From assembly GCA_016861245.1 (NCBI GenBank), contig BOKZ01000001.1, positions 551,006 to 615,005 on the forward strand: 64,000 nucleotides of DNA. The letters run 5' to 3'. Shown here piece after piece: positions 1-64,000 of this stretch (positions are counted from its first letter, which is position 1; the number at the start of each line of letters is the position of its first letter). The DNA is from Patescibacteria group bacterium. GTDB taxonomy: Bacteria; Patescibacteriota; UBA1384; 2-12-FULL-50-11. The translations under genes were made by a program, and so were the position numbers. The notes under the pieces are model-generated. The model had not been told where the DNA came from. It did no database searches and saw nothing but the letters and a program-made list of their open reading frames with translations.

Positions 1-1
1 C

Positions 2-1966
2 TTTATCGAAACTCCGTACCGTAAAGTTGAAGTTAAAGATGGCAAAGCCAAAATCACTAGTAAAATTGATTATCTCGATGCCTATAACGAAGAGAAGTAC
101 ACGCTAGCGCCGTTCTCAACCAAAGTCGATAAAAACGGTTACATTACTGGCAATAAAATCGTCGCCCGACGCAACGGTGAGCCGGTTATCGAAGCTGTCA
201 CAAAAATTGATTACGTTGACATCTCACCGCAACAGGTCGTTTCGATCTCAACTGCCTTAATTCCGTTTGTCGAACACGACGAAGCTGTCCGAGCCTCGAT
301 GGGATCGAACATGCAACGCCAAGCCGTACCACTCGTTAAGCCGCAAGCTCCAATTATCGGAACAGGCTTAGAAGGCGCAGTTAAAGATTCTGGACAACTA
401 ATGGTAGCCGATGCTGATGGCGTGGTTACCTACGTTGACGGTGAGAAGATTACAATCAAAACCAAAAATGGCGATAAAACCTACGAACTCTTAAAGTTCG
501 TTCGCTCTAACCAAAGTACCTGTATTAACCAGCGACCAGCAGTGGCGCTCGGCGATAAAGTCAAGGCCGGTCAGGTGATCGCCGACTCAAGCGCATCTGA
601 CGACGGAGAATTAGCAATCGGTCAAAACGTCACCGTCGCTTACATGAGCTGGGGCGGTTACAACTACGAAGACGCTATTATTATTTCCGAACGCCTCGTT
701 AAAGAAGATCGCTTTACCTCGATTCACGTTGAGAAATACTCGTGTGAAGTCCGCGACACTAAACTCGGACCAGAGCTGGTAACGCGTGATATCCCGAACG
801 TCGGTGATGAAGCGCTGTCGAACCTTGACGAACAAGGCATTATCCGTATCGGCGCTGAAGTCGGTAGCGGTAGTATCTTAGTCGGAAAGATCACCCCACG
901 CGGTGAGACGGAACTAACTGCCGAAGAGAAACTACTTCGCGCGATTTTCGGCGAAAAAGCTAAAGATGTTAAAGACACTTCGCTTCGTTTGCCTCACGGT
1001 GAGCGCGGCAAAGTTGTCGAAGTAAAAGTTTTCTCCAAAGGTAACGGCGACGAACTACCAGCTGGTGTTTATCAGCAAATTGAAGTTTCGGTAGCACAGC
1101 TTCGAAAGATTACAGTTGGAGACAAGATGGCTGGCCGACACGGTAACAAAGGCGTTATCTCGCGAACTCTGCCGGAAGCCGACATGCCGTTCCTACCAGA
1201 CGGAACACCAGTTGATATTATCCTCAACCCGCTCGGTGTTATCTCGCGTATGAACCTTGGACAAATTCTTGAAACTCATCTCGGATGGGCTGCTGACAAG
1301 CTCAACTATAAGGTTGCTTCACCGGCGTTCTACGGAACACCTGTTACTGAAATTGAAAAAGAACTTAAAAAAGCCGAGCTACCCGATGACGGTAAGATTC
1401 AGCTTCGCGACGGACGTAACGGAACCGAGTACGATCAGCGAACAACGGTTGGAACTAAGTACGTTCTTAAGTTGATCCACCTAGTTGACGACAAGATGCA
1501 CGCTCGTTCAACTGGTCCGTACTCGATGGTTACGCAACAGCCGCTCGGTGGTAAGGCACAGTTCGGCGGTCAGCGATTCGGTGAAATGGAAGTGTGGGCG
1601 CTCGAAGCGTACGGCGCTGCTCACTCGCTCCAGGAAATCTTAACGATTAAATCCGACGACGTAATCGGACGCGCCAAAGCATACGAGGCGATTATTAAGG
1701 GCGAAGAAATTCAGAAACCTCAAATTCCAGCCTCGTTTGCAGTGTTAGTTCGCGAGCTTCAGAGCCTTTGCTTAAACGTCGAAGTAATCGAAACAGAAGA
1801 CAAATTGAAAGAAATAGAAACAACTCGTTCACTTCTACAGAGCCAGAGTACTCCAGCCCAGTCTATCGATGAGATCGTTAACGCTGAAGTATCTGAGGCT
1901 ACTGTTGAAACCGAAGAAGTTGAAGAACCAGCCGCTCAACCGGTTGCAGAGAAGGAGGACCAATAA
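2..1966 (+). CDS. rpoB: DNA-directed RNA polymerase beta subunit, C-terminal part (5' end lies outside the window)
   Basis: Frame open from window edge; ...[16 protein letters not shown]..., ...[32 protein letters not shown]... beta-subunit motifs; stop overlaps rpoC ATG (TAATG). Confidence 0.95.
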
Positions 1967-4900
1967 TGGCCGAGTTAAAGATGAGCACCCGGACCGACAA
2001 GCCAGAGTTTAGTCTTCTAAACTTTGAAGGATTGCGTGTTCGTGTTGCCAGCCCGCTTGATATCGAGAAATGGAGCTACGGCGAAGTTCTCAAACCTGAA
2101 ACAATCAACTACCGAACCCAGAAACCAGAACGCGACGGTCTTTTTGACGAGCGCATTTTTGGTCCAACCAAAGATTGGGAGTGTTACTGCGGTAAATATA
2201 AGCGAATTCGCTACAAAGGCGTTATCTGTGATAAATGCGGCGTTGAAGTTACTCGTTCCAGCGTTCGACGCGAACGAATGGGTCATATCGACTTAGCAGT
2301 GCCGGTAGCGCACATTTGGTACGTCCGTGGCGTTCCGTATTGTATCAGCACACTTCTGGACATCTCGGTAACGGATATCGAAAAAGTTGTCTACTTTGCC
2401 AGCTTTGTCATTCTCTCAGTTAATGAAGAGTTAAAAACAGAAGCGCTACAACAGTTGGATGGCGAATTTAAGAATGCTAAAGAGCAGCTTAAAGATTCTC
2501 CAGAACGCCTCGAGCAATTGGAAGCGAATTATAAAGCTACCAAATCTGAGTTAAACTCGCTCGAAGCTAACGCAGTTATTAGCGAAGGTAAGTATCACGA
2601 GCTATCGCTTCGCTTCGGTAATATTATTAAAGTTGGTATTGGCGCCGAGGCTATCCTCGAGTTATTGAAAAAAGTTGATCTCGACGAACAGATCTCGATT
2701 GTTAAGCAAGAACTATTAGTTGCCGCACCAAACGCAATTCGCCGCTTAACCAAGCGCTTGCGAATGTTAACCGATCTTAAACTCGCTGGTTTACGACCGG
2801 AGTGGTTTATCATCAACAAACTTCCAGTTCTGCCACCAGATCTTCGCCCGATGGTCCAGCTCGACGGCGGCCGATTTGCCTCGTCAGACTTAAACGATCT
2901 TTACCGACGAGTTATCAACCGAAACAATCGACTAAAGCGCCTGATGAACCAAAGTGCGCCGGACGTTATCGCTCGAAACGAAAAGCGGATGCTACAAGAA
3001 GCGGTAGACGCCTTAATCGACAACTCTGCACGAAAAACCCAAGCTACAACAGTTGGACGTCAGCCACGATCGCTCTCAGACATGCTTCGCGGTAAACAGG
3101 GACGATTCCGACAAAACCTCTTAGGTAAGCGCGTCGACTATTCCGGTCGATCGGTTATCGTTGTCGGTCCAAATCTTAAGCTCGATCAGTGCGGCCTGCC
3201 AAAAGTGATGGCGCTCGAGCTTTTCAAGCCGTTTGTTATCTCACGACTTATTAACGAGCAGTACGTGCACAACGTTAAAAACGCTGCTCGATTGATCGAA
3301 CGCGGTACTCCAGAAGTTTGGGAGATTCTCGAAGAAGTTACGAAAGATTCGTACGTGCTGTTAAACCGTGCTCCAACGCTCCACCGTTTAGGAATTCAAG
3401 CTTTTAAGCCAATTCTTATCGAAGGAAAAGCGATCCAGTTACACCCGCTTGTCTGTGCGGCTTACAACGCCGACTTCGACGGCGACCAAATGGCTGTTCA
3501 CGTTCCGCTCTCTGCGATGGCTCGTTACGAGGCGCGCGAGTTAATGAATGCTAAGAACAACCTACTTAAACCTTCTTCAGGAGAACCGCTCGTTTCGCCG
3601 CGACTTGATATTGTTTTTGGCCTCTTCTACCTTACTAACGCCAAAAAAGGTGTTGCTGGCGAAGGTAAATTCTTCGCATCGTTTGACGAAGTGGAGCAAG
3701 CGTACGCTCGAGGAGATCTTCACCCACAAGCCGAGATTAAAGTCCGTACCGCTAGCGGTGAGCGTCTTGAAACCACTGTCGGTCGGGTGATGGTCAATAA
3801 CGTCTTCCCAGAAGGCTATAAGTTTGTGAACGAACCGCTCGATACCAAGAAAATCAAATCTGTCATGCGTGAGATCTACAAACTTCACGGTCGCGACGCT
3901 ACCTCCAAATTAGCTGACGATTTAATGCAGCTCGGTTTCCGCTTCTCTGAGAAATCAGGTATGACGATGTCAATTTTCGACATCAACATCCCAGAAGTTA
4001 AAGAAGCGATGATCAAACAAGGTGAAGATGCGATCGAAGAGATTGCCAAGCGTTACCGACGTGGTCTTATTACCGACGAAGAGCGCAAAAAACTCTCGAT
4101 CGAGAAATGGACTGAAATCCGTAACAAGATGGAGAAGGAAGTTAAGGAGTCGTTCGACAAGAACTCGTCGATTTGGACGATGGTTACTTCCGGTGCCCGT
4201 GGCTCTTCCAACCAGTTAGTGCAGCTAGCTGGTATGAAAGGACTGGTGGTTAACCCATCTGGTTCGATTATCGATGTTCCGATTACTTCTAACTATAAAG
4301 AAGGTCTTTCTGTCCTTGAGTACTTCATCTCCACGCACGGCTCGCGTAAAGGTAAGTCCGACACCTCACTTAAAACTGCAGATGCTGGATATCTAACGCG
4401 TCGACTCGTTGATGTCTCGCAGGATCTAGTAATTACCACAGAAGATTGCGGTACTACCAATGGCATGACCGTTGTTGAGTCCGAGTCGGCCGAGTACGGC
4501 GAAACCTACGAGGAGCGTCTCGTTGGTCGAGTTACTTTGGAGGCAATTAAAGGTAAAAACGGCAAAGCGATCCTTAAAGCCGGAGAGCTCATTGCCGAAG
4601 ATCATATCGCCGAGATTATCGAAAACGGCGTTACTGAGGTTAAGGTCCGATCTGTACTTCACTGTAAAGCCGAGTGGGGCATCTGCCAGAAGTGTTACGG
4701 ACGCGATCTATCAACAGGCGAGCTCGTAGCCGAAGGCGCGGCCGTCGGTATTATGGCAGCGCAAGCGATCGGTGAGCCAGGTACACAGCTGACGATGAAA
4801 ACCTTCCACATGGGAGGCGTTTCTGTCGGTGACATTACCTCTGGTTTGCCACGCGTCGAAGAGATCTTCGAAGCACGACCGCCGCACGGCTCCGCTGTAT

Positions 4901-5817
4901 TGTCTGAAATCGCCGGTAAAGTCGTTATCCACGAAACCAAAGAGCGCTTGTATATCGACGTTGTCTCAGCCGATATTCCAACCGAGGAATTCGAGCTAAT
5001 CGAAGATTACACCGCTTCCGTAAAAGACAAAGATATCATCAAGGCCAAGCAAGCGATCGCAACCGCACCAGATAAAAAAGCGATGCGCGCTTCGATCGGC
5101 GGACGAGTCGATATTAAGGGTAAAAAGATTACTGTTACTTCGCTCGAACCAACCAAGGCGAGTTACCTGGTTTCAGGTGATGTTGGTCTTAAAGTTAAAA
5201 ACGGCGATACCGTTGAAGTCGGTCAGCAGCTCACCGAGGGTCACGTCGATCCGAACCAGTCGCTCGATCTGCGCGGCGTCAGCAAAACTCAGGACTACAT
5301 TATTAAAGAAGTCCAGAATATCTACTCGTCGCACGGCGCAGGCGTTAACGAAAAACACATCGAGATTATCGCTCGTTGTATGTTCTCGCGTGTTCGATTA
5401 ATCGACGGCGGCGACTCAACGCTTCTTCGCGGACAAGTTGTCAGCAAGCTCGAAATCGATCGAATGAACGAGAAACTTGCCAAAGAAGGCAAGCGACATA
5501 TTCAATACGAACAGATTATCTTGGGTATTACCCGCGCCTCGTTACAAACAAATAGCTTCCTATCAGCCGCTTCATTCCAAGAAACAACCCGCGTTTTGAT
5601 CGAAGCAGCTATTCAAGGCGCTGTCGATCCGCTTCGAGGTCTAAAAGAGAACGTTATCATCGGTAAACTTATCCCAGCCGGAACCGGATTTATGGATGAA
5701 GCCGATGTTCGTGTCATCAACGACGCTTACCAGGCCACAATTCCACAGCCGTTACCAGTTGGCATCGACACTACCGCCGAGGAGCAAACGGTTGAGCCAA
5801 AGAAGGAAAAAGAGTAA
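1966..5817 (+). CDS. rpoC: DNA-directed RNA polymerase beta' subunit
   Basis: 1283 aa; Zn-finger [37 protein letters not shown] catalytic motif. Confidence 0.96.
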
Positions 5818-5828
5818 ACTATCAACTA

Positions 5829-6242
5829 ATGCCAACAATCAATCAGTTAATTAGGCGCCCACGAAAACAGATTAAGGTGAAATCAAAATCACCAGCGATG
5901 CATCGTGGATTTAATAGTCTCAAAAACCGACCGGTCGAAATTACTAAAGGCCGGCCGTTTCTTCGTGGTGTTTGTACGAAAGTTACCACCACAACCCCTA
6001 AAAAACCGAACTCAGCCTTGCGAAAAATTGCTCGTGTTCGCTTAACCAGCGGCCAAGAAGTTACTGCTTACATTCCAGGAATCAAGCACAACCTTCAAGA
6101 GCACTCGTTGGTACTAATCCGTGGTGGTCGTGTTAAAGATTTGCCTGGTGTGAAATACCATATCGTTCGCGGTGTCTTAAACGCCGAAGGCGTTGAAAAC
6201 CGCAAACAAGGTCGCAGTAAGTACGGAGCTAAGAAAAAGTAA
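5829..6242 (+). CDS. rpsL: 30S ribosomal protein S12
   Basis: [13 protein letters not shown]... 137 aa; canonical position after rpoC. Confidence 0.95.
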
Positions 6243-6715
6243 TGCGTGGACGAAGTAAAATCAAAAAACCAGCCCTCGTTCTTGATCCAAAATATCAAGA
6301 TGTCTTGATCTCGAAACTCATAAATAAAGTGATGTGGGGCGGCAAAAAGACTACAGCTCAAGGTATTGTTTACAGCGCCCTAGAGCGATTAGCCGAAGAA
6401 CAGCAAACCGAACCACGCACTGTGCTGCGAGATATTATCGATAAAGCCGCTCCAATTTTGGAAGTTCGTTCTCGTCGTGTTGGCGGCGCAACCTACCAGG
6501 TTCCAGTTGAAGTTAAGCCAAGCCGTAAAAATGTGTTGGTAATCCGCTGGCTGTTAGAAGTTGCTCGCAAGCAGCAGGGAAAATCGATGGAAGAGCTGTT
6601 GTATCAAGAGATGAAAAACATTCTTGAGAATACTGGCTCAGTTATGAAAAAGCGCGAAGACTTACACAAAATGGCCGAAGCCAACCGAGCATTCGCTCAC
6701 TTCGCTCGCTACTAA
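6242..6715 (+). CDS. rpsG: 30S ribosomal protein S7
   Basis: 157 aa, S7 N-terminal signature; start overlaps rpsL stop. Confidence 0.95.
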   Translation: MRGRSKIKKPALVLDPKYQDVLISKLINKVMWGGKKTTAQGIVYSALERLAEEQQTEPRTVLRDIIDKAAPILEVRSRRVGGATYQVPVEVKPSRKNVLVIRWLLEVARKQQGKSMEELLYQEMKNILENTGSVMKKREDLHKMAEANRAFAHFARY

Positions 6716-6880
6716 ATGAAAATGAAAACGATCACAGCTATTCTATTGCTAGTAGTGGAGTTTATGCTCTTTTTTATCGCCGTTGAACCGCTTTGGGCAA
6801 AGGTAGTTGCAATAATCCTGCTCGGGATAGTCATCTTCCTAGCCGTCACCGACAAAAGCGAAAATAAGTTAAATCAGTAA
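6716..6880 (+). CDS. small hydrophobic protein (54 aa, two predicted TM helices) between rpsG and fusA
   Basis: ATG immediately after rpsG TAA; MKMKTITAILLLVVEFMLFFIAVEPLWAKVVAIILLGIVIFLAVTDKSENKLNQ; absent from ORF track because <60 aa; fusA RBS follows. Confidence 0.35.
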   Translation: MKMKTITAILLLVVEFMLFFIAVEPLWAKVVAIILLGIVIFLAVTDKSENKLNQ

Positions 6881-6889
6881 GGGAGATAC

Positions 6890-8980
6890 ATGGCACGACA
6901 ATATCCACTCGAGCGCGTCCGTAATATCGGCATTATCGCTCACATCGACGCCGGTAAAACTACTGTTTCAGAGCGTATTCTGTTTTACACCGGTAAAAAC
7001 TACAAAATCGGCGAAGTGCATGAGGGTGCGGCCACGATGGACTGGATGGAACAAGAGCAAGAGCGCGGTATCACTATTACCGCCGCGGCTACTACTTGTT
7101 TTTGGAAAGATAACTCAATCAACATTATCGACACGCCGGGTCACATCGATTTTACTATCGAAGTTCAGCGCTCACTACGCGTGCTAGACGGTGCTGTTAC
7201 CGTTTTCGACGGCGTTGCGGGTGTAGAAGCGCAAAGCGAAACTGTTTGGCGACAAGCCGACAAGTACAAAGTTCCGCGAATTTGCTTTGTTAATAAACTC
7301 GATCGTATCGGCGCCGATTTTAAATTTGTCGTTAAAACGATCCAAGATCGTTTAGGCGCTAAAACCGCTGTGATTCAACTACCGATCGGTCAAGAAGACC
7401 AACTTAAAGGGGTGGTAGATTTACTCGAAAATAAAGCCGTTGTCTGGAAAGATGATTTAGGTAAGGATCCGATCGTCGAAGACATCCCGGCGGATATGAA
7501 AGACGAAGTCGAGGAGTATCGAAGTAAGCTCATCGAGCAGATTGCTGAAACAGACGAAGTACTTCTCGAAAAGTATTTTGCCGGCGAAGAGCTAACGGTA
7601 GCCGAGTTAAAGGCGGCGCTGCGAAAAGCTGTGATAGCTGTTCAAGTTTTCCCAGTTTTAGCTGGTTCGGCGCTTAAAAACAAAGGCGTTCAAACGATGC
7701 TTGATGCGGTTATCGACTACCTACCGAGTCCGCTCGACGTCCCGGCGCCGCACGGTACCGATGTTAAAGACCCAGAGAAAGTTATTGAGCGAAAAGTCGA
7801 CGACTCCGAGCCGTTCACAGCCCTGGCGTTTAAAGTTGCAACCGACCCGTTTGTTGGCTCGCTAACATTCTTCCGCGTTTATGCCGGCAAAATTACTGCC
7901 GGTTCGTATGTATTAAATAGTTCCAAAGGCGAGAAAGAGCGCGTTGGTCGCATTGTTCGTCTTCACGCTAACTCACGCGAAGACGTTACCGAAGTTTACG
8001 CCGGCGAAATCGCCGCCGCGGTTGGCTTGAAGAACTCAACAACAGGAGACACGCTTTGCGCCGAGAACGCTCCGATTATTCTCGAGCGAATTAACGTTCC
8101 GGAACCAGTTATTAAAATGTCGATCGAGCCAAAAACCAAGGCCGATCAAGAAAAAATGGGCGTGGCGCTACAACGCTTAGCTGCCGAGGACCCGACTCTT
8201 CGCTTAAGCCAAGACGAGACAACTAACCAAACCTTGATCGAAGGTATGGGCGAGCTTCACTTGGATATTATTGTCGATCGCATGCGACGTGAGTTTGGTG
8301 TTGAAGCTACGAAAGGTCAGCCGCAGGTTGCCTTCAAAGAAGCGATTACCCGAGTCGTTAAACAAGAAGGTAAGTACGTTAAACAAACCGGTGGTCGCGG
8401 TCAGTACGGCCACGTCTGGCTCGAGATCGAACCGCAAGAGCGCGGTAAGGGCTTTGAGTTTGTGAATAAAGTTGTCGGTGGCGCGATCCCACGCGAGTTT
8501 ATTTCTTCTGTCGAAAAAGGCGTTAAAGACTCTGTTTCCAAAGGTGTTATCGCCGGGTATCCGCTCGTTGACGTTAAAGTTACCGTTTACGATGGTTCGT
8601 ACCACGACGTCGACTCTTCAGACGTCGCGTTCCAAATCGCTGCTTCGATGGCGATGAAAGACGGCGTCAAAGCCGCCGGCCCGGTTCTACTTGAGCCAGT
8701 TATGAAAGTCGAAGTTACAACTCCAGAAGAGTTCTTTGGCTCGATCGTCGGCGATCTTAATAGTCGCCGTGGCCGCATTATGGGCTCTGAAGACCGCGGC
8801 AACTCTCGAGTAGTTGATGCAATGATTCCGCTCGCTGAGATGTTTGGTTACATCACCGATCTACGCGGCATGAGCCAAGGCCGAGCCAGCTTCACAATGG
8901 AATTTGACCATTACGAAGAGGTTCCACGCAATATCGCCGAGGGAATAATTGGCAAATCTGGTGCTAAAGCCGCTGCGTAA
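6890..8980 (+). CDS. fusA: elongation factor G
   Basis: 696 aa; [10 protein letters not shown]1 motif; RBS GGGAGA upstream. Confidence 0.96.
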
Positions 8981-8989
8981 CCACTGCCC

Positions 8990-9019
8990 TTGACCGGGAT
9001 ATGGTTTAAGCAGTAAAAT
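8990..9019 (+). promoter_or_regulatory. candidate sigma70 promoter for tuf (TTGACC-18-TAAAAT)
   Basis: -35/-10 hexamers read directly in fusA-tuf spacer. Confidence 0.3.
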
Positions 9020-9079
9020 GTATCAGAAACTAACTAATAATAAAAACATAAATATAAGGTTTAAGTAAAAGGAGTACGC

Positions 9080-10261
9080 ATGGCAGCAACATTCGAACGC
9101 ACAAAGCCGCACGTCAACGTTGGTACCATCGGTCACGTCGACCACGGTAAAACTACGTTAACGGCAGCTATCACAAACACACTCGCCGACAAGGGTTGGG
9201 CAGAGAAGAAGGCAGTCGATCAGATCGACAACGCCCCAGAGGAAAAGCAGCGCGGTATTACTATCGCGACGTATCACGTTGAGTACGAGTCAGAGAAACG
9301 ACACTACGCTCACGTCGACTGTCCGGGACACGCCGACTACGTTAAGAACATGATTACCGGTGCCGCTCAAATGGACGCCGCTATTCTCGTGGTGTCTGCT
9401 CCAGACGGTCCGATGCCACAAACTCGTGAGCACATTCTGCTTGCGAAGCAGGTTGGCGTTCCGTACATTGTTGTTTTCTTAAACAAGTGCGACCAAGTTT
9501 CTGATCCAGATCTTCTCGAGCTCGTTGAAGAAGAAGTTCGCGATCTTTTAAACAAGTACGAGTACCCAGGCAAAGACACACCAATTATTAAGGGCTCAGC
9601 TCTTAAGGCTATCGAAGGCGACGCCGACGCTAAGAAAGCAATCTTCGATCTTATCGAAGCGCTCGACTCTTACGTTCCAGAGCCAGTTCGCGAAACCGAC
9701 AAACCTTTCTTAATGCCAGTTGAAGACGTCTTCTCAATCAAGGGACGCGGCACAGTTGTTACCGGTCGTGTTGAGCGCGGTACCGTTAAAGTTGGTGAAG
9801 AAGTTGAAGTTGTCGGATTGAATGACACTAAGAAAACAGTTGTTACCGGAGTAGAAATGTTCCGCAAGCAGCTCGATTCTGGTCAAGCTGGCGATAACGT
9901 TGGTCTTCTTGTTCGTGGCTTAGAGCGCACAGATGTTGAGCGCGGCCAGGTTCTTTGTAAGCCAGGTTCGATTACTCCACACACCGAGTTCGAAGCTGAG
10001 TGTTACATCCTTAAAAAGGAAGAAGGCGGACGACACACACCGTTCACCAAGGGTTACAAGCCTCAGTTCTACTTCCGAACCACTGATGTGACCGGAGAAG
10101 TTGAGCTTCCAGGCGACGCCGAGATGGTTGTCCCAGGCGACACCACAACCTTCAAAGTTAAACTCATCCAGCCAATCGCGATGGAAGAGAAGCTCCGCTT
10201 CGCTATCCGCGAAGGTGGTAAGACGGTTGGTGCCGGAATTGTCACCAAAATTATCAAATAA
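9080..10261 (+). CDS. tuf: elongation factor Tu
   Basis: 393 aa; [18 protein letters not shown]; RBS AAAGGAG. Confidence 0.97.
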
Positions 10262-10283
10262 GTAGGGAAGGAATTGTACTTTA

Positions 10284-10616
10284 ATGGCCCAAAAGACCGC
10301 TCGCGAAGCTGCCAAATCCAGTATCCGCATCAAGCTTAAAGCGTACGATTACAGAGTAATTGATCGTTCCGCCAAGAAAATTATCGAGGCGGCCGAGCGG
10401 ACCGGTGCCATTATCGCCGGACCTATTCCGTTACCAACCGAGAAATCGATGGTAACGGTCAATCGCTCCACGTTTGTTCACAAGGATGCTCGTGAACAGT
10501 TCGAAATCCGTATTCACAAACGCATCATCGACGTCTTGGATCCAAATCCAAAAACCCTTGATGCCTTGATGAACCTCGATCTTCCAGCTGGTGTCGACAT
10601 CGAAATCAAGACATAA
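10284..10616 (+). CDS. rpsJ: 30S ribosomal protein S10
   Basis: 110 aa; IRIKLKAYD... S10 signature. Confidence 0.95.
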
Positions 10617-10641
10617 CAAGATTGATCTGAAACGCAAAAAG

Positions 10642-10665
10642 TCCGCTCTGGTGAGCGGGCTTTTT
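10642..10665 (+). terminator. intrinsic terminator after rpsJ
   Basis: hairpin TCCGCTC-TGGT-GAGCGGG followed by CTTTTTGT. Confidence 0.55.
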
Positions 10666-10702
10666 GTAATATAAACCATAAAAGTAGTAAAATACTGAGG
10701 AA

Positions 10703-13213
10703 ATGAAGGAAGCAAAGTCGCGAATAAAAATAAACAAACTGCTTGAACAAGCGGGCTGGCGATTTTTTGATAATGAAAAAGGACAAGCAAACATTTTGCT
10801 TGAACCGAATGTAAAACTTACCCAAAAAGATATTGACGCTTTTGGCGAGGATTTTGAATGTACCAAAGGCGGATTTATTGATTTTCTACTGCTTGATGAG
10901 CGAGGATTTCCATTTGTCGTTTTGGAAGCGAAAAAAGAGGAAAAAGACCCGCTCGACGGCAAGGAACAAGCGCGCCGCTATGCTAAATCTCAAAATGCCC
11001 GCTTTGTTTTGCTTTCAAACGGCAATCTTCACTATTTTTGGGATTTAGAGCGAGGCAATCCGGAAATTATCACAGAATTTCCGACACAAGAATCACTCTT
11101 GCACCGCTTGGAATTTACGCCGGACAACAAACGCCTCGCCGACAACAAGGTTGAAGAGGATTACATTGCCACGACGCAAAATCCAAATTTCAAAGATGAT
11201 CCTCGTTACCAAGATGAAGCGAAAAGAGCGCAATTTCTCTACGACGAGGGTTTGCGCATTTTGCGTCCGTATCAGCTTAAAGCTATCCAAGCCCTGCAAA
11301 GAAGTGCGGAAGCCGGAAACGACCGTTTTCTTTTTGAAATGGCAACTGGCACAGGCAAAACACTTGTATCTGGTGCCGTCATCAAACTATTTTTACGAAC
11401 CGGAAGTGCAAAAAGGATTTTGTTTTTGGTGGATCGCTTGGAACTTGAAGATCAGGCATACAAAAATTTCGTCCGTTACCTTAAAAACGACTACACGGCT
11501 GTTGTCTACAAGCAAAATCGCGATGATTGGAAAAAAGCGGACATCGTTATTTCAACCGTTCAAAGTCTTGCCTCGCAAGCCAAATACAAGAAACTTTTTT
11601 CGCCGACAGATTTTGATCTTATTATTTCCGACGAAGCGCACCGCTCAATCAGCGGAAACAGCCGCGCTGTCTTTGAATATTTTGTTGGCTATAAACTCGG
11701 ACTTACTGCAACGCCAAAAGATTATCTAAAAAATGTTGATCCGCAAAAACTTTCGTCAAAAGACCCGCGAGCGTGGGAGCGCAGACAACTTTTGGACACT
11801 TACACAACCTTTGGCTGTCCGAGCGGCGAACCAACATTCAGATACACTCTGCTTGATGGAGTAAAAGATGGCTACCTCATCAATCCTATCGCTGTTGACG
11901 CGCGCACCGACATCACAACAGAGCTTCTTTCGGAAAAGGGTTATGCCGTTATGGTGGAAAACGAGGAAGGCGAAGAAACCGAAGAAACTTTTTTCCAACG
12001 CGATTTTGAGAAAAAATTCTTTTCAGACAAAACGAATCAGGTGTTTTGCAAATCCATTGTTGAAAACGCCTTGAAAGACCCGATAAGCGGCGAGATGGGT
12101 AAAACGCTTATTTTTTGCGTGAGCCAAAAACACGCTTCAAAAATTACACAAACCTTAAACCAGATGGCGCACCAAGTATGGCCAGACAAATATAATTCTG
12201 ATTTTGCCGTTCAAATTACCTCAAACATTCAGGATTCCCAGCAAATGACGATCAATTTCGCCAACAATAATCTCAACGGACACACGAAATTTTTACCCGG
12301 CTACAAATCAAGCAAAACAAGGGTATGCGTTACCGTCGGCATGATGACGACCGGCTATGATTGTGAAGATATTTTGAACCTTGCCCTACTGCGTCCCGTC
12401 TTTTCGCCAACGGATTTTGTTCAGATGAAAGGACGCGGCACTCGCAAGTTCTTTTTTGAATACAAAAATGGAGACGGCGAAGTGCGAAAAGTAAATAAAG
12501 ATAAATTTAAGTTTTTCGATTTCTTCGCCAACTTTGAATACTTTGAAGAAAAGTTTGATTACGACGAGGCACTTCGCCTGCCGATTATCAAAAAGGGTGG
12601 AACCGGCGAGGGCGAAGGAGTGGGCGTTAATATTGATGAATTTGAAATTTTCGATCCCGATAAAATCAAGCAGCTGACCGAGATACCAATCGGCACCGAA
12701 GGAATGAAGGTTGACCGCAAGTTGTTTGAAGAAGCGAGAAAGAAAATCCAGAATGACGAACAAGTAAAAGAAGCAGTTAATCAAGAGCAATGGGAAAAAG
12801 CGGTAAAAATCTTGCGTGACAAATACGAAGACAAACCGCAATTATTTCTGAATCTTGAAAAAATACGCAAAAGCGAAAACCTTGACCGCCGTTTGTCGTG
12901 GCGTGAATTTTTGGAGCGGGTATTCGGCTTGATTGACGCTTTCAAATCCAAAGATGAAAAACTAGAAGAAGAAGTTGAGAAGTTTATCTCAATCTACAAA
13001 CCCGAAAGTAAATATGTGCCGTATATCAGAAATTACTTGAAGGCGTATGTTGCAGATGATCGTTTCCGCGAGATTATAAACAGCAAACATTTTGCCGAGC
13101 TGAATGTGTATCCGGGATTTTCCATGCAGGAATTTAAGGCACTCAACGGCTGGCGCGATACCGTGCCGGAATATGTAAAAGATTATGTGCCAGTCAATCA
13201 ATACATGAAATAA
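10703..13213 (+). CDS. hsdR: type I restriction enzyme R subunit (N-terminal PD-(D/E)xK nuclease + SF2 DEAH helicase)
   Basis: 836 aa; FIDFLLLDERGFPFVVLEAKK nuclease core; helicase motifs EMATGTGKT (I), ISDEAHRS (II), LTATP (III), QMKGRGTR (VI); tightly followed by hsdM. Confidence 0.85.
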   Translation: MKEAKSRIKINKLLEQAGWRFFDNEKGQANILLEPNVKLTQKDIDAFGEDFECTKGGFIDFLLLDERGFPFVVLEAKKEEKDPLDGKEQARRYAKSQNARFVLLSNGNLHYFWDLERGNPEIITEFPTQESLLHRLEFTPDNKRLADNKVEEDYIATTQNPNFKDDPRYQDEAKRAQFLYDEGLRILRPYQLKAIQALQRSAEAGNDRFLFEMATGTGKTLVSGAVIKLFLRTGSAKRILFLVDRLELEDQAYKNFVRYLKNDYTAVVYKQNRDDWKKADIVISTVQSLASQAKYKKLFSPTDFDLIISDEAHRSISGNSRAVFEYFVGYKLGLTATPKDYLKNVDPQKLSSKDPRAWERRQLLDTYTTFGCPSGEPTFRYTLLDGVKDGYLINPIAVDARTDITTELLSEKGYAVMVENEEGEETEETFFQRDFEKKFFSDKTNQVFCKSIVENALKDPISGEMGKTLIFCVSQKHASKITQTLNQMAHQVWPDKYNSDFAVQITSNIQDSQQMTINFANNNLNGHTKFLPGYKSSKTRVCVTVGMMTTGYDCEDILNLALLRPVFSPTDFVQMKGRGTRKFFFEYKNGDGEVRKVNKDKFKFFDFFANFEYFEEKFDYDEALRLPIIKKGGTGEGEGVGVNIDEFEIFDPDKIKQLTEIPIGTEGMKVDRKLFEEARKKIQNDEQVKEAVNQEQWEKAVKILRDKYEDKPQLFLNLEKIRKSENLDRRLSWREFLERVFGLIDAFKSKDEKLEEEVEKFISIYKPESKYVPYIRNYLKAYVADDRFREIINSKHFAELNVYPGFSMQEFKALNGWRDTVPEYVKDYVPVNQYMK

Positions 13214-13215
13214 CT

Positions 13216-15111
13216 ATGCTTGATCAACTCACAAAACGAAAAATTGACTCGGCCCGGCAAATTCTTGTCGGCAAAGTGCCTGACCCAAAGGCGCAAGTGG
13301 AGCAGATCACCACCGCGCTGGTTTACAAGTTCATGGATGATATGGACAAGGAATCGCAGGAGCTTGGCGGACAAACGCGATTTTTTGCAAACGGTTTTGA
13401 AAAATACAGCTGGACCAAACTCTTGGACAAACGGCTTTCCGGTGCCGAACGGCTTGACCTGTATGTGCAGGCCATTACGAATATGTCCAAGAATCCGCAC
13501 ATCCCCCAGCTTTTCAAAGATATTTTTAAGGGCGCGGCGTTGCCCTATAACGACGCTCAAACATTAAATTTGTTTCTGAAAGAAATTGAAGGATTTACTT
13601 TTGACCACAGCGAGGATTTGGGCGACGCCTATGAATACCTGCTGAATGTCGTCGGCACATCGGGGGAAGCCGGACAATTTCGCACGCCGCGCCACATCAT
13701 TGATTTTATCGTGGAAGTTGTTGCGCCAAAGAAAAATGAAACTATTTTAGACCCTGCTTGTGGCACGGCCGGATTTTTGATTTCCGCTTACAAACATATT
13801 TTACGCCAGCACGACGGCAAGCACGACCAAACGGGCGAGCCGACGAGCGCGGAAAAACGCCTCTCACCGGAAGAAAAGCAAAAGATGATGAGCAATTTTG
13901 TGGGCTACGATATTGATCCGGGAATGATGAGAATTGCCATCGTGAATATGTATTTGCACCATTTCCCCAATCCGAAAATATACGAATACGACACGCTGAC
14001 GTATGAGGATCGCTGGGACGATACCTTTGACGTCATTCTCGCCAATCCGCCGTTTATGACACCAAAGGGCGGGATTCGTCCCCACAAGCGTTTTTCCGTG
14101 CAAGCCACGCGCAGTGAAGTGTTGTTCGTTGATTATATTTTGGAGCACCTCAACATCAAAGGACGAGCCGGTATTATTGTCCCCGAAGGAGTAATTTTCA
14201 GAAATGATTCGGCATATAAGGAATTGCGGAAGAAATTGGTTGAAGACGGTTTGTATGCCGTTGTTTCCTTGCCGCAAGGTGTTTTTGCCAAACCCGGCGG
14301 CAAAGGAAATGTAAAAACGAGTATTCTCTTTTTTGATAATCAGCTTGCCAAAAAGAGCAATGAAATCCTGTTCGTAAAAGTAGAGAACGACGGCTTTGAT
14401 CTCGGCGCACAACGGCGAAAGATTGATAAAGATGACCTGCCGGAAGCTTTGGCTGTTTTGGATGCGTGGAAGAATGGCAAGAAATACGAGAGCGGCCTCG
14501 CTCTTTGGATAAAAAAAGAAAAAATCTCTGAAAGTGGAAATTACAGATTATCAGGCGAGTTTTATCGGGAAAATGTCAAAAGATTGCACCAGAAATGGCC
14601 GATGGTGGAATTGGGACAAGTTTTGGATTACGAACAGCCGACAAAATATATTGTTGAATCAGTTGACTACGATGACAAATATACTATTCCAGTTTTGACG
14701 GCGGGCAAGACATTTATTTTGGGATATACGAACGAAAAAAACGGGATATTCCCCCAAGAAAAATTGCCGGTGATTATTTTTGACGATTTCACTACTGCCT
14801 CAAAGTTTGTTGATTTCCCGTTCAAAGTAAAATCGTCAGCAATGAAGATTTTACTTGCGGATAAAAGTAAGACAAATATCAAGTTCCTTTTTCACTCAAT
14901 GCAGAGAATTGCTTTTACCGTCAACGAACACAAACGATATTGGATTTCCGAATACTCCAAAATAAAAATCCCGCTTCCTCCTTTGGACGTTCAAAACGAA
15001 ATTGTGGAGCAAATTGAAACAAAGGAAAATTCCATCAAGCACGCCAAAGAAATTATCAAAAATCTAGAGAGAGAGAGAGACGCTATTTTGGTCAGTCGCT
15101 TAGAAAATTAA
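13216..15111 (+). CDS. hsdM: type I R-M N6-adenine methyltransferase fused in frame to a half specificity subunit (HsdM-TRD1-conserved region)
   Basis: 631 aa; res 1-452 HsdM (FRTPRHII, LDPACGTAGFL motif I, LANPPF motif IV, C-terminal ISESGNYRLSGEFY signature); res 460-631 typical HsdS TRD start WPMVELGQVL... and conserved helix LPPLDVQNEIVEQIE...LERER. Confidence 0.85.
   Translation: MLDQLTKRKIDSARQILVGKVPDPKAQVEQITTALVYKFMDDMDKESQELGGQTRFFANGFEKYSWTKLLDKRLSGAERLDLYVQAITNMSKNPHIPQLFKDIFKGAALPYNDAQTLNLFLKEIEGFTFDHSEDLGDAYEYLLNVVGTSGEAGQFRTPRHIIDFIVEVVAPKKNETILDPACGTAGFLISAYKHILRQHDGKHDQTGEPTSAEKRLSPEEKQKMMSNFVGYDIDPGMMRIAIVNMYLHHFPNPKIYEYDTLTYEDRWDDTFDVILANPPFMTPKGGIRPHKRFSVQATRSEVLFVDYILEHLNIKGRAGIIVPEGVIFRNDSAYKELRKKLVEDGLYAVVSLPQGVFAKPGGKGNVKTSILFFDNQLAKKSNEILFVKVENDGFDLGAQRRKIDKDDLPEALAVLDAWKNGKKYESGLALWIKKEKISESGNYRLSGEFYRENVKRLHQKWPMVELGQVLDYEQPTKYIVESVDYDDKYTIPVLTAGKTFILGYTNEKNGIFPQEKLPVIIFDDFTTASKFVDFPFKVKSSAMKILLADKSKTNIKFLFHSMQRIAFTVNEHKRYWISEYSKIKIPLPPLDVQNEIVEQIETKENSIKHAKEIIKNLERERDAILVSRLEN
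15066..15080 (+). repeat. (AG)7 dinucleotide simple-sequence repeat inside the 3' end of hsdM-S, at the TRD1/TRD2 junction
   Basis: agagagagagagaga read directly; encodes LERER in frame 1; downstream hsdS' frame opens immediately after it. Confidence 0.9.
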
Positions 15112-15140
15112 AAGATGTTGAATGGGTAAAACTTGGCGAC

Positions 15141-15671
15141 GTGTGCAAAACAACATCGGGCGGTACGCCTCTAAAGCACAAGCGAGAATATTACGAAAAT
15201 GGCACAATTCCGTGGCTAAAGAGTGGTGAGGTTGATCAAGGTTTGATCTACAAATCAGAAGAAATGATAACAGAAAAAGGACTAAAAAATTCATCAGCAA
15301 AGATTTTCCCCGTAAATACTGTTTTGGTGGCAATGTATGGAGCAACGGCAGGAAAGGTTGGATTACTTAAATTTGAATCAACAACCAATCAGGCGGTCTG
15401 TGGGATTTTGCCGAACGACAAATTTATTCCAGAATTTTTGTATATGTATTTGAGAACAAAGACAGGCGAAATGGTGAAATTAAGCGGTGGTGGCGCACAG
15501 CCAAATATTTCCCAAACAATTATAAAGGCACTTGAAATTCCACTACCATCGATTGAAATCCAAAAACAGCTCGTCGCCGAAGCGGAAAAGGAAGAAGAAA
15601 TCATCGCCTCTAACCGCCGCCTCGTTGACCTTATGCAGCAAAAAATTGACGAGGCCCTATCTGATATTTAG
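15141..15671 (+). CDS. hsdS: type I R-M specificity subunit, second half (TRD2 + distal conserved region)
   Basis: GTG-start ORF in track; frame is actually open from 15069 (..LRKLKDVEWVKLGDVCKTTSGGTP = canonical HsdS TRD start) with no in-frame ATG; C-terminal LPSIEIQKQLVAEAEKEEEII... conserved coiled coil. Confidence 0.7.
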   Translation: MCKTTSGGTPLKHKREYYENGTIPWLKSGEVDQGLIYKSEEMITEKGLKNSSAKIFPVNTVLVAMYGATAGKVGLLKFESTTNQAVCGILPNDKFIPEFLYMYLRTKTGEMVKLSGGGAQPNISQTIIKALEIPLPSIEIQKQLVAEAEKEEEIIASNRRLVDLMQQKIDEALSDI

Positions 15672-15673
15672 CT

Positions 15674-18004
15674 ATGTTTGAGAAAGTATCAAAACTTAAA
15701 AAATTCGGGATATTCCGCGATTTCTCTTGGGGCGCAGACACACCAGACCTCGCGCGCTTTAACTTGATTTACGGCTGGAATAAGAGCGGGAAAACAACTT
15801 TTTCGCGCGCTTTTGTCGCTTGCGAGAAGAAAACAACGGAATTTGTCCAGTATCCCAAGGACGGCGAATTTGAAATAAAAACGAACGGCGGTTCAGCAAT
15901 TAACCATTCAAATTGCCATGGATGCACTCGGCAAATAAAGGTTTTTAATAAAGATTTTATTGAGGACAATGTTTCTTTTGATCCCACGAATCCAAGCCAA
16001 CCAATCGTCTATGTCAGCGAAGAAGACATCGAAAGCAGTAAAAAGTTGAAAGAGTTACAGGGTAAGGTTACGCCTTTGTCAGAAAAATACGAATCGGCCC
16101 AAAAGGATCGTCAAAAAAGTGAAAAAGCAGAAGATGATTTTAGAAAATCAACCGCCCGCACAATAAAAGATATTGTTGGCAATTTGAAAGTTAATGACAA
16201 ATACCGAGATTACGACAAAGGAAGCGTTAAAACAACGATTGAAAACGTCGGGATTGATAAATTTTCCAAACTTTCAGATGAAGAATTTGAAAAGAAAAAG
16301 AAATTTATAGGCGGCGATCCCCTTAACAAGCAAACCTCACCCCAACAATATGGGTTCTCTTTTTCTTATGACGGGAAAAGTTTGAAAAGTTTTTCCGAAG
16401 TATCTAGCGAGATTTCAAATATCCTCAAACGAAAAATTGTTGCCGAGACCATTGACCGCTTCAAGGACGATCCGGAACTAAATAAGTGGGCGCAACATGG
16501 TTTTGAATTGCACAAAACAAAAGATGAAAAGAAAAAATGCCTGTTTTGCCAAAATGAGTTTTCGGCCGGTTTCCTTAATTCGTTGTCAAAGCATTTCAGT
16601 AATGATTATGAGAAGCTACAAGGCGAGATAAGCTCTTTTATATCGGGCCTAGAAAATTTGAAGCGGGAAAAAATTACGGAAAAGAATCAAGGGCTTTATT
16701 CAGATTTCCAAGACAAATATAAAAATAGTGCAAAGGAGCTGAACAAAATTATCAACGAATTGATTGCGTGGGTGGATGAAGCGGTAAAAAAGCTGAAAGA
16801 AAAGTACGACAATCCGCTCTCGGATGTAAGTGATCCCGAATCGCCAAATGATTTTCCCGCTCAATACGATAAGAAAATTGACGAAATAAACGCGGTAATA
16901 AAAGAACACAATACCAAAGTAGATAATCACGAGCAGGAAGTCGGAAAAGCAAAGGAAGAATTGGAAAAACACCTTATTGCGGTTGCAATAGACGAGCAGG
17001 AATATTCAAAGTTAAAATCAGAGTTTGATAAAAGTATTGAAGCGGAAAAAGAGGCGAAAAAAGCAGTTGATGATAATACTCAAGAGATTTCCAAGCTGGA
17101 AAAAGAAACCTCAAACATAGGAAAGGCGGTTCAGAAAATAAATAAGCACCTCGAGGAATTTTTTGGTAGAAAGGAAATTCTGCTTGAACTGGACGATTCG
17201 AAAAAGGGCTACATTATCAAGCGCGACGGAGATGTGGCGCACAATCTTAGCGAAGGCGAAAAGAACGCTATCGCCTTTTCATACTTTATCGTCAAGACAC
17301 AGGAAAAAGGATTTAAGATCAAGGAAGGAATAATCGTAATTGACGATCCGATTTCCAGCTTTGATTCAAACTTTATTTACCACTGCTTTTCTCTGATAAA
17401 AAATCATTTCAAAGACGCAAAGCAGTTAATCGTTTCCACGCATAACTTTGAATTTTTCAATCTCGTCAAAGATTGGTTTGAGCAGAAAAATCGTAAAGTT
17501 GAAAGCGATAATAAGAAAATCGCTAATGAAGCAGACAAGAAGCCGGTTCCATGCGAGTTTTTCATGGTTGAAAATATCATCGAAAATGATAAACGATGTG
17601 CTTCGATTGTTCCGCTTGAAGAAACTTTGCGAAAATTCAAATCAGAATATCACTTCTTGTTTTCAAGATTGAATAAGTTTATTACAGAAGGTACGCCGGA
17701 CTACGCCGATTTTTACACTATCGGAAATATTGCGCGACGGTTTTTAGAGATTTACATAAATTTCAAAATACCGACAACAGGTGATTTGAAAAGTAGGGTT
17801 GACCAGCTTGATACAAAAACCGTCAGCGAAACTGAAAAAGATAAGGTGTATAAACTTATTCAAGAATTTTCGCACGGACTAGATCCCGCAAGCACAATCG
17901 AGCACAAAGATAAAAGTGAGATTCAAAATGCGATTAAAGTTTTAATGAAAATGGTTGAGGAATCAGACAAGAAGCATTTTGAATCTTTGCAAAGCAATCT
18001 ATGA
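15674..18004 (+). CDS. RloC-like ABC/Rad50-type ATPase with coiled-coil zinc hook and C-terminal putative anticodon-nuclease domain
   Basis: 776 aa; Walker A GWNKSGKTT, signature LSEGEK, Walker B IIVIDDPISSFD, H-loop VSTHN; about 400-aa K/E-rich coiled-coil insert with CxxC at res 81-84 and 289-292; after H-loop a 190-aa domain with ARRFLE (R-x3-E) and downstream SHG; 2 bp after hsdS'. Confidence 0.5.
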   Translation: MFEKVSKLKKFGIFRDFSWGADTPDLARFNLIYGWNKSGKTTFSRAFVACEKKTTEFVQYPKDGEFEIKTNGGSAINHSNCHGCTRQIKVFNKDFIEDNVSFDPTNPSQPIVYVSEEDIESSKKLKELQGKVTPLSEKYESAQKDRQKSEKAEDDFRKSTARTIKDIVGNLKVNDKYRDYDKGSVKTTIENVGIDKFSKLSDEEFEKKKKFIGGDPLNKQTSPQQYGFSFSYDGKSLKSFSEVSSEISNILKRKIVAETIDRFKDDPELNKWAQHGFELHKTKDEKKKCLFCQNEFSAGFLNSLSKHFSNDYEKLQGEISSFISGLENLKREKITEKNQGLYSDFQDKYKNSAKELNKIINELIAWVDEAVKKLKEKYDNPLSDVSDPESPNDFPAQYDKKIDEINAVIKEHNTKVDNHEQEVGKAKEELEKHLIAVAIDEQEYSKLKSEFDKSIEAEKEAKKAVDDNTQEISKLEKETSNIGKAVQKINKHLEEFFGRKEILLELDDSKKGYIIKRDGDVAHNLSEGEKNAIAFSYFIVKTQEKGFKIKEGIIVIDDPISSFDSNFIYHCFSLIKNHFKDAKQLIVSTHNFEFFNLVKDWFEQKNRKVESDNKKIANEADKKPVPCEFFMVENIIENDKRCASIVPLEETLRKFKSEYHFLFSRLNKFITEGTPDYADFYTIGNIARRFLEIYINFKIPTTGDLKSRVDQLDTKTVSETEKDKVYKLIQEFSHGLDPASTIEHKDKSEIQNAIKVLMKMVEESDKKHFESLQSNL

Positions 18005-18068
18005 CCTCCACCACCCAATTTGAGGTCCCGCCGTCCGAAAAAATCGCTAGTTTTGCTAGACTGAAACA

Positions 18069-18224
18069 ATGAATTGGGGTTGGTTTACCTCGAGCGGAGT
18101 CGAGTGGATGATAGTATTTGCAATTCTGGCTGTCGGGTTAGGAATAATTCTGGCCATGGCGATGAAAAATCCCGCACCAAATCTCTTTTCACCCAACCAA
18201 CCAAAGTACCTACCGTTTAGATAC
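18069..18224 (+). CDS. possible small membrane protein (51 aa)
   Basis: MNWGWFTSSGVEWMIVFAILAVGLGIILAMAM...; one TM helix; no strong RBS. Confidence 0.2.
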
Positions 18225-18324
18225 ATCAACCCTCAACACATCTAAGGCACCATATACGCTATAACTCATATTCTGTTTTTAACTAATTAGCATATGCTTT
18301 TTATTTACTGGTACAATAAGCCAA

Positions 18325-19008
18325 ATGTTCAAACTCTCCCCATCGGATTTTGCGTATATGTACCAGGACTGCAAGCTTTGCTATTGCCTGAAAATTAAGC
18401 ACAAGGTCAAACACCCAAGCATGCCGATGCCGGGGGTATTTTCGACGATGAACTCGATTATGCAAGGGGATATCGTCGGTAAAGATCTGCGCGACATCTC
18501 CCCAGATCTGCCGGTAGGGAAAGTGGTTAAACAAGAGGGTTTTGTAAAATCCAAGATGATCGACGGCACGTCGGTGTATATCGGCGGCAAATACGATCTT
18601 CTAGTGGAATTGCCGGATGGGAGCTATATGATTGTGGATTTGAAGATCTCCAAGCCCAGCGACGAAAAGAGCGATATGTACAAAAGCCAGCTTTGGAGCT
18701 ACAAATACGCCCTGGAAAATCCGGAGAGCGGCGAGCCGGTAAATATCTCAAAATTAGCCTTGCTAATTTTTTATCCGGAGTCTGTGGTATTCGAAAACGG
18801 TGTGGCGAAACTTGCTTTTCCGCCACAATGGATAGAAGTAGAATATAATCACAACGAATTTTTAGAATTTATGAAAGAAGTGGATACGTTGCTGGCCGGC
18901 CCGTTACCTGCCGAAAACGAGAATTGCCAGTGGTGTAAGTATCGTCACACCGGCGAACTGCTTACACATAGCACTTCAGAAAACGTGGCTGAAACAAGCC
19001 CATTTTAA
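18325..19008 (+). CDS. PD-(D/E)xK nuclease of the RecB/Cas4-like family with a 4-Cys (Fe-S-type) cluster
   Basis: 227 aa; N-terminal CKLCYC, motif II GKYDLLVEL, motif III IVDLKISK, QxxxY (KSQLWSYKY), C-terminal CQWCKY. Confidence 0.45.
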   Translation: MFKLSPSDFAYMYQDCKLCYCLKIKHKVKHPSMPMPGVFSTMNSIMQGDIVGKDLRDISPDLPVGKVVKQEGFVKSKMIDGTSVYIGGKYDLLVELPDGSYMIVDLKISKPSDEKSDMYKSQLWSYKYALENPESGEPVNISKLALLIFYPESVVFENGVAKLAFPPQWIEVEYNHNEFLEFMKEVDTLLAGPLPAENENCQWCKYRHTGELLTHSTSENVAETSPF

Positions 19009-19032
19009 AAATTATGTTATAAAAACACGGAA

Positions 19033-19434
19033 ATGAGTAAGCCATCTAGTCCAGTAAGTAGTGTAACAGAGGAAATTCAAAGTCGGCTTCACAGGTTACT
19101 ACACGAAGCAGCGCAACAAAGTTCAGACAGTAGCTTCCAACAGTGCGTGAATAATCACTTAATTAATTACATTCAAAGTCGAAGCGGTTGGAAATCAATT
19201 GGAGAAAACGGTTTTTCCTACAAAAATGGGATCAAAGTTTTTGTTGATTCTTATCGATCTTCAAACGCTTTCGAGAATGTAGTGAATATAGGGAAAGAGA
19301 TACTGCGCGCTGAGCTTGAGGATTTGATTAAAGAATCGGCCAACAAAGGTGATGAAATAAGACGTGCGCTAAAAGAATTCGAGAGTAAAGATTGGGATTT
19401 TGCGTTTATTAGGCGGAAAATAAGCGAAGAATGA
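19033..19434 (+). CDS. hypothetical protein (133 aa)
   Basis: ORF with no recognisable motif, same strand and close spacing to neighbours. Confidence 0.45.
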   Translation: MSKPSSPVSSVTEEIQSRLHRLLHEAAQQSSDSSFQQCVNNHLINYIQSRSGWKSIGENGFSYKNGIKVFVDSYRSSNAFENVVNIGKEILRAELEDLIKESANKGDEIRRALKEFESKDWDFAFIRRKISEE

Positions 19435-19464
19435 GTCGTTCGGGTATGTTCCTGTAAGCAGACG

Positions 19465-20718
19465 ATGAAAATACTTCCAAACCGTAAACAATTATTATCA
19501 ACGGTGGTGAAAACTCTGTTAGCGCTGTCTGCCGTAGTTGCTGTGTTAATTTCTTTTACGTATTCGATAGTTTATACCGTTATCGGTGCGCTAATAGTTG
19601 TTGGATATATTGTGTATCGAAATTTCAACTTTAAACCCATCCAGTTCAATTTTTATAAAGTAAACGGTTGGTTTGCTAGAAACTTATTGTTTGTAATCCC
19701 GATAATCGTAGTGTTACTACTGGCTAACATCTCGTTGTTTGTGTTTGGGTACCTGAAATCGAATAAAGAGGTTGTAGTTTGTACTGAAGCAGACGTAAAA
19801 AACGCCGCTAAATCCGTTGTACTAATTGAGGGAGAAGACGGGACAGGGTCGGGATTTTTTGTTGATAGTAATTACATTGTAACTAATAACCATGTAATTG
19901 ATCACAATACGATTACAAAAATTCAGTCTGATAACGGCGATATAACTGTCGGCTCAAGGGTGGTCGCTACTGATTCGTTGAGAGACATCGCCTTAATTGA
20001 GGTTGTGAACTTTTTGGAAGTACCGAAACTAACACAATCTGAAAAACCAGCTGACGTTCTAAACGAGGTCTACGCGATTGGCTATCCGTTTGGTCGAAAT
20101 TTAACTATTTCAAGAGGTATAGTATCGGCAATAACTAAAGATGATTACGACGATCGCCAGTACATTCAAACAGATGCCGCCATAATCCCAGGCAATTCAG
20201 GCGGACCGCTCGTGAATAAATGCGGGGAGGTGATTGGTATGAATACTCAAACACTACGAGGTCAAGAAAATCTAGGATACGCAATTGAGTACTCGCAGTT
20301 AAGTACAAGAATTGCCAGCATGTTAGATGCTGCAAAATCGGCAACAATTCAGGAAATCGAGCAGAATTACCCATCTGAGCAAGCTGAGGTTGTAGCGAAA
20401 TACTACTCAACACTGAGCGCCGGCCAGCTAGAAACTGCATACGACTACTATTCTTTTGCACGGAAAGCAAAGCTGCCGTTTGAGAACTGGAAAACTGGGC
20501 TGGAACGGACGATATTTATCCGGTTGGTATCTGTTGAGCAGACGCAGAAAAATAACACTATAAGAGTACATTTTTACGCAACCGAGACTTCTAAAGAAGA
20601 TGCCTGGGAATGGAAAACGGGAGAATTTGAGGGAACTTGGACGTTACTGCGTGAAGACGGGTTGTGGAAAATGAACGAATCCAATATTAAGGATATAACG
20701 AAACCAAACGCGACGTAA
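19465..20718 (+). CDS. membrane-anchored trypsin-like (S1/DegP-family) serine protease with C-terminal NTF2/SnoaL-like domain
   Basis: 417 aa; 3 N-terminal TM helices; catalytic triad contexts TNNHVIDH (His), DIALIEV (Asp), GNSGGPL (Ser). Confidence 0.75.
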   Translation: MKILPNRKQLLSTVVKTLLALSAVVAVLISFTYSIVYTVIGALIVVGYIVYRNFNFKPIQFNFYKVNGWFARNLLFVIPIIVVLLLANISLFVFGYLKSNKEVVVCTEADVKNAAKSVVLIEGEDGTGSGFFVDSNYIVTNNHVIDHNTITKIQSDNGDITVGSRVVATDSLRDIALIEVVNFLEVPKLTQSEKPADVLNEVYAIGYPFGRNLTISRGIVSAITKDDYDDRQYIQTDAAIIPGNSGGPLVNKCGEVIGMNTQTLRGQENLGYAIEYSQLSTRIASMLDAAKSATIQEIEQNYPSEQAEVVAKYYSTLSAGQLETAYDYYSFARKAKLPFENWKTGLERTIFIRLVSVEQTQKNNTIRVHFYATETSKEDAWEWKTGEFEGTWTLLREDGLWKMNESNIKDITKPNAT

Positions 20719-20719
20719 T

Positions 20720-21357
20720 TCTTTAATATCTTGCCTGAAGATACTTCAAAGAGTATTATTTCCGTGTCCTGGCTTCGGTCAGGCGAATCCTACATGGAGG
20801 CACAAAAGATGAATGGTTCGAACGTTCTTGAACGCACTCACGCTGAGCCTAGCTCTTCGTTGGTGCGAGACATCTATTCGATTCAACCCGGGTCGACGGA
20901 ACTGCTCAACGAGGGGCAGGCCCGAAAGCGACTCACCGACACCCATACGATGCGAGCCCGAGAGCTCTGCCCTGCCCAGGGCAAGAGAGCGGCCGGTGGA
21001 TTCCTCCAGCGAATCTTCGGCTAACGGGCGACCAACGACGTGGGAGTTGTTCGTCGCTTTGAAGCGACAGTTCGAGAGACCGAAGAAACGTTTCCCGATG
21101 AATTTTCCGTGGGTTTGTGGATGTGGCAAAGCCGGCTTCCCCGGCTGTAAAGACCGCGAGCACTTCTGCGAGCGCGTCTATCTAGCACTACTCGACTACC
21201 ACCAACATCAGGAAACGAAATCCCGGAATCTCTGCTACTTCGTTGACGGCGGCGAACAGCTTCTGCGTGTCGACCAATTCAGTGCCAGGCGTATGCAGCT
21301 TCTCGAGGCAGACCTCGAGAAAGCTGAAACGATCTTGCGCCGAATGCTATCCGACAA
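20720..21357 (+). other. GC-rich, hairpin-dense block without a convincing ORF (candidate structured RNA or degraded foreign DNA); possible 89-aa Cys-rich ORF 21098..21367
   Basis: GC clearly higher than flanks; ORFs open in several frames on both strands with R/S-rich low-complexity translations; many local palindromes (GTTCGAAC, GAACGTTC, GCCCT-GCCC-AGGGC, AGCCGG-CTTCC-CCGGCT). Confidence 0.3.
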
Positions 21358-21385
21358 CCCCGCTTAACCACAGCGGGGCTTTTCT
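21358..21385 (+). terminator. intrinsic terminator
   Basis: CCCCGCT-TAACCAC-AGCGGGG followed by CTTTTCTT. Confidence 0.55.
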
Positions 21386-21421
21386 TGACAATAGAGCCTA
21401 AAGCACGTTGACTGTATAAAA

Positions 21422-22270
21422 ATGGGTGGAGGGAGAATGCACGAACAAATTAGGCCGCAGGCACACGTAGCGACGTGGGCGATCTCAGTATTAATGGTGA
21501 TATTAGCTGCGACGCTTGGCACAACTAACGATATTACCAATGCAACAGAAGTCTATACGGCTCCGGACGGTACGAAGAAATACTTTACGTACGAGGGGAG
21601 CGGCGGATTTAAGGCGCCAGACGCTTGTTTAAAACCGACGGCAGAGCAGCAGGTGCAAATTGATCAAATTACAGTACTCAAAAAAGAGTTATTGGTGTTA
21701 CAAGAGAAAGATACTTCGCAATTTACTACTGAAGAGAAAGCCGCTCACGAAGCCAAGATTCAGGAATTACTAACTAAAATTAAAACAGCGGCTGGTACCG
21801 TGTCGACAGTAAAACCAGGGCCGACCGCAGAATGTAAGGCAGCGGTGGTGGCCGGCAATATTAAACTAATGACTGCACAGCTAGAGCAAACAAAATCAAA
21901 ACTAATTGTGAGCGTGGACAATGTGAGCGCCAAAATAATAAAAGTTGAAGAAGCGATCGCAAAAATTAAGCCGACAACCGAGAATCAACCGATTCTAACT
22001 GCAATTACTGCTGATATTAACGCCGCAAAGCTTAACCTAGTCATCCTTTCCGATTTTCTAACCAAAACACAATCTCAAATGGAATCGTTTTTAACGCTTT
22101 CAAAAACCGATCCTAACAAAGCGTACGATTCAATTAGAACCTTTAGGGTTGGCGGAGATAATCTGAAGGCTACAAAGGCAAGCGAAGGAATAATTAGCGC
22201 GTTTACGAGCCTGAAAGCCAATATCGAGCGCTTAATCGAACTTACGGAGGGTAGTAATGGAAATATCTAA
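21422..22270 (+). CDS. hypothetical secreted/membrane-anchored coiled-coil protein
   Basis: 282 aa; N-terminal TM/signal segment VATWAISVLMVILAATLG; alternative ATG at 21437; GGAGGG nearby. Confidence 0.5.
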   Translation: MGGGRMHEQIRPQAHVATWAISVLMVILAATLGTTNDITNATEVYTAPDGTKKYFTYEGSGGFKAPDACLKPTAEQQVQIDQITVLKKELLVLQEKDTSQFTTEEKAAHEAKIQELLTKIKTAAGTVSTVKPGPTAECKAAVVAGNIKLMTAQLEQTKSKLIVSVDNVSAKIIKVEEAIAKIKPTTENQPILTAITADINAAKLNLVILSDFLTKTQSQMESFLTLSKTDPNKAYDSIRTFRVGGDNLKATKASEGIISAFTSLKANIERLIELTEGSNGNI

Positions 22271-22538
22271 TTCACCAGTACCGGCATCGCAGCCGCACTC
22301 AAAAGTCTGGTTAGTGGTGACGCTCGTAGTGTCAGTAGTTGCAGCAGGTTTAATTTGGTACTTCTTGTATCCGAAAGCAGAGGAGTTAAATACGCAGACG
22401 CCAGAGTCCCAAAAAACCGTCAAAAATGCTGTTGATGAGACGCTAGTTGCAGCAAAAAACGATCTGAATACCGTTAATGTCGAGGAGTTAAAAGTTGCGG
22501 TCGACGAGTTAAAATCCACCCTTGACGCTTTTGAATAA
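22257..22538 (+). CDS. small single-pass membrane protein (93 aa)
   Basis: RBS GGAGGG 6 nt upstream; TM LVVTLVVSVVAAGLIWYFL. Confidence 0.5.
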   Translation: MEISNSPVPASQPHSKVWLVVTLVVSVVAAGLIWYFLYPKAEELNTQTPESQKTVKNAVDETLVAAKNDLNTVNVEELKVAVDELKSTLDAFE

Positions 22539-22676
22539 TAAAATGCCCCGACGGTGCGGGGCTTAGAGATCGGCGTAGATCTCGGGTGGGACAACGAGGT
22601 CGAGCTTGTTTCGTTCGATCGCTTCGGCGATAATTTGCTCTCGGGTCATTCTGTAAACAACCATTCTTGTTGCGAT

Positions 22677-23024
22677 TCAGCGGCAGATCGTCATGGCCGG
22701 TGAGAGACCGAGACTCATCATTACAACGGCGCTAGCTGCAAGGAGTTTTACGATCTCACCGTGGTTAATCGAACGTAGCTCGATTAAAAGATCGTCTACT
22801 GTTCTATACAGAGCCATCGCCTCGTGCTCGATACAAAACCGGCAAGCAGTGCGCCCGTGTGGCTGAAAGATCATATGCGGTTGCGAATGAATGGGGCAAT
22901 AGATTCCTTGTTCGAGCGCGCATGATACACACGAGAACGGCGACTGCGAGAGATCAACTTGCTCGCAGATTTCGGGAATAGCAACGACGATATCTGGTTC
23001 TTTCTGACAATACCGACAAACCAT
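22677..23024 (-). CDS. Cys-rich putative zinc-binding protein with hydrophobic C-terminus
   Basis: 115 aa; CRYCQ...CVSC...C...CRFC; RBS GGAG 7 nt before ATG on minus strand; a further 28-codon ORF (22563..22649, minus) follows its stop. Confidence 0.45.
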   Translation of the reverse strand: MVCRYCQKEPDIVVAIPEICEQVDLSQSPFSCVSCALEQGIYCPIHSQPHMIFQPHGRTACRFCIEHEAMALYRTVDDLLIELRSINHGEIVKLLAASAVVMMSLGLSPAMTICR

Positions 23025-23086
23025 AATGTAACTCCAAGGTGCTGATGCGCATTTTATCGAAAAATAGTTGATTTACAATTTCGTCA

Positions 23087-23115
23087 TTGACCAGCACTTG
23101 GTACGAGGGTATGGT
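23087..23115 (+). promoter_or_regulatory. candidate promoter (TTGACC-17-TATGGT) for the repeat protein gene
   Basis: hexamers read in the divergent intergenic region. Confidence 0.25.
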
Positions 23116-23142
23116 CTATAAAAGTGTAGAAGAGGAGGTAAT

Positions 23143-23700
23143 ATGACATCTATAGCAGAAGATATGAAGAACGCTGTCGTAGCAACAGTGAAGGGAACGG
23201 GGGAAATTGGAGAAGCGTTAGTCGAGGCTGTTAGTGGTGTTGCAACAGCAGTTCTAGGCGGCGTAAAGGACGTTAGTCAAGAGGCGATTGCCCTACCTGC
23301 TGAGCTAGTAAAGTCAGCACTAACTGCAGTATCCGATGCGGGCGTGGCTGGAGTTAAGGCAACAGAACACGTTGTAAACGGTGTTGTCTCTTCTGTCTCA
23401 AACAGCGTTGTAAGTACAGAAGAAGGTGTGGGAGCTGTTGCTCAAACTTCTATTAAAGTTGCCCATGATACCGGTGCAGACTTGGGTGAGAGCGCTGTTA
23501 GTATCGTTAGAGGAGCAATCGAAGGAGTAAAGCGAACTGGCGGCGATGTAGGCTCAGCTACCAAGGCTGCTGTCACTGGTGTGATAGACGGTGCAGGCGA
23601 AATCGGCGAGACCGCAGTGGAAACTGTTTCAGGTGCCGTTTCAAGTGGCGTAGATGGTACTAAAGATATTGTTGAAAGCGTATTGTCTTCAAAAAAGTAA
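23143..23700 (+). CDS. Ala/Gly/Val-rich repetitive protein (phasin/LEA-like, internal duplication)
   Basis: 185 aa; RBS GAGGAGG; N-terminal VKGTGEIGEALVEAVSGVATAVLGGVKDV repeated at C-terminus as IDGAGEIGETAVETVSGAVSSGVDGTKDIV. Confidence 0.6.
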   Translation: MTSIAEDMKNAVVATVKGTGEIGEALVEAVSGVATAVLGGVKDVSQEAIALPAELVKSALTAVSDAGVAGVKATEHVVNGVVSSVSNSVVSTEEGVGAVAQTSIKVAHDTGADLGESAVSIVRGAIEGVKRTGGDVGSATKAAVTGVIDGAGEIGETAVETVSGAVSSGVDGTKDIVESVLSSKK

Positions 23701-23717
23701 TTCGTTCTTAAAATTAT

Positions 23718-24116
23718 ATGAACGGTTACGTAGAGAATATCGAACTTGAGACACAACAGAATACCAACTTTCGCAAAGTTGTTTATACCGGCAAGCATTC
23801 TCAGTTGGTGCTGATGAGTCTGTTACCTGGTGAGGAAATCGGAGAAGAAGTTCACGAGGACGGCGATCAATTTTTCCGGGTTGATGACGGCGTCGGCAAG
23901 GTTGTAATTGATGGTGTAGAAACAGAACTGACTGACGGGAGCGCTGTGGTTGTTCCGGCTGGTGCTACTCATAACGTTATCAACACTTCGGAAACCGAGC
24001 CATTGAAACTGTATACGATATATAGCCCTCCGCACCACCGCGAAGGAGTTGTCCACGTGACCAAAAACGACTCCGAAAACGATAACGAAGAGTTCGACGG
24101 CATAACTACGGAATAA
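23718..24116 (+). CDS. cupin-domain protein
   Basis: 132 aa; HEDGDQFFRV...VVVPAGATHNVIN two-motif cupin pattern. Confidence 0.65.
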   Translation: MNGYVENIELETQQNTNFRKVVYTGKHSQLVLMSLLPGEEIGEEVHEDGDQFFRVDDGVGKVVIDGVETELTDGSAVVVPAGATHNVINTSETEPLKLYTIYSPPHHREGVVHVTKNDSENDNEEFDGITTE

Positions 24117-24124
24117 AAATTGCA

Positions 24125-24646
24125 ATGAAGATCGAAACAATCGTCTTTGGAGGCGGCTGTTTCTGGTGCACTGAAGCAATTTTTAAACAGCTCCAAGGCG
24201 TACAATCGATTGAGTCAGGATACGCCGGTGGAACTACGTTAGATCCTTCGTACGAAAATATCGGCGATCACGCCGAGGTGATAAAAATAGAATACGATCC
24301 AAAAGAGATAAAGTTCGAAGATCTACTAACTGTATTTTTTGCAACACATGACCCGACAACTTTAAATCGGCAGGGCGCTGATGTGGGGACGCAGTACCGA
24401 TCGGTTGTCTTGTGTTCAAACGAAAAGCAAAGAGATATTGCGATAAAATTTATCGATAACTTAAATAATCAAACTGAGTTTGGCGACCCGATCGTAACAG
24501 AGGTTGAGATGTTAAAGAAATTTTTTCTAGCCGAAGTGTATCACCAAAATTATTACTCTAATAATCCAAATTCCGTGTATTGCCAAGTTGTGATCAACCC
24601 AAAACTTAAAAAAGTAAAAGAAAAATTTGCAAAATTGCTGTTATAA
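24125..24646 (+). CDS. msrA: peptide methionine sulfoxide reductase A
   Basis: 173 aa; GGGCFWCTEAIF active-site motif. Confidence 0.9.
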   Translation: MKIETIVFGGGCFWCTEAIFKQLQGVQSIESGYAGGTTLDPSYENIGDHAEVIKIEYDPKEIKFEDLLTVFFATHDPTTLNRQGADVGTQYRSVVLCSNEKQRDIAIKFIDNLNNQTEFGDPIVTEVEMLKKFFLAEVYHQNYYSNNPNSVYCQVVINPKLKKVKEKFAKLLL

Positions 24647-24668
24647 AAAAGCGGCCCTTACGGGCCGG
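24645..24668 (-). terminator. hairpin terminator between convergent genes (T-run on minus strand)
   Basis: AAAAAA-GCGGCCC-TTAC-GGGCCG; reads as CGGCCCGTAAGGGCCGCTTTTTT on minus strand. Confidence 0.45.
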
Positions 24669-25104
24669 GATCGAGAAACGAGATCAAGAAGATTTCGAAC
24701 GGATCGGAAGCGCTGCGAGCGTTCGGTCGAACATAGCTCGCGTACCCGAGTGCCAGAAGCGTCGCTCGGATGTTATGTGAGAGCTTCCAGTTCTCCAGCG
24801 GTTTGTTGAAAACAGTGTCGAGCGAGCGACCGACTGCTTCGTCGTCGATCTCATGGTCATCAACCTGCCTGAACAATAGTTTAACGTCGTCGCTGTCGCA
24901 CTTTTCGATGTACGGCGCCGCCGCATCACGGTAGAGTTCTGGGTCGTAATCCAGAAATCTGCCAAGCATCGGCACAAATCGAGGTCCGGTCAGGTGTCCG
25001 CAGCGTTCCATGGCGCGTTCGAACATAATGAGTCGGTCGACGTCCGAAAAGCACGGACCAAGTGTCGAGGTGAATAAATCGATGTCGTGTTGTGTAAGGT
25101 CCAT
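24658..25104 (-). CDS. hypothetical protein (148 aa) downstream of the KAS-III-like gene
   Basis: ATG with GGAGGG RBS on minus strand (start at internal Met MDLTQHDIDLF of the 182-aa track ORF). Confidence 0.5.
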   Translation of the reverse strand: MDLTQHDIDLFTSTLGPCFSDVDRLIMFERAMERCGHLTGPRFVPMLGRFLDYDPELYRDAAAPYIEKCDSDDVKLLFRQVDDHEIDDEAVGRSLDTVFNKPLENWKLSHNIRATLLALGYASYVRPNARSASDPFEIFLISFLDPGP

Positions 25105-25196
25105 TGTTACCCTCCGCGTGCAAGAGAATATACTCGATTTTACCAAGAAAATCAACGATTTTACTACAAAAAAACCCGCCGTGAGGCGGGGAGGTC

Positions 25197-26297
25197 TTAC
25201 GGCCAACGATAGGCGATGAAGTTGTAAACGACACCGCCACCGAATGTGGCGAAAATCAGCTGGTCGTTTCGCTGGAAGTAACCAAGCTCGGCGTAGTGTG
25301 CAAGCGTACTAAACACCGAGGCAGAAGATTGGTTGCCGCGCTCAGCGATCCGATTAAGCACCCGCTCGGGCGGTATGCCAATAACTTCGCCGAGTCGTCG
25401 AACCATTCTCCAATTGCCGTTGTGTGGCAGTAGGAACGTTCGTTCGTCGACAGAAATACGCGAGTCAATTAGGAATTGTTTGAGTTTTTGAGCGATCGGT
25501 CCGATCACCCACTGGTAGATCTCCGTACCCCTACCTTCCATAGAAGCATTCAATGCCGGAAAACGACGGTGGTCTGGGTGAACGCCGATCCCGCGACTGC
25601 GAGTGGTGCCAGATAGGCTGCCATCAGCTCTAGAGATGAAATCTTGTACACCGAAGTTTCTGTTATCAGAGAAGCTGGCATATACAACAACTGCGCTACC
25701 GCCATCGCCCCAAAGCAAAGCGTTCTCGTCCATATGGTCGTTGCAACGCGAACCGATGGTCTCGCCTACTGCAACCAAAGCGTACATATCGCAGCCAGTT
25801 TGGAGTGCTCGGACTGTTTCGATGAACGCTTGTGTGCCAGAACAGCAGGCTGCTGAAACATCGAACGCTTCAGCATCAGGGATGTTAAGCAAGTACTGCA
25901 ACTTGGCAGCGCAGCTCGGGTAGAGATCGTCTGGTGTAGAACCGCCACTAACGATGAGGTGGATTTTCTCTCTCGAGAAATTCGGGTTATTACGCTCGGC
26001 TACAGCGATCGCTCGTTCAGCTGCTTGTCGTGCTAGTTGTGTTGAATCGGCTTCAGGGATGTATTGTCTGGTGACGATCCCGAGTTTTTTGGTAACGGAT
26101 TCGGTAGTATGAGCCCGAACTTTTTCAAGCTCAAGCCTGTACCTCTCGCGCTCGTGCTCGGATTGTTGAGAACCGACAACTAACGGTTCGAGCTTGCGCT
26201 CGATTGCCCGCAAAACGGTCGGGTTGTCGACTGAAAAACGATCTTCGGTTGGAGTATCGCCCCAGCCGATGATCTGGATTGGGTGGGAAAGTCGCAT
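25197..26297 (-). CDS. 3-oxoacyl-ACP synthase III (FabH/KAS III)-family condensing enzyme
   Basis: 366 aa; Cys-His-Asn triad contexts DVSAACCSG, LLPHNGN, ERGNQSSASVF; RBS AAGGAG. Confidence 0.7.
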   Translation of the reverse strand: MRLSHPIQIIGWGDTPTEDRFSVDNPTVLRAIERKLEPLVVGSQQSEHERERYRLELEKVRAHTTESVTKKLGIVTRQYIPEADSTQLARQAAERAIAVAERNNPNFSREKIHLIVSGGSTPDDLYPSCAAKLQYLLNIPDAEAFDVSAACCSGTQAFIETVRALQTGCDMYALVAVGETIGSRCNDHMDENALLWGDGGSAVVVYASFSDNRNFGVQDFISRADGSLSGTTRSRGIGVHPDHRRFPALNASMEGRGTEIYQWVIGPIAQKLKQFLIDSRISVDERTFLLPHNGNWRMVRRLGEVIGIPPERVLNRIAERGNQSSASVFSTLAHYAELGYFQRNDQLIFATFGGGVVYNFIAYRWP

Positions 26298-26508
26298 GAG
26301 GCTTCTCCTTATTGTTCAGGTTCGAACCTGTAGTGCAATTTTGGCACGATCTTCAAAAGATATCCAGGTATTGCAACAGATAAAAAAATTCAGTATTTTT
26401 CCAAAACGGTCGCCAGGACCGTCAAGTGGGCCAAGAGCGGCTGCTTGGCATAGTTGCCACTTGCTCCGGCGGGTTGCGGCGCCGCAATCGCCGCGCCCGC
26501 TTATTTTC

Positions 26509-26537
26509 TTGACTTACTCTCGAAAAGGCCTCATAAT
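26509..26537 (+). promoter_or_regulatory. candidate sigma70 promoter for the rplC operon (TTGACT-17-CATAAT)
   Basis: hexamers read directly about 55 nt upstream of rplC ATG. Confidence 0.35.
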
Positions 26538-26589
26538 TGGTAAGCATATTCAACCTGTTACGAGTTGAGTGTTAAATATTTATTTCTAA

Positions 26590-27171
26590 ATGAAAATTCT
26601 TTTAGGACAGAAAATTGGTATGACACAGCTTTGGGATAACAAGGGCAAGCTTGTTGCGGCCACTGTTATTCAGGCACAGCCAAATAAAGTTCTACGACAC
26701 GGCGAAAGCCGCGTTTTTGTTGCGGCTAACGTTCGTGGCAAAGTTAATAAACCACAACAAAAATTAGCTAAAGAAGCCGGCATCACCGACGGCATGTGGT
26801 TAAAAAGCGTTACTGATATTGAAGGCGAAACGCTCGATGTAACACAGTTTGAAATTGGTGACGTCGTGACAGTTAGTGGTACCACTAAAGGTAAGGGTTT
26901 TAGCGGTACGATTAAACGTCATAACTTCCACCGTGGACCGATGACTCACGGTGGTGATAACCATCGCGGACCGGGTTCGATCGGTGCACAACGACCGCAG
27001 CGCGTACCGAAAGGTCAGAAAATGGCCGGTCATCTCGGTAACGTTCAGTTTACTTCTCGCGGAAACAAGGTTATCGCCGTCGAGCCAGCTGAGAACTTAT
27101 TAGTGATCGCTGGTGCAGTGCCAGGACCAAAAAAATCTAACGTTATCGTCCGATTACAGGAGAATAAATAA
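26590..27171 (+). CDS. rplC: 50S ribosomal protein L3
   Basis: 193 aa L3 signature MKILLGQKIGMTQ. Confidence 0.95.
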   Translation: MKILLGQKIGMTQLWDNKGKLVAATVIQAQPNKVLRHGESRVFVAANVRGKVNKPQQKLAKEAGITDGMWLKSVTDIEGETLDVTQFEIGDVVTVSGTTKGKGFSGTIKRHNFHRGPMTHGGDNHRGPGSIGAQRPQRVPKGQKMAGHLGNVQFTSRGNKVIAVEPAENLLVIAGAVPGPKKSNVIVRLQENK

Positions 27172-27782
27172 TGGCCAAGGCAAAATTAAACGTATCGCTA
27201 ATTAAACAAGCCTTGCGCACCAAGCAAGCGAATACTCGGCAGGCAACGTCGCACGTTAAAACACGCGGCGAGGTTTCTGGTGGCGGTAAAAAGCCATGGA
27301 AGCAGAAAGGTACTGGTCGCGCCCGTGCTGGTTCAAGCCGAAGCCCGATTTGGGTTGGCGGCGGAATTGTGTTCGGCCCAAGCCGAGAGCGCAATTACAA
27401 ACTCAATTTACCGAAAAAAATGAATCGAGCAGCGATTACTCAGTTACTTCGGTACCAATTGGAAAACGGTGCACTAAAAATCGTTGACAAACTAGCACTC
27501 AAAGAGCCAAAAACCAAATTAGCGCTCAAATTACTAGAAGAGCATGGCGCCCAGAGCACGGTAACAATTATTACAAAAGAAGTGCAGCCAGAGTTACTAG
27601 CCGGCACTAACAATTTAAAAACTGTTTCAGTTATTTTAGCAGATAACGTATCGGTATTAGATATCGCCCACGCAAAGACCATCCTTGTCGACAAAGCCTC
27701 GGCCGAGCAGTTCGGATTAGTCGAGAAGGTAGCTGAATCGAAACCAAAACCAAAAAGCAAAATAACAGCTAAAAAGAAATAA
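27171..27782 (+). CDS. rplD: 50S ribosomal protein L4
   Basis: 203 aa; conserved order. Confidence 0.93.
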   Translation: MAKAKLNVSLIKQALRTKQANTRQATSHVKTRGEVSGGGKKPWKQKGTGRARAGSSRSPIWVGGGIVFGPSRERNYKLNLPKKMNRAAITQLLRYQLENGALKIVDKLALKEPKTKLALKLLEEHGAQSTVTIITKEVQPELLAGTNNLKTVSVILADNVSVLDIAHAKTILVDKASAEQFGLVEKVAESKPKPKSKITAKKK

Positions 27783-28099
27783 TGAGCTCAATTATCGCCC
27801 CAGTTTTAACAGAAAAATCGGCAAGCAATTTTGATAACGGCTTGTACGTGTTTGCTGTAGCTAAATACGCGACAAAAAACTCGATCGCGGCAGAGCTAAA
27901 ACACCTCTACGATGTTGATGTAACGTCGGTTCGAATTGTTAATTTACCAGCTAAAACAGTTAATTTTAAACGAAAACCCGGGGTACGCAGCGTTCGACGC
28001 AAAGCTTATATCCAACTTGCTCCGAAGCAAAAAATCGCTGGCTTTGAAGTTCAAAAAGAAGCAAAAGAAAAGGAAGAGAAAGTAGAGGAGACTAAGTAA
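27782..28099 (+). CDS. rplW: 50S ribosomal protein L23
   Basis: 105 aa. Confidence 0.93.
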   Translation: MSSIIAPVLTEKSASNFDNGLYVFAVAKYATKNSIAAELKHLYDVDVTSVRIVNLPAKTVNFKRKPGVRSVRRKAYIQLAPKQKIAGFEVQKEAKEKEEKVEETK

Positions 28100-28932
28100 T
28101 GCCACGCGCTATTAAACCGACCAGTCCGGCGATTCGCCACATGAGTTACGGCGATTTTAGTACCCTAACTAAAAAACGACCAGAAAAGTCGCTAACGTTT
28201 CGTTTGAAAAAGCACGGCGGACGCGACAATAAAGGCACAATTTCCGTCCGTCACCAGGGCGGTGGCTCAAAAAAGCTTTATCGAGCTGTAGATTTTAAGT
28301 TTTTACCGTTTGAAGGTAAGGCAGTTGTAACAGCAATCGAGTACGACCCAAACCGTTCAGCGTTTATCGCGTTAATCGAAGTCGGTGAGGCGAAGACAAA
28401 AAATTACATCATAGCTGCAGAAGGTTTGAAAGTTGGCGATACCGTTACCTCAGGACCGGCTAAGAAGTTTACAGTCGGATCTCGTATGAAACTAGCTGAT
28501 TTACCGGTCGGTACGGTTATTCATAATATCGAGCTTAACCCGGGACAAGGCGGTAAAATCGTGCGTTCAGCCGGTTCTAGCTCGGTGCTAGCTGCCAAGG
28601 AAGGCAAGTTTGCGTATATCAAGATGCCTTCTTCAGAAATGCGTAAAGTCCTGTTAGAATGTATGGCGTCAGTCGGTGCGGTTTCTAATCCAACTCATAA
28701 CCGCGTTCGCATTGCAAAAGCCGGTCGTATGCGCCATATGGGCGTTCGTCCATCTGTTCGTGGTAAGGCGATGTCGCCGAACTCTCACCCACACGGTGGA
28801 GGAGAAGGTTTGAGCCCGATTGGTATGAAACATCCGAAAACTCCATGGGGTAAACCGGCGCTCGGGTACCGAACCCGTCGTAACAAACGAACCCAGAAGT
28901 TTATTATTAGCCGCCGAAAGGCCAAGAGGTAA
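28099..28932 (+). CDS. rplB: 50S ribosomal protein L2
   Basis: 277 aa; SPNSHPHGGGEG motif. Confidence 0.95.
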   Translation: MPRAIKPTSPAIRHMSYGDFSTLTKKRPEKSLTFRLKKHGGRDNKGTISVRHQGGGSKKLYRAVDFKFLPFEGKAVVTAIEYDPNRSAFIALIEVGEAKTKNYIIAAEGLKVGDTVTSGPAKKFTVGSRMKLADLPVGTVIHNIELNPGQGGKIVRSAGSSSVLAAKEGKFAYIKMPSSEMRKVLLECMASVGAVSNPTHNRVRIAKAGRMRHMGVRPSVRGKAMSPNSHPHGGGEGLSPIGMKHPKTPWGKPALGYRTRRNKRTQKFIISRRKAKR

Positions 28933-28937
28933 AGTAG

Positions 28938-29237
28938 ATGAGTCGATCACTGAAAAAGGGTCCGTACTGCGATCCAAAATTACTCAAAAAAATTCAGAAT
29001 ATGCCAGCTGGCTCACGCACGGTAATTAAAACGTGGTCGCGTTCGTCGACGATCTTTCCAGAGATGGTTGGTTTTACGTTTGGTGTTCATAACGGCAAGA
29101 CTCATCAAGCAGTAACTGTTGTGGAAGAGATGGTCGGTCATAAACTCGGTGAGTTTGCGCCAACTCGGAAATTCCGTAGTCACGGCGGTAAAATGGCAAA
29201 AGAGCAAGGCGCCGCTCCAGCCGGAGGTAAGAAATAA
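28938..29237 (+). CDS. rpsS: 30S ribosomal protein S19
   Basis: 99 aa [10 protein letters not shown]. Confidence 0.95.
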
Positions 29238-29239
29238 CC

Positions 29240-29644
29240 ATGGCTGTAACTATTAAATTACGCTACATCAGACATTCTGCTAAAAAATTGCGTCCGTACG
29301 CACGCCTTTTTGTTGGTAAGCCTCTTCAGGGTTCGATTAACAAAAGTATGCTGATGCCACAGGATTCCGCTCAATTTATTTATAAAGCACTACTAATGGC
29401 GCGCGCAGCAGCAGAGTCTAAAGAGTTTAAACCAGAAGAGATGATCGTCTCGATGATTATGGCCGACGAAGGTCCACGGATTAAGCGAATGCGACCGAAC
29501 GCTCGTGGTCGCTCGAACCGCTACCAAAAACACTTGGCTCACCTAACCCTTAGTGTTGATGTGCCAAAAATTGAACCGAAGAAAATCGAAGAAAAACCAA
29601 AGACTGCTAAAAAAGCCGTCGCCAAGAAAGGTGAGAAAAAGTAA
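29240..29644 (+). CDS. rplV: 50S ribosomal protein L22
   Basis: 134 aa. Confidence 0.93.
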   Translation: MAVTIKLRYIRHSAKKLRPYARLFVGKPLQGSINKSMLMPQDSAQFIYKALLMARAAAESKEFKPEEMIVSMIMADEGPRIKRMRPNARGRSNRYQKHLAHLTLSVDVPKIEPKKIEEKPKTAKKAVAKKGEKK

Positions 29645-29646
29645 TC

Positions 29647-30309
29647 ATGGGTCAGAAAATTAATCCTATCAGCAATCGACTTCCGATCACCGCTAACTGG
29701 CAGAGTAAGTGGTTCGCTAAGGGTGACTTTAAAAAATACTTAGTCGCCGATTTTAAAATTCGTGATTACATTAAAGCTAAGCTCTCAAACGCAGGCTTAC
29801 GCCGAGTTGAAATTATTCGCTCACGAGATCGACTAACAATTCAATTGGCGACGAGTAAACCTGGTCTGGTGATCGGTCGCGGCGGCCAAGGTATTTCTAC
29901 TCTTAAAGACGAACTTCAGAAAAAGTTTTACCCTGAAAACTTACCAGTAATTCGGTTAGAGATTGTTGAAGATCGTCATCCCGAACTATCAGCGACGTTG
30001 ATCGGTCAGAATATTGGTAATCAGATCGAACGTCGAATTCCGTATCGAAGAGCCTGTAAGCAAGCGATCGAGCGAACGATGAGTAACAAGGTTGCTAAAG
30101 GCATTAAGATTATTGTTTCCGGTCGTTTGAACGGCGCCGAAATCGCGCGGGACGAAAAATTCCAAGACGGATCGATCCCACTTTCGCGTTACGAGTACGA
30201 TATCGACTACGACGTTTACCACGCTCGTACCACTTATGGGGTAATTGGCGTTAAAGTTTGGGTTAATCGCGGTAAATTTGTCGACCAAGAGCAGGAGGAG
30301 AAGAACTAA
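29647..30309 (+). CDS. rpsC: 30S ribosomal protein S3
   Basis: 220 aa, KH domain. Confidence 0.95.
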
Positions 30310-30722
30310 TGCTTTTACCAAAGAAGCTCAAGCACCGAAAAGTCTTTAAGGGAACCTACGCTGGCCCAGCCACGCGTGGCTTTACTGTAAGCTTCGGAAC
30401 TTACGGCTTAAAGGCTATGGATCGTGCCTGGTTATCTTCAAGACAGCTTGAAGCCGGTCGTCGAGCGATGACTCGCTATATTAAGCGTGGTGGTAAAATC
30501 TGGATTCGTGTTTTTCCTCACAAACCTGTTACATCAAAGCCAGCCGAAGTCGGCATGGGCGGCGGTAAAGGCGCGCTTGATCATTTTGTTGCTGTAGTTA
30601 AGCCCGGTACTATCCTATACGAAATGTCAGGTGTTGATGAAGCGACTGCAGCTGAGGCGATGCGTTTGGCGGCCAATAAACTACCAGTTAAAACTAAATT
30701 CATTAAGGCGGACTCCAAATGA
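30309..30722 (+). CDS. rplP: 50S ribosomal protein L16
   Basis: 137 aa [11 protein letters not shown]. Confidence 0.95.
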
Positions 30723-30934
30723 AGCGAAGAGATTTATTATCAGATATCAGAGGCTTATCAACAGAGAAGCTATCTGGTAAAATAGCCGAGAGCCAGAAAA
30801 AGTTAGTGCTCTTACAGCAGGATAAATTATTAGGAAAGCTCAAAAACGTCCGAGAGCTCTCTGTATTAAAAACCGATATCGCTCGGATGAAGACCGTTCT
30901 CGACGAAAAGATTACCGAAGGATTAAGTAAATAA
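30719..30934 (+). CDS. rpmC: 50S ribosomal protein L29
   Basis: 71 aa, position. Confidence 0.85.
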
Positions 30935-30935
30935 A

Positions 30936-31175
30936 ATGAAAAAAACCCAGGTTGGCACCGTTGTTTCCGACAAAATGCAGAATACTGCTGTTGTTGAGGT
31001 TGCTCTCTGGAAGATTCATCGGATCATCAAAAAACGCTATAAGCGTCATCAACGATTTATGGCCCATAACCCGGAAAACACGTACAAGGTGGGGGATAAA
31101 GTAGAGATCGTTGAGACCAAACCGCTGAGCAAGAATAAGCGTTGGGAGATCACCCGAAAGGTTGAGGTTAAGTAA
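30936..31175 (+). CDS. rpsQ: 30S ribosomal protein S17
   Basis: 79 aa. Confidence 0.93.
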
Positions 31176-31543
31176 TGTTACAGCTTATGAGTCGCGTAAA
31201 AGTTGCGGACAATTCCGGTGCTAAGTGGGTCGGAGTAATTAAAGTTGTCGGTCAGGGTATCCACGACGGCGCCGAGCTCGGTGATATCGTTGTTGCCTCT
31301 GTTAAATCGGCGATGCCGCGCGGTAACGTTAAAGCTAAAGAAGTTGTTCGAGCGGTGATCGTTCGACAGAGTAAACCGTATCGCCGCAAAGACGGTTCGA
31401 CGATTCGCTTTGACGACAACGCCGTCGTAATTATTAACCCCGACGGAACGCCGCGAGGAACCCGAATTTTTGGTCCGATTGCCAGAGAGATTCGTGATCG
31501 TGGATACGCGAAGATCGTTTCGCTAGCGCCGGAGGTACTCTAA
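31175..31543 (+). CDS. rplN: 50S ribosomal protein L14
   Basis: 122 aa. Confidence 0.95.
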
Positions 31544-31872
31544 TGGCTAGAATTCTAAAAGGCGACAAAGTACTAATTATTGCCGGCAAGGACCGAAACA
31601 AGGTTGGCGTGGTTGAAAATGTTTTCCCTACCGAGCAAAAAGTTGTTGTGGCAGGAATAAATATTGTTAAAAAACACTTAAAAAAGTCGATGCAAAATCC
31701 GCAAGGCGGCGTTATTGAGAAAACTGCACCGATACATATCTCAAACGTTATGTTGCTCGATCCGGCAAAGAATAAACCAACCCGAATTGGTTATATCGTA
31801 ACGCCAAAAGATAAAAACCGCGTCACAAAGCTTAGCAACGAAGTTGTTCGGCAGAACAAAGAGAAGAAATAA
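31543..31872 (+). CDS. rplX: 50S ribosomal protein L24
   Basis: 109 aa. Confidence 0.93.
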   Translation: MARILKGDKVLIIAGKDRNKVGVVENVFPTEQKVVVAGINIVKKHLKKSMQNPQGGVIEKTAPIHISNVMLLDPAKNKPTRIGYIVTPKDKNRVTKLSNEVVRQNKEKK

Positions 31873-32417
31873 TGTCTATTATTAACGTCAAAGAAAATTA
31901 TCAGGCAAACGTCAAAGAACTCCAGCAGAAGCTAGATGTACCGAACGTTTGGGCGCTACCTAGAATTACGAAGGTTAGCGTCAATGTCGGGCTTGGTCAG
32001 CACCGGGCTAATAAAGAGATGGTTAGCTATATCCAAGATACGCTGACAATCATCACCGGGCAGAAAGCTGTACCAACAAAAGCCAAGAAAGCGATCGCTG
32101 GATTTAAGATCCGTGAGGGTGACGTCGTTGGTATGCGAGTAACGCTTCGAGGAGCTAAGATGAACGATTTTCTTAATCGTTTAATTAATATTAGTCTTCC
32201 ACGAATTCGTGATTTTAAAGGAATTGAAAAGAAATGTTTGGATAAACAAGGCAATCTAACGATCGGTCTACGTGATCAAGTTCCGTTTGCCGAACTCGGT
32301 CACGACGCAATGGAGAAGCAGTTCGGTTTAACAATCACTGTCTCGATAAAAAATTCGGATCCAGAAAAGAGTTTCGTTATGCTTCAGACTCTTGGTTTTC
32401 CGATGAGAATCCAGTAA
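31872..32417 (+). CDS. rplE: 50S ribosomal protein L5
   Basis: 181 aa. Confidence 0.95.
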
Positions 32418-32430
32418 AATTGAATCTGTT

Positions 32431-32610
32431 ATGGCAAGTAAACGATACACCACTGGCAAAGTTCCAAAATTCAAAACCCGCATCGTCAATCGTTGCGCAC
32501 TTTGTGGACGTAACCGCGGCTATCTGCGTAAGTTTGGGATTTGCCGAATTTGTTTTCGTGAGCGTGCCAGTAGCGGTGAAATTCCAGGTATCAGAAAGGC
32601 ATCGTGGTAA
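32431..32610 (+). CDS. rpsZ: 30S ribosomal protein S14 type Z (zinc-binding)
   Basis: 59 aa [44 protein letters not shown]...; below ORF-track cutoff; the 64-aa track ORF 32420..32614 is a wrong frame. Confidence 0.9.
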
Positions 32611-32677
32611 ATAAATATGTATCATTACTTCGCTCAGAAACCTTTGCAGAAATCCATGAATATTTTTAGAGGCGCTC

Positions 32678-33049
32678 ATGTATAACGACACTGTTAGCGA
32701 TTTTTTAACCCGACTCCGCAACAGCTCACTCTCCGGCAAGAAAGTGGCGAAAGTTCGTTATAGTAAAATGGTTACTGATATCGCTGAGATTCTTAAAAAA
32801 GAAGGTTTTATTATTTCGATCGATCGCGACGGTAACGAGATGGATATCGTATTAAATAGCGAGACTCCGTTTACACACATTAAGCGTATCAGCAAGCCTG
32901 GCATCCGACGTTACGTTAAATCAAGCGAAATACCAACACCACGTAGCGGTTTTGGTATGGTAATCATTTCAACGCCAAAAGGTGTCTTAACTGGTCAGCA
33001 AGCAAAAAAACAAAAAGTCGGCGGCGAATTAGTTTGTGAGGTCTGGTAA
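32678..33049 (+). CDS. rpsH: 30S ribosomal protein S8
   Basis: 123 aa. Confidence 0.95.
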   Translation: MYNDTVSDFLTRLRNSSLSGKKVAKVRYSKMVTDIAEILKKEGFIISIDRDGNEMDIVLNSETPFTHIKRISKPGIRRYVKSSEIPTPRSGFGMVIISTPKGVLTGQQAKKQKVGGELVCEVW

Positions 33050-33591
33050 TGTCACGAATCGGAATTAAACCAGTTGTAGTTAATGACGGCGTCACTGTTA
33101 CGGTTGAGCCAACGAGTATTACCGCAAAGGGCCCACTTGGCGAACTTTCGATCGCGTTGCCGCACGGAATTTCCGTAACTCAGAAAGATAACAAAATGAC
33201 CGTTGCTCGTTTGAGCGATGCAAAGCAGTATCGGGCATTGCACGGTACGGTTCGTAACCTTCTTCACAACATTATTACAGGTGTCTCAACTGGGTTTACT
33301 AAAAAATTAGAATTAGTTGGTATCGGCTATAGAGCAGCGATCGAAGGGAACGACTTAGTATTACAAGTCGGGTATACTCACCCAGTCCGAATGACGATTC
33401 CCGAAGGACTTCAAGCTAAAGTTGAGAAGAACGTGATTACAGTTACAGGCGCCGATAAACAACGTCTCGGTCAGTTCTGCGCAGAGGTCCGTCAAGTCCG
33501 CAAGCCTGAACCGTACAAGGGCAAGGGTATCCGCTACCAAGGTGAGCACGTTCGTATGAAACAAGGTAAGGCGATGAAGGCAGCGGCGTAA
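33049..33591 (+). CDS. rplF: 50S ribosomal protein L6
   Basis: 180 aa. Confidence 0.95.
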   Translation: MSRIGIKPVVVNDGVTVTVEPTSITAKGPLGELSIALPHGISVTQKDNKMTVARLSDAKQYRALHGTVRNLLHNIITGVSTGFTKKLELVGIGYRAAIEGNDLVLQVGYTHPVRMTIPEGLQAKVEKNVITVTGADKQRLGQFCAEVRQVRKPEPYKGKGIRYQGEHVRMKQGKAMKAAA

Positions 33592-33593
33592 AA

Positions 33594-33920
33594 ATGATAA
33601 ACAGAAATAAAATTCACACTAAATTGCGGTTCAAAGTTTCTGGCACAGCCAGCCGGCCTCGTTTAGCAGTCTATCGAAGCTTGCAAAATGTTTTTGCGCA
33701 GTTGATCGACGACGAGAATGGTGTCACACTTGCCAGTGCTTCTTCACTTAAAGAAAAAGGATCACTAACACAGAAAGCCAAGATCGTCGGTGGAGCAATC
33801 GCTAAGGCTGCGGCTGAGAAAAAGATAAAGACGGCTGTATACGATCGCGGCGGATTTGCGTACAAAGGCGCGGTTAAGACGCTTTGCGAAGCAGCACGAG
33901 AGAACGGATTAACGATATAA
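33594..33920 (+). CDS. rplR: 50S ribosomal protein L18
   Basis: 108 aa. Confidence 0.93.
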   Translation: MINRNKIHTKLRFKVSGTASRPRLAVYRSLQNVFAQLIDDENGVTLASASSLKEKGSLTQKAKIVGGAIAKAAAEKKIKTAVYDRGGFAYKGAVKTLCEAARENGLTI

Positions 33921-33921
33921 A

Positions 33922-34422
33922 ATGGTACGAGATAAAAACGATATCAGCGAAGAGATAATTATCACCGAAGCACCAGAGATGTTGGAGCGCGTAGTTGGAG
34001 TTGATCGAATTTCGCGAACCGTTAAAGGTGGTCGTCGGATCCGTTTCAGAGCGCTGATCATTATCGGCGATCGTAACGGTAAGGTTGGTATGGGAGTTGC
34101 GAAGGCAAACGACGTACAGACCGCAATCGCTAAAGCTAAAAACAAAGCAAATAAATCGATGATCGAAGTGCCGATCGTTAACGACAGTATTGCTCACGAG
34201 GTGATGCAAGTATTCGGAACTACCCGCGTGATCTTAAAACCAGCACCGAAGGGTCACTCAATTATCGCTGGTGGAGCTGTTCGCTCGGTCGTTGAGCTTT
34301 GCGGAATTAAAAATATTGTTAGTAAATCACTTGGTAGCTCCAACGCGATCAATAACGCAACAGCAACGTTTCTAGCACTACAACAGCTAAAAATTAACCC
34401 TGTTAAGCGAGGTCAAAAATGA
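33922..34422 (+). CDS. rpsE: 30S ribosomal protein S5
   Basis: 166 aa; no L30 gene follows. Confidence 0.95.
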
Positions 34423-34832
34423 GCGTAACGAAGCTATTTAAAGACATGCGCGACACTAAATCTCGACGACTTGGTCGTGGTATCGGCTCGACTAAAGGTA
34501 AAACCGCCGGTCGCGGTACGAAGGGTCAGAAATCTCGAGCTGGAGCTAGTCGAAAAATTAAGCCGTGGTTTGAAGGTGGACAGACCCCGCTATTTCGAAA
34601 GTTAGCTAAAAAGCGCGGATTTTCTCTCGATAAAGTTGAGAAAGTAACTATTACAACTACAGTTCTTAACGCTTTTTATAAATCGGGTGAGACTGTTTCG
34701 CCACAAACCCTGCTTGAGAAAAAGCTAATTCGCGCTAACAAACTTAAGTCACGAATAAAAATTGTTGTTCGGGCACCGCTGGCGCACAAGCTCACATTTG
34801 AAGGTGTACAAACCTCAGCAGCCCTAAAATAA
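34419..34832 (+). CDS. rplO: 50S ribosomal protein L15
   Basis: 137 aa. Confidence 0.93.
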
Positions 34833-34835
34833 CTG

Positions 34836-36104
34836 ATGTGGTCTTATTTGCTCCAAGTTTGGCAGTCAAAAGACCTCAGAACAAAGATTCTCTTCACAGT
34901 AGGGATTCTCTTGTTTGTTCGTATCGTTGCCCATATTCCGTTGCCAGCGATCGATCGAGATCAACTTGCAGCGTTTCTTGGACAACAAGAGAACCAAGTA
35001 TTCGGTTTTCTTAGTTTATTTACCGGAGGCTCGCTTAGCCGTCTTTCTATCGATTTACTCGGTGTCGGACCGTACATTACGGCTTCTATCATCGTCCAAA
35101 TTCTCACTAAAGCAATTCCGAAATGGGATGAGATTAGTAAAGAAGGTAACAGCGGTCGCGAGAAGCTCAACCAATACACACGATACCTCAGCGTGCCGCT
35201 TGCTTTAATTCAGGGTTACGCCACAATTACCCTCCTAAAGAGTCAGAATATTCTAACCCTATTAACTACTGAAGATATTATTAAGATTCTTATTACTATC
35301 ACAGCATCAAGTATCTTCGTGATGTGGCTCGGCGAGCTTATCTCGGAGAAAGGTATCGGTAACGGAATCTCGTTAATTATTGCTCTTGGTATCGTCGCAG
35401 GCTTACCGCAACAAATTAGCAACACCGCCAATATTATTGAGTCGGGTAATCTAATAAGTCTTCTAATATTCGGCGCGATCGGATTATTGGTTATTGCGGT
35501 AATAATTATGGTTAATGAGGCGGAGCGAAAAGTACCGATTCAGTATGCACGTCGAACGATCGGTTCCGGTCGAGCCGTTGATAGTCACTTGCCGCTCCGG
35601 GTAAATACCGCCGGAGTTGTTCCGATTATTTTCGCGTTAAGTTTCTTAACGTTTCCGACGCTAATTGCTCGATTTCTTTCTACGGCAAAATCAGACAAGA
35701 TCGTCGAATTTGCTAATAAAGTTACCGAGCTATCCTCGAATAATTTGTACTACGGACTATCGTACTTCCTTTTGGTATTTGGATTTACATATTTTTATAC
35801 TTACATCGTTTTTCAACCAAATCAGGTAGCAGAGAATTTGCAGAAGCAGGGTAGTTTTATTCCAGGTATTCGTCCGGGCAGCGAAACGGCGGCGTTTTTA
35901 AAGTATACAATCGGTCGTATCACCTTTATCGGTGCCACTTTCTTATCGGCGATCGCTGTTTTACCGATTGTCGTTCAGTCGATAACCGATATCTCAACGC
36001 TGGTACTCGGCGGCACAAGCTTGCTAATCGTTGTGTCGGTAGTAATAGAAACCAGCCGACAGCTCTCCAGCCAGCTGATAATGAGAAAGTACGATACTGT
36101 TTAG
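34836..36104 (+). CDS. secY: preprotein translocase subunit SecY
   Basis: 422 aa, 10 TM. Confidence 0.95.
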   Translation: MWSYLLQVWQSKDLRTKILFTVGILLFVRIVAHIPLPAIDRDQLAAFLGQQENQVFGFLSLFTGGSLSRLSIDLLGVGPYITASIIVQILTKAIPKWDEISKEGNSGREKLNQYTRYLSVPLALIQGYATITLLKSQNILTLLTTEDIIKILITITASSIFVMWLGELISEKGIGNGISLIIALGIVAGLPQQISNTANIIESGNLISLLIFGAIGLLVIAVIIMVNEAERKVPIQYARRTIGSGRAVDSHLPLRVNTAGVVPIIFALSFLTFPTLIARFLSTAKSDKIVEFANKVTELSSNNLYYGLSYFLLVFGFTYFYTYIVFQPNQVAENLQKQGSFIPGIRPGSETAAFLKYTIGRITFIGATFLSAIAVLPIVVQSITDISTLVLGGTSLLIVVSVVIETSRQLSSQLIMRKYDTV

Positions 36105-36141
36105 CAAGCGTCGGTTGTAAAAGCGTGTTAGGATTTAGTAT

Positions 36142-36831
36142 ATGAATATTCCAACAAGTGCGTTAATCGTTACCGTTTTACTTTTTGGCTTTTTAACTGG
36201 ATCAACGTTGTTTTTCTACAACAAAACCAGGGTGGAGAAAACTCAGAAAACTGAGCAAGTTAACTCGTTTAACGCTGAGCTACCGAAAAGTGTCGACGCT
36301 AACACTCCTGACGAAGTTGATGCCGCTACCAAACCGGCTGAGCCAAAGGGGCGACCGTCGTACCCAGCTAATGTCTACACCGTTAGTCCGAAAGAAACGC
36401 TCTTTGCAATCGGCAATAAATTTAATATGCCCTGGACGCTAATTGTCGAGGCTAACGGCTTAAGCGACGCCAACGTTATTCAAGCTAACTTTCCGTTAGT
36501 CATTCCAAAATACAACAAGAATACTGATTATTTTCGGGTTAACTTCGTTTTGAATGAAGATAAATTAACAGAAATGAATCGCGAACTCCGTGACGCTAAA
36601 GAGAGTGAGTATTTTGATCCGATCAAAGTCGCTAAAAAGCACGCCGTGCCGTACTTTGCCGTTAACGAGCATGATAGTTTCTCGCTGATTGAAGAGGATA
36701 GAAGTAAAGGAACGGCATTAGTTGAGGCAAAATCTGAGCGCCAAACCAATGTCATTGGGCTGATACAGCCGAAAACCAAAGGCGAAAAAGGTCTCTGGGT
36801 AGTTTTATACGTTGAAAGACATGAACAGTAA
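36142..36831 (+). CDS. membrane-anchored LysM-domain protein
   Basis: 229 aa; N-terminal TM; LysM-like VYTVSPKETLFAIGNKFNMPWTLIVEANGL. Confidence 0.55.
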   Translation: MNIPTSALIVTVLLFGFLTGSTLFFYNKTRVEKTQKTEQVNSFNAELPKSVDANTPDEVDAATKPAEPKGRPSYPANVYTVSPKETLFAIGNKFNMPWTLIVEANGLSDANVIQANFPLVIPKYNKNTDYFRVNFVLNEDKLTEMNRELRDAKESEYFDPIKVAKKHAVPYFAVNEHDSFSLIEEDRSKGTALVEAKSERQTNVIGLIQPKTKGEKGLWVVLYVERHEQ

Positions 36832-37411
36832 TATTCCAGTGTATCTTGTCTTTGGTCCGCAAGGTTCGGGCAAAAGTACTCAAGCCGAGTTATTGAGCGA
36901 GAAACTCTCTATCCCGTATTTCGACGCTGGTAACGAATTGCGACGCTTTGTTGAAACAGATTCAGACGAGGCAAATATTGTTCGCTCCAAGATGCAAAAC
37001 GGTCAGTTAGTCAGTAATGATATACTGCGTCGGCTATTTTCTCAGTTTATGGAAACGCATAACTGTAGTAACGGGATAGTGGCAGACGGATTTCCAAGAA
37101 ATATCACCCAGGTTGAGTTACTCACGGAATTGGCCGAGCAACACCGATGGCAGGTAATTGGCCTATTTATTGATATTTCTGATGAGATCGCTAAGGAACG
37201 ACTTTCGAAGCGCTTTTCAGTTGTTGACGGCAAGAAGGTAGTTCGAAGCGATGATCAGCCCGCTATTGTTGAAAAGCGTTTACAAGTATTCAAGCGAGAG
37301 ACTTTGCCGGTTTTAGAATATCTTAAACAGCATTTTACCCTGCATGTTATCGACGGTACGCCGTCTATTGAAGAAGTACATAAGCAAGTGCTAACTGCTA
37401 TTAATGGATAA
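36821..37411 (+). CDS. adk: adenylate kinase
   Basis: P-loop GPQGSGKSTQ; ATG at 36821 (track ORF begins at upstream TTG 36812). Confidence 0.9.
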   Translation: MNSNIPVYLVFGPQGSGKSTQAELLSEKLSIPYFDAGNELRRFVETDSDEANIVRSKMQNGQLVSNDILRRLFSQFMETHNCSNGIVADGFPRNITQVELLTELAEQHRWQVIGLFIDISDEIAKERLSKRFSVVDGKKVVRSDDQPAIVEKRLQVFKRETLPVLEYLKQHFTLHVIDGTPSIEEVHKQVLTAING

Positions 37412-38135
37412 ATTTAAACGAGACTCGCTGACGCAAGCCGGCAAACTAGCTGCCGCCATCCATCGCGAAGTCGCAAAAAAAATTAAGCCCGGCTTGAATC
37501 TTCTGGAGATAGAGCAGTATGTGGATGAACGAATTAGAAAAAGTGGGATGTTGCCCGCTTTTTACGGGTATAAAGGCTACAAATTCGCGACGTGTTTATC
37601 GGTAAACGAAGAGATTGTCCACGGGCTACCGCACGACTACACCTTAGCAGCGGGTGACATTATTTCCGTTGATCTAGGGGTTAGCTGCAACGGTTGGATG
37701 GTTGATACAGCTCGAACGCACGCGGTTGGTAAAATTACGCCAAAGCTACAACAGTTGTTGGCTAGTACAAACCAAGCACTCTCGGTAGCAATTAATGAAG
37801 CAAAAGTCGGTAATACTGTCGGTGATATCGGCGCAGTTGTTGAGAAAACTGTTAAAGATGCCGGATTTTTCGTGGTTAAGGAATTGACTGGTCACGGTGT
37901 CGGGAAAACGCTCCAGGAACCGCCGACGGTGCCAAATTTCGGTCGCAAGGGGAGCGGAACGCAATTAAAGGTAGGTATGGTGATCGCAATTGAACCCATT
38001 ACCTCTGTTGATCAAACTGATATCGCTGTCTTGTCAGACGGTTGGACAATCATCGCTCGCAACGGTTCGCCGTGCGCTCATTTTGAAGATACGGTTCTAA
38101 TTACCGAAGACGGACCCGTTGTCTTGACTGCATAA
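37404..38135 (+). CDS. map: type I methionine aminopeptidase
   Basis: 243 aa pita-bread fold motifs. Confidence 0.9.
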   Translation: MDKFKRDSLTQAGKLAAAIHREVAKKIKPGLNLLEIEQYVDERIRKSGMLPAFYGYKGYKFATCLSVNEEIVHGLPHDYTLAAGDIISVDLGVSCNGWMVDTARTHAVGKITPKLQQLLASTNQALSVAINEAKVGNTVGDIGAVVEKTVKDAGFFVVKELTGHGVGKTLQEPPTVPNFGRKGSGTQLKVGMVIAIEPITSVDQTDIAVLSDGWTIIARNGSPCAHFEDTVLITEDGPVVLTA

Positions 38136-38162
38136 GGGTAAATTAGGTATAATTTTTCCCAG

Positions 38163-38384
38163 ATGTCGGAAAAAGAAGGAGTAATTGCGCTTGATGGTCT
38201 CGTTGACGAGGCGCTGCCAAATACTCAGTTTCGCATCATACTCGATAACGGGCAGACCGTTACTGGTTACGTCTCGGGGAAAATTCGAAAACACAGGATT
38301 AAAATTTTACCCGGCGACAGAGTAACCGTAGAGTTAAGCCCGTACGATTTAGAAAAAGGAAGGATCACCAAGCGACTTACCTAA
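38163..38384 (+). CDS. infA: translation initiation factor IF-1
   Basis: 73 aa S1-like. Confidence 0.93.
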
Positions 38385-38406
38385 CCGGTAAATCGCAGAC
38401 AATATC

Positions 38407-38520
38407 ATGAAAGTGCACGCAGGTGCGAAAAAGAGATGTCTCAAGTGTCGAATTGTCCGCCGCAAGGGGGTCGTTCGGGTGATCTGCGAAAATCCACGAC
38501 ATAAACAACGACAAGGATAA
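38407..38520 (+). CDS. rpmJ: 50S ribosomal protein L36
   Basis: 37 aa [37 protein letters not shown]; below ORF-track cutoff. Confidence 0.9.
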
Positions 38521-38521
38521 T

Positions 38522-38908
38522 ATGCCAAGAATTGCCGGAGTAAACATACCAGACCATAAACGAGTCGAGATTGGCTTGACGTATGTTTTTGGAGTTGGTC
38601 CGAGTAATGTGATGAATATTCTTGCGAAAGTTAAGGTAACTGGTAACCCGAAGTTTTCTGAACTTTCTCAAGAAACCGTCGATGCGATTCGTAATATTGT
38701 CGAGAAAGAAATGACAGTCGAGGGTGACTTACGTCAGGTTGTTAATCAGAACATCCGTCGCTTAAAAGAAATCGCTTCGTATCGTGGCACCCGCCACGCT
38801 CGTAACTTACCGGTACGTGGTCAGCGAACTAAAACTAACAGCCGTACCAAACGCGGTAAACGCGTTACTGTCGGATCTGGTCGTAAGAAATCAGCAGCAA
38901 AGACATAA
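38522..38908 (+). CDS. rpsM: 30S ribosomal protein S13
   Basis: 128 aa. Confidence 0.95.
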   Translation: MPRIAGVNIPDHKRVEIGLTYVFGVGPSNVMNILAKVKVTGNPKFSELSQETVDAIRNIVEKEMTVEGDLRQVVNQNIRRLKEIASYRGTRHARNLPVRGQRTKTNSRTKRGKRVTVGSGRKKSAAKT

Positions 38909-38913
38909 ACTAA

Positions 38914-39309
38914 ATGGCAAAATCAACCAACAAAGCAGTTAAGAGCAAGCAAATTCAGCCAGTATCAGATATTCGTATCTCGATTTACTCTTCATTTAAT
39001 AACACAATAATTACCGCTAGTGCTTACCACACCGGAGAAGTACTATCTTGGACATCTTCAGGCAAGGTTGGGTTTAAGGGTACGAAAAAAGGAACGCCGT
39101 ACGCTGCTACTACAGCCATGAAACAACTTCTTGAGCAATTAGCCCCTTACAAGCCCGAAAACGCGTATATGTTTGTTTCTGGCGCAGGTAACGGCCGCGA
39201 CGCAGCGCTACGAGCTCTCTCAGGCTCAGGTTTAAAAGTTAGTAAGATACAAGACGTAACACCGTTACCACATAACGGTTGCCGACCTAAAAAAGCGAGG
39301 AGAGTATGA
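38914..39309 (+). CDS. rpsK: 30S ribosomal protein S11
   Basis: 131 aa. Confidence 0.95.
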   Translation: MAKSTNKAVKSKQIQPVSDIRISIYSSFNNTIITASAYHTGEVLSWTSSGKVGFKGTKKGTPYAATTAMKQLLEQLAPYKPENAYMFVSGAGNGRDAALRALSGSGLKVSKIQDVTPLPHNGCRPKKARRV

Positions 39310-39809
39310 GTACAGCCGCAAAACCAACCCAACAAAAAGCCCGACAGAAAAAAATCACAGAGTACGGTCAACAGCTCATTGAAAAGCAGAAAACCCGACG
39401 CGCTTACGGTTTGCGTGAAGCGCAGTTTCGTCGCTACTTTACAGCTGCCACTAAATTCCGCGGGCAAACTGGTGTTGTTTTACTACAAAGTTTAGAGCGA
39501 CGACTTGATAACGTGTTATTCCGAGCTGGTTTAACAAAATCTCGAGCTCAGGCTCGTCAAACTGTTAGCCACCGTCATGTATTACTTAATCGTCATCGCG
39601 TTAGCGTCCCATCACAACAGGTAAACGTTGGCGATGTAATCGAATTTTACAAAAAAGGCGAGGTTACGTTTTACCCAGAAATCCCACAAGCCGATTGGCT
39701 TAAAGTTGACAAGAAAACTGGTCGAATCACAGTTGAGCGTCTACCAGAAGCTGCCGACTTACCGATTGAGTTTGATACCCAGAAAATTATTGAGTTCTAC
39801 TCACGATAA
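39306..39809 (+). CDS. rpsD: 30S ribosomal protein S4
   Basis: 167 aa. Confidence 0.93.
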   Translation: MSTAAKPTQQKARQKKITEYGQQLIEKQKTRRAYGLREAQFRRYFTAATKFRGQTGVVLLQSLERRLDNVLFRAGLTKSRAQARQTVSHRHVLLNRHRVSVPSQQVNVGDVIEFYKKGEVTFYPEIPQADWLKVDKKTGRITVERLPEAADLPIEFDTQKIIEFYSR

Positions 39810-39878
39810 TAGGGTGTAGGGATTTGAACCATAAGATAAAAAACGATATAATAACTAGGCAAAATATTTGGAGGACGT

Positions 39879-40670
39879 ATGTCATATAAACTACCAGAAG
39901 TATCATTAATGCAGGTTAAACAAGAGCGCTCTGAAGGTAATTCAGCAACTTTTGTGATCGAACCGCTTTCCCCAGGCTTTGGCCTAACAATGGGTAACGC
40001 GCTTCGTCGTGTCTTGCTTTCGTCTCTCGAAGGCGCAGCAATCACTTCGATTCGGATTGACGGTGTAAGCCATGAATTCTCAACGATTAAAGGCGTTCGA
40101 CAAGATGTAGTCGACATTATTCTTAATCTTAAGCAAATCCGTTTACAGCTTGACGGTGACGAACCTCAAGTTATTATTCTCGATGCCAAAGGATCCAAAA
40201 AAGTAAAAGCCGGCGATTTCAAATGCCCAACTGGCGTCAAAATCGTTAACAAAGATCTTGAAATTGCAGAGCTCACAGAAGGCGGCAAGATTTTACTTGA
40301 AGCAACTGTTGAACGAGGTCGCGGATATCTCCCAACCGAACTTCGCAAGGAAGAAAAACTACCGATCGGCGTCATCGCCATCGATGCCGCGTTTTCTCCA
40401 GTTACACGAGTTAACTTCCAAACAGAAAATACACGTGTTGGTAAAATGACGAACTTCGACAAACTCGTACTTGAGATTGATACTGACGGTACGATTACAC
40501 CGCACCAAGCGCTCGAAAGCTCCTCAGCGATTTTAGTTGAGCATTTCTCAGTGGTTTCTGGTATTCCAGCTGCCGCTGTCGAACAAGCAGAGATCCCTGC
40601 AGAAGAAGTTAGCGCTGAGGAAGAAGAAAAACCAAAGGCGAAGCGCGCAACCAAAAAAGCCGCTAAGTAA
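39879..40670 (+). CDS. rpoA: DNA-directed RNA polymerase alpha subunit, N-terminal domain only (no alpha-CTD)
   Basis: 263 aa vs about 330 typical; ends in acidic/Lys-rich tail ...AEEVSAEEEEKPKAKRATKKAAK right before rplQ. Confidence 0.85.
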   Translation: MSYKLPEVSLMQVKQERSEGNSATFVIEPLSPGFGLTMGNALRRVLLSSLEGAAITSIRIDGVSHEFSTIKGVRQDVVDIILNLKQIRLQLDGDEPQVIILDAKGSKKVKAGDFKCPTGVKIVNKDLEIAELTEGGKILLEATVERGRGYLPTELRKEEKLPIGVIAIDAAFSPVTRVNFQTENTRVGKMTNFDKLVLEIDTDGTITPHQALESSSAILVEHFSVVSGIPAAAVEQAEIPAEEVSAEEEEKPKAKRATKKAAK

Positions 40671-40672
40671 CT

Positions 40673-41086
40673 ATGAAACGAACGATCCGAGCACAAGCTG
40701 ATTTCAAAAACACACTGATGCGAAATCAGCTAACTTCGCTCGTATTGTTCGAATCCATTACCACCACAAAGGCCAAAGCCAAGGCAGTTCTACCGTTTAT
40801 CAACTCTTTCTTCAATAAGGTTCGTGTAGCTGATCTAACGGCTAAACGCCTGGCACATCAAACATTGTTTGACAAAAATGCTGTTAAAAAAACTTTCGAG
40901 GAGATTTTACCTCGATACAAGAAAGAAGAGACCACATTTGTTCGACCGTTCCGAATGATGCCACGTAAAGGTGACGCAGCTGAGATGGTTATGATCTCCT
41001 TAATCCGACCACTGGAAGTAAGGGCTGAGAAAGTAACAGCCACAAAAGCTAAAACAGCGAAGGTAGCAACAAAGGAAGCTAAGTAA
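40673..41086 (+). CDS. rplQ: 50S ribosomal protein L17
   Basis: 137 aa. Confidence 0.93.
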   Translation: MKRTIRAQADFKNTLMRNQLTSLVLFESITTTKAKAKAVLPFINSFFNKVRVADLTAKRLAHQTLFDKNAVKKTFEEILPRYKKEETTFVRPFRMMPRKGDAAEMVMISLIRPLEVRAEKVTATKAKTAKVATKEAK

Positions 41087-41457
41087 TGCAAAAAGTTGAA
41101 CGAACAACACATCAGATCGACGCTTCAGGAAAAATTCTCGGTCGCTTAGCAACAGAAATTGCTACATTGCTGCGCGGAAAAAACAAAGTTGGCTTCACAT
41201 TTCACCAAGATCACGGCGATCGTGTGGTTGTAGTTAACGCAGAGAAAATTCGCGTAACTGGTCGGAAAGAACAGCAAAAGATGTATTACCGTCACTCGAC
41301 CTATCCGGGTGGACTGCGAGAGATGAACTACGCCGAACTCAAGAAAACACACCCAGAGCGCATCATCGAATTGGCTGTAAAAACCATGCTACCAGATAAT
41401 CGACTACGCGATCAGTGGATAAAGCGTTTAACAGTAATTGTGGGAGAAAAGAAATAA
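41086..41457 (+). CDS. rplM: 50S ribosomal protein L13
   Basis: 123 aa. Confidence 0.93.
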   Translation: MQKVERTTHQIDASGKILGRLATEIATLLRGKNKVGFTFHQDHGDRVVVVNAEKIRVTGRKEQQKMYYRHSTYPGGLREMNYAELKKTHPERIIELAVKTMLPDNRLRDQWIKRLTVIVGEKK

Positions 41458-41834
41458 TGGCAACAAAAACTAACTTTTTCGCCGGTGTTGGTCGCCGCAA
41501 GACCGCGGTTGCTCAAACTCGCTTAACTTCTGGTAACGGCACGTTTACTGTTAACGGTGTTGAGAAACCAGTTTTTCCGCAATTAGAGCGGTTACTCGAA
41601 ACAGTTGATCGTAAGGGTAAAGTAAATATTTCGATCGTTGTTCGGGGTGGTGGTACCAGCGGCCAAACAGACGCGATCCTTCTAGGTGTCGCTCGAGCCT
41701 TGGTAGACCTTAACGAAGACTTCCGATCTGGTCTACGAAAAGCTGGTTATCTAACCAGAGACGGCCGAATTAAAGAACGAAAGAAACCAGGCTTGAAGAA
41801 AGCACGTCGAGCTCCTCAGTGGGCAAAACGGTAA
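41457..41834 (+). CDS. rpsI: 30S ribosomal protein S9
   Basis: ATG overlapping rplM stop (TAATG); MATKTNFFAGVGRRK...; track ORF starts further upstream. Confidence 0.9.
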   Translation: MATKTNFFAGVGRRKTAVAQTRLTSGNGTFTVNGVEKPVFPQLERLLETVDRKGKVNISIVVRGGGTSGQTDAILLGVARALVDLNEDFRSGLRKAGYLTRDGRIKERKKPGLKKARRAPQWAKR

Positions 41835-41838
41835 GAAA

Positions 41839-41868
41839 CTGCCCTTCGGGGCGGTTTTTTTTGTCTAA
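41839..41868 (+). terminator. intrinsic terminator ending the r-protein superoperon
   Basis: GCCC-TTCG-GGGC hairpin then G TTTTTTTT. Confidence 0.6.
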
Positions 41869-41889
41869 AAACTCAGATAGGATACAGGT

Positions 41890-42591
41890 ATGAGCGCACT
41901 AGTAATTGATATCGAAACAGCCGGTGAGCCTTGGGAGAACATCGACGAACAAACTAAGAAAATTTTAATTAAACGAGCTGAGTACCAGCTGCCAAACTCT
42001 GAGACATCTGCAGAGGAGTACGCTGAAGAAATGCTCGGCATCTCGCCGTTGACCGGTGAGATCGTTGCCTTAGGTCTGATCGATACGTCAACCAGTAAAG
42101 GCGCTGTTTACTACCAAACGCCCGGCAAAAAAGTACCTGATGGTGAATATAAAGGATTAAAGCTTCACAGCTGTACCGAGAAAGAGATGTTGGAGCGATT
42201 TTGGGAGTTGAGCGATCGTTACACTCATTTTGTTACATATAGCGGTCGTTCTTTTGATATCCCGTATTTAATGATTCGCTCTGCGATTCACGGAATTAAA
42301 CCGAAAAAAGATTTGATGCGTGGCCGTTATATTTATCAACAGTCACCGAGCGCGATTCACGTCGACTTATACGATCAGCTCACTTTCTACGGAGCAATGC
42401 GACTCGGAGGGTTACACACGGTTTGCCGAGCCTTCGGTATTGAAAGTCCAAAATCCGACGAGATTGACGGCTCAAAAGTCAGCGAGTACTTCCGCAGCGG
42501 AAAGTATAAGGAAATTGCTGAGTATAACGCCGGTGATCTGTTTGCAACTAAGGATTTGTATAACAAGTGGAAAGAGTTATTGGTGTTTTAA
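41890..42591 (+). CDS. RNase H-like 3'-5' exonuclease (PolB-exo/YprB-like)
   Basis: 233 aa; Exo I motif VIDIETAG, later YNAGD. Confidence 0.5.
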   Translation: MSALVIDIETAGEPWENIDEQTKKILIKRAEYQLPNSETSAEEYAEEMLGISPLTGEIVALGLIDTSTSKGAVYYQTPGKKVPDGEYKGLKLHSCTEKEMLERFWELSDRYTHFVTYSGRSFDIPYLMIRSAIHGIKPKKDLMRGRYIYQQSPSAIHVDLYDQLTFYGAMRLGGLHTVCRAFGIESPKSDEIDGSKVSEYFRSGKYKEIAEYNAGDLFATKDLYNKWKELLVF

Positions 42592-42902
42592 TGAAACGTG
42601 ATATCGAACAGAAAAATCAGTCATATAAAAAAGCCCTCGGCAAAGTACTATTAAAAGTTTTTCCCGGGGAGTCGTTAATTGTCACAGATGTTTTACTGGA
42701 TCCGTCGATGAAACACGGCAAAGTGTGGATAAAGGGTTCAACAGAGGGGATCGAACAAATTAATAAGAAAAAAGGTGATATCTCACAGGAGTTAAAGCGC
42801 TACGTTAATACCCGTTATATGCCAAGTCTTGAGTTTGTTCTCGACGACCGTTATCTCGATCATATCGACGAATTGTTTTCGGAGGTAATAGATGAAAAGT
42901 AA
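42591..42902 (+). CDS. hypothetical small protein, possibly RbfA-like
   Basis: ATG overlapping previous stop; weak resemblance only. Confidence 0.3.
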   Translation: MKRDIEQKNQSYKKALGKVLLKVFPGESLIVTDVLLDPSMKHGKVWIKGSTEGIEQINKKKGDISQELKRYVNTRYMPSLEFVLDDRYLDHIDELFSEVIDEK

Positions 42903-43266
42903 AATACTACTTTTTAGTCTGTTTTCGGTGACGTTGTTCGCTTTAGCGACAACGATTACTTTAGTATTCAACACCGCACCCGATTCACCGAAACTAATCG
43001 TCGGATTCTTTGCTTCGGTATTAGTAACAGTTTTTGGGCTTATTTACTTACTTATTTACGGTTTGCAGTACTGGCGGTATCGTTCTGTCGCGCCGTGGCA
43101 AGCGACGCTACTAAATCTCAGATTATCGTTTATTGGTGCGATGACGTTCGTTGCCTTGTTACTAATGAGTGCCTATGAGATAGTAACGCCGGCAACAGCA
43201 ATAATCGTGTTAATTATTGCTGTGCTAACAGAACTAGTTTGGCGAAGGAGAACTGCAAAGATATGA
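42892..43266 (+). CDS. small integral membrane protein (4 TM)
   Basis: 124 aa hydrophobic. Confidence 0.5.
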   Translation: MKSKILLFSLFSVTLFALATTITLVFNTAPDSPKLIVGFFASVLVTVFGLIYLLIYGLQYWRYRSVAPWQATLLNLRLSFIGAMTFVALLLMSAYEIVTPATAIIVLIIAVLTELVWRRRTAKI

Positions 43267-43946
43267 CTGGGCATCTACATCCGCTAACCGTTGTAACCGA
43301 AAAGATTGTTGAGTACTTTAGGCCGTACGGATTTGAGGTGATAACTGGTCCTGAGATAGTAACAACCGAAGAAAACTTCGATAGTTTGAATATCCCTGCC
43401 GACCATCCTGCTCGAGCAGAGTTCGACACATTCTATTTAAACGACGGTCGTAGCCTACGAGCGCATATGACATCTTTATACTTACGTACGATGAAGGATC
43501 GCCAGCCGCCAGTCCGTTTTCTATTTCCTGGGCGCTGCTTTCGTAACGAAGCTACCGATGCTACACATAATCACACGTTTCACCAAATTGACGGGTTAGT
43601 AATTGATACAGAAATAAATTTAGGCAACCTCATCGCTTCGTTAGAGGGACTACTGAAAAACTTAGTAGGGGAGTCGATCGAATTTCGGGTTCGAAATAGC
43701 TACTTCCCGTTTACCGAGCCAAGTATCGAATTAGATATTAAACGGTCCGGTGGCGATTGGTTAGAGATGTTGGGTGCCGGCATGGTTAACCCGAACGTTA
43801 TACGATATTACGGACTCGACCCGGCCGTCTATCAAGGTTACGCTTTCGGGATTGGTCTAGAAAGAATGTTGAATGTTGCCGGTGGTGTTGACGATGTAAG
43901 AAATAACCTTAGCGGCGATTATCGTTATATTGGGCAAGTGAAATGA
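43263..43946 (+). CDS. pheS: phenylalanine-tRNA ligase alpha subunit (short, catalytic core only)
   Basis: class II core; ATGA overlap start at 43263 (alt. ATG 43239); about 227 aa, lacks N-terminal extension. Confidence 0.8.
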   Translation: MTGHLHPLTVVTEKIVEYFRPYGFEVITGPEIVTTEENFDSLNIPADHPARAEFDTFYLNDGRSLRAHMTSLYLRTMKDRQPPVRFLFPGRCFRNEATDATHNHTFHQIDGLVIDTEINLGNLIASLEGLLKNLVGESIEFRVRNSYFPFTEPSIELDIKRSGGDWLEMLGAGMVNPNVIRYYGLDPAVYQGYAFGIGLERMLNVAGGVDDVRNNLSGDYRYIGQVK

Positions 43947-45130
43947 AGTACAACTACTCTGAATTTCAACAAGCAATTAAGAATTTACAGTGGAGCAAAC
44001 AAGAGCTAGCTGACCGCCTGAGTGTTATTGGACACGAAGCAGTAGTAACGGGTGAAGAACTGGATGTTACCGTAACCAGCAACAGAAAAGATTGTCAGAA
44101 TTTTCAGTATTTAGTTTTTGATTTATGCGGCGTTACGGAAGAGCTAGAGCAATCTAATCCGCCGAGTGGCTACTCTCACTCCAACGTAATCCCAGTCTCG
44201 ATCGAACAGGTAAATAGATTACTAGGATCCAACTTAGAACCGTCGGTACTTAAGAAGCTCGAAAAACTTGGCTTTATTGTCGAAGCAAACGGCGTTCGAC
44301 CGCCAAATTTTAGAACTGGTATCGAAACGGTTGCTGATATTGCTGAGGAGGTTCTACGAGTTGTCGGTTTTGAGGCTATCTCGATTAAGGAATTGTCAAA
44401 GGCCGATATCAAAGTATCGCCAGACTATGAAAAGCAGTTAGCGATTAAGCAAAAATTAGCTGGTATCGGTCTATTTGAGACTCGAACGTATTCGTTTGAA
44501 TCGAACGGGGATGTAGAATTGAAAAATCCGTTTAGCGCCACTATGCCGTATTTGCGCACATCGTTGCTACAGGGTTTACTCGTTACTGCGAGCAAAAATC
44601 CGTATATGAAACGAGTTAGTTGTTTTGAGATTGGTAACATCTTTAACCCAGATGAGCAGACTGTTTTAGAAATACTCTTAACCGGGCAAAAAAACTACGA
44701 CCATGTAACACAGCAAATAATCAAAGTGCTCGGAGTTACTATTACTTTTCAGCCGGTTGAAGACACTCTGCTGACGGCTTCAGGCGTCAAACAACCCAAC
44801 CCAGTATCGGCTCAGCTGCCGATCGACAAAATTACAGAAGTAAAACCAACTAACAGGCCGGTGGATCTGCCGCAATTTCAGCCTGTAAGCAAGTTTCCGC
44901 CGCTCGTTCGTGACGTTACGCTTATCGACACAGAATTCGACTCATCAACGGCAGCGAAAATTTTTCCTGAGCTACTTTTTGTTGAGGAAATTGACAACTA
45001 CGTAAGCCCCGAAACAAACAAACAATCTGTTACGTACCGATTTCTCTTTCAGAAGTTTGAAAGCAGTTTCGTAGATGAGGAGATTCGATCGATCGATCAA
45101 AGACTACTTAAGCATTTCAACAACGAGTAA
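43943..45130 (+). CDS. pheT: phenylalanine-tRNA ligase beta subunit, minimal form (B5-B8 only)
   Basis: 395 aa vs about 800 typical; B5 (VIPVSIEQVNRLLG), core and C-terminal FDX-ACB-like domain present; no B1-B4. Confidence 0.6.
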   Translation: MKYNYSEFQQAIKNLQWSKQELADRLSVIGHEAVVTGEELDVTVTSNRKDCQNFQYLVFDLCGVTEELEQSNPPSGYSHSNVIPVSIEQVNRLLGSNLEPSVLKKLEKLGFIVEANGVRPPNFRTGIETVADIAEEVLRVVGFEAISIKELSKADIKVSPDYEKQLAIKQKLAGIGLFETRTYSFESNGDVELKNPFSATMPYLRTSLLQGLLVTASKNPYMKRVSCFEIGNIFNPDEQTVLEILLTGQKNYDHVTQQIIKVLGVTITFQPVEDTLLTASGVKQPNPVSAQLPIDKITEVKPTNRPVDLPQFQPVSKFPPLVRDVTLIDTEFDSSTAAKIFPELLFVEEIDNYVSPETNKQSVTYRFLFQKFESSFVDEEIRSIDQRLLKHFNNE

Positions 45131-45149
45131 TAACAGGTAAAATTTAGAC

Positions 45150-46523
45150 ATGGAACGAGCTCTAAGTAATCAAGTTAAAGACAAAATCGGTCAAACTGTA
45201 ACGATTCGTGGCTGGGCAGAAACTGTGCGCAAACACGCAAAAGTTGTATTTATCGACGTTCGCGATCGAACTGGGTTAGTTCAGGTAGTTTGCACGGAAA
45301 AACTACTTGAGGTTGCGAACTCCATCTCTCCTGAATCGGTGGTTACGATTACCGGCACTGTTACCGAGCGCCCGCAATCACTGGTTAATGTTAACATCGT
45401 CAGCGGTACTGTCGAGCTTCAGGCAGACTCTATCACGGTTGAATCAGTCGCTAAAACGCTCCCGATGCCGTTAAACGATCGGGCTGTCAGCGAAGAAACA
45501 CGATTAAAATACCGGTATTTAGACTTGCGTTCGAAGAAAATGGCCGAAAATATCCGAATGCGACATCAAATGAATCAGTTTTTACGCGAGGAACTCACAA
45601 AACTTGATTTCGTTGAAGTTGAGACTCCGTATATCTCTAAATCTACTCCAGAAGGAGCACGAGACTATCTTGTTCCGAGCCGGATTCAGCCAGGTAATTT
45701 TTACGCGCTTCCGCAGTCGCCACAGCAGTATAAACAGCTATTAATGGTCGCTGGGCTCGAGCGTTATTTCCAGATTGCTCGCTGTTTTCGTGACGAGGAT
45801 GCACGTGGCGATCGCCAACCAGAATTCTCACAGTTAGATCTTGAGCTAAGTTTTACTTCGCAAGAAGAAATTCTCCAGGTTACAGAAAGCTTATTCTTAG
45901 GGCTAGTGAAAAAATTCTTTCCGGAGAAAACCTTAACGTTCAATACGATTCCGCGACTAACGTATAAAGAAGTAATGGAGCAGTACGGCACCGATAAGCC
46001 GGATTTGCGTCAAGACAAAACAAACGACGACGAGCTAGCTTTCGCGTTTATTATTGATTTTCCGATGTTTGAGTGGAAGGAATCCGAAAAACGTTTTGAC
46101 GCAACGCACCACCCGTTCACAGCGCCAAAACCAGAATGGGAAGATAACTTTGAAAAACACCCAGAAGAGGCTTTAGCGCTCCAACACGACTTTGTTCTTA
46201 ACGGATCAGAGATTGCTGGCGGAAGCGTCCGAATTCACCGTGCTGACGTTCTGGAGCGTGTCTTCGAGTTTCTAGGACACAACAAAGAAAAGATTCGAGC
46301 TGATTTCGGGCATTTACTAGAAGCCTTCGAGTATGGAGTGCCGCCGCACGGCGGTATCGCTCCCGGACTCGACCGAATTTACACAATCTTACTTAAAGAG
46401 AACTCTATCCGCGACGTCATTGCATTTGCTAAAGCCGGCGATGGTCGCGATCTGATGATGAACGCACCGAGCCCAGTAGATGACGCACAACTAAAGGAAC
46501 TTGGTCTAAAGAAAATCGGTTAG
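45150..46523 (+). CDS. aspS: aspartate-tRNA ligase, short archaeal-type (no GAD insertion)
   Basis: 457 aa; QSPQQYKQLLMVAGLERYFQIARCFRDED motif 2. Confidence 0.8.
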   Translation: MERALSNQVKDKIGQTVTIRGWAETVRKHAKVVFIDVRDRTGLVQVVCTEKLLEVANSISPESVVTITGTVTERPQSLVNVNIVSGTVELQADSITVESVAKTLPMPLNDRAVSEETRLKYRYLDLRSKKMAENIRMRHQMNQFLREELTKLDFVEVETPYISKSTPEGARDYLVPSRIQPGNFYALPQSPQQYKQLLMVAGLERYFQIARCFRDEDARGDRQPEFSQLDLELSFTSQEEILQVTESLFLGLVKKFFPEKTLTFNTIPRLTYKEVMEQYGTDKPDLRQDKTNDDELAFAFIIDFPMFEWKESEKRFDATHHPFTAPKPEWEDNFEKHPEEALALQHDFVLNGSEIAGGSVRIHRADVLERVFEFLGHNKEKIRADFGHLLEAFEYGVPPHGGIAPGLDRIYTILLKENSIRDVIAFAKAGDGRDLMMNAPSPVDDAQLKELGLKKIG

Positions 46524-46525
46524 CG

Positions 46526-47509
46526 ATGCTAACACCGGAAACGCAGTTCGGTCCAAAGAGAAAAAAGCGCTTACCACTCGTGCTCATTATTCTTATATCT
46601 CTATTTTTGGTGCCAGCAGCTACCAATAATATCGAAGCTACCACCGACACTATTACGTTGCCAGACATTTCTGTACAACTCTCCGATACAACTAGCTATC
46701 TCTCAGTTAAGGATGGTACTCGTAGGCCACTTGTTTACGCGAAATCGGTGTTACTAATGAACGCTGAAACTGGAGAAGAATTATGGTCTGATAACGCCGA
46801 CGAAGTGGTGGCAGTCGCCTCAACAACCAAAATGACAACCGCATTAACTGCTCGCAAATTACTTAAACTAGATGAAGTTGTTACCGTCACACGATCGTCT
46901 GTGTTAGTCGCAGGATCAAAAATACAACTCGCAGTTGGCGAACAAATTACGGTGGAGAACTTACTAAAAGGATTATTAATACAATCCGGAAACGACACAG
47001 CGTTTGCGTTGGCCGAGCATTACGGCCAGAAGCACGGCGGTGATTATAAACTGTTTGTCAGCGAAATGAATAAGTTTTCAGAACAAAATAATCTGATGCT
47101 CTCTAAGTACAACGACCCAGCAGGACTAGACGATGAGGTCGGCCGCTCGACTGCTCGGACACTTGCTCACACCGCTAGATTATTACTACGTGATCCGGTC
47201 TTATCTGAAATCGTGCGGACACCGACTGAGATAATCTATTCAGTCGATAATAAGTACTCACACGAGCTAAAAAACTCTAACCGCTTACTATTAGCCGACA
47301 CTCCATACTACATGCCTGGTGCCATTGGTATAAAAACTGGGTTCACTCACGGCGCCGGTCACTGCTTGGTGGCTGGGTATAAAACATCGGTCGGTACCGT
47401 GATCGGCGTAGTATTAAATACGAACGAATACACTATTACTGCCTCTGCGGCAGAGATGAAGAAACTCTTCCAATGGGCTGAGAACAATGTTCTTGAGAAA
47501 AGCTACTAA
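46526..47509 (+). CDS. serine-type D-Ala-D-Ala carboxypeptidase (PBP5/6-like)
   Basis: SxxK (ASTTKMT), SxN (QSGND), KTG (IGIKTGFT); N-terminal signal/TM. Confidence 0.75.
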   Translation: MLTPETQFGPKRKKRLPLVLIILISLFLVPAATNNIEATTDTITLPDISVQLSDTTSYLSVKDGTRRPLVYAKSVLLMNAETGEELWSDNADEVVAVASTTKMTTALTARKLLKLDEVVTVTRSSVLVAGSKIQLAVGEQITVENLLKGLLIQSGNDTAFALAEHYGQKHGGDYKLFVSEMNKFSEQNNLMLSKYNDPAGLDDEVGRSTARTLAHTARLLLRDPVLSEIVRTPTEIIYSVDNKYSHELKNSNRLLLADTPYYMPGAIGIKTGFTHGAGHCLVAGYKTSVGTVIGVVLNTNEYTITASAAEMKKLFQWAENNVLEKSY

Positions 47510-47584
47510 TCAACCAGGGTATTGACAATACTTAGAATGAGTATAGTAATAAGTGATTAGAAGTAATTACAAAAGTGTTAATAA

Positions 47585-48292
<708 letters not shown>

Positions 48293-48309
48293 ATAACTTA
48301 AAACTCAAC

Positions 48310-48337
48310 AAAAAAAGACCCAACCGGGTCTTTTTTT
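48310..48337. terminator. bidirectional intrinsic terminator between convergent genes
   Basis: AAAAAAA-GACCC-AACC-GGGTC-TTTTTTT. Confidence 0.7.
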
Positions 48338-48338
48338 G

Positions 48339-49052
48339 TTATTTATCAGCAATAAATTTTTGCCAAGCCGCGAGCGCGTTGGCGGCAGCGATCTGTTCGG
48401 CTCGTTGTTTTGAGGAGCCCTGTCCCTCAGCGATTAGTTTTGCCTTGGCGTATACGCCGACGGTGAACGTTTTATTATGGTCAGGACCTTCGTCTTTGAT
48501 AACTCTATATTCGGGCGTAACGCTTAGTGCTTCCTGTGAAAGTTCCTGTAAATGCGACTTTGGATCGATGTATAATTTCTTCTCAATAATCTCTGGTAAT
48601 AGACTTATGAGATGCTCTTGAATGAACGTAGTAGCAGCTGTGTAGCCCCGGTCGAGGTAAATCGCTCCAATAATAGCTTCAACAGCGTTTGCGAGTATTA
48701 AATTACGCGCCCTGCCGCCGCTTTTTTCTTCGCCCTTGCTCATCCGCAGTATCGAACCAACACCGAGATCAATCGCAACTTTCGCCAGGACTTCGCCCTT
48801 AACGATTGCGCTACGCCAGTTTGTTAGCTCACCTTCAGGATTTGGAAAGTTCTTGTAAAGGTATTCTGTTACAACCAATTCAAGCACAGCGTCGCCAAGA
48901 AATTCCAGCCGCTCGTTATGTTCTTGCGATTTATCGTTCGTTTCGTTTAAAAACGAACGGTGCGTCAGCGCAATTTGGAGTAACTGCGGGCTTTTAAAGC
49001 TGACGCCGATTTTCTTCTCAAATTCGGTGAGGTCACTTAGCTTCGGGTTCAT
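48339..49052 (-). CDS. rnc: ribonuclease III
   Basis: ERLEFLGDAVLELVVTEYL signature; dsRBD C-terminus. Confidence 0.92.
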   Translation of the reverse strand: MNPKLSDLTEFEKKIGVSFKSPQLLQIALTHRSFLNETNDKSQEHNERLEFLGDAVLELVVTEYLYKNFPNPEGELTNWRSAIVKGEVLAKVAIDLGVGSILRMSKGEEKSGGRARNLILANAVEAIIGAIYLDRGYTAATTFIQEHLISLLPEIIEKKLYIDPKSHLQELSQEALSVTPEYRVIKDEGPDHNKTFTVGVYAKAKLIAEGQGSSKQRAEQIAAANALAAWQKFIADK

Positions 49053-49488
49053 CAGTGGGTTTTATTTCTTCTTCGACGTAGCGGTCGCTGTTGCGATAAA
49101 GTGTTCCCAGTACGCCGTTAATAAACTTCGACGAGTTCTCGCCACCAAACGTCTTTGCAATCTCAACTGCCTCGTTAATAGCAACTTTTGGCGGAATGTC
49201 CTCGTCTTTTAGTAGCTCGTAGGCCGCTAAACGCAAAATACTTTTATCGATAATTGAAATTTGATCGAGCGGCCATTCCGGCGCTGCATCGGCAATAAGT
49301 TGATCGATCTCTTCTTTAAATTCAACCGTTCCTTCTACAACACGGTGAACGTAATCTACGTCCACATCTTTTTTTACCGGCTCCATCACACGATCAGCGA
49401 TTTCAACGATAGTTTGATTCTGATGGAAGTCCCACTCGTAGAGCGACTGCATGGCAATCGTTCGCGATAGGTGGCGGTTTACCGACAT
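49033..49488 (-). CDS. nusB: transcription antitermination factor NusB
   Basis: 151 aa NusB-like. Confidence 0.85.
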   Translation of the reverse strand: MSVNRHLSRTIAMQSLYEWDFHQNQTIVEIADRVMEPVKKDVDVDYVHRVVEGTVEFKEEIDQLIADAAPEWPLDQISIIDKSILRLAAYELLKDEDIPPKVAINEAVEIAKTFGGENSSKFINGVLGTLYRNSDRYVEEEIKPTDEPEAK

Positions 49489-49490
49489 CG

Positions 49491-49703
49491 TTATTTAGAT
49501 TCTTGATCTAAGACGATTCGTTTGGTTGGCGCGCTCTGAGTAACTGACTTACCGTTATAAAAACCGCAATGCGGGCAAACAACGTGAGGAAGCGCAGGTT
49601 TCTTGCAGTTAGTGCAAGTTGTTACTTCCAAATCAGTTGCCTTGTACTGGGCTCGACGTAAATTTGTTCGAGTTTTGGATAACTTTTTCTTTGGCTCTGC
49701 CAT
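49491..49703 (-). CDS. rpmF: 50S ribosomal protein L32
   Basis: MAEPKKKLSKTRTNLRRAQ...CTNCKKPALPHVVCPHCG zinc ribbon. Confidence 0.85.
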   Translation of the reverse strand: MAEPKKKLSKTRTNLRRAQYKATDLEVTTCTNCKKPALPHVVCPHCGFYNGKSVTQSAPTKRIVLDQESK

Positions 49704-49727
49704 TGTTTATATAGTATACAGCAGTTT

Positions 49728-52547
49728 CTACCCTGAAACAATGAGATTAAGCACTTCACCGGGCTTATAAATACGCTTAATAATGGGGCGATTGAGTAGC
49801 GTTTTCTCAACTTGAGGATCTTGTAGCGCGGCAGAAACTGCTGACTCTTCGTCATTAGCGGTAAGTTCAACAGTGGCAATAAACTTCTGGTTTATGAGCA
49901 CTTTAATTGTTTTTAAGCGCTCAATAGTCGTTGCCTTTGGCCAGCTTGCCGCAAACACCGACCCCGGATAATTAGAACTAAACGATTTCTCCCAAAGTTC
50001 CTCCGCCAGAAACGGGTAGATAGGGGAGAGAGTAATAATAAATTTCTGGAAATCGCCGCGAGAAATAGTTTCAAACTTCTCCCAATTATTTATTAATTTC
50101 ATCGCCTCGGCGACTACTGTATTAAGCCTGAATTCAGCGATCATCGGTTCGATAGATGCTAAATAATTATTCAACTCATCGCTCGGCTTGGCTGAATCGG
50201 ATACTTTTTCTACAAGTTTATACAGCCGAATCAGGAAACGATGAATGCCGCTGATGCCGCGCGGATTCCATTCGACGTCAATCTCCATCGGACCCATAAA
50301 CAGCTCGTAACCACGCAGTGCGTCGGTACCGTAATGCTCAATAAGCGGATCTGGTGATACAACGTTCCCCTTGCTCTTACTCATCTTACTGCCGTGTAGG
50401 TTAACCATGCCGATGTTGTAGAGCTGCATGAACGGCTCGGTTATCTTTGCGTCAATGTAACCGTGCTTAGCCAAAAAACGAGTAACAAATCGCGCGTACA
50501 ATAAATGAAGCGTCGCGTGCTCGATACCGCCGATATACAAATCAACTGGCAACCAATCATTAACTGTTTTTTTATCAAACGCTTGCTTTTCGTCGGTAGG
50601 GGATAGGTATCGCAAAAAGTACCACGACGAGTCGACAAAGGTGTCTAGAGTGTCGGTGTCGAAGTACCACCCCTTGCCGTAGAGCGTTTCGGCGCGTTCT
50701 TTATATTCTGCCGAGCGAGCAATCGGACTTTCGCCGCCTGGCAGAAAGTCGACGTCTTCAGGAAGTCTAAGCGGTAAATGCTCGTCTTTAACAGGGTGTG
50801 GCTGTCCCTGTGGATCGTAAACGATCGGAATCGGCGCACCCCAATATCGCTGACGACTTACTAACCAGTCCCTCAGACGATACGTTGTAACGGCTTTCCC
50901 AAGTTTTTTCTTTTCAAGATCGTTCGTTATTTTTTCTGATGCTTCGTCGCTGCTTAATCCGGAGTACGAACCAGAATCAGTCAAACGACCTTTGTCGGTG
51001 TAAATTTGCTTATTAACCAGGAAGTGAAATGAGAGAATGTGCGACTCGTCTACAATTAAACGCTCGACCTCAGATTTAGTTAGCCACTCGATCTTAAATT
51101 TATCGATCTCGTTGTCTTCTAATTTTGTTGGGTCTTGCTTTTTACTTTTTAACCTAAAGTGAAGCCCCGTAACGTCAATAATCCGATTAACACCCTTTGA
51201 GTAAGCGCGGTAATGGTGGTGTAGCGTGCCGGTCTGCCCGATTAGCTCTAAGTCAGTGTAACCAGTTTCTTCAGCAATTTCGCGTCGAGCTGTTATTTCC
51301 GCATCTTCATTATTATCTCTACCACCCCCGATAAAAAGTCGACCTCCAAGCTCTTTTCCCCAATTAAGCGTTAAGAATTTGCCGGTAGTAGGGTCTTCAA
51401 CGATCGCGATAATGCTTTCACGAAATTCCTCGTTATCTAATACTTCACCGGTTTCAGGCTCGATTACTGGTTTAATCGGTAGTTTGTGTGTAATTGCGAA
51501 TTGGTAATCACGCTCATCGTGAGCCGGCACGCACATCACCGCCCCAGTGCCGTATTCTAATAACACGTAATCAGCTACGTAAATTGGAATTTCTTTATTG
51601 GTTAGCGGGTGGATTGCGAAACTACCGGTTTCGTAGGCTGTTTTTTCCGACTCTTTAGCTTGGGCGCGATCGACATTAGTTTTAGCAGATACCGTTTGTA
51701 GATACTCCTGAAAGCCGTCGCTACGCTCTGGTACTACTAACTCTTTTGCCAGCTGGTGTTCAGGCGCTAACACAATCGCGGTTACGCCAAAAATCGTATC
51801 GATCCGAGTAGTGAATACCGGTATCTCGCTTGCTGAATCTTTAATTTTAAAGGCGAGCTCAACACCGACTGATTTACCGATCCAATTGCGTTGCAGGCTT
51901 TTTACTCGCTCCGGCCATTTCACCTGCTCCAACCCGTCGATTAGTTCTTGTGCGTACTCGGAAGTTTTTAAGTACCACTGCGAGAGCTCTTTCTTGGTTA
52001 CTTTGGCGCCACAGCGATCACAACAACCGTTAACTACTTGCTCGTTTGCTAATACAGTCTGATCGTTCGGACACCAGTTCACGAGCGATTTTCGCTTTTC
52101 GGCCATACCGTGTTTGAAAAACTGCAAAAATAGCCATTGCGTCCAGCGGTAATACTCTGGATCAGACGTAACTACGCGCTTTGACCAGTCGAAACATGCA
52201 CCGAGCTGATTAAGTTGTTTTGTAAACGATTCTATTGCGTTGTCGGTAAACTTTTTCGGGTGTGACTTATGTTTGATGGCCGCATTTTCAGCCGGCAAAC
52301 CGAAGGCATCGAAACCCATCGGATGAAGTACGGTCTTTCCCAGTAACATCTGGTAGCGTGCATAAAAATCGCTCATAACGTATCCTCGCCAGTGACCGAC
52401 GTGCAAACCGTCACCAGAAGGATACGGGAACATGTCTAGGCAATAATATTTGTCTTTGCTCGATAAATCGGCAGTGGAAAGTTTATTTTTTTCCCAAACA
52501 TCTCGCCATTTCTGCTCTATTTTTTGATGATTATAGTGACGATCCAT
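49728..52547 (-). CDS. leuS: leucine-tRNA ligase carrying an inserted Nudix hydrolase domain
   Basis: 939 aa; HIGH (HVGHWRGY), KMSKS, CP1 editing domain ...GTGAVMCVPAHDERD; extra about 130 aa with perfect Nudix box between CP1 and YRLRDW. Confidence 0.93.
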   Translation of the reverse strand: MDRHYNHQKIEQKWRDVWEKNKLSTADLSSKDKYYCLDMFPYPSGDGLHVGHWRGYVMSDFYARYQMLLGKTVLHPMGFDAFGLPAENAAIKHKSHPKKFTDNAIESFTKQLNQLGACFDWSKRVVTSDPEYYRWTQWLFLQFFKHGMAEKRKSLVNWCPNDQTVLANEQVVNGCCDRCGAKVTKKELSQWYLKTSEYAQELIDGLEQVKWPERVKSLQRNWIGKSVGVELAFKIKDSASEIPVFTTRIDTIFGVTAIVLAPEHQLAKELVVPERSDGFQEYLQTVSAKTNVDRAQAKESEKTAYETGSFAIHPLTNKEIPIYVADYVLLEYGTGAVMCVPAHDERDYQFAITHKLPIKPVIEPETGEVLDNEEFRESIIAIVEDPTTGKFLTLNWGKELGGRLFIGGGRDNNEDAEITARREIAEETGYTDLELIGQTGTLHHHYRAYSKGVNRIIDVTGLHFRLKSKKQDPTKLEDNEIDKFKIEWLTKSEVERLIVDESHILSFHFLVNKQIYTDKGRLTDSGSYSGLSSDEASEKITNDLEKKKLGKAVTTYRLRDWLVSRQRYWGAPIPIVYDPQGQPHPVKDEHLPLRLPEDVDFLPGGESPIARSAEYKERAETLYGKGWYFDTDTLDTFVDSSWYFLRYLSPTDEKQAFDKKTVNDWLPVDLYIGGIEHATLHLLYARFVTRFLAKHGYIDAKITEPFMQLYNIGMVNLHGSKMSKSKGNVVSPDPLIEHYGTDALRGYELFMGPMEIDVEWNPRGISGIHRFLIRLYKLVEKVSDSAKPSDELNNYLASIEPMIAEFRLNTVVAEAMKLINNWEKFETISRGDFQKFIITLSPIYPFLAEELWEKSFSSNYPGSVFAASWPKATTIERLKTIKVLINQKFIATVELTANDEESAVSAALQDPQVEKTLLNRPIIKRIYKPGEVLNLIVSG

Positions 52548-52630
52548 TACCTGTAAGTATATCTGTAACTAAAAAAACTGCCTAGCAGTTGCGAAGTTTT
52601 TAAACGAGGTTAAAGTAGGGGAGAGGAGTA

Positions 52631-52798
52631 ATGGAAAATATTAATCAATTTCTCGATTCACCGATGTTACGCTCAATAGCGGGTGGGGCGATAATTTTTA
52701 TTGTCGGATTAATTTTTCTTAAAAATCAAATTGTTAAGTTACTTATTCTTACAGTGTTAGTTGCCGCTGCGATCTTCTTCTACAACAACTATCGATGA
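52631..52798 (+). CDS. small membrane protein (55 aa, 2 TM)
   Basis: strong RBS GGGGAGAGGAG; stop overlaps next ATG (ATGA). Confidence 0.5.
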   Translation: MENINQFLDSPMLRSIAGGAIIFIVGLIFLKNQIVKLLILTVLVAAAIFFYNNYR

Positions 52799-54087
52799 GG
52801 AAAAATTGGGGTTGGGTTCTCGTAATTGTTACGGCGCTTTTTCCGATAGTTCTCTGGATGTTGGCGGCTCCGATAAACACTAGATTCACCTCAGCGAGCG
52901 TTAGTATACTAAGCCTCTCTCAAATTTGTGCGCTTACCGGCGCGTCATTCTTTGCCTGGAACTTTATTTTAGCTGCGCGGTTACGGTGGTTGGAAAGTGG
53001 TTTCGGTGGATTAAATAAAGTCTTTGTCGCTCACCACACGTTTGGCGGGGTTGCGTTTGTTCTACTGCTTCTGCACGCAATTCTTGTTATGGCGCAATAT
53101 CTGCCGATTTCGATCTCGCTCACGGGAGAAATGTTAATTGACGTCTCCGATTTGTCGAAAAACCTCGGTCGCTTGACGCTTGGCATTATTATGACGGTTC
53201 TTATTATCACTTATTACTTTCCGCTCAAACACAACATCTGGAAGTGGACGCATCAGATTATCGGAGCAGCGTTATTTACCGGTTTTGCGCATGTTTTTAT
53301 CGTCCCGAGCGACGTCGCGAACTACTTGCCGTTACGATACTGGATGTTGGGAATACTGCTCTGTGGAATCATTGCTTATTGCTACCGGGTACTATTTGGT
53401 AAGTATCTTGTGTCGCGCTACAAATACACAGTTACCGATATTAAAAAGTTCCCAAACAATATTATGGAGATTGTACTAACGCCGACCGCCGGCTCTATGC
53501 AGTACAGACCAGGGCAATTTGTTTTTATTAGTTTTATCCAAAACGGAATCACTACCGAATTCCACCCATTTTCCATTACCTCCGATAGCAGCTCAAAACA
53601 ACTCTCAATAGGAATTAAGCGGCTCGGCGACTACACTGAAACACTTTCTAGTTTGGAACGGGGCACAGAAGCAAAAATTGAAGGTCCGTTCGGTCGTTTT
53701 TACATACAAAAAAATCATCACGCCGACCAAATCTGGGTCGCGGGCGGAATCGGTATTACGCCGTTTTTGAGTATGATTCGCAGTCAAAAAGTAATCGATG
53801 GCGGTAAAGTTTGGTTATTCTACTCAGTTAACACCATCGACGAAGCGGTCTTTCTTCCAGAACTTATTGCCTACGCAAAAGAAAATGAAGATTTTATATT
53901 AATCCTTCACGAAACTAAGCGAAACGGTTACATTAGCGCCGAAATTATTTCTAAAAAAGTGGGGGAACTGACGAATAAAGAGATCTTCCTCTGCGGTCCG
54001 CCACCGATGATGAAGTCGCTTCGTGAACAATTTGTTTCAATTGGCGTTAACAACAATGTAATTCATTCAGAGGAGTTTACGCTCTAA
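52795..54087 (+). CDS. ferric reductase/NOX-family membrane flavocytochrome (FRD TM domain + FAD + NAD(P)-binding)
   Basis: 430 aa; TM His pairs (HHTFGGVAFVLLLLH), HPFSITS FAD motif, GGIGITPF NAD motif. Confidence 0.7.
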   Translation: MRKNWGWVLVIVTALFPIVLWMLAAPINTRFTSASVSILSLSQICALTGASFFAWNFILAARLRWLESGFGGLNKVFVAHHTFGGVAFVLLLLHAILVMAQYLPISISLTGEMLIDVSDLSKNLGRLTLGIIMTVLIITYYFPLKHNIWKWTHQIIGAALFTGFAHVFIVPSDVANYLPLRYWMLGILLCGIIAYCYRVLFGKYLVSRYKYTVTDIKKFPNNIMEIVLTPTAGSMQYRPGQFVFISFIQNGITTEFHPFSITSDSSSKQLSIGIKRLGDYTETLSSLERGTEAKIEGPFGRFYIQKNHHADQIWVAGGIGITPFLSMIRSQKVIDGGKVWLFYSVNTIDEAVFLPELIAYAKENEDFILILHETKRNGYISAEIISKKVGELTNKEIFLCGPPPMMKSLREQFVSIGVNNNVIHSEEFTL

Positions 54088-54172
54088 TGTTACAACGAAT
54101 TATCGATATTACCTTAGCAATCTATATATTGTTTACAATAATATTTATTTTAATCGCAGTGCTGTAAATCTG

Positions 54173-54245
54173 TGGACCGTACCGGGTTCGAACCGGTGAC
54201 CTCTTCCATGCCATGGAAGCGCGCTACCAGCTGCGCCAACGGCCC
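54173..54245 (-). tRNA. tRNA-Ala (anticodon GGC)
   Basis: cloverleaf derived by hand; G3:U70 Ala identity pair; anticodon loop ATGGCAT; T-arm GGTTCGAAC; CCA not encoded. Confidence 0.85.
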
Positions 54246-54272
54246 GATGTTGGAAATTATACCAGAGAAAGC

Positions 54273-55871
54273 TTACAGATTCACCGCTGCGGCCGGTTGT
54301 TGGACTGGAACAAGCAAAGTTTTTCCTGTCATCTCCGGCGATGGCGGTAACCCAAGAATATTTAGAATAGTCGGCGCAACATCAGCCAAAGTACCGCCGT
54401 CACGTACTTGCAGACCAAGCGCCTCCTGACCGGTAATAAGAAACGGGACGGGGTTACTGGAATGCTCGGTGTCTGGTTCACCAGTTTTGGGATTAACCAT
54501 CTGTTCGGCGTTGCCGTGATCGGCCGTAACGATAAGTAGGCCGTTAGTTTTTCTAATTTCCTCGTAAATTCTGGTAAGTCCGGCATCAACTGCTTCGCAT
54601 GCTTTTATCGCTGCACGTAAATTGCCAGTGTGGCCAACCATATCTGGGCAAGCGTAATTAAGAATAATAAAGTCGTAGTTATTGAGATTTTTCAGTACTG
54701 TGTCTGTAACCTCGACGCTTGCCATCTGCGGAATTTGGTCGTAACTGGGTACTTTCGGCGACGGAACAACGATCCGATCCTCGTTTTTATACGCTTCTTC
54801 GTGCCCGCCGTTAAAGAAGTAGGTAACGTGGGCGTATTTTTCCGACTCGGCGACGTGAAGCTGTTTCAAGTTAGCAGTTGAGAGAATATGCGAAAGCGGC
54901 TGGCTGACGTTTCGCGGTTTAAACGCGACTTCCATCGGTAGTCCTTCTTGATAATACGTAAAACCAACGAAATAGAGGTTCTTACGCACAACTTTGCGGT
55001 TAAAGCCATCGAAATCTGGCTTAACAAATGTTTGGGTCAGCTCACGTGCTCGGTCGCCGCGGAAATTAAAGAAGATAATTGAATCACCGTCTTGTATCGG
55101 CCGATAGCTGTTATTTGCGCCTTGGACAACCGTTGGTGGGATAAACTCGTCCGAATAACCATCGCGATAAGCAGCAGCCACCGCCGCTTCGGCCGTTGGC
55201 GCAACCGGACCAACACCCTCTGTCATTGCTCGGTAGGTTTTCTCGATGCGCTCCCAACGGTGATCGCGATCCATCGCATAGTACCGCCCAGAGACCGTAC
55301 AGATAGCCCCAAACCCGAGTTTAGATAAATACTCGTTAACTCTCGATAAATGACTCTCTGCATCAAAGGGAGGGGTATCGCGACCGTCGGTAATCGCGTG
55401 GATACAGACGTTTGGCATTTCCAGCGTCTTTGCCATATCTAATAATGCATAGAGATGGTCGACATGGCTATGAATACCGCCATCGCTCACTAAACCAACT
55501 ATATGAACGTTTTTACCGTTCTTTTTTGCTTGGTTGAAAGCTGTAACAAGCGGCTCGCTTTTCAGAAACGAACCGTCTTTAATTGCTGCTGTAATTACTG
55601 GTAACGATTCTAGAACGATCTGTCCTGAACCTATATTCAAATGCCCAACCTCGGAGTTACCGCGCTCATTAACTGGTAGGCCTACCGCTTCACCAGAAGC
55701 CTGTAAGATTGTGTGAGGGTAAGATTTGGTTGCCATATTGAAGAACGGCGTCTTCGCTAACGAAACCGCGTTGCCGCCCCAATTTGGAGCAACGCCCCAT
55801 CCGTCGATAACGGCTAGTACGACTGGTTTCGGCCTACTGCTTTGCGGCATTGCCAGACAATTCTCGTTCAA
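54273..55871 (-). CDS. gpmI: 2,3-bisphosphoglycerate-independent phosphoglycerate mutase
   Basis: 532 aa iPGM. Confidence 0.9.
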   Translation of the reverse strand: MNENCLAMPQSSRPKPVVLAVIDGWGVAPNWGGNAVSLAKTPFFNMATKSYPHTILQASGEAVGLPVNERGNSEVGHLNIGSGQIVLESLPVITAAIKDGSFLKSEPLVTAFNQAKKNGKNVHIVGLVSDGGIHSHVDHLYALLDMAKTLEMPNVCIHAITDGRDTPPFDAESHLSRVNEYLSKLGFGAICTVSGRYYAMDRDHRWERIEKTYRAMTEGVGPVAPTAEAAVAAAYRDGYSDEFIPPTVVQGANNSYRPIQDGDSIIFFNFRGDRARELTQTFVKPDFDGFNRKVVRKNLYFVGFTYYQEGLPMEVAFKPRNVSQPLSHILSTANLKQLHVAESEKYAHVTYFFNGGHEEAYKNEDRIVVPSPKVPSYDQIPQMASVEVTDTVLKNLNNYDFIILNYACPDMVGHTGNLRAAIKACEAVDAGLTRIYEEIRKTNGLLIVTADHGNAEQMVNPKTGEPDTEHSSNPVPFLITGQEALGLQVRDGGTLADVAPTILNILGLPPSPEMTGKTLLVPVQQPAAAVNL

Positions 55872-57051
55872 TCACCAATAACCTGCGGTATTTGCTCATT
55901 CGCTCCGGGTGAGAATCGTTCGGCGCCCCTGTTTTTATAAATTGAGCCCCAACTCCAACGGCAAAATCTGCAATAAAATCATCGAGCGTCTCGCCGGAGC
56001 GGTGAGAGATAATATTGATGTAGCCGGCTTGGCGGGCGATATCAACAACTTCCATCGTCTCGGTGACACTACCAATTTGATTAAGCTTAACTAATATAGC
56101 GTTAGCTGCGTTGGACTCGATACCTTTTTTGAGTCGATCCGGATTGGTAGCAAATACGTCGTCGCCAACAAGCATTAGTTTTTTCGTGCTCGGGTTTGAT
56201 TGCTCCATCTCTTTATAAAACTCAGCCCACGAAGCCCAGTCGTCCTCCGGAAACGGATCTTCGATCGATAGAACTGGAAAATCTCTCAAAATGCCCAAGT
56301 ACCGTTTTGGAGAAATCTCAAAAGTTGGCGGCAAACTCGAAGCAGCTACATCAAGCGCTAGCGATACCTCATCCCAAGGCTTATACCCAGATTCTTTAAT
56401 GGCTTTAACTAAGTAATCAAATGCCATCTCGTTTGTGTCTAAATTCGGTGCGTAACCGCCTTCGTCACCAGTTGGCAGAAAAACTGACTCCTGTTTCAAC
56501 AACTGTCCGAGCGTACTAAAAACCAACTTTCCAGCGGAAAGCTGGTTGTGATACCCATCTACACGGTCGGGGATAACCATGAACTCTTGAATGTCTAAGT
56601 TGTTGTCGGCGTGTTTACCGCCGTTAATGAGGTTGAACATCGGGACTGGAATCGTAAAACCAGTTCGATTATCTAATTCTCCAATATATCGGTAGAGCGG
56701 CACACCTTTTTCCATAGCTGCAGTTCGAGCCACAGCCATCGACACGGCTAATATCGCGTTAGCACCGAGATTTGATTTGTCAGGAGTACCGTCGAGCTTA
56801 ATCATTATCTGGTCGAGACCGCGTTGATCGAAGACTTCTTTTCCGAGTAACGCTGGAGCAATTTTTTGTTTAATATTCTCCACGGCCTGCGCCGGCTCTA
56901 CTACTTTAGCTTCGAACGCAGATTTTGAGGCGCCGGCCGGAACCGCTGCTGAACCGACTTTGCCGGTATCAGTCTTAACGGTAGCTTGAACGGTATCGTC
57001 GCCGCGTGAATCGTGAATAACTTCGCCGATAACTTCTACAATTTTTGCCAT
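55834..57051 (-). CDS. eno: enolase
   Basis: 405 aa; enolase signature region. Confidence 0.95.
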   Translation of the reverse strand: MAKIVEVIGEVIHDSRGDDTVQATVKTDTGKVGSAAVPAGASKSAFEAKVVEPAQAVENIKQKIAPALLGKEVFDQRGLDQIMIKLDGTPDKSNLGANAILAVSMAVARTAAMEKGVPLYRYIGELDNRTGFTIPVPMFNLINGGKHADNNLDIQEFMVIPDRVDGYHNQLSAGKLVFSTLGQLLKQESVFLPTGDEGGYAPNLDTNEMAFDYLVKAIKESGYKPWDEVSLALDVAASSLPPTFEISPKRYLGILRDFPVLSIEDPFPEDDWASWAEFYKEMEQSNPSTKKLMLVGDDVFATNPDRLKKGIESNAANAILVKLNQIGSVTETMEVVDIARQAGYINIISHRSGETLDDFIADFAVGVGAQFIKTGAPNDSHPERMSKYRRLLVIERELSGNAAKQ

Positions 57052-58067
57052 TATATTTTCTTTAACCCCTCTTTTAACACATTGATCGATTCCACCGGCG
57101 ACGGATCGACGCCGTAAACACCCGCTAAGTAATAGCTTAACAGGTCGCCAAAATAAATGAGTAGTAGTTGCTCGCTTAACAGGTTTTCTGAACGAACCGA
57201 CAAGGGGATAAACGGTACTTCGTTTTTATTAAATAACTTTTCAATTAGGTTTTTTCGGGCGTTATTTCGTGAGAAGGCAAAATTTGACTCTAGATACACG
57301 ACCGTTAGTTTCTCGGGGATTGGAAAATCGATTCCAACCAACGTGTTATGACAAAGCTCCGGAACCATCGCACCAAACGCGAAGACCTTACTATTTTCAT
57401 TAAACTGATTCACCCAGCGGCGCATCACCGACCCCAACGGCGCAGATGTAAGTACCATCGGGACTTTATTACTCAGCGTCATCGCTAGTTCCTCGGCTTT
57501 CGGCGGAAAAATCTGCTTACTGACGGTGTTTTTTAGTTCCGTGATCGAAGCGAAATACTGCTTCTCGGTTAACGCCGCGACCTGTAGTTTTGTTAAAAGC
57601 GTTAGCAATAGCCCATATAACCAGCCAACAGCTGCCCTGGGTGCGCTCTCGTATTCGATCGGAATTAAGAAAAAATCGTGGATTTTAGCTAATTCAGCGA
57701 GTTTACCGCCGCTGGTGATAGCGACAACTGGCGATTTGAGCTCTAAAGCAGTTTTTACGGCATCAAGTGTCTCTTCAGTATCACCCGAATGGCTAACAGC
57801 AATTACCAATGTTTTGTCTGTTACCCAGCCTGGCAACCCGTAATCAGCCCAAGTATCAATCGAGATTTTACTACTTCGAAGAAGATCTTGCGCGAGCATT
57901 CCTGCAATCCCCGAACCGCCCATGCCACAGATCACAATTCGATCAAACTCTAGTTTCGGAACATCCTTAATCCAAAGACTCGTCCAGGCTTTTTCAAGCT
58001 GAATTGGTAAGTCGTGGATTTTTTCGAGCATCTTCTGCTCATCGAGGACAACAATCTGTTCCGCCAT
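57051..58067 (-). CDS. pgi: bifunctional phosphoglucose/phosphomannose isomerase (SIS domain, archaeal-type)
   Basis: 338 aa; SIS motif ICGMGGSGIAG. Confidence 0.65.
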   Translation of the reverse strand: MAEQIVVLDEQKMLEKIHDLPIQLEKAWTSLWIKDVPKLEFDRIVICGMGGSGIAGMLAQDLLRSSKISIDTWADYGLPGWVTDKTLVIAVSHSGDTEETLDAVKTALELKSPVVAITSGGKLAELAKIHDFFLIPIEYESAPRAAVGWLYGLLLTLLTKLQVAALTEKQYFASITELKNTVSKQIFPPKAEELAMTLSNKVPMVLTSAPLGSVMRRWVNQFNENSKVFAFGAMVPELCHNTLVGIDFPIPEKLTVVYLESNFAFSRNNARKNLIEKLFNKNEVPFIPLSVRSENLLSEQLLLIYFGDLLSYYLAGVYGVDPSPVESINVLKEGLKKI

Positions 58068-58105
58068 AGTTCTACAGTACTATGTGTCTCGGGAGTAGGG
58101 AAGTG

Positions 58106-58178
58106 TGGACCGTATCGGAGTCGAACCGACGACCTCTACAATGCGAATGTAGCGCTCTACCAGCTGAGCTAACGGCCC
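58106..58178 (-). tRNA. tRNA-Ala (anticodon CGC)
   Basis: hand-folded; G3:U70; anticodon loop TTCGCAT. Confidence 0.85.
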
Positions 58179-58224
58179 TTAATGGTGTTATTCTACCAAG
58201 AATTACGGTAAAATTAACCCACTA

Positions 58225-58307
58225 GCCCGCGTGGCGGAACGGTAGACGCGGTGGACTCAAAATCCACTAATCGCAAGATTGTAGAGGTTCAAGTCCTCTC
58301 GCGGGCA
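58225..58307 (+). tRNA. tRNA-Leu (anticodon CAA), class II with long variable arm
   Basis: anticodon loop CTCAAAA; variable arm TAATCGCAAGATTGTA; T-arm GAGGTTCAAGTCCTC. Confidence 0.85.
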
Positions 58308-58309
58308 CG

Positions 58310-59044
58310 ATGCAAGAAATCCGCTTTGACGAAAGAGACATTAAAAAGATTTTTAGAGCCGACACTCCTACGTTGCGCTTAATGCGTTTTGTTCGACGAA
58401 CAGTCTTAAGTTTAATTTATATTGGTTTATTGTTTGGCGTATTCTTTTACGGCTTAAACTTTTCTGCCTTTTTAAAAAGATTTCAGTACGAAACTAGGGC
58501 AAATACTAACAATATCGCGGTAATCGATGAGCCGAAACCAGAGCCGGTGGTTGAGATACCGGATTACGCGCCGCTCGTTGAGATCCCAAAAATTAGTGTC
58601 TCTGCGCCGCTTCTACTAAATGTTGCGCCGGATTTAATTGTTGATCAGCTTCGCGTTGGGGTGACGCATTACGAGGCAACGGCGTTACCGGGCGAGATCG
58701 GCAATAGCGTAATCGTTGGTCACTCTTCGGATTTACCGTGGAGCGATGGTCAGTATAAAACAGTGTTTGCCCTACTCGATAAGTTAGTACTCGGCGACAA
58801 AGTGGTAGTCTATTACAAAAAACAGCGCCTTGTTTACTCCGTAACCTCTAGTAAGGTTGTCGCTCCGACCGACTTATCGGTACTGCGACGCTCAACTACT
58901 CCGCAGATTACTTTACTTACTTGTTACCCAGTGGGCACCACCCGTAATCGTCTAATTGTTACGGCGGAGTTAATCGAAGGGGTGCCAACCGGAACTCAAG
59001 TTAGCGAGCCAGCTATTGGCTCGGCTCTGCCACGACCTCGGTAG
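58310..59044 (+). CDS. sortase (transpeptidase) with N-terminal membrane anchor
   Basis: His (VIVGHSSD), TLxTC (ITLLTCYP), Arg (TTRNRLIVTAE). Confidence 0.8.
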   Translation: MQEIRFDERDIKKIFRADTPTLRLMRFVRRTVLSLIYIGLLFGVFFYGLNFSAFLKRFQYETRANTNNIAVIDEPKPEPVVEIPDYAPLVEIPKISVSAPLLLNVAPDLIVDQLRVGVTHYEATALPGEIGNSVIVGHSSDLPWSDGQYKTVFALLDKLVLGDKVVVYYKKQRLVYSVTSSKVVAPTDLSVLRRSTTPQITLLTCYPVGTTRNRLIVTAELIEGVPTGTQVSEPAIGSALPRPR

Positions 59045-59744
59045 GAATTGTTAGGTTAATTAATTTCTTCACACCGTTTTCGTTTATAACGAACGCGTAC
59101 GAACTCGGCTGAGAGTTAATCGGCACGTATTCGGTTGTAGCAAGGGAGTAAATAACGAAATCTTGATTCGTGTCGGGGATAAAAACGTGGAAATTACTAC
59201 CGAGCTGATAGAGATATAAAGAGTTATAGCGGTGTATTTGAAGGGGCTCGGAAGAGAAGCGGGTAATAAACTCGTTTCCGTCAAACAACTCCCCGTTTTG
59301 CAGTGTTAAGCCGTTGGAGAGTTTTGAGGGTGTAATAAATCGAGCGTTCGGTTCGAGCGTCGAAACAAGTGGTTGCTTGGCAATTAATACCACATCTCGT
59401 GCGATGCCGACTTCGCCGCGATCTAAGTGGAATACCCTAATGTAGGGTAGGTATCCCTCTTTAGTAATCGATAAGTCGTATCGCCCAGGTTGTAAGCCAC
59501 GCTGTTGAAACGGACCTTTTGTAGCGATAGTTTTACCGTTTAGCTGGATCTCAACGTCAGATAGTTTCGTCTCAATAGAAACTACCGACGTCTGCTCGAA
59601 CGTTCGTGCTTTCGTATCGAACGTTAACCCGTTCGCCCAAAGAAACGTAATTATGGCCATCACAATAAAAACTAATACCCCAACGGTAGAAAAAATAGTT
59701 CCCTGAACCTGCCTGCGGCGATGAGTCATAGTAGTAGTATACAA
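59013..59744 (-). CDS. hypothetical membrane-anchored extracellular protein
   Basis: 243 aa; N-terminal TM; overlaps sortase 3' end convergently by 32 bp. Confidence 0.45.
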   Translation of the reverse strand: MYTTTMTHRRRQVQGTIFSTVGVLVFIVMAIITFLWANGLTFDTKARTFEQTSVVSIETKLSDVEIQLNGKTIATKGPFQQRGLQPGRYDLSITKEGYLPYIRVFHLDRGEVGIARDVVLIAKQPLVSTLEPNARFITPSKLSNGLTLQNGELFDGNEFITRFSSEPLQIHRYNSLYLYQLGSNFHVFIPDTNQDFVIYSLATTEYVPINSQPSSYAFVINENGVKKLINLTIPTEVVAEPSQ

Positions 59745-59805
59745 GAATATGAAACACAGATTAGCTAGTTGTTAGATAAGCGATACCTGATAGAATGGCA
59801 ACAAT

Positions 59806-60813
59806 ATGTTACGACGGATCGGGGTAGATTTAGGCACGGCCAACATCCTTATTAACGTCCCTGGCAAAGGGATTGTTATCGACGAGCCTGCTGTTGCGGC
59901 GATCGACGCCTTTGATAATAAAATCGTCGCCTTTGGCGAGGAAGCTAAAAAGATGCTCGGTAAAACCCCCGGCAGTATTATCGCTGCTCGACCGTTAAAA
60001 GACGGCGTTATCGCTAACTTTAAAGTTACCGAAGCGATGCTGCGTTATTTTATTAACCGCGTAAGTGGCCGAATTCGTCTATTACGACCTGATGTTATGG
60101 TGGCGGTACCCGTCGGCGCTACTTCAACCGAGCGTCGAGCAGTTATCGACGCGTGCGTCGCCGCCGGCGCTAAAAAAGCGTTTCTCATTAAAGAACCAGT
60201 AGCAGCGGCGTTAGGCGCAAACGTGCCGATTGCGGCAGCTGAGGGACACCTTATTATCGACATAGGCGGCGGCACAACCGAGGTTGCGGTGATATCGCTC
60301 GGCGACGTGGTAGCAGCAACATCGGTTCGAGTTGGCGGCGCCAAGATGGATCAAGCGATCGCTAATTATATTCGTAAAAAATACTCTCTGATTATCGGCG
60401 AGCCAACAGCCGAATCGCTTAAAATTAAAATAGGTGCGGTAGTTCCTCAGAAAAAAGAACAAACAATGGAGCTCTCTGGTGCTAACTCAATTACTGGTTT
60501 GCCTGAGAGTATTATCGTTAACTCCAGCGACGTCATGAACGCCGTCCAAGAAGAGTTAAAAGAAATTATCGGCGCCGTTAAGTCGGTGCTACAAAAAACC
60601 CCACCCGAGTTAGCGGCAGATATTATGGATAAGGGGATGATCATGACTGGCGGCGGGTCGATGCTTCGCGGCCTTGATCAGTTATTTACCAAGGTTACCG
60701 GCGTACCTTGCCAGTTAGCAGAGGATCCGAGACTATGTGTCGCCAAAGGCACCGGTATCGCCGCAGAACATTTAGACGAATACGTTCGGTCTGTCCTGTG
60801 GTCGAAGCGCTAA
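59806..60813 (+). CDS. mreB: rod-shape determining actin homologue MreB
   Basis: 335 aa; GIDLGTANI, DIGGGTTE. Confidence 0.93.
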   Translation: MLRRIGVDLGTANILINVPGKGIVIDEPAVAAIDAFDNKIVAFGEEAKKMLGKTPGSIIAARPLKDGVIANFKVTEAMLRYFINRVSGRIRLLRPDVMVAVPVGATSTERRAVIDACVAAGAKKAFLIKEPVAAALGANVPIAAAEGHLIIDIGGGTTEVAVISLGDVVAATSVRVGGAKMDQAIANYIRKKYSLIIGEPTAESLKIKIGAVVPQKKEQTMELSGANSITGLPESIIVNSSDVMNAVQEELKEIIGAVKSVLQKTPPELAADIMDKGMIMTGGGSMLRGLDQLFTKVTGVPCQLAEDPRLCVAKGTGIAAEHLDEYVRSVLWSKR

Positions 60814-60852
60814 CAGGTTCACATTTTCCGAAAACTCAAGTATGGTTGTTGC

Positions 60853-61938
60853 ATGATAATCGGCGTTGACGCATCGAGAGCCGTTAAAGTAGCGAAAACC
60901 GGAACTGAACACTACTCGTGGGAGCTATTAAAGGAACTTGTTCAGCTTCCAAGTGAACATACGTTTCGTCTTTACGCGCCGCATCTTCCCAAAAACCCGT
61001 TTCCCGAAGAACGGTGCGAGTGGAGAGTTATTCCGGAGCGCCGGCTCTGGTCGCAGATCGCGCTGGCAAAGGAGATAAAATCTGATCCGCCAGACGTCTT
61101 ATTTGTCCCGTCGCACGTTATTCCGTTACTAACAAACGTGCCATCGGTTGTAACAATCCACGACGTTGCTTATAAGTATTACCCGAAAGCATATTCGTCG
61201 TTTGACCGTCGCTACCTCGAATTCACGACCGGTATATCGATCTCAAAGGCAAAAAAAGTAATTGTTCCGACTCAAGCAACAGCTAACGATATTCAAAAGT
61301 ACTACAAAGCCGAGACAGAAAAAATTACCGTTATACCGCACGGGTATAACTCTGATGTTTTTAAGCCGCTACCGAAAAGCGGATCGCCGTACCAATATCC
61401 GTATATATTTTTCGTCGGGCGGATCGAAACCAAAAAGAACGTGTTGCGCTTAATCGAGGCGTTTGCGTTACTCTCAAAACAAGAAAAAACTCTTCATCTG
61501 GTGTTGGCTGGTAAGCCTGGGTTGGGTAGCGAAGATGTTACCGCTAGAATCCAATCTTTAGCCGAAGAAGTTAAACAAAAGATTCATCTTATTGGCTACA
61601 TCGACGATCACGACGTTGCACGTCATCTTGCACACGCTAAGGCCTTTGTTTTCCCGAGTTTATACGAAGGTTTCGGCATTCCGATTCTTGAAGCGATGGC
61701 GGTCGGCTGTCCGGTTGTTTGTAGTAGCACACCCGCACTTGTTGAGATCGCAAAAGACGTGGCTACTGTACTACCGCCAGATAACTCGCTCAGTTGGGCC
61801 GCTGCCGTACAACGAATAATCGACAACCCAGAGCTCGCTGCCAATATGAGTGAGAAGGGGATTAAACGAGCAAGCGAGTATTCTTGGAAAAAGTCGGCCG
61901 AAAAAACGTTAGAAATTTTGAATAATGTGGCAGCCTAA
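60853..61938 (+). CDS. GT-B family 1 (GT4) glycosyltransferase
   Basis: E-x7-E region EGFGIPILEAMAVGCPVV. Confidence 0.8.
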   Translation: MIIGVDASRAVKVAKTGTEHYSWELLKELVQLPSEHTFRLYAPHLPKNPFPEERCEWRVIPERRLWSQIALAKEIKSDPPDVLFVPSHVIPLLTNVPSVVTIHDVAYKYYPKAYSSFDRRYLEFTTGISISKAKKVIVPTQATANDIQKYYKAETEKITVIPHGYNSDVFKPLPKSGSPYQYPYIFFVGRIETKKNVLRLIEAFALLSKQEKTLHLVLAGKPGLGSEDVTARIQSLAEEVKQKIHLIGYIDDHDVARHLAHAKAFVFPSLYEGFGIPILEAMAVGCPVVCSSTPALVEIAKDVATVLPPDNSLSWAAAVQRIIDNPELAANMSEKGIKRASEYSWKKSAEKTLEILNNVAA

Positions 61939-62644
61939 TTACATCAAAATTCTCGGTGTGCGTGTTGATTCGTTAACGTGGAACGACGTAGATAGTTTTG
62001 CAAAAGATGCGCTTTCGGGTAGTAAACCGAATCAAGTTGTAACCGTTAACGGAGAGCACATTCTTGCTGCGGAACGTAACCCTAAGCACCGTAACGTTAT
62101 CAATAACGCCGAACTCGTCGTACCAGATACTACAAACGTACTTTGGGTTAGTAAATTAAAAGGAAGGGGATTAGCGCAGACGATTCCCGGTGTCGATTTA
62201 TCGTTGCGATTAGCTCGGATCGCTGCTGAAACTAATAACTCTTTGTTCTTGTTAGGTAGTAAAATTGGTGTCGCCGAAAAAGCCGCTCGAAAGTTGCAAA
62301 CGATGTATCCGGGACTGGTAATTGCCGGGTTTAGTAGCGCCGATCCAGGCAAGAATAGGGTGGTGGAAGAGATTCGTAATTCGGGCGCTGATATCGTGTT
62401 AGTCGCGTACGGTGCACCAACCCAAGAGTACTGGATCGCAGAGCACAAAGTAGCAACCGGCGCAAAAATATTAGTTGGCGTCGGCGGGACTTTCGATATG
62501 ATCGCCGGCATTTTGCCTCGTGCCCCAAGGTTTGTACGAACCCTCCACCTAGAATGGCTTTGGCGATTAATCCTTCAGCCGTCACGAATCGGTCGAATTT
62601 GGAAAGCGGTAGTAGTATTTCCTCTAAGAGCGCTTTTCCATTGA
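61925..62644 (+). CDS. WecB/TagA/CpsF-family glycosyltransferase
   Basis: 239 aa, family-typical N-terminus ILGVRVD and size. Confidence 0.7.
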   Translation: MWQPNYIKILGVRVDSLTWNDVDSFAKDALSGSKPNQVVTVNGEHILAAERNPKHRNVINNAELVVPDTTNVLWVSKLKGRGLAQTIPGVDLSLRLARIAAETNNSLFLLGSKIGVAEKAARKLQTMYPGLVIAGFSSADPGKNRVVEEIRNSGADIVLVAYGAPTQEYWIAEHKVATGAKILVGVGGTFDMIAGILPRAPRFVRTLHLEWLWRLILQPSRIGRIWKAVVVFPLRALFH

Positions 62645-62737
62645 AAATTCGGAGAAAGTACGCTACTATTGCGAATGTAGTCCAGGATTTAATCCTGGCA
62701 CTTTTTAAATTACACTTACCTAAAAGGAGATATTTTA

Positions 62738-63889
62738 ATGGCCATCAGCGCATTTGCAGCAGCAATTAACCAACTAGCCGACGAACGCGGATTACCGCAC
62801 GACGTTATTATTGAAGCGATTGAATCGGCGGTAGCGGCTGCGTACCGTAAAGATTACGGCGACCCAGACCAAAACATTCGAGCGAAACTCGACGAAGAGA
62901 CCGGCGAATTTAAAATTTGGCAGGTCTTTGAGGTTGTTGAAGAGCCCGAAAACACTCACGCACAACTCACTGTTGAAGAGGCAAAAGAACTTAAGAAAAC
63001 CGCAAAACTTGGCGATGAGGTTACTGTCGAGCTAGAGCCGCACGCAGATTTCGGACGGATCGCCGCTCAAACTGCAAAACAGGTTATCTCACAACGGTTA
63101 CGCGAAGCAGAGAAAGAAATTCTCTACGCCGAGTACAAAGAGAAACAAGGCCAGTTAATTAACGGATACGTTCAGCAGGTTGAAGGTCCGAACGTTATTA
63201 TGAACATCGGCAAACTCAACGGATTAATGATCGCCTCCGATCAAATTCCTGGTCAAACGTATTATCCTGGACAACGCCTAAAAATCTTGGTTTATAACGT
63301 TGAAGAGACGCCACGTGGTCCTCGCGTTCTCGTTACGCGCTCTAGCGCCGATTTTATCGCTAAACTGTTCGAGCTCGAAGTTCCTGAGATCGCATCAGGT
63401 TCAGTTGAAGTTAAAACTATCGCTCGTGAAGCTGGCACTAGAACTAAAATGGCCGTCGCTTCAACTCAACCGGGGCTTGACCCTGTCGGTTCGTGCGTCG
63501 GTCAACGTGGAACCCGTGTCCAATCTGTTTTGAGTGAGATTGGCGACGAAAAAATCGATATTATTCTTTGGAGCGAGTCGATCGAACAGATGATCACCAA
63601 CGCCTTGGCTCCAGCTAAAATCGAAAAAATTTCACTTCGTAAGAAAGATTCAACAGCATTGGTAACAGTGCCGGAAGACCAACTCTCGTTGGCGATCGGT
63701 AAGAACGGCCAAAACGTTCGCCTTGCCAGTAAGCTTACTGGCTGGGAGATCGATATTCTAAAAACAGGGGAGAGCGCTCGACAAAAAGCCGAGGAGAAAG
63801 CCGTCCCGTCTGATTCAGAGATCCTCGAGCAAACACCTGAAGATATCGCATCTGAGCAAGAACAAGTAGCCGACGAAGCAACTCAATAA
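62738..63889 (+). CDS. nusA: transcription termination/antitermination factor NusA
   Basis: 383 aa; N-terminal domain, S1, 2xKH; acidic tail. Confidence 0.92.
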
Positions 63890-64000
63890 CAGTGTTAATG
63901 TAAAGCACGCTTTACATTGTCAAGACGTATTTTATAAGGAAATAACAGGGAGAATTGGCAATTATCCTCCTGACATAGAAAAATCCTCTGTTATACTAGC

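Follow-up and report, generated by a model that had tools for sequence, protein, structure and literature searches.

A Nudix hydrolase domain nested within the CP1 editing domain of a Patescibacteria leucyl-tRNA synthetase

In this study, we analysed a leucyl-tRNA synthetase (LeuRS) gene within a window of 64,000 nucleotides from a Patescibacteria genome, and we show that its product belongs to a lineage-wide type of LeuRS, present in hundreds of Patescibacteria, in which a Nudix hydrolase domain is nested in the enzyme. Our best guess, tentatively drawn from the sequence, is that the gene encodes a working LeuRS joined to a catalytically competent Nudix enzyme, which would clear by-products of aminoacylation of the Ap4A type. 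The gene and the functional parts of the host enzyme have the following positions in the window:

49728..52547, minus strand: leuS, bacterial-type leucyl-tRNA synthetase of 939 aa with the Nudix domain nested in it (open reading frame; TIGR00396; PDB sequence match)
52392..52403, minus strand: HIGH signature, HVGH, residues 49–52, class I catalytic site (H49, G51 and H52 invariant in 68 aligned LeuRS)
51438..51890, minus strand: CP1 editing domain, first part, residues 220–370 (PF13603, residues 220–373 matching profile positions 1–150 of 185)
51795..51812, minus strand: T-rich motif TTRIDT, residues 246–251, in the first part of CP1
51507..51524, minus strand: AHDERD, residues 342–347, in the first part of CP1
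50916..51008, minus strand: CP1 editing domain, last part, residues 514–544, which resumes past the insert (PF13603 after in-silico excision)
50373..50387, minus strand: KMSKS signature, residues 721–725 (M722, S723 and K724 invariant in 68 aligned LeuRS)

The window protein scores 927.5 bits against the TIGR00396 leuS_bact equivalog model, which has a cut-off of 548.4, and its top PDB sequence match is the LeuRS of T. thermophilus (E 1.5e-193). The CP1 residues T246, T247, R248, T251, H343, D344, R346 and D347 are also invariant among the 68 aligned LeuRS, and with the HIGH, KMSKS and editing-site motifs all intact the enzyme, apart from its insert, looks fully functional. The initial annotation had placed the insert after CP1 and before the catalytic core, which has to be corrected. 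PF13603 gives 207.8 bits on the whole protein, insert included, and when residues 371–513 are cut out in silico it aligns in one stretch (positions 1–184 of 185, 214.5 bits), so that the insert really lies within CP1. The order of nesting is Nudix within CP1 and CP1 within the Rossmann fold. The insert has these features:

51009..51437, minus strand: Nudix hydrolase domain, residues 371–513, in a surface loop of CP1
51258..51326, minus strand: Nudix box GGRDNNEDAEITARREIAEETGY, residues 408–430, catalytic loop–helix–loop (exact motif match)
51081..51221, minus strand: subfamily-specific residues 3' of the box, HHHY 443–446, K451, E480 and W488 (conservation in 56 sequences)

The suggestion that this insert of about 143 residues is a complete Nudix domain was borne out by profile search, in which PF00293 gave 41.7 bits on the whole protein and 46.3 bits on the insert alone (gathering threshold 21.1), and by the box GGRDNNEDAEITARREIAEETGY, which fits G-x5-E-x7-R-E-U-x-E-E-x-G-U, its final U being a Tyr. 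In the predicted structure, the insert folds as an independent domain with the alpha/beta/alpha sandwich fold and carries the box on a loop–helix–loop whose helix is predicted to span residues 416–428; the model thus shows a real and confidently folded Nudix domain. The GC content of the insert is 0.427, slightly under the 0.458 of the rest of the gene.

Conservation of the Nudix residues was counted in 56 insert-bearing LeuRS; the LeuRS compared are mutually only about 45% identical. G408, E423, E427 and G429 are kept in all 56 and E426 in 54, position 422 is R or K in 49, and position 430 is Y or F throughout. Further downstream, an aromatic residue at 446, K451 and W488 are found in every sequence and E480 in 54 of them. 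These counts show, at the level of aligned sequences, that the metal-binding glutamates are under purifying selection, and the domain is apparently a complete and active nucleotide hydrolase. A module without catalytic function, which would use the Nudix fold to sense a nucleotide, to give structure or to bind tRNA or a protein and so modulate LeuRS, as in the regulators NrtR and AraR, which are related to Nudix proteins, seems quite improbable to us, since the glycines and the three glutamates of the motif are kept in 54–56 of 56 divergent sequences, as is expected of an enzyme, and since E-[IV]-x-E-E-x-G-[YF] is present whole in all Nudix copies of those LeuRS that contain more than one. By comparison with the Nudix clan in general, E480 may serve as an extra metal ligand and Y446 and K451 may be X-loop residues (PMC5389931).

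LeuRS-Nudix proteins are not peculiar to the window genome and are abundant in public databases. In the orthologue survey, the same insertion proved common (86 of the 120 closest LeuRS), and at 75 of 80 loci from GTDB species a single open reading frame runs from LeuRS sequence through the Nudix domain and back into LeuRS sequence. At least 75 GTDB species genomes encode such a protein, most of them Patescibacteria together with gut MAGs labelled Bacilli, and an exhaustive profile search gave 448 cluster representatives at E<=1e-10. A word-indexed search with the insert alone as the query returned 2 fragments only, and searches that were full-length and exhaustive were needed. The survey leads us to reject a misassembly. 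An assembly chimera or frameshift artefact that fused a Nudix gene to leuS is a practically negligible explanation, as the reading frame is unbroken, the insert is flanked by both halves of CP1, 6 contigs encode a 98%-identical protein and the same architecture recurs in no fewer than 86 independent protein clusters and in 75 genomes of different species. The insert is a marker trait of the LeuRS of Patescibacteria, and a transfer of the gene into the gut lineages labelled Bacilli may be traceable by it. The database labels of these proteins are merely 'leucine--tRNA ligase' or, often at NCBI, 'class I tRNA ligase family protein', and the insert probably explains why NCBI demoted many of them to the latter. 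NCBIfam contains no LeuRS-Nudix model, and the LeuRS model matched by the window protein is the generic leuS_bact only. The impression that the architecture had gone undescribed was upheld by literature searches and the 2017 review of the Nudix clan, in which no published description was found; a match in a paper on PfIleRS was no more than an item in its list of references.

One Nudix subfamily has been inserted independently into LeuRS after about residues 207, 240, 370 and 620, with one to three copies per enzyme, which shows that it has been captured repeatedly, at three or four sites. The analysis also shows that recombination has swapped the module as a cassette and that syntenic orthologs have lost it. 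Three LeuRS that have no insert (P0011, P0043 and P0070) occupy the same syntenic locus as the window leuS, and the view that insert-less relatives are paralogs was rejected on these grounds. No free-standing Nudix replacement is encoded within 4 kb of these three leuS genes, and therefore the insert must be dispensable in some lineages. Three other insert-less loci (L090–L092) have a free-standing Nudix copy adjoining, but as a rule for insert-less genomes this was rejected, since it fails at the three former loci. Insert-less relatives are 788–819 aa in length, approximately that of the window protein less its insert. They also show no sign of a leucine-specific domain, which led us to reject the idea that the Nudix domain compensates for the lack of one. 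A self-splicing insert was rejected as well: an intein would have an N-terminal Cys/Ser and a C-terminal His-Asn followed by Cys/Ser/Thr at its junctions, whereas the junctions ...GEVL/DNEEF... and ...FLVNK/QIYT... are without splice residues, those of the homologs are equally non-canonical, and the fold of the insert is Nudix and not Hint.

Nucleotides of the Ap4A family classically come from aminoacyl-tRNA synthetases (aaRS), and one classical sink for them is the Nudix enzymes. We propose that the Nudix domain would hydrolyse a diffusible nucleotide by-product of aminoacylation chemistry where it is formed, the likeliest substrates being the dinucleoside polyphosphates Ap4A, Ap3A and Ap4N. 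Such molecules would arise by reaction of ATP or another NTP with the aminoacyl-adenylate bound to the enzyme, and their hydrolysis would yield NMP together with NTP or NDP. As the site of insertion is not constant, it seems to be tethering and co-expression that are important rather than a precise channelling geometry. Free-standing members of the subfamily, which score 135–157 bits against the insert profile, are encoded 2–3 bp upstream of leuS, 5 bp upstream of valS, 12 bp downstream of argS (with ileS also near) and within a metG...leuS cluster, and 4 of the 9 examined have a class I aaRS gene as their immediate neighbour. Clearance of Ap4A is plausible and gains indirect support from these neighbours (leuS, valS and argS) and from the presence of ApnA hydrolases and RppH among the nearest structures.

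Within the insert, Y446 lies 16 residues past the box, a spacing which we take to be approximately that of the marker Tyr of ApnA hydrolases; 34 of the 56 homologs have Y in this column and 22 have F, and Y446 may correspond structurally to Tyr87 of NUDT2. For ApnA hydrolases, the marker Tyr is placed in the X-loop, which follows the Nudix box (PMC5389931). We compared the domain with E. coli RppH/NudH, the Aquifex aq_158 Ap4A hydrolase, T. thermophilus Ndx1 and the lupin and human NUDT2 Ap4A hydrolases, all of which are free-standing, whereas the window Nudix domain is nested in an aaRS, is only 16–22% identical to them and matches no curated subfamily model. The uncharacterised MutT/nudix protein of E. 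faecalis (PDB 2azw), also free-standing and 17% identical, is uninformative as to substrate. No curated specificity family was found for the insert: its best NCBIfam Nudix match is RppH NF001938 with 15.6 bits against a cut-off of 116, and one free-standing homolog (L083) has zero NCBIfam matches. Counted against the clearance of Ap4A-type by-products are this lack of a match to a specificity family, the Phe in the marker column, the Ham1 ITPase insert of relatives, the occurrence of free-standing members beside fpg/mutM or without a nearby aaRS gene and the loss of the insert from syntenic orthologs with no adjacent replacement. In addition, LeuRS is only a modest producer of Ap4A when compared with LysRS or PheRS, and ArgRS is not known to make any.

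Another reading is that the domain is an RNA 5'-end pyrophosphohydrolase or decapping enzyme like RppH, Dcp2 or AvrM14, which would remove, for example, 5'-triphosphates, NAD caps or Np4 caps from the tRNA acceptor end or from other RNAs bound near CP1. We consider this to be improbable. The 5' ends of mature tRNA are monophosphates, the match to the RppH model falls far below its cut-off, insertion sites as varied as those described above are unfit for a geometry-dependent action on bound tRNA, and free-standing copies adjoining several different aaRS genes suit a small-molecule by-product better.

The main and serious rival to clearance of Ap4A is nucleotide house-cleaning, in which the Nudix domain would sanitise damaged or non-canonical nucleotides such as 8-oxo-(d)GTP, 8-oxo/2-OH-ATP or ITP-like molecules. 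According to this explanation, a place in the permissive CP-type loops of a gene that is both essential and constitutively expressed guarantees expression in streamlined genomes, and there may be a loose benefit in holding damaged ATP analogues off the adenylation site. One free-standing member is encoded 4 bp downstream of fpg/mutM, the gene for an 8-oxoG repair glycosylase, and others are clustered with genes for dUTPase, thymidylate kinase, a YfbR-like 5'-nucleotidase and TatD, all of which is consistent with house-cleaning. Besides its Nudix domain, the LeuRS of a relative (P0159) contains a complete Ham1/ITPase domain as an insert (PF01725, E 3e-58), which points in the same direction, several MutT/NTPase entries are among the PDB profile matches of the insert, and the variable sites, the copy numbers and the repeated clean loss suggest that a strict geometric coupling is absent. 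However, pure hitch-hiking leaves the repeated association with class I aaRS unexplained, both at several sites in LeuRS and in the neighbourhood of leuS, valS and argS. Nor does the insert match a curated family of the MutT type. We consider house-cleaning to be possible, if rather unlikely.

A broader idea, which we regard as distinctly unlikely, is that class I aaRS of Patescibacteria are platforms for exchangeable 'antidote' hydrolase cassettes that would destroy toxic nucleotides at the target enzyme, these being either by-products of the aaRS or inhibitors with which competitors mimic the aminoacyl-adenylate. Such an arms race would account for capture at multiple sites, tandem duplication, presence/absence polymorphism in syntenic orthologs and recombinational swapping of divergent Nudix alleles. 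The cassette behaviour is shown by the evidence, and the inhibitors are conjectural. PADLOC gave no matches to anti-phage defence systems, and the PHROG matches, searched for a phage origin, were to generic Nudix families only.

A natural, lineage-wide covalent union of an aaRS with a Nudix enzyme would be direct evidence from evolution for the importance of Ap4A-type by-product chemistry in vivo. LeuRS-Nudix also offers a simple test system, being a single polypeptide in which the Nudix box can be changed by point mutation and for which nature provides orthologs without the insert as controls. Among known fusions, NadM-Nudix (NMN adenylyltransferase and ADP-ribose pyrophosphatase, e.g. PDB 2qjo) is joined end to end, whereas the Nudix domain of LeuRS lies inside a second domain; NadM-Nudix also has a different partner enzyme, from a different pathway (NAD metabolism), and its Nudix subfamily is more distant. 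A curated precedent, which is among the NCBIfam matches of the window protein, is IleRS with an N-acetyltransferase domain (NF040702 ileS_w_GNAT), in which, as in LeuRS-Nudix, an extra catalytic domain lies in the class Ia connective-polypeptide region, although the inserted enzyme is of another class, that of LeuRS being a Nudix pyrophosphohydrolase. The CP1 editing domain is likewise an accessory enzyme embedded in a class I aaRS, and the CP1 region of this essential and highly conserved enzyme tolerates an entire extra enzyme, with two or three in relatives. Such modules are acquired at several positions, exchanged through recombination and also lost, a modular evolution that is undescribed for aaRS in the literature searched. 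Other modules found in aaRS of Patescibacteria include an alpha/beta serine hydrolase, carried by LeuRS, and a histidine phosphatase, carried by IleRS.

The leuS ORF of the window (49728..52547, minus strand) encodes a leucyl-tRNA synthetase (LeuRS) of 939 aa, which scores 927.5 bits against the bacterial LeuRS equivalog TIGR00396 (cut-off 548.4) and to which the T. thermophilus enzyme aligns with an E-value of 1.5e-193. It contains the following motifs, all invariant in an alignment of 68 LeuRS relatives:

Residues 49-52: HIGH signature (HVGH)
Residues 246-251: editing T-rich motif TTRIDT
Residues 342-347: editing Asp motif AHDERD
Residues 721-725: KMSKS signature

It had been proposed in the initial annotation that this LeuRS carries a complete Nudix domain behind the CP1 editing domain. 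The Nudix box does lie, exactly as given there, at residues 408-430 (nt 51258..51326), and the Pfam NUDIX profile matches residues 378-495 with 41.7 bits (E 1.5e-10; gathering score 21.1), or with 46.3 bits when the insert is excised and scored alone; no other Nudix-like sequence was found in the 64-kb window. Based on the limits of the aligned blocks, with query residues 4-370 corresponding to T. thermophilus LeuRS 3-369 and residues 514-716 to 375-578, a 5-residue loop of the T. thermophilus enzyme is replaced by 143 residues (371-513, nt 51009..51437). Insert-less orthologs have a loop of 5-15 residues at the same point, between 'LPIxxVI' and 'xPYxGxGxLxNSG'. While the embedded domain was confirmed, its placement after CP1 had to be corrected: the intact sequence gives a broken match to the Pfam editing-domain profile, residues 220-373 covering profile positions 1-150 of 185, and once residues 371-513 are removed in silico, positions 1-184 of 185 are matched in a single stretch (214.5 bits). 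As excision makes the split profile contiguous, the Nudix domain is nested within CP1, which in turn interrupts the Rossmann fold.

An AlphaFold2 model of the whole protein, built on the 68-sequence alignment, has a mean pLDDT of 91.1 and a pTM of 0.81, with 10-residue blocks over the insert and both linkers scoring 88-97; modelled alone, the insert reaches a pLDDT of 94.9 and a pTM of 0.89 and is predicted to fold as an independent domain. The predicted elements come in the order of a standard Nudix sandwich:

Residues 374-385, 390-395 and 406-409: strands
Residues 416-428: helix bearing REIAEE
Residues 433-448 and 453-466: long strands
Residues 485-489: strand
Residues 491-497 and 501-510: helices

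Among 56 insert-bearing LeuRS with about 45-98% identity to the window protein, G408, E423, E427 and G429 are invariant, and the rest of the box is kept to varying degrees (E426 in 54/56, R/K422 in 49/56, Y/F430 in 56/56); its first Glu, E414, is present in 40/56, and the box of one subclade is shorter by one residue. Beyond the box, W396 (55/56), K451 (56/56), L466 (55/56), E480 (54/56), W488 (56/56) and H503 (50/56) are conserved. Judged from these residues, the pattern is that expected for an enzyme and not for a decayed or purely structural domain, and we regard a non-catalytic role of the Nudix domain as very improbable.

The insert matches no NCBIfam subfamily above cut-off (RppH 15.6 bits against 116, NudB 13.9 against 103). 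A profile search of PDB sequences gave weak matches (E 2e-7 to 1e-5) to the AvrM14 decapping effector, the MutT/nudix proteins 2azw, 3smd and 3fk9, which are without characterisation, the Ap4A hydrolases 3i7u and 1f3y, NudB and Dcp2. In Foldseek searches the best E-value was for 2azw, and TM-scores were highest for E. coli RppH (0.73-0.75), followed by Aquifex Ap4A hydrolase at 0.70-0.73. Because of these matches the modelled domain appears to lean, and no more than lean, to the ApnA / polyphosphate / RNA-5'-end group. The last of these activities, a role at RNA 5' ends, we consider improbable for this domain. Y446 lies roughly where we take the marker tyrosine of ApnA hydrolases to be expected; position 446 is aromatic in 56/56 of the insert-bearing LeuRS and is Phe in 22/56. 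According to the Nudix-clan review (PMC5389931), ApnA hydrolases can be recognised by a conserved X-loop Tyr that follows the Nudix box.

When orthologs were surveyed for the same insertion, PF00293 was also found in 86 of the 120 best LeuRS matches, with named bearers in Berkelbacteria, Paceibacterota, Moranbacteria, Yanofskybacteria and Minisyncoccia; one relative (P0003, 939 aa, 98% identical to the window protein) represents 18 sequences on 6 contigs. A scan with the insert alignment of one genome per GTDB species confirmed at least 140 relatives, and among the matches listed 75 of the 80 loci kept have the Nudix domain within an ORF flanked on each side by LeuRS sequence. A chimera or misassembly is excluded by the recurrence of the same architecture in these 86 matches and in at least 75 GTDB species loci. 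An exhaustive profile search returned 6297 cluster representatives at E<=1e-3; thresholds of 1e-10 and 1e-30 left 448 and 125, and those long matches that were scanned with Pfam were all LeuRS. The same LeuRS-Nudix occurs in MAGs from gut and rumen that carry the labels Bacilli, Tenericutes, Mycoplasmatota, Erysipelotrichaceae or 'Clostridium sp.' (about 30 loci within L008-L050; L066, on the 1.53-Mb chromosome CP091739.1; and P0085). In a neighbour-joining tree the Bacilli-type-labelled sequences fall into two clades, a large and a small one, nested among those of Patescibacteria, which could reflect horizontal transfer of leuS or mislabelled MAGs.

Within LeuRS, this one Nudix subfamily is found at several places (window numbering):

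After about residue 207-209: P0123, P0124, P0125, P0126 and P0129, often as two tandem copies
After about residue 238-247: P0130 and P0136
After about residue 370: the window LeuRS and most others
Between about residues 615 and 630: P0133, P0264 and P0175

Two or three copies each, at up to four sites, are present in P0123, P0124, P0125, P0129, P0130, P0133, P0136, P0175 and P0264, and the E-x2-E-E-x-G motif is kept in all strongly matching copies of such proteins. LeuRS without the insert (twelve proteins of 788-819 aa) occur singly among the insert bearers at scattered places in a neighbour-joining tree, and one of them, P0035, retains a remnant of the insert's N-terminal linker ('EPGIYRKD'). 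Three others, P0011, P0043 and P0070 (loci L095, L096 and L097/L098), are syntenic with the window leuS locus (46526..57051), sharing the order enolase, iPGM or ferric reductase, then leuS, nusB, rnc, MS channel and S11 peptidase, and no Nudix gene was found within 4 kb of their leuS genes. At one orthologous locus, then, the insert shows presence/absence polymorphism. Identities of the LeuRS core and of the insert are weakly correlated (r = 0.31, 1540 pairs). The cores of P0010 and P0028 are 80% identical and their inserts 23%; in a sliding window the flanks reach 80-100%, residues about 346-530 drop to 10-27%, and identity then returns to 77-97%. The same contrast, 80-100% in the flanks and 10-27% across the Nudix, was also found for P0071 and P0077 and for P0005 and P0027. 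These mosaic leuS genes indicate a recombinational swap of the Nudix cassette together with about 20 flanking CP1 residues, the partners being two deeply divergent insert types. The window insert is 53-61% identical to inserts of distant LeuRS and 26-28% to the second insert type of its own clade.

Other hydrolases were also encountered inside synthetases. Besides Nudix, the LeuRS proteins P0014, P0018, P0027, P0097, P0242 and P0126 contain an alpha/beta serine hydrolase of about 180 aa (PF06821/PF12697, GHSLGG nucleophile elbow), inserted after window residue ~239 (about nt 51831) in the CP1 loop directly ahead of the T-rich editing motif; an esterase placed next to the editing pocket might serve as a second deacylase. 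In P0159 (1330 aa), Nudix is accompanied by a full Ham1/ITPase domain (residues 984-1167, PF01725, E 3e-58) between the catalytic core and the anticodon-binding domain, by its family a second kind of nucleotide house-cleaning enzyme within LeuRS. Hydrolase insertions extend beyond LeuRS, since locus L087 (5094..8498, plus strand) encodes an IleRS (TIGR00392, 864 bits) with a histidine-phosphatase insertion (PF00300, His_Phos_1) at about residues 520-690; its neighbours are argS, a free-standing Nudix of the LeuRS-insert subfamily, a second Nudix, dUTPase and thymidylate kinase.

Free-standing members of the subfamily have 154-182 aa and score 135-157 bits against the insert profile. Their gene neighbourhoods were inspected in nine cases:

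2 bp upstream of a leuS that itself bears Nudix
3 bp upstream of a leuS without insert
5 bp upstream of valS (51% identical to the window insert)
12 bp downstream of argS and about 600 bp upstream of ileS
Within a metG ... leuS cluster
4 bp downstream of fpg/mutM (P0170; three assemblies, L084-L086, 5001..5513 and equivalents)
Three contexts with no aaRS nearby

Direct aaRS adjacency in 4 of 9 contexts compares with about 5% expected by chance, assuming about 20 aaRS genes among roughly 800 in a small Patescibacteria genome, and is a rough guide as the cases are partly non-independent phylogenetically. Three observations, namely repeated independent capture by LeuRS, the position of free-standing copies beside several class I aaRS genes and the conservation of catalytic residues, argue for a function linked to aaRS chemistry and against accidental co-location. 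As the insertion sites vary, what seems to count is proximity and co-expression rather than a fixed channel. The aaRS share one by-product that Nudix enzymes are known to destroy, the dinucleoside polyphosphates of the Ap4A/ApnN family. Given this chemistry and the structural lean to the ApnA-type group, our preferred reading, held tentatively, is that the predicted Nudix enzyme would scavenge these compounds locally, at LeuRS. The analysis shows the identity of the domain, its nesting, conservation and distribution, the cassette behaviour and the gene adjacency; catalytic activity, substrate class and physiological benefit are steps that we infer. The main rival, house-cleaning of damaged NTPs, seems to us somewhat unlikely; it would be consistent with the Ham1/ITPase domain of P0159, with the free-standing copy adjoining fpg, a hint that some members, at least, act like MutT, and with further copies amid nucleotide-metabolism genes. 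The interpretation in the initial annotation is supported in part, since the insert had to be placed elsewhere and the suggested Ap4A-clearing function is a plausible candidate.

While bacterial LeuRS and Nudix hydrolases are known, their combination is new. All PDB LeuRS structures are gapped at window residues 371-513, none having been solved with the Nudix insert, and none of the NCBIfam models represents the LeuRS-Nudix architecture, whereas the analogous IleRS with a GNAT domain has a curated one (NF040702). The words tRNA and synthetase are absent from a 2017 review of the Nudix clan (PMC5389931). The initial claim of novelty holds in so far as full-text literature searches returned nothing relevant; however, automatic Pfam matches already show the architecture in databases, so that it is 'undescribed' rather than 'unseen'. 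It should be of high interest to researchers working on aaRS and Nudix enzymes. Many Nudix-bearing LeuRS are named at NCBI just 'class I tRNA ligase family protein' (P0026, P0031, P0084, P0085, P0087, P0118 and P0120), presumably because the insert disturbs the naming rules.

The leucine-specific domain is absent from the window LeuRS, in which residues 716-720 (window 50373..50400 region) correspond to T. thermophilus 578-636, and the insert-less relatives of 788-819 aa appear to be without it too. Near leuS, the window also encodes:

52795..54087, plus strand: divergent neighbour, a 430-aa ferric-reductase/NOX-like membrane flavoprotein (PF01794, PF08022, PF00175), an arrangement kept in L095
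54172..54245: tRNA-Ala(GGC)
58105..58178: tRNA-Ala(CGC)
58225..58308: tRNA-Leu(CAA)
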